Below are positions 1 through 36,328 of a stretch of 36,328 bases of DNA, piece by piece (within the stretch, counting starts at the first letter, position 1; each line of letters opens with the position of its first letter). The stretch is from a virus. Under the pieces are notes generated by a model, which was given only the letters and a program-made list of their open reading frames with translations, searched no databases and was not told the origin of the DNA. Location: positions 1-36,328 of the IMG/VR virus record IMGVR_UViG_3300000053_000001, one strand, 5' to 3'. The position numbers and the translations under genes are program-made.

Positions 1-87
1 CCCCCATTCTATACGTATAGAATGGGGGGAGGGTGTATGCACCTTTGGCCCTATCTACCAGTGGCTCAGATCATGCCTTATGGCTAT
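1..87. repeat. Terminal direct duplication (identical to 36242-36328); assembly overlap of a closed sequence
   Basis: The first 87 nt and last 87 nt read identically (cccccattctatacgtatag...atggctat). Unique length is 36,241 bp. Confidence 0.95.
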
Positions 88-165
88 AGGTGTATGGACT
101 TGGTGAGTAGGGCTTGCGGTGTATAGTTGCGGTGTGTAGAATTTGCGCTAGGGTTTACGGTGTAT
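32..165 (+). repeat. Five direct GGTGTAT (one GGTGTGT) motifs between telRL and tel; tos-like flanking repeats
   Basis: GGTGTAT at 32-38, 89-95, 118-124 and 159-165; GGTGTGT at 131-137. The same heptamer forms part of the telRL arms. Confidence 0.6.
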
Positions 166-183
166 GCCTAAAGGAGGCTAGCC

Positions 184-1749
184 ATGGGTGGGGAATCGAG
201 ACAGAAGGTCGAGTTGGGCGAGCTGATCGAGCAGCTGCTAAAGGACGTGCGGGCTATCGACGGCAATGCGGAGCTGAGCAGAGGCGACAAGACCAAGCGC
301 CTGACCAGGCTCGCGGCCAGGCTGAAAAACACGCTGTTCGAGGACCGCCGGCGCAAGGAAGAGGACAAGCTCGCGGCGTCGAGTTATCGCCGGTACCTGA
401 CCACGATTCGCAAGGCGGTCACCGCGCAGAACTGGCGGCACCACTCGCTCGAGGAGACGATAGGCCGGATGGCCAGGCGGCACCCGCGCTGGGCCGAGCA
501 GCTCGAGGCGATGGGCGCGCATGCGCAGATCAGCGAGGTGCGCCTCGCTCACCGCGACCTGCTGGCCGAGGTGCGCCGTGCTGGCGACTCTGACGCCTAC
601 GACGATATCCGCGCGATGAAGCTCGACCACGAGATCATGCGTCACCTGACGCTGCCGGCCGCGACCAAGGCCGACCTGGCCGACGAGCAGCTCGAGCGCA
701 TCGAGGAGCGGTCGACGAATACGGTCGAGATCAATTACCACTGGCTGATGGCGACGATCGACGGCCTGCTGAGCCAGCAGCAACTGCGCGCCGATGGCTC
801 GGCCGCGCCCTACTTCTCGCACCTGGCGCTGGGGTTGGCGCTGGCCACCGGGCGTCGCGAGATCGAGGTGCTCAAACTGGGCCGCTTCAAGAAGGTGGCC
901 GAGTTCGAGCTCGAATTTTCCGGCCAGGCCAAGCGGCGCGAGGGCGTCGACTACAGCGAGACATTCCGGATTTACACCCTGGTGAAGGCCGACGAGGTGC
1001 TCGAGGCATTCGCCAAGCTGCGCGCCCTGCCCGAGGTGCTCGAGCTGCAGCACCTGTCGAACGTCGAGGTGAACCGCCGCGTGGCCAAGACCCTGAACAC
1101 GCTAGCCAAGCGCGTTTTCGGCAGCGAGGAGCGGGTTTTCAAGGACAGCCGGTCGATCTGGGCGCGGATCGTGTTCGAGCGCTACTTCGGCCAGGATGCG
1201 CGCTGGAAGAAGGTCAACGAGGATGTGTTCTGGCAGGAGATGCTCGGGCACGAGGGGATGAAGTCGCAGATCCACTACAAGGCCTTCAAGATCGACTATG
1301 TCGAGTCGGCGGCGGCAGCGGGCGCCGTGGCGGGCAAGTGGGCGAATCGCCTCGAGGCGCTGCAGGCGCTCGACGAGCACGAGCGGATCCGCGCGAGCTC
1401 GTCGCTGCACCGCATTCATCAATGGGTGAAAGAGACCGTGAAGGCTGCGCCCGAGGCGCGGATCTCGCAAAAGGCGATCGCCACGAACGTGGGCAGCTAC
1501 CGGCCGAACATCAAGGAGTACCTCGACCTCGCCGGCGAGGCGCTGGCCACGCCGAACCATTCGCTGGAGGCGGTCGCGCTCGAGGTGCCCGACCAGGTCG
1601 CCAAGGCGAAGCCTCGGATGGTGGCGCACATGCAGGAAAGCGGGCTATACCGGGCAACCGCAACGATCAATGGGGTGGTGGTCGCTACGGCCGAACACGC
1701 CGACCGCATGACCGCCATGGCCGAGGCCTTCAAGAAGGCCGGCGGCTAG
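184..1749 (+). CDS. tel: Protelomerase (telomere resolvase, TelN/TelK family)
   Basis: 521 aa with GGAGG 6 nt upstream of the ATG. It has tyrosine-recombinase-like boxes (LALATGRREIEVL; SRSIWARIVFERYF; GHEGMKSQIHYKAFK, with the HYK Tyr as in TelN). It is adjacent to telRL. Confidence 0.85.
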   Translation: MGGESRQKVELGELIEQLLKDVRAIDGNAELSRGDKTKRLTRLAARLKNTLFEDRRRKEEDKLAASSYRRYLTTIRKAVTAQNWRHHSLEETIGRMARRHPRWAEQLEAMGAHAQISEVRLAHRDLLAEVRRAGDSDAYDDIRAMKLDHEIMRHLTLPAATKADLADEQLERIEERSTNTVEINYHWLMATIDGLLSQQQLRADGSAAPYFSHLALGLALATGRREIEVLKLGRFKKVAEFELEFSGQAKRREGVDYSETFRIYTLVKADEVLEAFAKLRALPEVLELQHLSNVEVNRRVAKTLNTLAKRVFGSEERVFKDSRSIWARIVFERYFGQDARWKKVNEDVFWQEMLGHEGMKSQIHYKAFKIDYVESAAAAGAVAGKWANRLEALQALDEHERIRASSSLHRIHQWVKETVKAAPEARISQKAIATNVGSYRPNIKEYLDLAGEALATPNHSLEAVALEVPDQVAKAKPRMVAHMQESGLYRATATINGVVVATAEHADRMTAMAEAFKKAGG

Positions 1750-1997
1750 CAGGGAACAGGCACGCCACCGTGCCTTGTGCAGCGCACTCTACAGCCGGGG
1801 CTTGCCCCGGCTTTTGCCGTAAGGCGTAGGCCTCCTCGAGCGCTTCGGCGGCCTGCTCCTGCAGCTCCTGAACCGAGGCGACCGCCTCGAGGATCTGCTC
1901 GAGGCTGACCTGCTGCGCGCTGGCCTGGACCATCACCAGCAGGGCCTGTGCCCTGCGGAGCTTGCTTGCTGCGGCGTCCATCCGTTCCATGCTCATC
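1730..1997 (-). CDS. Hypothetical small coiled-coil protein downstream of repA
   Basis: ATG at 1997 has GGAGGAGGG about 11 nt upstream, and third-position GC is high over the first ~65 codons. The 3' tail runs through the tel terminator, so the true end and the reality of the gene are uncertain. Confidence 0.35.
1793..1816 (+). terminator. Intrinsic terminator after tel
   Basis: AGCCGGGG-cttg-CCCCGGCT stem followed by TTTT. A second 7-bp hairpin lies at 1758-1775. Confidence 0.6.
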
Positions 1998-2047
1998 AAC
2001 CGACTGCCCTCCTCTGGCGATGATGCCATTTTGCTTTTACTGTTCAC

Positions 2048-5000
2048 TTATACAGTATCCCACTGCGCGGACGTCCCGAGAAGCTTCTCGGCGTAGGCCA
2101 GTGTGCGGTTAATTGACGTATCCGTTACCCGACCGCTCACGAACCCCTGCGCCACCTCCGGAGCCAGCGCCCCCACCAGTCGCGCCAGCGATATGCCGGA
2201 GGGGCGGTAACAGCGAGAAGCAACGGCGAGGAGCTTCTCGATCATCTCCAGAGAGTGATACTTTTCATCTGTGCTTATACCCTCACAATGCAAAGTATCA
2301 CTGTCGCTGCAGGTCACGGGCTGCGGGGCTTCCAGCCCGATGGGAAGGTCGTCGGGCGACGGCTTGGGCTGGTAGTCGCTGGCAGCCTCGTGGGTCGTCA
2401 GCGAGTGCACGCCAAGCGCCTGACGACGCAAGACGTAGACCATCACGAAGGACCACCGGTCGGCATTGATCGAGAACAGGTTGCGCCCGTTGCTGGCGCG
2501 CTTCTCAACCGCAAGGCCAAAGCGCTCGAGCACCGACTTGACCAGCGTGGTGGCGCACACTTTGGCGCTGACGCTGTGCAGATGCCGGCCAACGCGCAGG
2601 GCGTTGTAGGCATCAAGCGCCTGCTGGCTCGCGGTGATCTTGGCGAGAATCTGCTTGCACTGCTCGGCAGAGAACTCGCCGGCACCGGTGTGGCGGTCGA
2701 GGCCGAGGGTCTCGAACAGTTCCACCAGGAACGCCCGCGCCGCGGTCTTGTAGCGGTGCTGAGTGAGCACGACGCGGGCCTTGCGCTGCGCCTCGTCATA
2801 GGCCCTCGCCTGGGCTTCATCGGCCTGCAGCAGCTCGACAGCCACGACCTTGGCGATACCCCGGTCATCGTAGAAGGAAACGTCGTCCTCGGTGGGCTCG
2901 TCCACGCCCAGCTGGTGCGCAAGGTGGTAGCGGTCAACCTGGGCGCTTTCTGTCTCGCTGCGCACTTCCTGACGGTTGAGGCGGCCGAAGGTCTCCTCGT
3001 CGGGCACCTCGACACTGGTCAGCAGATCCATGCGCCTGGCGAAGACGAGCTCGCCCGCGTGCTTGCGGTTGCTGCGACTCTCCTTCGTGCGCTCGGGGTC
3101 GTCGAGATCCGCGCGCGCGACTTTGTAGCCGTCAGCGATCAGCATCAACAGGAGGTTGTTGGCGAAATCATTGCGTGCCTTGTTTTCAGTGGTGACGCTG
3201 GTCAGGTACAAATGATCAAAAGCGGTTTTCTTCCTGACGAAACGCGCCTCGCCGGCATCCTCCTCGAATGCAAAGGTGACCTCGTCGAGCTGCATCAGCC
3301 CGCGATAGATGGCCTCCGGGTCCGTGGCGCGCTGGGCTGAGCTGTGGCCGATGCCGACCAGGTACTCGCGCGCAGTACGGTCGCGGCGCAGCATCTGAAC
3401 GGCGTCGGAGGGGCTCACGGTGTTGCCGCTGAACAGACCTACATGGCGCTCGAAGTGGGGCGTGGTCATGGACACGCCCGAGCTGATCGCCGGCGAGTAG
3501 ATCAGGACGTCGTACTTCACCGCCTCGGCGTTGGGGCTGCGCAAGAAGGCCTCGACATTCGGGTCGGCCTTGCTGTCGGCATGCACCAAGAGCATGCGCA
3601 CCGGCTTGCATTCGCCGTGCTCGATGCGCTCCTCGATCAGGGCCGCCAGCTTCTTGGCCGACTCGGCCGAATCGTTCGCGACCAAGACGCGCTTGCCGGC
3701 GCAGATCCAGTCGAGAGCGACCTGCCATGCGGTCTCGTCGTCGGTGTGATTGACGCGGATGTGATCGGTCTGACCGACGACCTCGAGGATGGTGATCGTC
3801 TGGCCGGGGCGTGCGAGCTCGCAGAATTCGACCACCGCGTCGTTGGCGTCGGCGTCGCAGAGCAGCACGCGCCGCGCGGAGGCGACCGCGTCGAGCAGGG
3901 CATCGAACACGCGCACGCGGCCGTCAACCGGCCCGGTGGCAGTGTGGCTGATCACTTGACTGGCTTCGTCGATGCAGAGCGTGTCGACGGTGGTAAACCA
4001 CGACCTCTCGTCGGTGTTGTAGAACTTGGGATGGGTCAACGAGTTGACGCAGCAAGCCAGGTGCGAGACGTCGCGCATCCAGGCGGCCGAGACCTGCTGG
4101 TAGTGCTGGATATTCAGGCGCGAGGCAGCGTCGTCGAGCAGCGAGACGCGGTGGGCGATATAAGCCGCTTTCGGGGCAGCCTGCATCAGAGGCGCGATCA
4201 GTTTCTCGGTCTTGCCGGAGCCCATCGGCGCACGGCTGATGATCATTCCCTCGAGGGAGTCGACCAGGTCGGCGAAGTGGGCCGGCAGCTCAATACCACC
4301 GTGCGCGGCACGCACGCCTTCGACGCGCAGGTGCTGCACGTGAGGCTTGGCCAGTGTGGCAGCGGAAAAGCCGCGCAGCTCGCGGGCCTGCTGCAGCTTC
4401 TGGTCGGCCAGCCATTTGACGAAGCGGCGGAGCTTGAGGCGGTCGACCGCGACGCCCGCCGGGATGCGCTCAAGCACCAGGCGCAGCACTTCGCTGCCGG
4501 TGTAGCGAATCGGCACCAGGAGCATGCCCGCGGCTGCCGCCGACTTAGCGGCCTTCTCTGCGGTGACGCCGGAGTAGCCGAGGCGCTGCAGGCTGTAGGC
4601 GAACCAGTCTTTCTCGGCACGCAGCACGCTGTCGCGCGCGCGCAGGGCCTTGGCCGTGGCAGCCAGGCCGAACAGGCAGTGGTAGTCGTTCCAGTCGGTC
4701 GGCCCCTTGCGGCTCGCCCGCGCGATCTCGATCGCCTGCTCGCCGATCTCGGCGAAGCTGGGGAGGATGGCCGGGTGCTGCAGCTCGCGGTGGATCTCGA
4801 GCCCGGCCAGCACGCCGGCGTTGCCCTTGTCCGACTTCCAGCAGTCGTTGTCGGCGGCGTTGTGGAAGCGCCAGGCCGGGTAGTGCCTGGTGTACTGGCG
4901 CAGCACCTTGCCGAGGTTGTCGACGTTGAAGGCGACCACGACGGCCACGTCGTTGCCAGCCTCGAGCTCGGCCAGATAGACGCTGGCGCCGGTAGCGAAG

Positions 5001-5845
5001 CCCTCGACGCTGTAGCGGCGGTCGGCGGTTTCGAGGTCGCCGAGGATGCAGTGGGCGCCGTCCATCCTGACGCCAGTGCCCTGCATTTTCTTGTCGGCAT
5101 AGAGTCGCTGCACGCCGAGAAACCCACCGGAGATATTGAGCAGCGGCACGGCGGTGAATTCGCCGTGACTGTCACGCATACGCTGCATTTTGAAGCGTGA
5201 CGCGATGGCGCCGATCTGTTTCGCCTGAAGGTAGGGGGCGCTGCCGTCCTCCTCGCCGATGACCTCGACGAAGCCCTTGCACAGCTTGCCGCCGACCTCG
5301 CGCTCGAACTCGTGACGCCCGCCGCAATGCCACGCGGCCTCATAGGCCAGCCGCTCGCGGTGGATCCGCGCCTCGGCTTCTGCCCGGCGTTGCTCGGCCT
5401 CTTTCTGCGCAGCCTCACGCTTGGCACGCTGCTCTTCCTGCCGCGCCAGCCATTGCTGGTGCTTCTCGCTGGCGACATTGCCGCCTTCGCGCCTATAGAG
5501 ATCGGCGAGCGCGACGAGGCCCGACCAGGTGACGTGGCCGTATGCCGGGTTGTTGTTGTTGAAGGTGAAGAAGGGGTACTCGAAGTCGTCGCCGCGCTTG
5601 GTGTCGCCCCACGCCATGACCTTGCCGCGGTGGGTCTTGTCGGTGACGCCGTCCTTGCCCTTCGGCCGCGCCTTGTCGCCGCGCAGGCCGATATCGTTGC
5701 GAATGGCTGACCAGCGAATGCCGACACTGGCGGCGGCGTCGGCGATATCGCCGTCGAAAAAGTCGATCAGTGACCAGGGGTCGGAGCGGAACCGTTCGGC
5801 GTAGAACCGGGCCAGTGCGCTTGTGTTGTCCTTAGCGTCTTGCAT
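2048..5845 (-). CDS. repA: RepA-like replication protein (TOPRIM primase + P-loop helicase), N15 RepA type
   Basis: 1265 aa from the ATG at 5845 (AAGGA upstream). TOPRIM-like acidic motifs VEGFATGASV and HNAADNDCW are present, as are Walker A PMGSGKTEK and Walker B-like LCIDEASQV. The gene sits next to tel, as in N15-like phages. Confidence 0.8.
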   Translation of the reverse strand: MQDAKDNTSALARFYAERFRSDPWSLIDFFDGDIADAAASVGIRWSAIRNDIGLRGDKARPKGKDGVTDKTHRGKVMAWGDTKRGDDFEYPFFTFNNNNPAYGHVTWSGLVALADLYRREGGNVASEKHQQWLARQEEQRAKREAAQKEAEQRRAEAEARIHRERLAYEAAWHCGGRHEFEREVGGKLCKGFVEVIGEEDGSAPYLQAKQIGAIASRFKMQRMRDSHGEFTAVPLLNISGGFLGVQRLYADKKMQGTGVRMDGAHCILGDLETADRRYSVEGFATGASVYLAELEAGNDVAVVVAFNVDNLGKVLRQYTRHYPAWRFHNAADNDCWKSDKGNAGVLAGLEIHRELQHPAILPSFAEIGEQAIEIARASRKGPTDWNDYHCLFGLAATAKALRARDSVLRAEKDWFAYSLQRLGYSGVTAEKAAKSAAAAGMLLVPIRYTGSEVLRLVLERIPAGVAVDRLKLRRFVKWLADQKLQQARELRGFSAATLAKPHVQHLRVEGVRAAHGGIELPAHFADLVDSLEGMIISRAPMGSGKTEKLIAPLMQAAPKAAYIAHRVSLLDDAASRLNIQHYQQVSAAWMRDVSHLACCVNSLTHPKFYNTDERSWFTTVDTLCIDEASQVISHTATGPVDGRVRVFDALLDAVASARRVLLCDADANDAVVEFCELARPGQTITILEVVGQTDHIRVNHTDDETAWQVALDWICAGKRVLVANDSAESAKKLAALIEERIEHGECKPVRMLLVHADSKADPNVEAFLRSPNAEAVKYDVLIYSPAISSGVSMTTPHFERHVGLFSGNTVSPSDAVQMLRRDRTAREYLVGIGHSSAQRATDPEAIYRGLMQLDEVTFAFEEDAGEARFVRKKTAFDHLYLTSVTTENKARNDFANNLLLMLIADGYKVARADLDDPERTKESRSNRKHAGELVFARRMDLLTSVEVPDEETFGRLNRQEVRSETESAQVDRYHLAHQLGVDEPTEDDVSFYDDRGIAKVVAVELLQADEAQARAYDEAQRKARVVLTQHRYKTAARAFLVELFETLGLDRHTGAGEFSAEQCKQILAKITASQQALDAYNALRVGRHLHSVSAKVCATTLVKSVLERFGLAVEKRASNGRNLFSINADRWSFVMVYVLRRQALGVHSLTTHEAASDYQPKPSPDDLPIGLEAPQPVTCSDSDTLHCEGISTDEKYHSLEMIEKLLAVASRCYRPSGISLARLVGALAPEVAQGFVSGRVTDTSINRTLAYAEKLLGTSAQWDTV
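2254..2302. repeat. 11-bp perfect inverted repeat in an AT-rich island inside the repA 3' end (candidate ori)
   Basis: AGTGATACTTT (2254-2264) pairs with AAAGTATCACT (2292-2302) across a 27-bp A/T-rich spacer. The local composition is clearly lower in GC than the rest of repA. Confidence 0.35.
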
Positions 5846-5856
5846 GTTGTTCCTTT

Positions 5857-5889
5857 GCACAAAAACGCAAAAGCACAAAAGAACAATCC
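5857..5889. repeat. Iteron-like A-rich motif cluster (locus A) immediately upstream of repA
   Basis: The sequence is GCACAAAAACGCAAAAGCACAAAAGAACAATCC. ACAAAAGAACAA (5875-5886) is identical to 35879-35890 in the parA iterons. CAAAAGCACAAAA (5868-5880) is identical to the reverse complement of 12684-12696. Confidence 0.6.
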
Positions 5890-5890
5890 G

Positions 5891-5918
5891 TTGACGACAC
5901 CCTGACGGGGTTTAGACT
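5891..5918 (+). promoter_or_regulatory. Candidate sigma70 promoter pointing away from repA
   Basis: TTGACG (5891-5896), a 16-nt spacer, then TAGACT (5913-5918). Confidence 0.35.
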
Positions 5919-5924
5919 TGATGG

Positions 5925-6063
5925 TGTGAAAGCGCTGACACCCTTGATTTTCCCTGCCCGCAAAACAGGTAAATCGCTAACAAGGTGAAGCACTTTGGGT
6001 TTTTCAAGTCTTCTGCGTCATCGGATCAGCCCCGGGTTTTCCAGACCCGGGGCTTTTTCTTTT
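5925..6063 (+). ncRNA. Candidate ~140-nt small RNA between repA and cI
   Basis: The promoter-like element above is followed ~110 nt later by a strong plus-strand intrinsic terminator. There is no ORF of any size with an RBS in between. Confidence 0.35.
6028..6063 (+). terminator. Strong unidirectional intrinsic terminator
   Basis: 10-bp stem AGCCCCGGGT / ACCCGGGGCT with a 7-nt loop, followed by TTTTTCTTTT. There is no T-run on the other strand. Confidence 0.75.
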
Positions 6064-6086
6064 CCGCTCTGCTGAAAAAGGTGGTG

Positions 6087-6106
6087 CTGCGGGATTAAGT
6101 CCGCAG
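6087..6106 (-). terminator. Possible weak terminator after cI
   Basis: 6-bp stem CTGCGG/CCGCAG. On the minus strand a TTTTT run follows only after ~7 nt. Confidence 0.25.
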
Positions 6107-6149
6107 TCTACGCCAGATTTTCAGTTCACTGAACCACCTGCAATTCTCT

Positions 6150-6827
6150 TTATCGAATAAGGCCGTTGGCGATGCGCATTTGCATGCCGGTGACGATGCC
6201 GATCACCCGAAAGTTGCCGTTGACCGAGGTCGGCGGGAACTGTGGGTTTAACGGTCGAAGGTAGCGAATCGAGCCGTCCTGAATCAACTTTTTGAAGGTC
6301 GGCTGCCCTGGGTTGTCGAGGTAGCCGATCACGAAGTCGTTCGGCTCTGCCTCCTGCCGCGGGTCGACGAAGATGACAGAGCCCACCGGGAAGGTCGGCC
6401 CGCTCGGCGCGTGCATGGTGTCGTCGCGCACGACCAGGGCGAACAGGCGCCCCGGCGGGTTGTCGGGCGGCATCACCCACGGCGTGCCGCTCGGCAGCCT
6501 TTCTATATCGGGGTCTTGAGCCCAGCCCGCAGCCATTTCCCACGGGATCACCGGTACCCGCTTGGCGGTCTCGGCCGGCGCCGAAGGCAGCCCCGCCGGT
6601 GGCGCCGAACTCAATGCCTCCTCTATCAGCGCGTCAATGGTGGTGCCCAATGCTCGCGCGAGGGCGTAGGCATTGAGCACGCTCGGCACGCTGCTGCCCT
6701 TCTCTATCGCCGACAGCGCGCTCGGATAAACCGCGTTATGTGATTCGTTGCACAGTCGCTGCAGCGACCAATGGCGGGCCATGCGGCGCCGCAAGATCGC
6801 AGGCCCAATCGAAAATTTGTCGTTCAT
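6150..6827 (-). CDS. cI: CI-type prophage repressor (HTH + S24/LexA-like autopeptidase domain)
   Basis: 226 aa from the ATG at 6827 (AAGAGGGG upstream). The C-terminal half aligns by eye with lambda CI (FALVVRDDTMHAPSGPTFPVGSVIFVDPRQEAEPNDF...TFKKLIQDGSIRYLRPLNPQFP). An Ala-Gly site lies in EMAAGWAQ. The gene is divergent from the early operon. Confidence 0.85.
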   Translation of the reverse strand: MNDKFSIGPAILRRRMARHWSLQRLCNESHNAVYPSALSAIEKGSSVPSVLNAYALARALGTTIDALIEEALSSAPPAGLPSAPAETAKRVPVIPWEMAAGWAQDPDIERLPSGTPWVMPPDNPPGRLFALVVRDDTMHAPSGPTFPVGSVIFVDPRQEAEPNDFVIGYLDNPGQPTFKKLIQDGSIRYLRPLNPQFPPTSVNGNFRVIGIVTGMQMRIANGLIR

Positions 6828-6919
6828 GGTGGCCCCTCTTAGTCCCCGCCTATTGTCCGTCCTGAATATGTGATAACTCCATCCAGCCCACTGAAAGAGT
6901 CTTGCTTGTTTCGTTCTGT

Positions 6920-6947
6920 TTGCTGAAAATGTAGCCATAACTACATT
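6920..6947 (+). promoter_or_regulatory. Candidate early rightward promoter
   Basis: TTGCTG (6920-6925), a 16-nt spacer, then TACATT (6942-6947). It is overlapped by the inverted repeat. Confidence 0.4.
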
Positions 6948-6950
6948 CAG
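6923..6950. promoter_or_regulatory. Operator-like inverted repeat overlapping the early promoter
   Basis: The repeat is CTGAAAATGTAG-ccataa-CTACATTCAG. A related half-site, CTGAATATGTGATAACT, lies at 6862-6878, and another CTGAA at 6891. Confidence 0.5.
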
Positions 6951-6974
6951 ACCCACAACGAGGGGGAAAGTGCT

Positions 6975-7592
6975 ATGGCGGCACGTACGGAGCGCGAGAT
7001 CGTGCTCGAGACCACGGGATTGTGGTTTCGACATTCGGAATGGTCGGTCGAGAAATTCGCCCACGAGCGACTGGCGCCTGCGCTGGTCGAGGCAGGGCTA
7101 CTCGAGCCCGAGGTGATTGCCTCGGCGACCGGCGACGAGTACCTGCGCTGCCGCAAAGCCTGGGGGCAGCGACTGAACCGGATTTTCAACGGAACCGCCC
7201 CCTTCCCCCTTGAATGGAAACAGGTCTGGATCGACTGCCTTCCCGAGGCCGAGGCGCGACTCGCGCAGCAAGCGTGCCTCGACCTGATCGGCGTTCCCAA
7301 CCTTCGCCTGCCGACGCTGGTGCAACCGCCGTCGCCGGGCACGCTCGCCCGCATGAGCGAAGTGCTGGAAGAGGTCGGGCAGTTCATCGCCGCCGCACGC
7401 CCCTCGCATAACGGCCGCTACGACCGAGCAGACGACCCGGCCGAGGTGGATCGCATGTTGAAGGAGGGCACCGACGCGGTGCTCGCCTTGATCAACGAGC
7501 TGGTGGCAGTTGCTGCCGGCACGGGCCGCCCGCTTCCGGCCCTGCAGCTGCTGATCAACCAAGAGCAGGAGCTAGCCCATGGCCAGGCGTGA
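6975..7592 (+). CDS. Hypothetical 205-aa protein, first gene of the early operon (occupies the Cro position but is not Cro-like)
   Basis: GAGGGGGA RBS and high third-position GC. I recognise no HTH. It has a weak, memory-based resemblance to phage 186 CII (CP76)-type regulators (RLNRIFNGTAPFPLEWKQVWIDCLP). Confidence 0.6.
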   Translation: MAARTEREIVLETTGLWFRHSEWSVEKFAHERLAPALVEAGLLEPEVIASATGDEYLRCRKAWGQRLNRIFNGTAPFPLEWKQVWIDCLPEAEARLAQQACLDLIGVPNLRLPTLVQPPSPGTLARMSEVLEEVGQFIAAARPSHNGRYDRADDPAEVDRMLKEGTDAVLALINELVAVAAGTGRPLPALQLLINQEQELAHGQA

Positions 7593-7824
7593 AAGGCGCG
7601 CCGAGGCGATGACCCCGGCCGAGCTCGACCTCGCGGTGCAGCGCTTTCGCGACGACGGCGGCAAGGTCATAGCCCTGGACTGGGCCGGCAAGGTAGTCGG
7701 TCTGACCGAGTGCGCGCAGCCCCCTGTCGCCGACGAGCTGCGGGCGATCAGGCGTGAGGCCGGCGACCTGCTTGCTCGGCTGAACGCGCTTGCTCCTCGC
7801 GTGCGGGAGGCCCGCCATGCTTGA
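7579..7824 (+). CDS. Hypothetical protein (81 aa)
   Basis: GGAG lies upstream, and it overlaps the previous gene by 14 nt. It is in operon context. Confidence 0.5.
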   Translation: MARRERRAEAMTPAELDLAVQRFRDDGGKVIALDWAGKVVGLTECAQPPVADELRAIRREAGDLLARLNALAPRVREARHA

Positions 7825-8179
7825 AGCCGAGAACAACGAAGATGCGGTCGAGCTGGCAGATCTGTCGCTCGACCTCGAGGAGCCAGCCCCGGCCGGCGAG
7901 ACAGCAGAGGAGCGCAAGCGCCGCCATGCGCGGATCCGCAAGCGTCGCCAGCGCCGCCGCGAGGAGCTGGCCACACTGCGCGCCGCCTCTCGGCCGATCA
8001 CCTTCGAGGCCTACCAGGGCACGCAGGCGGATCTGGCGCTGATCTGCGAGCTCGGCGGATTTGAGGAGCCGGCCGAGGCGATAACGCTGATCCTGCGCAA
8101 CGTCGCGGAGCTTGGCAGGCGTGACCATCACGCCTTCGAGCAATTTACCCGCATTCCGTCACGCAATAGGGGCGAATGA
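7817..8179 (+). CDS. Hypothetical protein with an arginine-rich tract, possibly RHH-like
   Basis: The ATG at 7817 has GGGAGG 7 nt upstream. It contains an acidic N-terminus, then ERKRRHARIRKRRQRRRE, then the strand-helix-helix-like RPITFEAYQGTQADLALICELGG...AITLILRNVAEL. Confidence 0.5.
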   Translation: MLEAENNEDAVELADLSLDLEEPAPAGETAEERKRRHARIRKRRQRRREELATLRAASRPITFEAYQGTQADLALICELGGFEEPAEAITLILRNVAELGRRDHHAFEQFTRIPSRNRGE

Positions 8180-9027
8180 TGACGACGCTGCGCCTGAACC
8201 CCGCCGCCTCGCCCTCACGCCTCACCGCGCCCCTTAGCTACTACGTCATCGACACGCCTACCCCGGCGTGGGATGCGCCGTCTGTGGGCGTATCTCGGCA
8301 CGGCTCGACGGTGACCGACCATGACCGCGCCGTGATGCGCGACCTGGTGCTCGGCGCCTTCCTCGCGCCGCAGCACTTTCGCGAAGACGACGGCAAGCGC
8401 GTGGGCGCCTACACCAGTGAGAACACCCGCGACACCATTCCGGCCAGCATCCTCGAGGAGCGGGCCGAGTGCCCGGTCAACGGCGCGCCGCCCGGGAGGC
8501 TGCCGTCGGCCTACGTCGCGGCCCTGGCAAAAGGAACTACTCGAGTGATCGCCAGCGAGACCCGGCCGAAGAAGAAAAGCAGCATCCCGCTTGGGCCGAT
8601 GGCCTTTCAAGATGCCCGCATCGTGCGCGCAGTTGGCCAGCTCGCGCCGGAGCATCAGCACTGGATCCGCTACGTCTACGCCGACTCGAAGGCATGGGAT
8701 GACGAAGCCGGCGCGGTGATTGAGCTGTGGGCACGCTACGAGCCCCGGCTCGGCAAGGTGCAGGCGAAGACGCGGCAGAAAGCCAAGGGTCTGGCGCACC
8801 TCGCCGTGCAGGACGTGAAGCGCTTCGTGAATGCCGGCAAGGAGCTGCACGCGGCCTGCCGCCTGCGCGAGCTGCTGGGCGTCTCTGCTCCGAACTGGGA
8901 TCAACACTGGTGCCCGCGCTGGCAGGCGATGCGCAGCGAGGCTTTTGCGATGGACCGCCGCGCGCTAACCGCGCTCTGCAAGGAGCTGGCGGGCTTTCGG
9001 TTTGTTCTTGTGGATAGGGGGCTGTGA
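8176..9027 (+). CDS. Putative late-gene antiterminator (Q-like)
   Basis: It has an ATGA overlap with the preceding gene. Motifs HQHWIRYVYADSKAWDDE and LRELLGVSAPNWDQHWCPRWQAM resemble the phage antitermination Q family as I remember it. A promoter plus terminators lie downstream. Confidence 0.5.
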   Translation: MMTTLRLNPAASPSRLTAPLSYYVIDTPTPAWDAPSVGVSRHGSTVTDHDRAVMRDLVLGAFLAPQHFREDDGKRVGAYTSENTRDTIPASILEERAECPVNGAPPGRLPSAYVAALAKGTTRVIASETRPKKKSSIPLGPMAFQDARIVRAVGQLAPEHQHWIRYVYADSKAWDDEAGAVIELWARYEPRLGKVQAKTRQKAKGLAHLAVQDVKRFVNAGKELHAACRLRELLGVSAPNWDQHWCPRWQAMRSEAFAMDRRALTALCKELAGFRFVLVDRGL

Positions 9028-9950
9028 TGGCCGCCTATTACAACGAAATCGAACCGTATGCCGCGCAATGGCTGCGGAACTTGATCGCTGCGGGCTTGAT
9101 TGCCCCGGGCGACGTAGACGAACGGAGCATTTTGGATGTCCACCCTGACGACCTCAGAGGCTATACGCAGTGCCATTTCTTCGCCGGCATTGGCGTCTGG
9201 TCCCATGCCCTGCGCCGCGCCGGCTGGGGCGACGACAGACCTGTTTGGACAGGTTCCTGTCCGTGCCAACCTTTCTCCTCGGCAGGCAAAGGAGCTGGGT
9301 TTACTGACGAGCGGCACCTGTGGCCCGCATGGTTCCACCTCGTCACGGAAGCGAAGCCAGGCTCTATCCCTATCTTTGGCGAGCAAGTTGCGAGCGCTGA
9401 CGGCCTCGCTTGGCTCGACCTTGTATCGGCTGACCTGGAAGGAGCGGGTTACGCCGTCGCACCGGTCGATCTATGCGCTGCGGGCGTGGGCGCTCCGCAC
9501 ATCCGCCAACGACTGTGGTTCGTGGCCGAAAGGGTGGCCAACGCCAAAGGCTTGCGACGCGAGGGGGTCGGGAGGCCGCCGGCCTGGGAAGGCAAACGAA
9601 GAGCTGACGAATGCGGCAGCGCTGGCGGGCTGGCCGACAGCAACCGTCAACGACAGCCGGGGCGGGCGAAACATGACCGCCAAGCGCTCGAATCCGAACA
9701 GCCAGCATCATGCGGGAATGACGCTGGTCGACGCGGTGTCGATTCTCGGCCCGGCGCGGTTAACGGCTTCTGGTCAGATGCTGACTGGATCAGCTGCCGG
9801 GACGGACGCTGGCGGCCAGTTGAATCCGGAACATTCCCGCTGGCTGATGGGGTTGCCGGCCGAGTGGGCCAACTGCGCGCCTACGGCAACGCCATCAACG
9901 CGGAAGTCGCGACGGCTGTGATCGGGGCCTACATGGATCTTCGACCATGA
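9027..9950 (+). CDS. DNA (cytosine-5) methyltransferase (frame A; GTG 9024 or ATG 9027 start)
   Basis: Motifs present are FFAGIGVW (I), [12 protein letters not shown] (IV), FGEQV (VI), [12 protein letters not shown] (VIII) and [13 protein letters not shown] (X). The segment 9531-9870 has poor codon bias in this frame (see findings). Confidence 0.7.
9136..9921 (+). other. Overlapping +1-frame ORF (frame B) carrying methyltransferase TRD-like and C-terminal-like motifs
   Basis: Frame B encodes [29 protein letters not shown] and [17 protein letters not shown]. By hand count, third-position GC over 9532-9873 is about 75% in this frame and about 63% in frame A. Confidence 0.4.
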
Positions 9951-10258
9951 TCCCTTGCTCGCAATGCGGCACCGCTCCCGAGCGCCGGCTAGATCCGCAG
10001 ACGGGGCGGATGGTGTACGCCTGCCCGGGCTGCCGGCATCGGGGCGATATCACCACCAGCGAGGTCGCCGCGGCGGCCACCTGGGCGCTGGTGAACGATC
10101 CGGAAATGGATCGGCACACGTGCAAGGCGGCGATGCTGCCGCGCTACTTCGAGGCAGGCGGTAAGTGGGGCGCCCGCTGTCGCGGCTGCGGGCACCAGGT
10201 CGAGGGGTACGGGAGCGTGCCGGGCGCCCGCGCGGCATGGGCGAGGTCTATGCGATGA
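9947..10258 (+). CDS. Zn-ribbon protein, tandem Lar-like (restriction alleviation family) units
   Basis: It has an ATGA overlap with the methyltransferase stop. It contains CSQCG...CPGCRHRGDITTSEVAAAATWA and a second unit, CRGCGHQVEGYGSVPGARAAWARS. Confidence 0.4.
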   Translation: MIPCSQCGTAPERRLDPQTGRMVYACPGCRHRGDITTSEVAAAATWALVNDPEMDRHTCKAAMLPRYFEAGGKWGARCRGCGHQVEGYGSVPGARAAWARSMR

Positions 10259-10488
10259 AGCGCCGCGTCCTGCGAATCCATCGATGCTCTGACCCGCTTA
10301 TGTGGTACCGGGATCTTGTCGGCACACTGGTTGACTATCGGAGTCGCGACGCCGACGGCTACTGGTCCCGGGAGCCTGGCGGCTATACGAATGTCATCCG
10401 TCCTGGCGATGCGGTGCTGCTCGAGCTCGAGGAGGAAACCATTAAAGAGCAAAAGAACATTTGCACCTTTGCAGAAAAGCGTTTTTAG
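10255..10488 (+). CDS. Hypothetical protein (77 aa)
   Basis: It has an ATGA overlap with the upstream gene and GAGG upstream. Its 3' end runs into the AT-rich late-promoter region. Confidence 0.45.
   Translation: MKRRVLRIHRCSDPLMWYRDLVGTLVDYRSRDADGYWSREPGGYTNVIRPGDAVLLELEEETIKEQKNICTFAEKRF
10444..10459. repeat. Iteron-like motif (locus D) just upstream of the late promoter
   Basis: AAAGAGCAAAAGAAC (10444-10458) differs at one position from AAAGAGCAACAGAAC (35866-35880) in the parA iterons. Confidence 0.5.
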
Positions 10489-10491
10489 GTA

Positions 10492-10520
10492 TTGCGCAAA
10501 AGTAAGGGTTAATGTTTAAT
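10492..10520 (+). promoter_or_regulatory. Candidate late promoter (PR'-like)
   Basis: TTGCGC (10492-10497), a 17-nt spacer, then TTTAAT (10515-10520). It lies in an AT-rich patch downstream of the Q-like gene and upstream of the lysis genes. Confidence 0.45.
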
Positions 10521-10550
10521 AACTGCTCAAATGCGACACATGCAAACCAA

Positions 10551-10580
10551 AGCCCCGCCAAGTGCGGGGCTTTGTCGTTT
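10551..10580 (+). terminator. Intrinsic terminator 1 between late promoter and lysis genes
   Basis: AGCCCCGC-caagt-GCGGGGCT followed by TTGTCGTTT. Confidence 0.7.
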
Positions 10581-10648
10581 CTGCAGGTCGCCGCGCCCCT
10601 CGGGCGCACCTTTCCCTCCTGAATGCTGACGCCATCAGCGTTCCCTTT

Positions 10649-10675
10649 CCCCGCCACCGTGCGGGGTTTTTTATT
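10649..10675 (+). terminator. Intrinsic terminator 2 between late promoter and lysis genes
   Basis: CCCCGC-caccgt-GCGGGG followed by TTTTTTATT. Confidence 0.75.
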
Positions 10676-10689
10676 CCTGGAGCGCCGCC

Positions 10690-10929
10690 ATGGATGCCCA
10701 CAAGCTGCACCCAATGGCGGACGCCGCCGCACTCGAAGTCGCGAAGGTGCTGCCACCGGCAATCCCTGTTGTGATCTACGGGCTGACGCTGGAGAAGTGG
10801 TTGCTGGTTCTGCCGGCCCTGTACTACTTCGCCCTGCTGGTCGATCTGGTCGCACGTCGGTGGGTCGTCCCGCTGTGGCGGATCTGGCTCGAGCGCCGCA
10901 AAGAGAAGCGCAGCCATGACGCTGGTTAA
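10690..10929 (+). CDS. Holin (two predicted TMDs, possible dual start Met1/Met9)
   Basis: 79 aa. Hydrophobic stretches are LPPAIPVVIYGLTL and WLLVLPALYYFALLVDLVA, with a charged tail RRKEKRSHD. It lies immediately upstream of the endolysin. Confidence 0.6.
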   Translation: MDAHKLHPMADAAALEVAKVLPPAIPVVIYGLTLEKWLLVLPALYYFALLVDLVARRWVVPLWRIWLERRKEKRSHDAG

Positions 10930-11464
10930 GCGGGTCATCGCCGCGGTAACGCTCTCGCTGGCCGCCGCAGGCTTCACGGTGAACGAGACGGGGCTCCCGG
11001 CCCCGGTCGAGCGCGCCGCGATCATCGCCGGCCTGATGATTCTCACGCCGGAAATGGAAGGCACCGAGTTCGAGGCCTACCCCGACAGCGGGGGCGTCTG
11101 GACGATCTGCACCGGGCACACGAAGGGCGTCCGCCCCGGTGACCGGGCAACGCCAGCCGAGTGTGCCGCGTATCTGCGGGCGGATCTCGGCGGCGCCGTC
11201 GACTTCGTCATGCGCGCCGCGCCAAAGGCAACGATCTGGCAAAAGATCGCCATGGCCGACTTCGTCTACAACGTCGGCGCCACGGCTTTTGCCCGGTCGA
11301 CACTGTACCGCCTGACGGCAGCCGGCCAGTACGTCGCCGCGGCCGATCAGTTCCCGCGCTGGGCGTTCGTTGCCGGCCGCGACTGCCGCCTCGTCGCGAA
11401 CAAGTGCGGCGGCATCGTTCGGCGCCGCGAGCTGCAGCGATCTCTCTATCTGGTGGGGTTATGA
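10916..11464 (+). CDS. SAR endolysin (GH24 / T4-P21 lysozyme type)
   Basis: An N-terminal weakly hydrophobic signal-anchor-release segment (VIAAVTLSLAAAGF) is present. The E-x8-D-x5-T catalytic pattern lies in EGTEFEAYPDSGGVWTICTGHT. Confidence 0.85.
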   Translation: MTLVKRVIAAVTLSLAAAGFTVNETGLPAPVERAAIIAGLMILTPEMEGTEFEAYPDSGGVWTICTGHTKGVRPGDRATPAECAAYLRADLGGAVDFVMRAAPKATIWQKIAMADFVYNVGATAFARSTLYRLTAAGQYVAAADQFPRWAFVAGRDCRLVANKCGGIVRRRELQRSLYLVGL

Positions 11465-11967
11465 GTCGAATTTATGGACTGGCAGCGCTGGCCGTGGTCG
11501 CCGTGCTGCTTTACGCGCTCGGCTGGATCAGCGGCGCAGGCCACGAGAAGGACCAGGCAAAGGCGCTAGCGGCTGCGCAGCTGCGGCAGGCCTTCGAACA
11601 GGGCCAGGCGCTCGCCGCCGTGCGAGACCGGGTGGTGACGGAGTATGTCGACCGGGTCGAGGTGATCGAGAAAGCCGGCCGAACCATCATCAAAGAGGTG
11701 CCCGTTTATGTTTCAGAAGCCGCTGATCGGGCTTGTGCTGTGCCTGCTGGCTTTGTCCGGCTGCACGACGCAGCCGCCACAAACCTGCCCCCCGCTGGAG
11801 GTGCCGGCCCTGCTGATGAAAGAGCCGCGCCCATTGCGCTCTCTGCCGTCGCCGCCACCGTCGCCGGCAATTACACCGAGTGCCACGCCAACGCCGAGCA
11901 GCTAAGGCAGCTGCAGGCCTACGTGCGTGAGCACGTGAAGACCCTGTCGGCAGGCGCACCGCCCTGA
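11461..11967 (+). CDS. Rz-like i-spanin
   Basis: It has an ATGA overlap with the endolysin and an N-terminal TMD (LAALAVVAVLLYALGWI). It has a coiled-coil-like periplasmic domain and contains the embedded Rz1. Confidence 0.75.
   Translation: MSRIYGLAALAVVAVLLYALGWISGAGHEKDQAKALAAAQLRQAFEQGQALAAVRDRVVTEYVDRVEVIEKAGRTIIKEVPVYVSEAADRACAVPAGFVRLHDAAATNLPPAGGAGPADERAAPIALSAVAATVAGNYTECHANAEQLRQLQAYVREHVKTLSAGAPP
11708..11905 (+). CDS. Rz1-like o-spanin lipoprotein embedded in Rz (+1 frame)
   Basis: A lipobox LALSGC is followed by a Pro-rich mature peptide. The gene lies entirely within Rz. Confidence 0.8.
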   Translation: MFQKPLIGLVLCLLALSGCTTQPPQTCPPLEVPALLMKEPRPLRSLPSPPPSPAITPSATPTPSS

Positions 11968-12040
11968 GTTGGGTTTTCGGCGACGGCCGTTATAACCCTT
12001 GGGGTAGCACCACCCTTTACCAGCTCATAAGGCGGCACAC

Positions 12041-12499
12041 ATGACACCAGAAGAACACCAGATCGAGACCAGGATCGCCAACCTCGGGCTGAACGCGCCA
12101 CGGATAACGCCGCAGCGCATAGACGCCCTGATGCAGGCGGTCACCTACAGCACGCATCACGTGCCAGGCACCACCACCGTGCTCGCCACCGCCCTGATGC
12201 CGTCGGGCTTTTCCCTGGTGACCGCCGAGTCGGCCTGCGCAAGCCCCGAGAACTTCAACGTGACGCTGGGCATAGAGATAGCGATCGCCAAGGCCGAGCG
12301 CCTGGCCCGTGACGAGCTGTGGAAACTCGAAGGCTATCGCCTCAAGCAAACCCTTCACGAGCTGAAGCAAGACATTGGCAACGCAGCGATCGCGCAAGCC
12401 CGCGAAGCGCTCAGCGCCTCGCCGGTCGATCCTGCCCCGGCGCCCTGCTGCATCGGCGCGGCCTGCACCGGCGCCTGTGGGTCCTCCCCCAGGGGGTAG
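12041..12499 (+). CDS. Gp49-like protein (N4 Gp49 / Sf6 gene 66 family)
   Basis: VPGTTTVLATALMPSGFSLVTAESACASPENFNVTLGIEIAIAKAERLARDELWKLEGYRL matches the family pattern. It has an unusual Cys/Gly-rich tail, PCCIGAACTGACGSS. Confidence 0.7.
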   Translation: MTPEEHQIETRIANLGLNAPRITPQRIDALMQAVTYSTHHVPGTTTVLATALMPSGFSLVTAESACASPENFNVTLGIEIAIAKAERLARDELWKLEGYRLKQTLHELKQDIGNAAIAQAREALSASPVDPAPAPCCIGAACTGACGSSPRG

Positions 12500-12618
12500 C
12501 CCCTCACGGGTGTGAAACTCGCGGGCTTCGCGCGCGCCTGGATTCGCGAGTCGGGTCCGTTCTTCCTTTCTCGAGGCCCTGCCGGCCTGCATCGCTCGGC
12601 TGACCCCGCAGCCAGTCA

Positions 12619-12635
12619 CGGCGGGGCCTCGAACC
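12619..12635. other. Possible cosN-like sequence
   Basis: CGGCGGGGCCTCGAACC loosely resembles lambda/N15 GGGCGGCGACCTCG. It lies ~100 bp upstream of a Nu1-type terS, where lambda-like cos sites sit. Confidence 0.2.
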
Positions 12636-12667
12636 TATTCCGCAGAGGGTCAAAACCACATCGGCCC

Positions 12668-12720
12668 GAAAGGACCAATGCGGTTTTGTGCTTTTGTTCC
12701 TTGGCTCCTTTGGTCCTTTC
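12668..12720. repeat. 11-bp perfect inverted repeat enclosing an iteron-like motif (locus B), directly upstream of terS
   Basis: GAAAGGACCAA (12668-12678) pairs with TTGGTCCTTTC (12710-12720). The loop contains TTTTGTGCTTTTGTTCC, whose reverse complement is GGAACAAAAGCACAAAA. Confidence 0.6.
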
Positions 12721-12725
12721 TCCCC

Positions 12726-13298
12726 ATGGGCAAGATCGTCAGTAAGAAGGAGCTCGGCGAGCTGATCGGCAAGTCGCCGCGCTGGATCTCGAAGTTGATC
12801 GACGACGGCCTGCCGGTTTCCGGCGGCGGTGGTCGCGGCGTCGAGGTGCAGATCGACAGCGAGGCCGCGATCGAGTGGCTGATCGCCCGCGCTGTTCGGC
12901 AGGAGCTTGGCGACGAAGACGAAGACGAGGAGGGGCTCGCCTCTGCCTCGACCGAGGATCGCCTGCTCAAGCGCGCGCGCCGCGAAAAGCTGCAGCTCGA
13001 GATCGACCGCGAGCGCGGCCGGCTCCTGCCCGGTGACACCGTCGCGCAGATCCTGATCAGCGTCGCGGCCGTTTATGCGACTCAACTCGACGCGCTGCCT
13101 AGCCGCTGCGCTGCCGATCTGGCGGTGATCGATGACCCTGCCACCATCCGAGCTCGAGTATTTGAAGAAACGCGGCGTATCCGCGCAGCTACTGCCGACC
13201 GCCTCGAACGTCGCGCACGCGAGCTCGCTGCAGACGCTGACCAGCTCGATCAGCTACGCCGCGAAGATGGTGCAGGCGCCGCCGCCGAGGACTGCTGA
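12726..13298 (+). CDS. Terminase small subunit (lambda Nu1 family)
   Basis: MGKIVSKKELGELIGKSPRWISKLIDDGLPVSGGGGRGVEVQIDSEAAIEWL parallels the lambda Nu1 N-terminal wHTH. Confidence 0.8.
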   Translation: MGKIVSKKELGELIGKSPRWISKLIDDGLPVSGGGGRGVEVQIDSEAAIEWLIARAVRQELGDEDEDEEGLASASTEDRLLKRARREKLQLEIDRERGRLLPGDTVAQILISVAAVYATQLDALPSRCAADLAVIDDPATIRARVFEETRRIRAATADRLERRARELAADADQLDQLRREDGAGAAAEDC

Positions 13299-15267
13299 CG
13301 AATGGGCACGCGAGAAGCGGATCATGCCGCCGAGCGCCCCGATCCCCGGCCCGTTTAACCCTGACACGAACCCATATATGCGCCCGGTCGCCTGGGCGTT
13401 CGCACAGCCTTGTTTCTCCCGCGTGACCTTCGTCATGGGCACGCAGATGGGCAAGTCTGTGACCATGGAAAACATCATCGGGCATCGCCTCGACGAGGAT
13501 CCGACCCCCTGCCTGTACGTCGCGCCGACTAGGCCGCTGATCGATGGCACGGTCGAACCCAAGTTCATGGCGATGTTTGACGAATGCGAGTCGCTGGCGA
13601 AGAAGTACGAAGCGCGCAGCACGAAAATGGTCAAGTGGCTGGGCGGCACGAAATTCCGTTTCGCCTGGGCTGGATCCGCGACCGAGCTCGCCGCCGACTC
13701 TGCCGGCCTGGTGATGGTCGACGAGGTCGACCGCATCGTAAACACCGGCGAAGGCGACACCACCGAGATCATCGAGGCGCGGGGCGATGCCTACGCCGAC
13801 TCGAAAATCGGCTACACCGCCACGCCAACGCACGGCAAGGTCGACCGCCGCGTCGACGAACGCACCGGCCTGTGGCATTGGGTACCAGGTGCGGCGAAAA
13901 AGATCGGGTCGAAGGTCTGGCAGCTATGGCAGTCGGGCACCCGCCACGAGTGGGCGGTGCCGTGCCCCGAGTGCGGCGGCTACTTCGTGCCCTGGTCGGA
14001 TCTGCTGTGGTGGCCAGGCAAAGGCACGCCGCAAGAATGCACCCCCGACGAGGCCTTCAAGCATGCCCGCCTGACCTGCCCGGTCAGCGGCTGCATGATC
14101 GAGGACAAGTGGCGGCCCTGGATGAATGCGCGAGGCGTTCCGGTGGCACCGGGCGAGTCGATCAGCAAAAAGGGCGAGATCCGCGGCACCGCTGACACCG
14201 CCGGCTTTACGCATTACTCGATATGGGTCTCCGGCCTGTGCTCGTTCGCCGTCAAGAAATCCTATGGATTCCTGGCGAAAAAGCTGCTGGCGGCGCAAGT
14301 CGACGGCGCGCCGGCCAAGTTGCTGGCCGTCTACAACACCGGATTCGGCGAGATCTACGCAGAGGCGGGCGATGCCCCCAGCTGGGAAGAAGTGCGCAGC
14401 ATGTGCTACGGCTACGCCGCGGCCGAGCTGCTGCTCGATCCCGACCGGATCTACTGCACGATCGACGTGCAGAAAAGTCGCCTGGTGTACGTCGTGCGCG
14501 CTTGGTTCGCCGGCCTCGGCTCGATGCTCCTCGAGCACGGCGAGCTGTGGGGCGAAACCGATCAGGACGCCGTATGGGAGCAACTGTCCGAGCTGATCGA
14601 TACCGAATACGGCGACGGCCACGGCATCAGCCTGACCGGCATCGATATCGGCTATCGCGACGACCAGGTTTATCGATTCATCAACGAGCACAAGGGCAGG
14701 GCGATCGCCTTGCGCGGCCGCGACAAACTCGACAAACCGTTCCGTAAGGAACTCGTCGAGGTCGATCGCAAGGGCAAAACGCGCAAGCGCGGCGACGCCC
14801 GCTGGGCTTTCGACTCGCCCCTCGCAAAACGCTGGGTGCACAGTCGGTTTAGCCGTCCGGACAACCGCCCGGGCTGGTGGCTGATTCACCAGCAAGTAAC
14901 CGACGATTACTGCAAGCAGCTGGTCGGCGAGGAGTGGCACGAGGGCGACGGCACCTTCCACCAGGTCGGCGAAAACCATTACCTCGACTGTGAGGCAATG
15001 CAATACATCCTCGCCCTGCGGGACAAGCTGCAGCGCCGCAAGGTCGGCGCGCTGACCCTCGTCGAGCTCGGCGCGGCGATCAAGGCGCCCAAGCCTGCCG
15101 GCGAGAAGGTGGTCGAGGATCCGGAGCAGGACGAAGCGCCGGCCAAGTCCGCGCCCGCACCGCACCCCGGCGATCGCCGTCTGCCTCCCGCTCGCAAAAC
15201 CGACGCGGCCCCCGCGAAAGCGAAGGCCAGGCCGCGCTTGACGATTATCCGCAAACCATCCCGGTGA
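13132..15267 (+). CDS. Terminase large subunit (lambda GpA family); start uncertain (13132 or 13267)
   Basis: ADEWAREKRIMP...VTFVMGTQMGKSV (P-loop region), DEVD and a Zn-ribbon CPECGG...CPVSGC are present, as in lambda A. Third-position GC in 13132-13267 favours this frame over the terS frame. Confidence 0.85.
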   Translation: MTLPPSELEYLKKRGVSAQLLPTASNVAHASSLQTLTSSISYAAKMVQAPPPRTADEWAREKRIMPPSAPIPGPFNPDTNPYMRPVAWAFAQPCFSRVTFVMGTQMGKSVTMENIIGHRLDEDPTPCLYVAPTRPLIDGTVEPKFMAMFDECESLAKKYEARSTKMVKWLGGTKFRFAWAGSATELAADSAGLVMVDEVDRIVNTGEGDTTEIIEARGDAYADSKIGYTATPTHGKVDRRVDERTGLWHWVPGAAKKIGSKVWQLWQSGTRHEWAVPCPECGGYFVPWSDLLWWPGKGTPQECTPDEAFKHARLTCPVSGCMIEDKWRPWMNARGVPVAPGESISKKGEIRGTADTAGFTHYSIWVSGLCSFAVKKSYGFLAKKLLAAQVDGAPAKLLAVYNTGFGEIYAEAGDAPSWEEVRSMCYGYAAAELLLDPDRIYCTIDVQKSRLVYVVRAWFAGLGSMLLEHGELWGETDQDAVWEQLSELIDTEYGDGHGISLTGIDIGYRDDQVYRFINEHKGRAIALRGRDKLDKPFRKELVEVDRKGKTRKRGDARWAFDSPLAKRWVHSRFSRPDNRPGWWLIHQQVTDDYCKQLVGEEWHEGDGTFHQVGENHYLDCEAMQYILALRDKLQRRKVGALTLVELGAAIKAPKPAGEKVVEDPEQDEAPAKSAPAPHPGDRRLPPARKTDAAPAKAKARPRLTIIRKPSR

Positions 15268-15270
15268 CCC

Positions 15271-15786
15271 ATGGAACCGACAACCCTACACGCCGGCGAC
15301 TCGGTCGCCTGGTCGCGTGACGTACCCGCGCACCCGCCCGCCGATGGCTGGTCGCTGCAGTACGTGTTCAGCGGTCCCGAGCGGCACAGCGTCGACGCGA
15401 TCGCCGCCTCGCCGTACCGGGTCGAGCTGGCGGCCAGCGTGACGGCCCCATGGGTGCCCGGGCTTTACCGCTGGGTCGCGTTGGCCATCAAGGGCGACGC
15501 GCGCGTGACGGTGGCCAGCGGCCGCCTGCAGGTCGACCCCAACCTCGTCACGGCCGAGCCGGGCGACGTCCGCAGCCACGCGCAGCGGATGCTCGACCTG
15601 ATCGAGGCCGCGCTCGAGAAGCGGATCCCGAAAGACCAGCAGAGCTACGAAATCGACGGGCAGCGGCTCGACCGGATCCCGATCGAGCGGCTCAACGCCT
15701 TGCGCATGCAGTACCGCCGCGAAGTGATGCGCGAGCGAAACCGCCGCTGGCCTTATGGCCGGCCGGTGAAATTCATCCTGGGGTAA
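15271..15786 (+). CDS. gpW-like head-tail joining protein with ~95-aa N-terminal extension
   Basis: The C-terminal part (AQRMLDLIEAALEKRIPKDQQSYEIDGQRLDRIPIERLNALRMQYRREV) resembles lambda gpW. The gene lies between terL and the portal. Confidence 0.5.
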   Translation: MEPTTLHAGDSVAWSRDVPAHPPADGWSLQYVFSGPERHSVDAIAASPYRVELAASVTAPWVPGLYRWVALAIKGDARVTVASGRLQVDPNLVTAEPGDVRSHAQRMLDLIEAALEKRIPKDQQSYEIDGQRLDRIPIERLNALRMQYRREVMRERNRRWPYGRPVKFILG

Positions 15787-15790
15787 GCCT

Positions 15791-17293
15791 ATGAACCCGC
15801 TGAAAAGCGCCCTGCGCCTGCTCGGTTTCGGCGGGCAGCGCACGCCTGCCCTCGACGCTCAAGGCGAGCGAAAAGAGCCGAGCCTGCGCGGTAGCCGCGG
15901 TTTCAAGATGGCCGCCGGTGGCCGGCTAACGAAGTCGTGGACCGGCCGCTCGAGCGGCTCCGACGCAAACCAACAGATTTACGGCGACCACGAGACGCTG
16001 CGCCAGCGCGCCCGCGAGCAGTCGATCAACGCCTCGCCGCTCAAGCGCTTTTACCGGCTGCTACGGCAAAACGTGATCGGCCCCTATGGCATCCGCCTGC
16101 AATCAAAAGCGCTGCTGCCAGACGGCAAGCCAGACCGCACGACCCGCCGGCTGATCGAGAAGGAATGGGGCAAGTTCTGCAAGGCCGGCAGCTTCGACGT
16201 CACCGGCCAATACAGCTACGTGACGTTTTGCTGGCTGTGGATCGAGACGCTCGCCCGCGACGGCGAGGTGCTTGTGCGCCTGGTTCGCAACTTCCCGAAC
16301 AAGTGGGGGTTTGCGGTGCAGATCCTCGAGGCCGATCGGCTGGATCTGAACCTAAACACCGAGCTATCCAACGGCAATCGGGTACGCATGGGCGTCGAGG
16401 TCGACGCCTGGGAAAGGCCCGTCGCCTATTGGATGCTCAAGTCGCACCCCGGCGATATCTACCGCCGCGCCGAGGAGAAATACGAGCGGATCCCGGCCAC
16501 CGAGCTGATCCATACCTTTGACCCCTGGCGGCCGCATCAGTCGCGCGGGTTTACTTGGACGCACTCGGCGGCGCTGGATATCCACCACCTCGAGGAGTTC
16601 CGTCACGCGACGCGGATCAAGGCCGAGCACTCGGCCAAGATCACCGGCTTTTATGAGCCCGACGCCGAATGGCTGGATCCGCCAGACGATGGCGCCGACG
16701 CGCCGGTCTACGAGGAAATCGAAGCCGGTACCGCCCGCGAGATTCCCTACGGCTACAAGTTCCGCGAGCTGAGCCACAACACACCCGGCAGCGACTACGC
16801 CCCGTTCGTGAAAGACACCCTGCGCGGCGCAGCCGGCGGCCTCGGCCCCAGCTACAACCGCCTGTCCCACGACCTCGAGGGCGTCAGCTATTCGTCGCTG
16901 CGCTCCGGCGAACTCGACGAGCGCGACTTCTACAAGTGCGTGCAGGAGCTGGCCACCAGCTCGCTGCTCGAGCGGCTGGGCATGACCTGGTTCGAGTGCG
17001 CGGTGCTGAAAGGCGCGCTCAAGATCGCCCCGCGCGACCTCGAGCGCTGCGCCGAACAGTGCTGGCAGCCACGCGGCTGGGACTGGGTCGACCCGCTGAA
17101 AGACTCCAAAGCGGCCACCGAAAGCATCGGCAACCGCACCAAATCCCGCGCCCATTACATCCGCCTAAACGGTGACGACCCCGACGAGATCTTCGAGGAG
17201 ATCGAGGAGGAGGAAGCGCGCCTGCGGGCTTTGGGCTTGCTGCCAGAACCGAAAAAACCCGAACAGGAGGCACCCGATGCCGACGACGAATAG
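15791..17293 (+). CDS. Portal protein (lambda gpB family)
   Basis: 500 aa. Position and motifs (YGDHETLRQRAREQSINASPLKRFYRLLRQNVIGPYGIRLQSKA) fit lambda-type portals. Confidence 0.85.
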   Translation: MNPLKSALRLLGFGGQRTPALDAQGERKEPSLRGSRGFKMAAGGRLTKSWTGRSSGSDANQQIYGDHETLRQRAREQSINASPLKRFYRLLRQNVIGPYGIRLQSKALLPDGKPDRTTRRLIEKEWGKFCKAGSFDVTGQYSYVTFCWLWIETLARDGEVLVRLVRNFPNKWGFAVQILEADRLDLNLNTELSNGNRVRMGVEVDAWERPVAYWMLKSHPGDIYRRAEEKYERIPATELIHTFDPWRPHQSRGFTWTHSAALDIHHLEEFRHATRIKAEHSAKITGFYEPDAEWLDPPDDGADAPVYEEIEAGTAREIPYGYKFRELSHNTPGSDYAPFVKDTLRGAAGGLGPSYNRLSHDLEGVSYSSLRSGELDERDFYKCVQELATSSLLERLGMTWFECAVLKGALKIAPRDLERCAEQCWQPRGWDWVDPLKDSKAATESIGNRTKSRAHYIRLNGDDPDEIFEEIEEEEARLRALGLLPEPKKPEQEAPDADDE

Positions 17294-19151
17294 CGCCGCG
17301 CCGTTGCATGTGCTGCGGCAGATGGAAGGCCGGCCGCTGCACCGCGCGTTGGCCGTCGATCAGTCAACTATCGACAAGGAAGCCCGTACCGCCGAGGTCT
17401 CGGTTTCCAGCGAATACCCGGTGCGGCGGTGGTTCGGCATGGAAGTGCTCGACCACTCCGAGCGATCGGTCGACCTGCTGCGGCTGCTGTCTGGCGCGCC
17501 CCTGCTTCTCGAGCATCGAGGCTCTGAGCAGATCGGCGTGGTCGAGGAGGCCTGGCTCGACGCCGACCGCAAGATCCGCGCCCGCGTGCGTTTCTCGCGC
17601 AGCGACCGGGCCGAGGAAATCTGGCAAGACGTCGCCGACGGCATCCGCCGCAACATCAGTTGCGGTTATTTGATTCACGAAATGGTGCTCGAGCGCAGCG
17701 AAGACGGCCTCGATCACTACCGCGTCACCCGTTGGGAGCCCTACGAGGTTTCCAGCGTCTCCGTGCCCGCAGACCCGACCGTCGGGGTGGGGCGTTCCAC
17801 CGAAGCGACAACCAACACGATCACCATCCGAGGTTTAGAAATGCCCAAGCCGAACGAACACCACGAAGACGGTCAACGCAGCGCACCCGCTCCGGCCGTC
17901 ACCACCACCACCGACCCGATCGCCACCGAGCGCCAGCGCGTCGCTGACGTGCTCGCCTTGGGCGATCGCTTCAACCAGCGCGAGCTCGCGGCCGAAGCCG
18001 TCAAGCAGGGGCACACGCCCGACCAGCTGCGCGCGCTGATCCTCGAGCGTTCCGCGCCGGCTCCGCTGAGCCAGGCCCCGGCCTCGCAAGGTGCCCGCGA
18101 CCTGCCGAGCTTTCAAACCGAGGTTTCGGCTCGCGCCTTGGGCGTAAGCGACAAAGAACAGGGCCAATACTCGCTGATGCGCGCGCTGAACGCGGCCGCT
18201 ACCGGCGATTGGAGCAAGGCCGGCCTCGAGCGCGCGATCAACATCGCAGCATCCGAGGCGGTCAAGCGCGATGCCCGTGGCTTCTTCGTGCCGCACGACA
18301 TCCTGATGCGCGGCCTTTCCAAGGGCGTTGCCGGCAAGGGTGGCGAAATGGTCACCACCGAGCTGCTGCTCGAGCAGTTCGCCGACGTGCTGCGCAACAA
18401 AACGGTGATGGCACAGCTCGGCATGAAATTGCTGACCGGCCTCGAGGGCGATATCGACCTGCCGAAGAAAACCAGCGGCTCGGCCTTCCAGTGGCTTGCC
18501 GAGGGCGGCGACGCGGTCGACAGCGACTTCGACTTCACCACCCTAGCGCTGACGCCGAAGACTATCGCCGGCGCCATCCCGCTGACCCGCAAGCTGCGCA
18601 AGCAGGCGAGCCGCTCGATCGAGTCGCTGATCATCACGGACCTGGTCGACGGCATGGGCGTGGCGATCGACTACGCGATGCTGGCCGGCCCGGGCGGCAC
18701 CGCCCCGCTGGGTCTGCTGAACGACGTCGGCGTGCCGGGGCTCGAGTATCCCTCGACCGGCGTCACCTTCGGCGCCCTGGTGGACATGCTGACCAAGATC
18801 GGCACCTACAACGCCGACCGCGGCGCGCTGGCCTACCTGACCGGCATCATCGAACGCGGCGCTGCTATGCAGAAGCTCAAGTTCGACGGCGTCGGCGGCA
18901 CGATCTGGGAAAACGACCGCGTTAACGGTCACCTCGCCGAGGCGACCAACCAGGTGCCCGCTGACACCTGGATTTTCGGCGACTGGTCGCAAGTGATTTG
19001 CGGCATGTGGGGCGTGCTGGATCTCAAGCCCGACACCGCCAAGCTGGCCGCCAGCGATGGCCTGGTGCTACGCGCGTTCCAAGACGTCGACGTCGTCAAC
19101 CGTCGCAAAGAATCGTTCTGCATCGCCAAGAAGGCCGCGCCGACGGTGTAA
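17277..19151 (+). CDS. Fusion of HK97-family prohead protease (S78) with HK97-fold major capsid protein
   Basis: AGGAGG RBS. The N-terminal ~190 aa are protease-like (LLLEHRGSEQIGVV...ISCGYLIHEM). A linker/delta-like region follows. The C-terminal ~330 aa are capsid-like (LLEQFADVLRNKTVMAQLGMK...TLALTPKTIAGAIPLTRKL). Confidence 0.8.
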   Translation: MPTTNSAAPLHVLRQMEGRPLHRALAVDQSTIDKEARTAEVSVSSEYPVRRWFGMEVLDHSERSVDLLRLLSGAPLLLEHRGSEQIGVVEEAWLDADRKIRARVRFSRSDRAEEIWQDVADGIRRNISCGYLIHEMVLERSEDGLDHYRVTRWEPYEVSSVSVPADPTVGVGRSTEATTNTITIRGLEMPKPNEHHEDGQRSAPAPAVTTTTDPIATERQRVADVLALGDRFNQRELAAEAVKQGHTPDQLRALILERSAPAPLSQAPASQGARDLPSFQTEVSARALGVSDKEQGQYSLMRALNAAATGDWSKAGLERAINIAASEAVKRDARGFFVPHDILMRGLSKGVAGKGGEMVTTELLLEQFADVLRNKTVMAQLGMKLLTGLEGDIDLPKKTSGSAFQWLAEGGDAVDSDFDFTTLALTPKTIAGAIPLTRKLRKQASRSIESLIITDLVDGMGVAIDYAMLAGPGGTAPLGLLNDVGVPGLEYPSTGVTFGALVDMLTKIGTYNADRGALAYLTGIIERGAAMQKLKFDGVGGTIWENDRVNGHLAEATNQVPADTWIFGDWSQVICGMWGVLDLKPDTAKLAASDGLVLRAFQDVDVVNRRKESFCIAKKAAPTV

Positions 19152-19220
19152 CCGAACCTGAAAGCGGGCAGGTAGGGGGCTCCGGCCCCCGTTCCGCTTT
19201 CACCAATTGAAGGCAATTCC

Positions 19221-19616
19221 ATGAAAGTAGCCAACAACCTGCCGACCTCGTTCGTCGTGGTCGTGCTGGGCAGCATGTGGGTCGGGCCGCAGTTCATCAA
19301 AGAGGACACGGTGCTCGAGGTCGAGCGCGCGGTGCGCAATGACTGGGTCGGCTCGAAGCTGGCACGCGATGCCACCGACGAGGAGATCGCCGCCTATCGC
19401 GCCGAGCAAGGCGACGACGAAGTCGCCGAGGTCATCAGCGAGCAAGTGAAAGAGCTAGCCCGCAAAAAGGGCGACCTCGAGGACGAGATCTACGATCTCG
19501 AGCAAGCAAAAACGGGGCTTCTGGCACAGCGCGACACGCTGACCGCCGAAGTCGCCGAGCTGGAAAAAGCCAAAGCTGCAGCCGAAAAGCCGGCAGCTAA
19601 GGCAACGGCGAAGTGA
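19221..19616 (+). CDS. Hypothetical head-module protein with C-terminal coiled coil
   Basis: It follows a stem-loop after the capsid gene. GAAGG lies upstream. The C-terminus is Ala/Lys/Glu-rich. Confidence 0.5.
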   Translation: MKVANNLPTSFVVVVLGSMWVGPQFIKEDTVLEVERAVRNDWVGSKLARDATDEEIAAYRAEQGDDEVAEVISEQVKELARKKGDLEDEIYDLEQAKTGLLAQRDTLTAEVAELEKAKAAAEKPAAKATAK

Positions 19617-19999
19617 TCGGCGCCGACGACCTGGCCGATCTGTACGACCCCGACGAATTCGGCTGCATCGTGCAGGTGATCGAGGAGGGGCTCGCGGCGC
19701 GGGACGTCAAGGGCATGCTAGGGGCGCCGGCCAAGTCTGGCCGGCTGTACCGTTCTGGCATCGATCCGAATGCGGCGAACATGCGGGTGAAGCCTAATCA
19801 GCGGCATCTGCAGATCGCCCTGCCGGATCTACCGGCGAGCGCGCCAGGCACGAAAGTGATCGTCGAGGGCGTGGCGTACAGCATCGGCAATGTCGAGCCT
19901 TTGGGCCGGCTGCGCGTGCTGCTGACGCTGGTCCCGTTCGGCGATCGCGCCGCTCCTGCAGGAGACCGTGGGAAATGGCAGGCTTTGAACTCGCCCTAG
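19613..19999 (+). CDS. Putative head-tail connector / head completion protein
   Basis: It has a GTGA overlap with the upstream gene. Size and position are typical of adaptor proteins. Confidence 0.4.
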   Translation: MIGADDLADLYDPDEFGCIVQVIEEGLAARDVKGMLGAPAKSGRLYRSGIDPNAANMRVKPNQRHLQIALPDLPASAPGTKVIVEGVAYSIGNVEPLGRLRVLLTLVPFGDRAAPAGDRGKWQALNSP

Positions 20000-20499
20000 A
20001 CGTGACCGGCTGGGCCGAGGTCGATCAGACCTTAGCCGAGCTGCCGCGAAAGCTGGATCTGGCCGCCGCCCGCGCCTTGCGCAAAACGGCGCAATGGCTG
20101 CGAACGCACAGCACGCGGGAGATCTCCCGCGAGCTGCGCATCACGCAAAGCCCGATTCGCCACCGCTACCAGATTCACAGCAACGCCACCTCGCGAGAGG
20201 TGAAATTGTGGGTGGGCCTGCGCCCGATCGGCGTGCACTACCTGGGCACCCCCAAGCAGACCTCAACCGGCGTCGCGGTGGGTCATCGCAACTACGACGA
20301 CGCCTTTATTTCACCGATGCGATCGTCGCAGCGCCTCGTGTTCCGCCGTAAAGGCCGCGAGCGCCTGCCGATCGAGAAGGTAGCCGAGGATTGGGAAGGC
20401 GAAGGCCTCGGCGCACTCGAGCGCTGGGAGCGCCGCGCCCAAGCCCGTTTTTTTGAGCTGTTCGAGCAGGAGGCCCGCCATGCCCTCGCGGCCGCTTAA
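19975..20499 (+). CDS. Putative tail completion protein (lambda gpZ-like)
   Basis: Position and loose pattern similarity (RALRKTAQWLRTHSTREISRELRI...LVFRRKGRERLPI). Confidence 0.4.
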   Translation: MAGFELALDVTGWAEVDQTLAELPRKLDLAAARALRKTAQWLRTHSTREISRELRITQSPIRHRYQIHSNATSREVKLWVGLRPIGVHYLGTPKQTSTGVAVGHRNYDDAFISPMRSSQRLVFRRKGRERLPIEKVAEDWEGEGLGALERWERRAQARFFELFEQEARHALAAA

Positions 20500-21016
20500 T
20501 CAACTGTCCGACCTGTTCTTCGCCATTGGCGACGCCATCCATGCCGCCGGCCTGGGCGTCTCCGTGGATAACTACGACGATTTCGACGGGAGGGTCGGCC
20601 ATGCCACCGTACTGATCGAGATCGAGCGCACCACGCCCGGCGAGCGGCAGAACGATGGCCGCTACGTGCACGTCGTCACCGTGACGCTGCACGCGGTCGT
20701 TTCCCGGTTCCGCAAGCACGCCAACCTCGAGGCCATCAACCTGGCCACCGCGCTGGAACGCCTCGCCGATTGCAACCGCTGGGGGCTTCCTGGTCGCCAA
20801 TGCGACCTACCGGCCGACCTGCACTGCGGGCCGAGCATGTTCCAGCGTGGCGCCGATGGCTACGAGGCTTGGAGCGCGACGTTTCGACAGGGCCTGGCCA
20901 TCGGCTACGTCGAGCCGGAGATCCTGCTCAACACCGCACCGCAGGTCGTCTGGCAGATCGCGGATAACGACGTCGATACCAGCGACCCGGCGAACTATCA
21001 AACGCTCGAGGTCTGA
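20480..21016 (+). CDS. Hypothetical virion morphogenesis protein
   Basis: AGGAGG RBS. It lies between the connector and baseplate genes. Confidence 0.5.
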   Translation: MPSRPLNQLSDLFFAIGDAIHAAGLGVSVDNYDDFDGRVGHATVLIEIERTTPGERQNDGRYVHVVTVTLHAVVSRFRKHANLEAINLATALERLADCNRWGLPGRQCDLPADLHCGPSMFQRGADGYEAWSATFRQGLAIGYVEPEILLNTAPQVVWQIADNDVDTSDPANYQTLEV

Positions 21017-21019
21017 CCC

Positions 21020-21676
21020 ATGTTTGACGCCATCCTACGGCTATCGCTCGCGCCAATAGTCGAGCGCCTGGCTGAGCTCGAAACGGAGCTCGAGGATCTG
21101 CGCCGGCGTGGCGAGAATCACAACCGCATCGGCACAGTCGTCGCGGTGGATCCCGGCGCCAAGCGCTGCCAGGTCAGCCACGGCGAATTGCGCACGCCCT
21201 GGATCAAGTATTTCAACCCGGCCGCCGGCGAGGTCAGCGAAACCCGTCACCCCTCGGTCGGCGAGCAATGCCTGCTGATCAACTTCGGCGCCGGCGATGG
21301 CAGCGCGCAGAGCGTCGCGCTGTGCGGTATCGAGTCGGGCGCCTTCCCGGCCGTCTCCGATCGCGGCGAGCTGCACCGCCGCACCTATCCGGACGGCACC
21401 GAAACGGCCTATGACCACGCGGCGCACCGCCTGACCTGGTCAATCGGGCCGACCACGATCACCGCCGATCGCGAGCAGCTCGTGCTCGTGTGCGGCACCT
21501 CGAGCCTGACCCTGACGGCCGGCTCGGCCGTGCTTGCTTCCAATGGCGATCAGCTGGCACTTGGCGGCGGCGCGGCGGGCATCACAGCCCCGGCCCTGAC
21601 GCACAACGGCACAAACGTCGGCGCCACGCATACGCACCCGGGCGACAGTGGGGGCACGACAGGAACACCGCAATGA
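21020..21676 (+). CDS. Baseplate assembly protein V (P2 gpV-like spike)
   Basis: RIGTVVAVDPGAKRCQVSHGELRTPWIKYFNPAAGEVSETRHPSVGEQCLL is a gpV-type OB-fold. The C-terminus is Gly-rich. Confidence 0.85.
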   Translation: MFDAILRLSLAPIVERLAELETELEDLRRRGENHNRIGTVVAVDPGAKRCQVSHGELRTPWIKYFNPAAGEVSETRHPSVGEQCLLINFGAGDGSAQSVALCGIESGAFPAVSDRGELHRRTYPDGTETAYDHAAHRLTWSIGPTTITADREQLVLVCGTSSLTLTAGSAVLASNGDQLALGGGAAGITAPALTHNGTNVGATHTHPGDSGGTTGTPQ

Positions 21677-22005
21677 TCGGAATCGACCGCGACACCGGCG
21701 CCACTGTCGACGACTGGCCGGCCTTCGTGCAGCGCGCGACCCGCGCCCTGACCACGCCGCTGGGCACCCGCCAGAAGCGCCCCGAATACGGCTGCAGGCT
21801 GCTGACGCGCCTCGGCAAGATCACCGGCGACGGCCTGCTGATGCTGGCACAAGCCGACGCCGCCGACGCCTTCTACAACGCGGCGAACGGCATCGGTGAG
21901 TTCAAGCCCGAAATCATCCTCGCCACCCGCGCCGGCGCCGGCCTACGGCTGCAGCTGGCCGGCACATGGCACAACCGCAAAATGACGTTCGAGGTGGTCA
22001 CGTGA
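21673..22005 (+). CDS. Baseplate protein W (GPW/gp25 family)
   Basis: It has an ATGA overlap with gpV. It carries an RPEYGCRL motif typical of gp25-like proteins. Confidence 0.8.
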   Translation: MIGIDRDTGATVDDWPAFVQRATRALTTPLGTRQKRPEYGCRLLTRLGKITGDGLLMLAQADAADAFYNAANGIGEFKPEIILATRAGAGLRLQLAGTWHNRKMTFEVVT

Positions 22006-22997
22006 GCATGCTAATCCCGGGGCTCAACCAGCTGGCCGAGCCCGCGATCGTCACGGTCGAGCCGTTCGAGACGCTGCTGGCCGAGTTCAAGGCCGAGGTG
22101 CTGGCCTACGTGGCCGCCCGCGACCCGGTCAAGGCTGCGCGCCTAGAAGATGCCCTCGACAACGACAGCGACCTGCTCGGCATGATGCTGCAGGCTTTTA
22201 CGCTGCGGCTGCAGGGCCACGAACGCAAATACAACGCGCGTATCAAGCAGATGCTGGCGTGGTGGGCCGAGGGCTCGAACCTCGACGCCCGCCTCGCCGA
22301 TATGGGCCTCGAACGCCGGGTCATCAGTGAGGGCGACCCTAATGCCTTCCCGCCGGTACCGCCCGAGCTCGAGGGCGACGACGAGGCGCGAATCCGCTAC
22401 TACCTCGCGCCGCACGCCCCGGCCGCCGGCTCGCGTCTGCAGTACCGCCGCGAGGCCATGACCCTGGGCGAGCGCGCCGCGGTCACCGTCGAGCTGAATG
22501 CCGCCGGCCAGCTGGTCGTCACCTACATATTCGCGCCCGATGGCTACGCGGCGCAAGTCAAGGACGCCAACGGTCGCCAGACCGCCCCCGGCCAGGTCGC
22601 CGTCACCGTGCTGGCTCGCGCCGGCGACGGCACCCCGTCGGCGGATCTGCTCGAGGCAACCCGCAAGCACTTCGCCCGCGATGACGTGCGGCCGGAGACC
22701 GACGAGGTCATCGTGCAGGCCGCCGAAATCGTGCGGTATCAGCTCAATGCAACCGTCTACATCAACGCCGGCCCCGACGCGCAGCTGACCAAGGAAGCCG
22801 CCGAGGCCGCCCTCGCCGAGTACGCCGCGAGCCGGCACATGCTCGGAGGCTACGTCGACCCGAGCCGCATCGATTACGTGCTGCATACCGCCGGTGCCGA
22901 GCGCCTGCAGTTGACGGCCCCGCTCGCCCCGATCGAGTGCCAGGCGCACCAGGCGCCCTACTGTGACGGCATCACCGTCGAGGTGCTGACGCTATGA
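22002..22997 (+). CDS. Baseplate protein J (P2 gpJ-like)
   Basis: It has a GTGA overlap (an alternative ATG lies at 22008) and GAGGTGG upstream. Size and position follow gpW. Confidence 0.8.
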   Translation: MSMLIPGLNQLAEPAIVTVEPFETLLAEFKAEVLAYVAARDPVKAARLEDALDNDSDLLGMMLQAFTLRLQGHERKYNARIKQMLAWWAEGSNLDARLADMGLERRVISEGDPNAFPPVPPELEGDDEARIRYYLAPHAPAAGSRLQYRREAMTLGERAAVTVELNAAGQLVVTYIFAPDGYAAQVKDANGRQTAPGQVAVTVLARAGDGTPSADLLEATRKHFARDDVRPETDEVIVQAAEIVRYQLNATVYINAGPDAQLTKEAAEAALAEYAASRHMLGGYVDPSRIDYVLHTAGAERLQLTAPLAPIECQAHQAPYCDGITVEVLTL

Positions 22998-23629
22998 GCG
23001 ACGACCTCGAGGCCCCACGGCTAAGCCTGCTGCCGGCCAACCGCTCGCTGCTCGAGGCCGGCCTCGACCTGGCGTTCGCGAAGCTGCTCGAGCGCATCGA
23101 GCCGCCGTTTCCGGAACTGATGGATCCGCAGGCCACCCCGGCCGAGTTCCTGCCTTATCTGGCCGCCGATCGCGGCGTCAGCGAATGGAAGTCGACCGAC
23201 CCCGAAACCGAGAAGCGCGCCACGGTTGCGAGCATATGGGCCATTCGCCGGCTTGGCGGTACCCGCAAGGCGCTCGAGCTGGCGGTCGAGTCCATGGGCC
23301 TGTTGCCCGAGGTGATCGCCTGGCACAAGGACGCGCCCGCCGGTAGCCCCTACGGCTTGCGCGTGGTGGCGCGCGCACCGGGCGCCTTCGACGCCGAGTC
23401 GAATCGGCGGTTGTCGCTGCGCCTGGCAGACGCCAAGGCCGAACGCGACGTGCTCGCGCTGAACATCATCAGCGAGGTGCGCGGGCGGCTCTACTACGCT
23501 GCGGCCGTGAGCTGTGGCGGCATCAGCAACGTTTACCCCTATTCAGAGCGTGAAAGCGAAGTGACCGGCCCGCTGTACTACGGCGCCGGGCTGATCGAAA
23601 CCACGACCACCACGGTATATCCGCAATGA
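22994..23629 (+). CDS. Tail protein I (P2 gpI-like)
   Basis: LLPANRSLLEAGLDLAF...FLPYLAADRGVSEWK is the pattern of P2 gpI. It has an ATGA overlap with the upstream gene. Confidence 0.8.
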   Translation: MSDDLEAPRLSLLPANRSLLEAGLDLAFAKLLERIEPPFPELMDPQATPAEFLPYLAADRGVSEWKSTDPETEKRATVASIWAIRRLGGTRKALELAVESMGLLPEVIAWHKDAPAGSPYGLRVVARAPGAFDAESNRRLSLRLADAKAERDVLALNIISEVRGRLYYAAAVSCGGISNVYPYSERESEVTGPLYYGAGLIETTTTTVYPQ

Positions 23630-24807
23630 CTTCTGCAGACCAGATTTACTCGCTGCCTACCGATCTAGGCGCCGCAAAGCTGTCCTATGCGTTGGCCAAC
23701 AAGCTGACAGTAGACATTTCGCACATGGCCATCGGCGACGGCAACGGCGCGGCGGTCAATCCGAGCGCATCGGCCATCGCCCTGACCCGCGAGGTGCACC
23801 GCGCGCAGCTTAACCAGCTGTACCAGCACCCCGACAACGCAAACTGGCTCGTCGCCGAGCTGGTGATCCCCGCCGAGGTGGGCGGCTGGACGATCCGCGA
23901 GATCGGCCTATATGACGTCGCCGGCGACCTGATCTTCATCGGCAACCATGCCGAGCAGTACAAGCCGGTGCAGAGCCAGGGCAGCGACGAGACGAAAACC
24001 ATTCGCATGGTGATCCTCGTCTCGAGCGTGGCCACGGTCACGCTGAAAACTGACCCGACCACCGTCATGGCCACGATCAAATTCGTGAATGACAGCGTCG
24101 CGGCCGCCGCCACCGAGGCCACGCAGCTAGAGGCAGAGACCGGCACCGACGGCACGCGAAAAATGACCCCGCGTCGCGTGTGGCAGGCAATCACCAAGCG
24201 ATTCTCGACGCAGCTGCAGGCCGAGGAGGGGACGGATAACAGCACCGCCATGACGCCGCTGCGCGTGTGGCAGGCAATCACCAAGCGATTCTCGACGCAG
24301 CTGCAGGCCGAAGCGGGGACTGATAACGACACCGCCATGACGCCGTTGAGGGTGTTTCAGGCGATCGCGAAGCAGGTCGTACAAGCGACCGAAACGGTAC
24401 TCGGCATTGCCAAGATCGCCACCCAGGCGGAGACAGAAACCGGCACGGACGACGCGACTATCGTGACGCCGAAGAAGTTGCGTTGGGGGTTTGCTGTCAG
24501 CTTGGCGTCCAACGGATATGTCGCGCTGCCATCATGGCTCGGCAGGGTCATATTTCAATGGGGGCAATCAGCATCTACTGCCACGGAAGCAGTGGTGGCG
24601 TTCCCGCTTGCATTTCCTAACCGAGCGTCCTTTTGCTCTACCCACGATCTTGGAGGTGCGGGCTCGATTTCGCGCTCGATATTTCAGATCACTGACCGAT
24701 CATTAACGGGGTTCACAGTCGCAAATCTTGGCGTGCTAAGCCGTGGGCAGACGAGTTTCGCCGCGCCGGTTGTGGCTAGCTGCCCGTGGTTCGCTATCGG
24801 ATACTGA
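23626..24807 (+). CDS. Tail fibre protein (P2 gpH-like N-terminus, fibre repeats, distinct C-terminal receptor-binding domain)
   Basis: The N-terminus is LPTDLGAAKLSYALANKLTVDISHMAIGDGNG...WTIREIGLYD. Four AExGTDxxxxMTPxxV repeats follow. The C-terminus is NGYVALPSWLGRVIFQWG... Confidence 0.85.
   Translation: MTSADQIYSLPTDLGAAKLSYALANKLTVDISHMAIGDGNGAAVNPSASAIALTREVHRAQLNQLYQHPDNANWLVAELVIPAEVGGWTIREIGLYDVAGDLIFIGNHAEQYKPVQSQGSDETKTIRMVILVSSVATVTLKTDPTTVMATIKFVNDSVAAAATEATQLEAETGTDGTRKMTPRRVWQAITKRFSTQLQAEEGTDNSTAMTPLRVWQAITKRFSTQLQAEAGTDNDTAMTPLRVFQAIAKQVVQATETVLGIAKIATQAETETGTDDATIVTPKKLRWGFAVSLASNGYVALPSWLGRVIFQWGQSASTATEAVVAFPLAFPNRASFCSTHDLGGAGSISRSIFQITDRSLTGFTVANLGVLSRGQTSFAAPVVASCPWFAIGY
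24175..24311 (+). repeat. 87-bp-period tandem repeat inside the tail fibre gene
   Basis: The 50-nt block CGCGTGTGGCAGGCAATCACCAAGCGATTCTCGACGCAGCTGCAGGCCGA occurs identically at 24175-24224 and 24262-24311. Flanking degenerate copies are present. Confidence 0.9.
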
Positions 24808-24816
24808 GGACAACAA

Positions 24817-25359
24817 ATGCGCTACTACAGTAAAGAAACTGGCTGTACCTATCTGAGCGGCATCCACACCAATCAAATGCCCGCCGACGCTGTGCCGATT
24901 GGAGAAGCTCGATACCTCGAAGTCATCGCCAACCCAGCTCCCGGCAAGATCCGCAGCCATGACGCCGACGGCCTGCCGATCCTGATCGATCCGCCGGTTT
25001 ACGTGCCCACTGCGGACGACCATCGCGCCACCGTCGCCGCCCGCCGTTATCAGGCCGAGATCGCCGGCATTGCCTGGCAGGGTCATGGCATCGCCACCGA
25101 TCGCGAGTCACAGCAGAAAATGAGCGACGAACGAAACGCCGTAAAAGATGGCCTGCGCCCCGACGGCAAAGGCTGGAAGTGCCTCGACATGGCCACCGGC
25201 GTCACCGTGTTCCGGCCGACCAGCAACGCCGAGATTCTGGAGCTGACCGCGGCGGCCTATCACCATGTTAGCGCCTGCTTTGATCGCGAGGCCTCGCTGC
25301 TCGCCGCGATCGCCGACGGCACCTACACCGCGGCCATGCTCGAGGAGGGCTGGCCATGA
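24817..25359 (+). CDS. Tail fibre assembly / chaperone-like protein (DUF4376-like)
   Basis: It lies immediately downstream of the fibre gene, with a GAGGA RBS. The C-terminal half has the pattern of fibre-associated DUF4376 proteins. The 5' end is A/T-rich. Confidence 0.5.
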   Translation: MRYYSKETGCTYLSGIHTNQMPADAVPIGEARYLEVIANPAPGKIRSHDADGLPILIDPPVYVPTADDHRATVAARRYQAEIAGIAWQGHGIATDRESQQKMSDERNAVKDGLRPDGKGWKCLDMATGVTVFRPTSNAEILELTAAAYHHVSACFDREASLLAAIADGTYTAAMLEEGWP

Positions 25360-25907
25360 CGCACCGCCTGCCGCTGTCGCTGCAGGCCGAACTGCAGAGC
25401 GACGGCAAAAAATGGCGCCTTCTGGCGCCGTTTTCGTTTCTGGATCCCGCGCATGGCTGGCTCGACCTGCCGGCGGGCTTCGTGACCGACTTCGCCAGCA
25501 CCCGACCACTGCGCACGATCGCCGTTTGCGGCTTTGTGTTCGCGCTGCTGCTGGCGGTGCTGCCATGGCCATGGCTGAGCCAGGCCGCGCACCTGGTCGG
25601 CTTTGCCGCCCTCGTGCTCTACGCCGCTGTCGTCGGCTATGGCCACCCGGCCGCTGCGCTGCATGACTGGCTCTATGCCACCGCCCTGCTGCCCCGCGCT
25701 GACGCCGACAGGGCGTTCCGGCTAGCACTTCGTAGCTGTGGGGTGGCGCGATGGCGATCGTGGCTTATGTGGGCCGGCGTGCGCCTTGGCGGCGCGTGGC
25801 GATATCGAGCATCCGCCCGCGAGCCAGCCCCGCCCATCCCGCCGCCACCCGAACTCAATAAACCGCCGCGCAAGCGGTTTTTTTACGCCTGGAGATCTGC
25901 CAAGTGA
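25356..25907 (+). CDS. DUF1353-like protein with inserted transmembrane segments
   Basis: LPAGFVTDFAS ... HDWLY ... ADADRAF is the pattern of DUF1353. The block between them is hydrophobic (IAVCGFVFALLLAVLPWPW; LVGFAALVLYAAVVGY). Confidence 0.55.
   Translation: MTHRLPLSLQAELQSDGKKWRLLAPFSFLDPAHGWLDLPAGFVTDFASTRPLRTIAVCGFVFALLLAVLPWPWLSQAAHLVGFAALVLYAAVVGYGHPAAALHDWLYATALLPRADADRAFRLALRSCGVARWRSWLMWAGVRLGGAWRYRASAREPAPPIPPPPELNKPPRKRFFYAWRSAK
25861..25884 (+). terminator. Intrinsic terminator within the last codons of the DUF1353 gene
   Basis: AACCGC-cgcgcaa-GCGGTT followed by TTTTT. Confidence 0.6.
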
Positions 25908-26128
25908 GCAACCGCAAAAACTACACCGTGCTCGTTCCCTTTCCGAAGGCGGGCGGCCATTGGGCTGCCAAGGGCGAGACGCTCGAGCTGATGGACGTCG
26001 AGGCCCGGGCATTGCGCCAGGCCGGCCGCATCAAGCTGACCGCACAGCTCGAGGCCGAGGCGAAAGCCGCCGCCGAAGCCGCCGCCCTGGCGGCCCCCAC
26101 CACCAAGAAAGCAGCCGCTAAGGAATAA
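25904..26128 (+). CDS. Small protein upstream of the sheath gene (DUF2635-like?)
   Basis: GTG start with GGAG upstream. Position and N-terminal pattern (VLVPFPKAGGHWAAKGETLEL) recall Mu-type gp38/DUF2635. Confidence 0.45.
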   Translation: MSNRKNYTVLVPFPKAGGHWAAKGETLELMDVEARALRQAGRIKLTAQLEAEAKAAAEAAALAAPTTKKAAAKE

Positions 26129-26130
26129 CC

Positions 26131-27336
26131 ATGGCCGAGGTAACGAATTTCGAGCACAACGGCGTCACAGTTAACGCCACCGAGCCGCCGGAGGCGATGG
26201 GCGGGCTGGGCGATAACGTCATCGGCCTGGTCGGTACCGCGCCGAACAAGGACGCGAGCGTGCCGCTTAACAGCCCGTTTCGCATCAACTCCTTGACCCT
26301 TGCCGGCCTGCTGGATCCGACTGGCACCGAAGCGGGCACGCTGTACCAGGTCGTGCATCAGATCCTCAAGGTCACCAAGGTGCCGATCTATGTCGTGGTC
26401 GTCGAGGAGGTCGAGACGCTGGATGCGGTGACCGGCGAGCCGACCGGCGTGATCGACGAAACCGCAACGATGAATAACGTCATCGGCGGCGTGGATGCCA
26501 CGTCGGGCCAGAAACTCGGCCTGCAGGCGCTGACCGTCTGCGCCGAGGTGCCGACCATCATCGCGGCGCCGGGCTTCTCCGACGCTCAGTCGGTGCACAG
26601 CGAGCTGGCCAGCATCGGCAAGCGGATCCGCGCGCGGGTCGTGCTCGATGGCCTGGACGTGCCGGTGGATGGCCAGGTCGCCAACAGCACCACCATCGGC
26701 GGCGCCGAGCTGGGCTATGACCGCTGCTACCTGGTGCACCAGATGCCGGCGGTCTACTCGAAGGCGGCAAAGGCGAACGCGTTCCTGCCGCCGTCGAGCC
26801 TGGCCATCGCCGCGCTGGCAGCGGTCAAGCAGTGGGAAAGCCCGGGCAACCAGGTGACCTACGCGGCCGACGTGTCGCGCACCGTCGAGTACAACATTCT
26901 CGACAAGAGCACCGAGGGCGATCTGCTCAACCGCTACGGCGTCAGCTACTACGCCCGCACCACGCTCGGCGGCTTCTCGCTGATCGGCAACCGCTCGATC
27001 ACCGGCAAGTTCATCAGCTACGTCGGCCTCGAGGACGCCATCACGCGCAAGCTGGTGGGCGCCGCGCAGAAGGTCATGGCCAAAAACCTGACCAAGAGCT
27101 TCATGGAGCAGGAGGTCAAGCGGATTGACGACTGGATCCAGACGCTGGTGGCCGACGAGACCATCCCGGGCGGGAAGGTTTACCTGCACCCCGAGCTGAA
27201 CAGCGTCGAGAAGTACAAAAACGGCACCTGGTACTTGGTGATCGATTACGGCCGCTACGCGCCGAACGAACACATGATTTACCAGCTCAACGCATCCGAT
27301 GAAATCATCGAAGAATTCCTCGAGGACGTTCTCTAA
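26131..27336 (+). CDS. Tail sheath protein
   Basis: 401 aa with an AAGGAA RBS. It precedes the tube gene, and its sequence pattern is typical of contractile sheath proteins. Confidence 0.85.
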   Translation: MAEVTNFEHNGVTVNATEPPEAMGGLGDNVIGLVGTAPNKDASVPLNSPFRINSLTLAGLLDPTGTEAGTLYQVVHQILKVTKVPIYVVVVEEVETLDAVTGEPTGVIDETATMNNVIGGVDATSGQKLGLQALTVCAEVPTIIAAPGFSDAQSVHSELASIGKRIRARVVLDGLDVPVDGQVANSTTIGGAELGYDRCYLVHQMPAVYSKAAKANAFLPPSSLAIAALAAVKQWESPGNQVTYAADVSRTVEYNILDKSTEGDLLNRYGVSYYARTTLGGFSLIGNRSITGKFISYVGLEDAITRKLVGAAQKVMAKNLTKSFMEQEVKRIDDWIQTLVADETIPGGKVYLHPELNSVEKYKNGTWYLVIDYGRYAPNEHMIYQLNASDEIIEEFLEDVL

Positions 27337-27842
27337 TGTTTACGAACCGCGTACGGCAAGCGATTGCGGCGACCCTGCAGGGGCTGCCGCTGATGGCCAC
27401 GATTGAAGAGTTCACTCCACCGCCCATCGAATTCGAGATGGAAGAGATGGTCGGCGGTCGCTACGTGGCCGAGGAGATGGCCAAGGGAATGAAGGCGCTG
27501 ACCGCCTCGCTCACCCTGCAGGGCGTCGGTCTGCCGATCATGGCGGCGCTGGGCGTCTCCGGCGGCGACAACGTGCTGCTGACCGTGCAGGAGGCCGGCG
27601 AGGACCAGGACGGCAACGAGTGGGTGACGTACCACGTGTGCGGCGGCAAGCTGAAAAAGCTCGAGGAGAAGACCCTCAAGATGCGCGACAAGCCGGTCAC
27701 CGTGCTGGAAATCTCGCTCAGCACCTACACCCGCCTCGAGATGGGCGTGCCGGTGATCGACATCAACACCCGCACACAGAAGGTGATCGTCAACGGCGTT
27801 GACCTGATCAAGGGCGCCCGCCGCCTCGCTGGCATGGTGTAA
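27336..27842 (+). CDS. Tail tube protein
   Basis: It has a TAATG overlap with the sheath gene. At 168 aa it matches P2 FII/Mu-type tube proteins in size and position. Confidence 0.75.
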   Translation: MFTNRVRQAIAATLQGLPLMATIEEFTPPPIEFEMEEMVGGRYVAEEMAKGMKALTASLTLQGVGLPIMAALGVSGGDNVLLTVQEAGEDQDGNEWVTYHVCGGKLKKLEEKTLKMRDKPVTVLEISLSTYTRLEMGVPVIDINTRTQKVIVNGVDLIKGARRLAGMV

Positions 27843-27857
27843 CCCGACCCATCAAGC

Positions 27858-27882
27858 AGCCGCCCACCCGGGCGGCTTTTTT
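27858..27882 (+). terminator. Intrinsic terminator after the tube gene
   Basis: AGCCGCCC-accc-GGGCGGCT followed by TTTTTGTG. Confidence 0.7.
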
Positions 27883-27904
27883 GTGCCTGCAAGGAATTCT
27901 CCGC

Positions 27905-28471
27905 ATGAGCTGGAAACCCGAAACTCTGACGCTGCACTGGCCGATCACCACCGCCGCCGGACAGACCCTGACCGCACTCGAGCTGCGCCCCTTCGACGTT
28001 GCCGAGCACCGTGCGGCCCTGCACCGCGCTGGCGAGGACGACGACGACCGCTTCGAGGAGCTGGCGATCCTGGCTACCGGCCAGCCCCGCGAGGTGATCG
28101 AGACCCTCAAGCGCCCCGACTACATCAGCCTGTCGCAGCGACTGAGCGAGTACGTGAACCTCCCTGCCGCGTTCTTCCTCGGCAAGTCGCCGGAAGATCC
28201 GGACGACCTGGAGCTGCTGCGGCCCATCAAGACCTTCGGCCGCGATGTCGAGCGACTGCAGCTGCAGGTGCCAACCATGGGCGCAACCAAGGCCATGACC
28301 AAGCTAAAGGATCCGCTGGAGCGCTCGGTCTTCATCAGCGCCCACTGCACCGGCATCGCCGCGACCGATATCCCCAAGCTGTGCGTGCCGGACTGGACCC
28401 AGCTGCAGGAGCGACTGGCTGATTTTTTGAATCAACCGGCGGCCTACTTTCGGAAAACGACGTCGACGTAA
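27905..28471 (+). CDS. Tail assembly chaperone gpE-like (two tandem gpE-like units)
   Basis: The ATG at 27905 has AAGGAA upstream, and the gene lies directly before the tape measure. Two internally similar halves are present (LTLHWPITTAAGQTLTALELRPF... and LELLRPIKTFGRDVERLQLQVPT...). Confidence 0.7.
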   Translation: MSWKPETLTLHWPITTAAGQTLTALELRPFDVAEHRAALHRAGEDDDDRFEELAILATGQPREVIETLKRPDYISLSQRLSEYVNLPAAFFLGKSPEDPDDLELLRPIKTFGRDVERLQLQVPTMGATKAMTKLKDPLERSVFISAHCTGIAATDIPKLCVPDWTQLQERLADFLNQPAAYFRKTTST

Positions 28472-28593
28472 TCCTCGACGTGGTGCCGCTCGTTTATCAC
28501 GTGAGCGAAGCGGAAATTCTGGAATGGGACGCCGGAAAGGGCCTGCGTCGCTACGAACTGGCGATGGCTCGCCTTAGGGCAAGTAAGGGGTAA
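28423..28593 (+). CDS. gpE' extension reached by -1 programmed frameshift at T_TTT_TTG
   Basis: The slippery heptamer T TTT TTG (28423-28429) is in the correct phase. The -1 frame then stays open for 54 codons (ESTGGLLSENDVDVILDVVPLVYHVSEAEILEWDAGKGLRRYELAMARLRASKG). It stops at 28591-28593, 3 nt before the tape-measure ATG. Confidence 0.75.
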   Translation, partial: FFESTGGLLSENDVDVILDVVPLVYHVSEAEILEWDAGKGLRRYELAMARLRASKG

Positions 28594-28596
28594 GGC

Positions 28597-31146
28597 ATGG
28601 CCGAATCGAAATATTCGCTGCGGCTGGCCGCGGTGGATGCGTTCTCGAAGACGTTTGGCGACTTCGACAAGCAAGCCAGCGAACTGCAGGAAGGTATCAA
28701 GCAGCAGCGCACCGAGCTGGACAAGCTGAACCGCGCGGCGCGTGACGCCGAGGGCTTCACCAAGCTGAGCGCCAAGGTTGAGAAAACCAGCGCCGCCCTT
28801 CGGGAGGCGCGCGTCGAGCAGACCCGGCTCGGGCGCGAGCACCAGCTCGCCGTAGCCAACGTCGAACGACTGTCGTTGGAATACCAGCAGGCCACCGCCA
28901 CCGCTTTGGCCCTGCGTGACTCGACCACGGCCTCGGCTGCCGAGACGCGCAAGGCCGCACAGGTACAGAAGCACCTCGGCCAGCAGTTGAGCAGCGCCAC
29001 CGCCGAGGTGAAGAAGCTCGACAACGCGCAGGACCGCAACACCGCGAGCGTGCGCACGCTGGAAAGCGCGCAGCGCTCGGAGCGCAACGAGCTCGACCGG
29101 CTACAAACGGCCCTGACTGGCGCCGGCGTGGATACCGGCAAACTGGCCAGCGAGCAGAAGCGCCTGGAGTCGGCAACCGAGCAGGCCAACGGCGCGCTGC
29201 TCGCGCAACGCGCACGCCTGGACGCTGTTCGTACGGCACAGGGGCGCGTCGACGCCAACCGCTCCGCTCGCGCGGATCTGCGCGGGCAGGTGATGGAGAC
29301 CGCGGCGATTGGCTACCTGGCCGCAAAGCCGGTTAGCCAGGCGATGGATCTGGAAACCGCCATGGCCGACGTGGCCAAGGTAGTGGAGTTCGCACCAGGC
29401 GAGCGCGAGGCCATGGCCTCGGCCAACCTCAAGCTGGCCAGCGACCGACTGATCGCTCCGTCGGGCATGACGGCGGTCGACCTGGCGCAGATCCAGTACG
29501 CCGCCGGTCAGTCGGGTATCGGCAACGACGCCAAGGATCCAGCCGGCAAGCAGGCTGCCATTGTCGAGTTCACTCGCGACGCCGCCATCATGGGCGCCGC
29601 GTTCGACATGGACGCCAAGACCAGCGGCGAAACCATGGCCGGCTGGCGGGCCTCGATGAAGCTCGACCGGGCAGGCACGCTCGGCCTGGCTGACGCGACC
29701 AACCACCTGGGCAACAGCTTCAACGCGACGCCTGCCGATATCGCCTCGGTGGTCAAGCGTTACGGCGCGATCGGCACCGCGTCGGGCCTATCGCCCGAGC
29801 AGACGGCGGCGCTATCGGCCGCATTCCTGAACCCCGGTACCGAGAAGGAAATCGCCGGCACCGGCTTCAAGAACTTCACCGGCGCACTGACCAAAGGCAA
29901 AGCCGCGACAAAAGGGCAGCGAGCCGCGTGGGACGAACTGGGTTTCGATCCGGAAGACCTCGCGGCGGGCATGCAGGAGAACGCCCCGAAAACGATTATG
30001 TCGGTGCTCGAGGCCTTGAAAGCCGCGCCGGTCGAAGAGCAGAGCGCTCTGGCCACGCAGCTGTTCGGCTCCGAATCCATCGGCGCCATCATGCCGCTGC
30101 TGCAGAACCTCGGCGAGGTCGAGCGCGCCTTCGGCATGGTCGCCAACAAGGCCGACGCCGCCGGCTCGATGCTCAAGGAAGCGGCCGGCGTCGCGGACAC
30201 CTCGCGCGGCGGCTGGAACGGCTTCACCGCCAAGCTGCAGCGGCTGTCGATCATCGTCGGCACGGCCATGCTGCCGGCTCTCGACGCGGTCCTCACACCG
30301 CTCGGCGCGCTGGTTGACGGGCTTTCTAATGGCGCTGAACAGTTTCCGCGCGTCACGGCTGCCATTGCGGTGGCCGCCGGGGGCTTGGCAGCGCTCAAGG
30401 TTGGCGCGCTTGGCCTCAAGTTTGCTGGCCTGCTGATAGGTCAGGCGTTCAACAAGGCCGGGCTGGCTCGCGCCAAGCTGGACGCGACCACCTCGCGCAC
30501 CGCATCGAGCGCCGACGCGGCCGTCGCCCGGCTCAATCGCACCATGGGCCGCCTAGGCGTCGGTGGCGCCGCGGGATCCGGCAGGAGCAAGGGGGGCAAG
30601 GGAGGCAGGGGCGGGAAGGGCGGCAAGCTGGGCATGCTTGGAAAGGGTGCCGGCGTAGTTGCCCTGGGCATGGGCGCTATCGAGGTCGCAAGCCTGGTTA
30701 AGGCAGGCGCAAGCAATTCTGAGATTGGCGGCGCTGTCGGCTCGACGGCGGGCGGTATCGGCGGCATGTGGGGCGGCGCCGCCGCCGGCGCTGCTCTCGG
30801 CTCGGTCGTGCCGATATTGGGCACAGGAGTCGGCGCTGTGGTGGGTGGCGCTGTGGGCGGGCTTGCCGGCAGCAGTGCCGGCGACTGGCTGGGAGAGAAG
30901 CTTGGCGCGCTGATCGATCGCCTCGGATCTCCGGATGCGACAGCGAAAGAAATCGTGAACAACACAGACAGCCGTCAGCTGACATTTGCGCCAACTCTGA
31001 ACCTGACGCCCACCGGCGACCCCGCCTACGACAAGCGCCTCGCCGACCAGGTCGTCTCTCGACTCAAGGGCGAGTTTATGCCGCTGATGATGGCCAACCC
31101 GCTCGCGGTTCGTCGCGGTGCGGCCCTGACTGATGGGAGTGACTAA
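28597..31146 (+). CDS. Tail tape measure protein
   Basis: 849 aa. It has a coiled-coil N-terminus, a central conserved TMP region and Gly-rich/hydrophobic C-terminal segments. Confidence 0.9.
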   Translation: MAESKYSLRLAAVDAFSKTFGDFDKQASELQEGIKQQRTELDKLNRAARDAEGFTKLSAKVEKTSAALREARVEQTRLGREHQLAVANVERLSLEYQQATATALALRDSTTASAAETRKAAQVQKHLGQQLSSATAEVKKLDNAQDRNTASVRTLESAQRSERNELDRLQTALTGAGVDTGKLASEQKRLESATEQANGALLAQRARLDAVRTAQGRVDANRSARADLRGQVMETAAIGYLAAKPVSQAMDLETAMADVAKVVEFAPGEREAMASANLKLASDRLIAPSGMTAVDLAQIQYAAGQSGIGNDAKDPAGKQAAIVEFTRDAAIMGAAFDMDAKTSGETMAGWRASMKLDRAGTLGLADATNHLGNSFNATPADIASVVKRYGAIGTASGLSPEQTAALSAAFLNPGTEKEIAGTGFKNFTGALTKGKAATKGQRAAWDELGFDPEDLAAGMQENAPKTIMSVLEALKAAPVEEQSALATQLFGSESIGAIMPLLQNLGEVERAFGMVANKADAAGSMLKEAAGVADTSRGGWNGFTAKLQRLSIIVGTAMLPALDAVLTPLGALVDGLSNGAEQFPRVTAAIAVAAGGLAALKVGALGLKFAGLLIGQAFNKAGLARAKLDATTSRTASSADAAVARLNRTMGRLGVGGAAGSGRSKGGKGGRGGKGGKLGMLGKGAGVVALGMGAIEVASLVKAGASNSEIGGAVGSTAGGIGGMWGGAAAGAALGSVVPILGTGVGAVVGGAVGGLAGSSAGDWLGEKLGALIDRLGSPDATAKEIVNNTDSRQLTFAPTLNLTPTGDPAYDKRLADQVVSRLKGEFMPLMMANPLAVRRGAALTDGSD

Positions 31147-31535
31147 TGCCGCAGCAAATGGCCCTGGGCGAATTCGTTTTCGGGCTCGCCACCAACTTTC
31201 CGTATGAACGACTCGAGCGCAAGGCAACAGGCGGCTGGGTAGACCTCGACATCATCAGCAGCAAGCCCCTTTCCCATCAGACAGGACAGGGGCTGGAAAC
31301 CCTTCGACTGAGCGGCAAGGCGCAGCTGGCGGCAGGGATGCAATCGGTCGCTGACCTGCGCGCAATGGCGGACGCCCGCAAGCCCTACACGCTGGTCGAC
31401 GGCCTCGGCCAGGTGTGGGGCCGCTGGCGTATCGACGCCGTGACCGAGCAGCAGACCCGCGTGCTCGATGACGGCACGGCCACGCTCCTGGAATGGACCC
31501 TCGAGCTGCAGGAGTTCGTAAATGCGACGAGTTAG
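31146..31535 (+). CDS. Tail protein U (P2 gpU-like)
   Basis: ALGEFVFGLATNFPYERLERK...LVDGLGQVWGRWRI matches the gpU pattern. It has a TAATG overlap with the upstream gene. Confidence 0.8.
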   Translation: MPQQMALGEFVFGLATNFPYERLERKATGGWVDLDIISSKPLSHQTGQGLETLRLSGKAQLAAGMQSVADLRAMADARKPYTLVDGLGQVWGRWRIDAVTEQQTRVLDDGTATLLEWTLELQEFVNATS

Positions 31536-31734
31536 AACCATTGCCGGCGATTCGGCCAACCTCCTGCTGTACCGGGAGACCGGCCGCGCCGACGACGAGG
31601 CCGAGGAGGCCTTCTGGCTGATCAACGAGGGGCTGGCCGAGCACGGCCCGGCCCTGCCTGCCGGGCTGTGGGTGCTGCTGCCGGAGCTGTCGCAGCGCCC
31701 CGCACAGAGCGCCCCGGTCTCGGCTTGGGATTAA
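31522..31734 (+). CDS. Tail protein X (P2 gpX-like)
   Basis: 70 aa. RTIAGDSANLLLYRETG...GLWVLLPEL is the pattern of gpX. Confidence 0.75.
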   Translation: MRRVRTIAGDSANLLLYRETGRADDEAEEAFWLINEGLAEHGPALPAGLWVLLPELSQRPAQSAPVSAWD

Positions 31735-31743
31735 GGAGCGCGC

Positions 31744-32763
31744 ATGGCCATCGGATATACACCAGCGGTCGAGATCTACGGCGCGAACGCGGCCTTGATC
31801 AACAGCCGGCTGATCGACTGGGAGCACGTCGACGCGGCGGGCGTCGAGTCGGACCAGCTGAAGCTGACCGTCAACATCGAAGGGCTGGAAGGCCTGCCGA
31901 GCGTCGACGGTAAGATCGGGCTGCGGGTGGGGTACGAGGAGACGGGGCTCGTCGACAAGGGCGAGTTTGTCGTCACGCGCACAATGCCGCAGCTGTTCCC
32001 CGCGCAGCTGCTGATCGTCGCCACGGCCGCCCCGTTCAAGGTCGCCGACGAGACGGGCTTCAAGGCTCGCCGGTCGGAAACCTACGCCATGACGACGCTC
32101 GGCCAGCTGTTCCGGCGCCTCGCCACGAAGCACGGATTCTCGCCTCGCGTGGCGCCCGAGCTCGATTCGATCCCGGTCGCGCACATCGATCAATCCAACG
32201 AGACCGACATGGGCTTTCTGACGCGCCTCGCTCGCCGGCATGATGCAGTGACGAAGCCGGTCAACGACCTGTACGTGCTCGCCCGGCGCGGCCAGGTCAA
32301 GTCGCTGAGCGGCAAGCCGCTGCCCCCGGTGACGCTGTCGGTCACGAAGGACAACCGCCCCGGCGAGCGGTCATTCATTGCGGCCAGCATCGACAACGAC
32401 AGTCGGATCCGCTTCAAGGGAGCGCGCACGGTCTGGTGGGATGGATCCGCCGGCAAGGAGGTGCGCGTCGAGGTCGGCGACGAGCCGTTCAAGCAGGTTC
32501 GCCAGCGCTACCAGGACGAAAGCGAGGCCCGCGCCGCAGCCAAGGGCGCGCACAGCAAGGTGCAGCGCGAGGCGGCGAAACTGCGGATCGATTGCCCTGG
32601 GAATCCGGCTTTTGGAGCCGAGGGCCTGCTCGTGCTCGATGACAGCTGGCCGAGCCATATGCGCGGCACCTGGTCAATCGACAAGGTGACCGCCAGCGGA
32701 TCCCGCCAGCAGAGCTACCGCTGCACGCTCGAGGCGAGTTATCCGGACGGAAAGCAATCGTGA
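31744..32763 (+). CDS. Late control / tail protein D (P2 gpD-like)
   Basis: AAGGAG RBS and 339 aa. It is the terminal gene of a P2-type tail cluster. Confidence 0.8.
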   Translation: MAIGYTPAVEIYGANAALINSRLIDWEHVDAAGVESDQLKLTVNIEGLEGLPSVDGKIGLRVGYEETGLVDKGEFVVTRTMPQLFPAQLLIVATAAPFKVADETGFKARRSETYAMTTLGQLFRRLATKHGFSPRVAPELDSIPVAHIDQSNETDMGFLTRLARRHDAVTKPVNDLYVLARRGQVKSLSGKPLPPVTLSVTKDNRPGERSFIAASIDNDSRIRFKGARTVWWDGSAGKEVRVEVGDEPFKQVRQRYQDESEARAAAKGAHSKVQREAAKLRIDCPGNPAFGAEGLLVLDDSWPSHMRGTWSIDKVTASGSRQQSYRCTLEASYPDGKQS

Positions 32764-32766
32764 TAG

Positions 32767-32800
32767 CGCCCCATGGCTTCGGCTGTGGGGCGTTTTTTTT
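32767..32800 (+). terminator. Intrinsic terminator ending the late operon
   Basis: CGCCCCA...TGGGGCG stem followed by T8. Confidence 0.75.
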
Positions 32801-32808
32801 GTGCCCAA

Positions 32809-32846
32809 GAAAAAGCCCCACTGCCTCGCGGCGGTGGGGCTTTTGT
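32809..32846. terminator. Bidirectional intrinsic terminator
   Basis: GCCCCAC...GTGGGGC stem flanked by an A-run (5') and TTTTGTCGTTT (3'). Confidence 0.65.
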
Positions 32847-32856
32847 CGTTTGTGGG

Positions 32857-33222
32857 CTAGAGCTTTGTTCGGAGCGTGTCGGGCATGTAAACCGGCACGT
32901 CGCGGTCGACGTAGAGGCGCGGCAGGCGCTGGTAGGCGCCGGGGCCGCGCTGCTCGAGGCGCTTAATCACGATCTGCGCCACCCCGTTGCCGCTGGCCCA
33001 CGCCTCGCCCCGCAGCAGCCAGACGGCCGGCGCAGTACGCCCAATGCTGCACAGCGCCCACGTTTGCCCGCTGTCCTCGAGGACTTCGCAGGACGGCTCG
33101 AAGCCGGCCGCGCGGTGGGCGTTGGCCAGGCTGGTGATCGGCCCGGCGTCGAGATCCATGGCGAGGGCGATTGCCAGCCCGACAGCGGCAATAGCGGAGA
33201 GCCCGAGGGTGGTTTTTTCCAT
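32857..33222 (-). CDS. Exported / membrane-anchored hypothetical protein (moron-like)
   Basis: AAGGAG RBS and an N-terminal signal-like segment (LGLSAIAAVGLAIALA). It has two Cys residues and is bracketed by terminators on both sides. Confidence 0.6.
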   Translation of the reverse strand: MEKTTLGLSAIAAVGLAIALAMDLDAGPITSLANAHRAAGFEPSCEVLEDSGQTWALCSIGRTAPAVWLLRGEAWASGNGVAQIVIKRLEQRGPGAYQRLPRLYVDRDVPVYMPDTLRTKL

Positions 33223-33257
33223 GGTACTGCGCTCCTTTGCAGAGGCGCGCAGGGTAA

Positions 33258-33282
33258 CAAAAAGCCCGCCAGGAGGCGGGCT
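33258..33282 (-). terminator. Intrinsic terminator after the exonuclease operon
   Basis: AGCCCGCC-agga-GGCGGGCT. A T-run follows on the minus strand. Confidence 0.7.
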
Positions 33283-33302
33283 TGTGGGGTTGGTTACAGG
33301 GC

Positions 33303-33866
33303 TTAATCCGTGAGGCAGGTCTCTTGACGATCACGCCGCGCCTTGTCGGCCATCCGCAGGGCGTCGATCAACTGCAGGGCCTCGTGCCGGGCGTCGTCCA
33401 GCGCGTGGTGCTTCACGCCCTGGAACTCGCGCCGCTTTGCTTCGGGGAACAGGCCGAGGATTGTGCGCAGATCCCGGTCGCACCAGAACGGCCAAGGCGC
33501 ATTGATCGCGCAGTCGTCGAAGGCGCGGCGCAGGATGACGTTGTCGAAGGTCGCGCCGTTGCCCCATACCTGGCCAGCGTCGAACCGGTCGTGCATGAAC
33601 TCGGCGAGCTGCTCAAGCGCGCGCGGCAGTTCGAGGCCCTGCGTCGTGCCATTGATCTCGCGCCGCGCTTCGTCGGACTGCTGCAGCCACCAGGCGATGG
33701 TGCTCGCGTCGGGCACGCCGCCGTGCGCCATGGCTGACGCGAGATCGATCTGCCAGTAACGCTCGCCGGTGATGACCAGGTTATCGATCCGCACGCAGCC
33801 GATTGCAACGATCGGAGCAGGCGCGGCCTTGGCCATGGTTTCGAGGTCGATTACGAAGTGGGTCAT
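33303..33866 (-). CDS. DnaQ-like 3'-5' exonuclease
   Basis: Exo motifs are present: FVIDLETM (Exo I), WGNGATFDNVIL (Exo II) and HHALDDARHEA (Exo III). Confidence 0.85.
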   Translation of the reverse strand: MTHFVIDLETMAKAAPAPIVAIGCVRIDNLVITGERYWQIDLASAMAHGGVPDASTIAWWLQQSDEARREINGTTQGLELPRALEQLAEFMHDRFDAGQVWGNGATFDNVILRRAFDDCAINAPWPFWCDRDLRTILGLFPEAKRREFQGVKHHALDDARHEALQLIDALRMADKARRDRQETCLTD

Positions 33867-34045
33867 GGGATGTGGATCTCTGCGTCAGGGTTGATAAGAA
33901 ATTTCTCGCCGCAATGCCGGCACTTGATCCGCTGACCCCTGGTTCGCTCGTCGAGTGCGAGCGGAACAAGGTAGCGACAGGACGGGCAGCGGCATTGCAG
34001 GCCGGTGGCGAGGAGAAGGGTTACGGATGGCGCTTTGGCGTTCAT
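33863..34045 (-). CDS. Small Zn-ribbon protein (60 aa)
   Basis: GGAAGGAGA RBS. It contains CRCPSC...CRHCG and has an ATGA overlap with the exonuclease start. Confidence 0.6.
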   Translation of the reverse strand: MNAKAPSVTLLLATGLQCRCPSCRYLVPLALDERTRGQRIKCRHCGEKFLINPDAEIHIP

Positions 34046-34185
34046 GGTTTTTCGATCTCCTTCCGCTGCTCGTCGCAATCAGGTCGATAGGTGTAGACGC
34101 GCCAGACAAACGCGGCCGCCACGGCTAGCGCCGTACCTATCAGCCCGAGCAGCTGCTCGAGCGCGCTTGCGCTGTGCCGGCTCAT
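34042..34185 (-). CDS. Small membrane protein, 47 aa (not in the ORF track)
   Basis: My translation is MSRHSASALEQLLGLIGTALAVAAAFVWRVYTYRPDCDEQRKEIEKP. It has one TMD, mostly G/C at codon position 3 and ATGA overlaps at both ends. Confidence 0.55.
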   Translation of the reverse strand: MSRHSASALEQLLGLIGTALAVAAAFVWRVYTYRPDCDEQRKEIEKP

Positions 34186-34592
34186 GGCTTCACCTCGCTC
34201 GCCGGGCTGGCGTAGGGCGGGACGGGCGCGCGGTCAATCTCGGTCTGCAGCCAGCCGCGCAGCTCAATGCCTGCATGCTCCTTGGCGAGCGCTGCAGGCA
34301 GGCGCCAAGGCAGCCCGAGCAAGTGTTCGACCAGCGCGCGGGTCTCGGTGTGGCAGACGCGCAGCCGGTGGCGCAGCAGGTCGCACTCGGCCTCGAGGTC
34401 GGTTATGTGGTCGAAGAGCGGGCGCACGATGGCGTCGGCCTCGGCCACCAGGGCGCTGATATCGGGGTCCTTTCGGCCCTTGATCTGCAGGTAATGGTCG
34501 ATCATGCGGATCTTCGAGTAGTCGAAGCCGGCACGCCGGGCGAGCCGCTGTGCGGCATCCTCGAGGGCTTTGGTCTGGTTGAGCGCGGACAT
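34182..34592 (-). CDS. Hypothetical protein (136 aa)
   Basis: The ATG at 34592 has GGGAGGG 8 nt upstream. It has a TAATG overlap with the upstream small gene. Confidence 0.6.
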   Translation of the reverse strand: MSALNQTKALEDAAQRLARRAGFDYSKIRMIDHYLQIKGRKDPDISALVAEADAIVRPLFDHITDLEAECDLLRHRLRVCHTETRALVEHLLGLPWRLPAALAKEHAGIELRGWLQTEIDRAPVPPYASPASEVKP

Positions 34593-34744
34593 TACGCAGC
34601 CCTCCCGAGACGAGCCATCAGCGCGGCGCCGGTGCGGCCGCTGGTGTAGCGCGCGACGAACTGCATCGCCAGACGCCGGCACTCCGGGTCGGTGATGCGG
34701 TGAAGAGGCAGCCGGGCTGCCGTGGTATATTCGCGATCGGACAT
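34592..34744 (-). CDS. Hypothetical small protein (50 aa)
   Basis: It starts at the ATG at 34744 with a weak RBS. It is the first gene after the par operon and is translationally coupled to the next gene. Confidence 0.4.
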   Translation of the reverse strand: MSDREYTTAARLPLHRITDPECRRLAMQFVARYTSGRTGAALMARLGRAA

Positions 34745-34814
34745 GGTTGTGCTCTCTAATGGTTTGATCGTGTCCATGCCAGGCAGCGGTTGCCGCCGCT
34801 GTCTGGCACCCTTC

Positions 34815-35159
34815 TTACTTCTGCCCCTGCAGTCGCCGGCGCAGCTCGTCGAGGTCTTCCACCTCGAACCTCCCCTCTCCCCGCTTGTACTTCTCGAACA
34901 GGTCGTCGATTGCTTCGAGGAGCAGGTATTTGACCGGCGTCGAGTCGCTGGTCATGTTCTTCAGATCCTGCAGGCCTTTGTGGTACCGAACCGGCGCCTG
35001 CAGCGGGATCTTCTTCTCGTCACCGTCACCCGACACCGCCGCGCGCGCCTTCTCGACGTGCCGTGGCTCGCCGGCCCTGTATTTGCCGAGCGTCTGCTCG
35101 GCCAGATCGGCGCCAGCACCGCGGCTGGGCCGCGCGGTGGTCAGCTTCTTTTCGGTCAT
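34815..35159 (-). CDS. ParG-like ribbon-helix-helix centromere-binding protein
   Basis: It has an ATGA overlap with parA. The C-terminal half has an RHH pattern ([43 protein letters not shown]). Confidence 0.55.
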
Positions 35160-35806
35160 TTCAGCAGCTCCAGAAGCTCGGCGGTGACGGCCTCGATCTC
35201 GCCGCGCGCCTTGTTGTCGGCCGGCAGGTCCATGACGCTCTGGCCGCTACCGATATCGCGCACGTAGGACTGCCGCTGGCAGGTCTGGCTCGAAAGGATG
35301 GGCAGGTCAAAGGCCTCGAGCGCTTCGCGTGCGGTGCGCTCGATCACGGTCCCTGGCACAGCACGGGCGATCATCATCACTGCGTGCGGGTGGCCGTCTG
35401 CGATCTCCTGCCGGTCCTTCACGAGCTGCACCAGGTCGCTGCATGCCCATATGTCGTACTGGCTCGGCTGCACCGGGATCAGCACCAGGTCGGCAGCCTT
35501 GATCGCCGCCGCAGCCAGCTCGCTGATCTGCGGCACGCCGTCGACGACGACGAAGTCATAGGCGCCCGCTACGCGCGGCAGGTCGCGCGCCAGCTGCTTG
35601 CCCATCGCTACGCAAGGGATCACGCCTGGGTCACCCTCGGCGCCTTCGCGGCTGGCTGCCCAGTCGGTCGCAGAGCCCTGGGGGTCGAGATCGACCAGCA
35701 GCACGCGCTTGCCATGAGTGACGGCCAAGCAGCTGGCCACGTTGACCGCGCTCGTCGTCTTGGTGGTGCCACCCTTCTGGTTGAGCACCGAAATTACCTT
35801 CGCCAT
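35156..35806 (-). CDS. parA: ParA partition ATPase (small, type Ib)
   Basis: It has the deviant Walker A box [14 protein letters not shown] and [13 protein letters not shown]. It is 216 aa with no N-terminal HTH. AGGAGGG RBS. Confidence 0.9.
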
Positions 35807-35858
35807 CGCTGGCCCTCCTGGTGAGTTATCAGATCCAACGAGCGCAGATTAGACGCAT

Positions 35859-35902
35859 AAGAACAAAAGAGCAACAGAACAAAAGAACAAAAGAACAAAC
35901 AA
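35859..35902. repeat. Tandem 8-bp iterons (GAACAAAA and variants) upstream of parA: putative centromere/operator (locus C)
   Basis: GAACAAAA occurs at 35861, 35877 and 35885, and GAACAAAC at 35893, with GAGCAACA between. The array lies 55-95 bp upstream of the parA ATG. Confidence 0.7.
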
Positions 35903-35904
35903 GA

Positions 35905-36018
35905 GGCGCGCCCAGCGCGCCACATTGCCCGCCTGAAACGGCCCGTCCTTTCTCGCATGGCTGCAGCCCAGCAGCGGCGCGGGTTTCCCGCGCCATAAAC
36001 GAGCAGCGCGGAGCGCTG
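35905..36018. repeat. Cluster of GC-rich palindromes in the non-coding par-telRL spacer
   Basis: GGCGCGC-cca-GCGCGCC lies at 35905-35921. GGCGCGGG-ttt-CCCGCGCC lies at 35976-35994. CAGCGC-gga-GCGCTG lies at 36004-36018. Confidence 0.5.
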
Positions 36019-36136
36019 GTCCTTTTGGTGAATGCCTCCCGCTGCGCCTTTCTGACTCATCTGGGCCGCTGCCTCATTCTTTCCCTGATGTGGCTTGCTC
36101 TCCCGCACCCCGTCCTCTCCGCCTACTTTGCCGCAT

Positions 36137-36238
36137 GGCTAAAGGTGTATACGCGCGCGCCACTCCATACACCTTTAGCCCTCTAATTGGCATACACCTT
36201 CACCCCTAGCACAAGCTAGGGCCAAAGGTGTATACACC
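36137..36238. repeat. Left-arm tos-like repeats: 14-bp perfect inverted repeat plus further ATACACC/GGTGTAT copies
   Basis: GGCTAAAGGTGTAT (36137-36150) pairs with ATACACCTTTAGCC (36167-36180). ATACACC occurs at 36192-36198. The palindrome GGTGTATACACC lies at 36227-36238. Confidence 0.6.
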
Positions 36239-36292
36239 CATCCCCCATTCTATACGTATAGAATGGGGGGAGGGTGTATGCACCTTTGGCCC
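36219..36292. repeat. telRL-like telomere resolution site: 74-bp imperfect palindrome with a perfect 28-bp core
   Basis: Core CCCCCATTCTATAC|GTATAGAATGGGGG (36242-36269, also 1-28) is perfectly dyad-symmetric. It resembles the N15-family core CCATTATACGCGCGTATAATGG. The 37-nt arms (GGGCCAAAGGTGTATACACCCAT... / ...GAGGGTGTATGCACCTTTGGCCC) differ at 3 positions. The site lies directly upstream of the protelomerase gene. Confidence 0.85.
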
Positions 36293-36328
36293 TATCTACC
36301 AGTGGCTCAGATCATGCCTTATGGCTAT

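Follow-up and report, generated by a model that had tools for sequence, protein, structure and literature searches.

In the monomeric C5 DNA methyltransferase M.HhaI, the large domain consists of the N-terminal part of the protein together with the C-terminal motif X helix, and the small domain is inserted between them. A different arrangement is that of M.EcoHK31I, which is the closest described system to the locus presented here, and its isoschizomer M.EaeI may be organised likewise. The gene overlap of M.EcoHK31I (E. coli HK31, YGGCCR) was described by Lee, Kam & Shaw in 1995, as summarised in two later papers (PMC2836561, PMC3404938). According to these summaries, the beta polypeptide is encoded entirely within alpha in a different frame, both polypeptides are required, motif IX is in beta, and the N-terminus of beta mediates the association of the subunits (PMC2836561, PMC3404938). 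The same accounts report that beta can largely do without its first ~40 residues, and that deeper N-terminal deletion weakens the association (PMC2836561, PMC3404938). Another naturally split C5 methyltransferase whose subunits must assemble is M.AquI of Agmenellum quadruplicatum (Karreman & de Waard 1990, as cited in PMC3404938). As cited there, the variable region is where it is split, and its two subunits follow one another: alpha carries motifs I-VIII and beta the remaining variable region with motifs IX-X.

The window, that is, the whole stretch of 36,328 nt that was analysed, contains a methyltransferase locus in which two overlapping frames encode two conserved proteins, and it is confirmed that this arrangement is upheld by selection. 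The two reading frames and the neighbouring genes are the following:

8176..9027, + strand: upstream Q-like antiterminator gene; matches phrog_304 (E 2e-38); its stop overlaps the alpha start (GTGATGG)
9027..9950, + strand: alpha ORF in frame A, of 307 aa if started at ATG 9027; GTG 9024 is a possible start (308 aa)
9136..9921, + strand: beta ORF in frame B, which is shifted by +1 against alpha; 261 aa from an ATG, wholly within alpha
9947..10258, + strand: downstream Lar-like restriction-alleviation gene; matches phrog_6795 (E 6e-8); its ATG overlaps the alpha stop (ATGA)

The Q-like gene is also matched by PF06323 in the relative L088 and in L091. A first-pass annotation had described frames A (9024/9027-9950) and B (9136-9921) as both open and as carrying methyltransferase-type motifs. 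The ORFs are as it described them, the motifs that it named are present, and its hand count of G/C at third positions was right (63.7% in A and 74.3% in B over 9531-9870). Three explanations had been left open at that point: dual coding, an indel, pseudogene or sequencing error, and a +1 programmed frameshift. The cause of the double frame is dual coding; the indel option is rejected and the frameshift lacks support, as discussed below. We consider it probable that the locus is a two-subunit C5 DNA cytosine methyltransferase of the M.EcoHK31I type, with beta placed inside alpha in another frame. Set alongside the published description of M.EcoHK31I, it shares the embedded beta gene and would share the two polypeptides. 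However, M.EcoHK31I is a member of a restriction-modification pair, whereas the window carries an orphan gene of a temperate phage, placed between the Q-like and Lar-like genes, and the beta of M.EcoHK31I has 176 aa compared with 261 aa here. With M.AquI, as cited, the likeness would be that of a split C5 methyltransferase needing the assembly of two subunits; unlike the beta of M.AquI, the one in the window is embedded out of frame, and the putative motif X here belongs to alpha. M.HhaI differs in that its small domain, with target recognition and motif IX, lies in the same chain and in the same frame.

Judged by profile and structure matches, alpha is the large, catalytic subunit of a C5 DNA methyltransferase. 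PF00145 matches its residues 76-171 (E 1e-10), phrog_363 matches it over its full length (aa 2-306 against profile positions 9-315 of 327, E 7e-83), and residues 39-170 align to M.HhaI 4-172 (hhalign, E 2.6e-11). The best Foldseek matches were M.HhaI, M.HaeIII and DNMTs, over ~170 columns of C5-methyltransferase structure, so that alpha aligns with the large-domain motifs of M.HhaI and matches its fold. The whole-protein TIGR00675 score was 29 bits, below the cut-off of 100.65. The features of alpha are:

9036..9119, + strand: motif II-III-like N-terminal segment (...GDVD); resemblance judged by eye; pLDDT 87-97 (AF2)
9174..9194, + strand: motif I, HFFAGIG, AdoMet binding; aligns with M.HhaI DLFAGLGG
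9258..9290, + strand: motif IV with catalytic Cys81; aligns with M.HhaI GFPCQAFSISGK; invariant in 78 sequences
9375..9389, + strand: motif VI, FGEQV, the ENV equivalent; aligns with M.HhaI FMENV; G119, E120 and Q121 invariant
9492..9530, + strand: motif VIII; aligns with M.HhaI IPQKRERIYMICF; R161, Q162 and R163 invariant
9531..9761, + strand: linker, aa 170-246; open frame without protein-level constraint, predicted disordered
9762..9947, + strand: C-terminal conserved segment (NGFW...) with the putative motif X and the terminal helix; aa identity 0.46-0.90
9882..9896, + strand: putative motif X, YGNAI, aa 287-291 (GNAI at 9885-9896); N289 invariant

In motif I, residues H51, F52, A54, G55 and G57 are invariant. 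Motif IV shows the P-C-Q of C5 methyltransferases, with CPCQ (aa 79-82) opposite GFPCQ of M.HhaI, and in motif VIII IRQRLW stands opposite KRERIY; the residues expected of motifs I, VI and VIII are present in the hhalign alignment. This alignment has a 35-residue gap in alpha where motifs II-III of M.HhaI sit. Since the II-III-like segment precedes motif I, the motif order of alpha is permuted, unlike that of the alpha proteins of Paenibacillus phage Shelly and Mycobacterium phage KBG, which have the canonical order I-II-III.

Between motifs VIII and X, alpha lacks the target-recognition domain (TRD) and the motif IX that a single-chain enzyme has there, and of the two frames it is B alone that has a sequence resembling motif IX. 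Among relatives, the linker has a pairwise amino acid identity of 0.08-0.20, and it is modelled without secondary structure, at pLDDT 32-46, with residues 179-247 predicted disordered (AF2). This linker takes the place of the small domain of monomeric enzymes. Here the locus differs from M.EcoHK31I, for which a TRD is predicted in alpha; in the window the VIII-X region of alpha is unconstrained and apparently disordered, and the conserved sequence is in beta. Beyond the linker conservation returns. The HMM and hhalign alignments stop short of motif X, the C-terminal segment matches the C-terminus of KBG gp84, RVDRNRALGNAVVPQVAEFV, and the terminal helix (293-306) has a pLDDT of ~88 (AF2). The AF2 model of alpha is confident in its large domain as well as in this helix, with the disordered linker between them.

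The features of beta and of its start region are:

9124..9127, + strand: Shine-Dalgarno-like GGAG, 8 nt 5' of the beta ATG, formed by the alpha Arg-Ser codons CGG AGC
9136..9138, + strand: beta start ATG, made by the alpha Asp-Val codons GAT GTC
9136..9267, + strand: beta leader, aa 1-44; open, adding almost no constraint on alpha synonymous sites; pLDDT <50 (AF2)
9268..9531, + strand: N-terminal conserved domain, aa 45-132 (NLSPRQAKE...LRA..RTS), overprinting alpha motifs IV-VIII
9532..9567, + strand: WPTP module 1; W134, T136 and P137 invariant or nearly so
9628..9666, + strand: WPTP module 2, from the alignment of relatives
9817..9867, + strand: motif IX-like segment; columns invariant or nearly so, co-encoded with residues of the alpha C-terminal segment

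Separate profile searches of the two frames, as the first-pass annotation had suggested, led frame A to phrog_363 and frame B to two other families, phrog_1008 (aa 11-252 against profile positions 15-286 of 329, E 5e-31) and phrog_31772 (aa 132-260 against 8-143 of 145, E 1e-35). Searches of Pfam, NCBIfam and PDB sequences with beta gave no match. The start region points to translation of beta, which would be independent of that of alpha. GATGTN is present at the beta start in 62 of the 75 unique genes, compared with GAT in 40.5% of all other Asp codons, and [AC]GG AGY occupies the Shine-Dalgarno-like position in 41 of the 75; where the ATG is found at the position equivalent to 9136, the site is present in 44 of 58 genes. 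All 75 genes have an in-frame ATG within the beta leader. The start site varies within the family, since the beta ORF of E. coli phage N15 begins further downstream.

Beta ends with L-x-P-x4-(W/V)-x-MG-x-P-x2-W, a pattern typical of motif IX. When it was aligned by hhalign to M.HhaI (in a sequence that agrees with the fragments of the alpha alignment), the best match fell on 273-292, KLHPRECARVMGYPDSYKVH, with an E value of 0.56. It had been suggested that frame B resembles the target-recognition and C-terminal regions of cytosine methyltransferases; the results are consistent with this idea, but at that E value sequence statistics do not prove it. Family members have between 0 and 5 WPTP modules, a number that follows the length of beta, and module 1 is co-encoded with the YWVAD of alpha in most relatives. 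The AF2 model of beta alone is of low confidence (pLDDT 59, pTM 0.25), its only confident parts being a helix (69-92) and a hairpin (97-119) with pLDDT 71-89, and a Foldseek search with this model returned nothing below E 0.25. Residues 45-132 could be the alpha-binding part, because in M.EcoHK31I the N-terminus of beta acts in subunit association (PMC2836561). The dispensable ~40 residues of that beta are paralleled here by the unconstrained leader of 44 codons.

All the relatives that were examined have both frames open, namely 80 of 80 related IMG/VR loci (gene GC 0.51-0.69) as well as Vibrio phage Vaitephage, Salmonella phage SW3, KBG, Shelly and N15, and in the relatives the third forward frame is open for 21-123 codons only. 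Beta lies wholly within alpha in the relatives examined, except in six of the 75 genes, where it ends 10-16 nt past the alpha stop. The lengths of the two proteins co-vary (r=0.95). Synonymous shuffles that kept protein A had a mean of 3.8 stops in B, and a median of 0.7% of them were open; those that kept protein B had 7.1 stops in A, and 0.08% were open. The double open frame is not a by-product of either protein sequence. We found no convincing single-chain fusion of alpha and beta among the 240 proteins retrieved. One protein, P0222, was considered as a fusion and rejected: it has a WPTP-like pattern inside the alpha linker, the sole co-occurrence given by regular expressions, and this was judged to be chance.

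A nucleotide-level test of synonymous constraint on homologues, also proposed in the first-pass annotation, showed that both frames are constrained in defined segments. The ratio of observed to expected synonymous-codon identity in alpha was 1.04 before beta, 1.14 over the beta leader, 1.92-1.96 over 9267-9920 (1.92 in 9268-9531) and 0.94 after the beta stop. The synonymous sites of alpha are neutral outside the constrained part of beta and about twice as conserved inside it. The conservation of B had been expected in its middle and C-terminus, where it is indeed present; however, it is not confined there, since it begins at about nt 9267. The comparison with the 87%-identical relative L085 gave 24 changes over 9531-9755, which count as 23 nonsynonymous and one synonymous in A, and as four and 20 in B; 18 of them are first-position changes in alpha codons. 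Taken over the locus, the substitution pattern shows selection for B in the middle part, and for A and B alike in the flanking parts. The dual-coding option is upheld by purifying selection in defined segments of each frame, together with the open frames of all relatives examined. Plainly observed are both ORFs, their universal co-occurrence, the purifying selection mapped for each frame and the conserved beta start, as are the large-domain fold of alpha and the disorder of its linker. That both polypeptides would be made and needed for methylation finds evolutionary support in the two-frame selection and in this start.

The deposited sequences of PMG1, whose name for frame B is Mte8, and of L088 have alpha or beta individually disrupted.

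Three other explanations of the locus have to be weighed. The first is that beta is real and selected but independent of alpha, for example as a DNA-binding regulator or an anti-restriction factor, with alpha either inactive or self-sufficient. None of the methyltransferase models matches beta significantly, and the single disruptions in PMG1 and L088 would fit such an independence. However, alpha has no conserved sequence between motifs VIII and X, and in KBG this gap is of ~45 residues, which is too short for a target-recognition domain; therefore, alpha alone is without a plausible DNA-recognition module. Besides, alpha and beta co-occur without exception, and both the motif IX-typical pattern at the end of beta and the precedent of M.EcoHK31I argue against an independent beta. 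We consider this explanation unlikely.

Programmed frameshifting, in second place, would combine +1 slippage at about 9525-9536 with -1 slippage at about 9866-9870, giving one monomeric methyltransferase (alpha N-terminus, beta middle, alpha C-terminus), possibly beside the unshifted product. The order of the motifs across the frames (I-VIII in A, WPTP and the IX-like segment in B, X in A) is indeed the canonical order of a monomer; in the window, FVAE followed by a one-base skip reads on as FVAE-GWPTP, and the frames can likewise be joined by a -1 shift behind ...LPAEW. The sequence GCC GAA AGG GTG, which had been taken as the A-to-B junction, does sit at 9525-9536, but it is part of a lineage-specific insertion:

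9522..9536, + strand: 12-nt insertion/duplication (GTGGCC GAAAGG GTGGCC); HIR.R and WPTP are 49 nt apart here, against 37 nt in most relatives

This insertion, which contains the AAAGGG, is present in few relatives only and is retained in L085, and in the alignment of the 75 genes no conserved slippery heptamer was found at the frame junction. Most family members have CTC TAC TGG GTG GCC GAC GCC instead, which reads RLYWVADA in A and GWPTP in B. As GWPTP is co-encoded with the YWVAD of motif VIII, a shift in most relatives would delete part of a core strand. Frameshifting also leaves several features unexplained: frame B is open, and under constraint, over the 88 codons that precede the presumed place of the shift, and the shifted product would not need the first 130 codons of B open; the beta ATG and its Shine-Dalgarno-like site are conserved; and the unconstrained alpha linker is open in all relatives. 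Furthermore, in M.EcoHK31I two separate polypeptides suffice (PMC2836561). A minor trans-frame product could be made, because the alpha-beta-alpha order mimics a monomeric enzyme, but frameshifting as the explanation of the locus is very unlikely.

According to the last explanation, frame B, or else the middle of frame A, has no function and came about through high GC that keeps a frame open, an indel in a homopolymer, gene decay to a pseudogene or an error in sequencing. In its favour are the GC-rich window (gene GC 0.64, and long spurious ORFs are common at such values) and the single frameshift in one relative (L088). It can practically be dismissed, since both frames are open in genes with as little as 51% GC and in the Paenibacillus phage Shelly, shuffles predict 4-7 stops, the substitution pattern shows B to be selected in the middle part and A and B alike in the flanking parts, an independent assembly (ENA) is 100% identical over 8736-10321, and three assemblies of the 87%-identical relative retain both frames.

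The preferred reading is, then, a two-subunit enzyme encoded by two nested frames, which could work as follows. Ribosomes would start at ATG 9027, in coupling with the stop of the Q-like gene, and make alpha (307 aa), in which the II-III-like segment and motifs I, IV, VI and VIII would be followed by a disordered linker of ~76 residues whose sequence is irrelevant, and the C-terminal segment with motif X would complete the large domain. An independent start at ATG 9136, with GGAG 8 nt upstream, would give beta (261 aa) in the +1 frame, with a dispensable leader (1-44), a helix-hairpin domain (45-132), variable WPTP-x-x-D modules and the motif IX-like segment. Alpha and beta would associate into the active enzyme, in which beta would supply the small-domain role of monomeric enzymes such as M.HhaI (target recognition and motif IX) and may set the target specificity. 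As to its biological role, the enzyme presumably methylates the phage DNA and could in this way allow evasion of host restriction.

The principle itself is not new, since M.EcoHK31I established the embedded two-subunit arrangement in 1995, and the phage gene is probably a further case of it. Within phages, for some of which GenBank already has internal genes of this kind, the pair of Shelly (gp55/gp56, 'g55 internal gene') is homologous, with an alpha and a +1 internal ORF, and the internal ORFs of this type have WxTP modules and ...GQLNPEWVECLMGFPIGW. A double annotation is also present in the E. coli K1 phages K1ind2 and K1H and in Xanthomonas PhiXhv phages, and in KBG gp84 and its +1 ORF match the same PHROGs (phrog_363 and phrog_1008). 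Our literature search found no published analysis or experiment on the double-annotated pairs of Shelly, K1ind2, K1H and PhiXhv, and no paper analysing the phage alpha/beta methyltransferase family.

The homologues of beta form at least 4822 clusters, and a search at E<=1e-3 gave 22,232 representatives. JGI and PGAP keep alpha (the identical protein P0121 is a JGI call); on the ENA copy of the contig the gene called is beta (identical protein P0001). This is a very large phage gene family of which annotation pipelines capture half, and because gene callers keep one of the two ORFs, thousands of genomes are annotated with half an enzyme.

We are somewhat inclined to a broader scenario, in which the whole small domain (TRD and motif IX) moved to the +1 frame and left alpha with a meaningless spacer, beta sets the specificity through its variable WPTP modules, its N-terminal 90 residues arose de novo by overprinting on motifs IV-VIII, and the arrangement is ancient. 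In bacteria and phages, long genes that are embedded on the same strand and selected in both frames are uncommon and have often been met with doubt. This locus offers evolutionary evidence of unusual clarity, together with a precedent from biochemistry. If the scenario is true, the arrangement would be common to phages of Actinobacteria, Firmicutes, Proteobacteria and Cyanobacteria, and few embedded pairs of same-strand genes in prokaryotic viruses would be longer or more widespread; beta would be one of the largest protein families (>20,000 clusters at 50% identity) that lack a model in Pfam or NCBIfam, and annotation pipelines would be omitting or misnaming it systematically. Should target recognition come from beta, the prediction of specificity from alpha alone, or its expression alone, is likely to fail. 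For the detection of overlapping genes the family offers a natural benchmark of methods, and it is useful for studying how domains split off by frameshifts and how new domains originate by overprinting.

The methyltransferase locus is formed by two reading frames on the same strand, the second of which is embedded in the first:

9024/9027-9950, plus strand: alpha ORF (frame A), 308/307 aa
9136-9921, plus strand: beta ORF (frame B, +1), 261 aa, ATG start

The motifs quoted for both frames in the first-pass annotation were all found in place, and its hand-counted third-position GC for 9531-9870 was correct (63.7% in A, 74.3% in B). In separate homology searches, each frame matched its own PHROG families. 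Alpha matched phrog_363 from end to end (E 7e-83), and its match to Pfam PF00145 was limited to aa 76-171. Beta gave no match in Pfam and matched phrog_1008 (aa 11-252, E 5e-31) and phrog_31772 (aa 132-260, E 1e-35), both labelled DNA methyltransferase.

When each translation was compared by tblastn with 50,697 phage records, the same loci were matched in two different frames (404 records for A, 219 for B). Both frames are open even where the gene is no more than moderately GC-rich, as in Salmonella phage SW3 (gene GC 0.57) and in Vibrio phage Vaitephage (gene GC 0.51), where A has 308 aa and B 261 aa with an ATG start. A scan of IMG/VR yielded 80 loci, all with A and B open; stop-to-stop lengths were 286-492 codons for A and 216-341 for B, and the third forward frame was open for just 21-123 codons around the same point. 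Synonymous-codon shuffles that kept protein A fixed introduced a mean of 3.8 stops in B, the median fraction still open being 0.7%; with protein B fixed, 7.1 stops appeared on average in A and 0.08% remained open. The few 'stops' tabulated for the observed genes are boundary effects, since B starts 6 nt after the fixed start in 7 genes and extends beyond the A stop in 6.

Selection on each frame was evaluated through codon identity at identical A residues, in pairs below 62% identity in A, relative to the expectation from codon usage.

Codon identity at identical A residues, observed/expected
9036-9135, upstream of B: 1.04
9135-9266, B codons 1-44: 1.14
9267-9530, N-terminal dual-coding part: 1.92
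9531-9761, alpha linker: 1.96
9762-9920, C-terminal dual-coding part: 1.95
9921-9947, downstream of the B stop: 0.94

The amino-acid identity of A was 0.46-0.94 over 9036-9530 and 9762-9926, and 0.08-0.20 over 9531-9761, where the synonymous sites of B are free (0.31-0.41). A relative of equal length, 87% identical to the window and found in three sources (L085), presents 90 nucleotide differences, 24 of them within 9531-9755. Eighteen of these 24 fall at the first codon position of A; in A, 23 are nonsynonymous against a single synonymous one, and in B the split is 4 nonsynonymous to 20 synonymous. From these comparisons, A is under protein-level selection in its N-terminal 170 and C-terminal ~60 residues, and B from residue ~45 onwards. 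Both frames are constrained over about 88 plus 50 codons, and the middle of A is just kept open. Openness, shuffles, synonymous constraint and the L085 substitutions together indicate that genuine dual coding, one of the explanations offered in the first-pass annotation, was the right one, with both frames real and maintained by selection.

That annotation had also considered a +1 frameshift at an A-to-B junction at 9525-9536. In most relatives, motif VIII is followed by CTC TAC TGG GTG GCC GAC GCC, which gives RLYWVADA when read in A and (T)GWPTP when read in B; the nucleotides of the first WPTP module of B thus also encode the last strand of motif VIII. A 12-nt insertion (GTGGCC GAAAGG GTGGCC), present at this place in the window and a few relatives, is the source of the AAAGGG run, and no conserved slippery site was found at the junction among the relatives compared; the frameshift is thus unsupported. 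An indel is likewise unsupported and a sequencing error ruled out, since an ENA assembly, possibly from the same sample, is identical over 8736-10321.

Beta has a separate start. Its ATG is made by the Asp-Val codons GAT GTN of A, and GATGTN is present there in 62 of 75 unique genes, whereas elsewhere in those genes 40.5% of Asp codons are GAT. Upstream, Arg-Ser codons [AC]GG AGY give GGAG in 41 of the 75. All 75 contain an in-frame ATG within the B leader, at the identical position in 58, of which 44 have an SD-like site, and gene finders start most of the B-family proteins that they call at that profile position. The start is not uniform across the family, since in phage N15 (gene 58; L090, 1078-1725) beta is open only from ~274 nt into alpha and lacks both the leader and the NLS..QAKE segment.

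In M.HhaI, the large domain comprises the N-terminal part and the C-terminal motif X helix, and the small domain inserted between them carries target recognition and motif IX. Alpha aligns to M.HhaI residues 4-172, with motifs I, IV, VI and VIII (hhalign E 2.6e-11), and Foldseek matched it to M.HhaI, M.HaeIII and DNMTs over ~170 columns, the large domain. In its AlphaFold model, aa 1-170 are confident, aa 179-247 have no structure (pLDDT 32-46), and a confident terminal helix follows YGNAI. Given this alignment and model, alpha looks like a large domain with a spacer in place of the small one. The hhalign alignment has a 35-residue gap exactly at M.HhaI motifs II-III; at window 9036-9194, a motif II-III-like segment (...GDVD) precedes motif I (HFFAGIG), in an apparently permuted order, unlike Mycobacterium phage KBG gp84 and Shelly gp55, which keep the canonical I-II-III order.

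The sole conserved sequence encoded in the spacer interval belongs to beta: WPTP-x-x-D modules, 0-5 per protein across the family, and a near-invariant segment whose best hhalign match to M.HhaI is motif IX (KLHPRECARVMGYPDSY), without significance (E 0.56). Modelled alone, beta was poor, only helix 69-92 and hairpin 97-119 being confident, and structure and sequence database searches gave no match.

As M.EcoHK31I is described in PMC2836561 and PMC3404938, which both cite Lee, Kam & Shaw 1995 and Fung et al. 2006, its beta is encoded wholly inside alpha in a different frame and both polypeptides are needed. Its alpha holds motifs I-VIII, X and a predicted target-recognition domain, motif IX is in its beta, and association weakens when beta is shortened from its N-terminus. 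M.AquI, mentioned in PMC3404938, is another natural two-subunit C5 enzyme, split end to end. An overlapping-frame two-subunit arrangement is therefore not new in principle. Compared with M.EcoHK31I as described, however, the phage beta is longer and modular, motif I of alpha comes after an N-terminal segment resembling motifs II-III, and the gene stands as an orphan in a temperate phage, flanked by Q-like antiterminator and Lar-like genes. Furthermore, the VIII-X interval of the phage alpha is unconstrained, which makes target recognition more likely to lie in beta. The likeliest mechanism, and a quite probable one, is a heterodimer of the M.EcoHK31I kind, with its subunits translated from the two overlapping frames; we infer that both frames would be expressed, that alpha and beta would assemble and that beta would confer specificity.

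Alpha overlaps both neighbours, at its start the stop codon of the Q-like gene (GTGATGG, 9024-9030) and at its stop the ATG of the Lar-like restriction-alleviation gene (ATGA, 9947-9950). These overlaps suggest a late-operon anti-restriction cassette with translational coupling. A 1276-aa replication/primase-helicase-like ORF (2048-5878, minus strand; phrog_4913, E 1.5e-298) lies on the opposite strand, upstream of the CII-like/Q-like/methyltransferase block; the remainder of the window holds structural genes of siphovirus-like type (terminase, portal, major head protein, tape measure).

Both ORFs are present in Paenibacillus phage Shelly and in N15 gene 58. KBG gp84 (237 aa, with motifs VIII and X only ~45 residues apart) and its +1 ORF, ending ...FWPTPTASN...NPNHTEWLMGFPDGW, match phrog_363 and phrog_1008. 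Further tblastn matches include epsilon15, E. coli K1 phages and phages of Rhodobacter, Xanthomonas, Burkholderia and cyanobacteria. The gene covers ~1176 nt in Burkholderia phages phiBtTUL1a, vB_SR1 and others (hits H17-H21, H29-H30), and its alignment is broken in two in each of the frames, which implies an additional ~270 nt of inserted sequence; these homologues are labelled 'putative metabolic enzyme' or 'DNA repair protein'. A beta profile searched against 1.84 billion 50%-identity clusters matched 22,232 representatives at E<=1e-3, of which 8,169 reached E<=1e-30, with no Pfam domain among the 120 best listed.

The inner ORF is already in GenBank as Shelly gp56, 'g55 internal gene', and the K1ind2, K1H and Xanthomonas PhiXhv records each carry two methyltransferase features. 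Two pipelines annotate the identical sequence of 8736-10321 differently: JGI calls frame A (P0121), and ENA, on its copy (L091), only frame B (P0001), leaving 292-401 without a gene. In Pseudomonas phage PMG1 (L003, 1501-2413), an indel near the alpha 5' end splits the tblastn match in two; beta, which is undamaged, is the sole frame with a GenBank annotation, 'DNA methyltransferase, similar to Mte8-like protein of phage K1ind3'. An 86%-identical relative (L088, 1501-2440; Logan SRR24575594) has a single linker indel, so that the called protein (P0123) fuses the alpha N-terminus to the beta C-terminus, with the alpha C-terminus in the third frame; either misassembly or a recent inactivation of this copy would account for it. 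Our literature searches found no paper analysing this phage family, whose interest lies in its scale, in how cleanly selection shows in it and in the systematic gap in its annotation.
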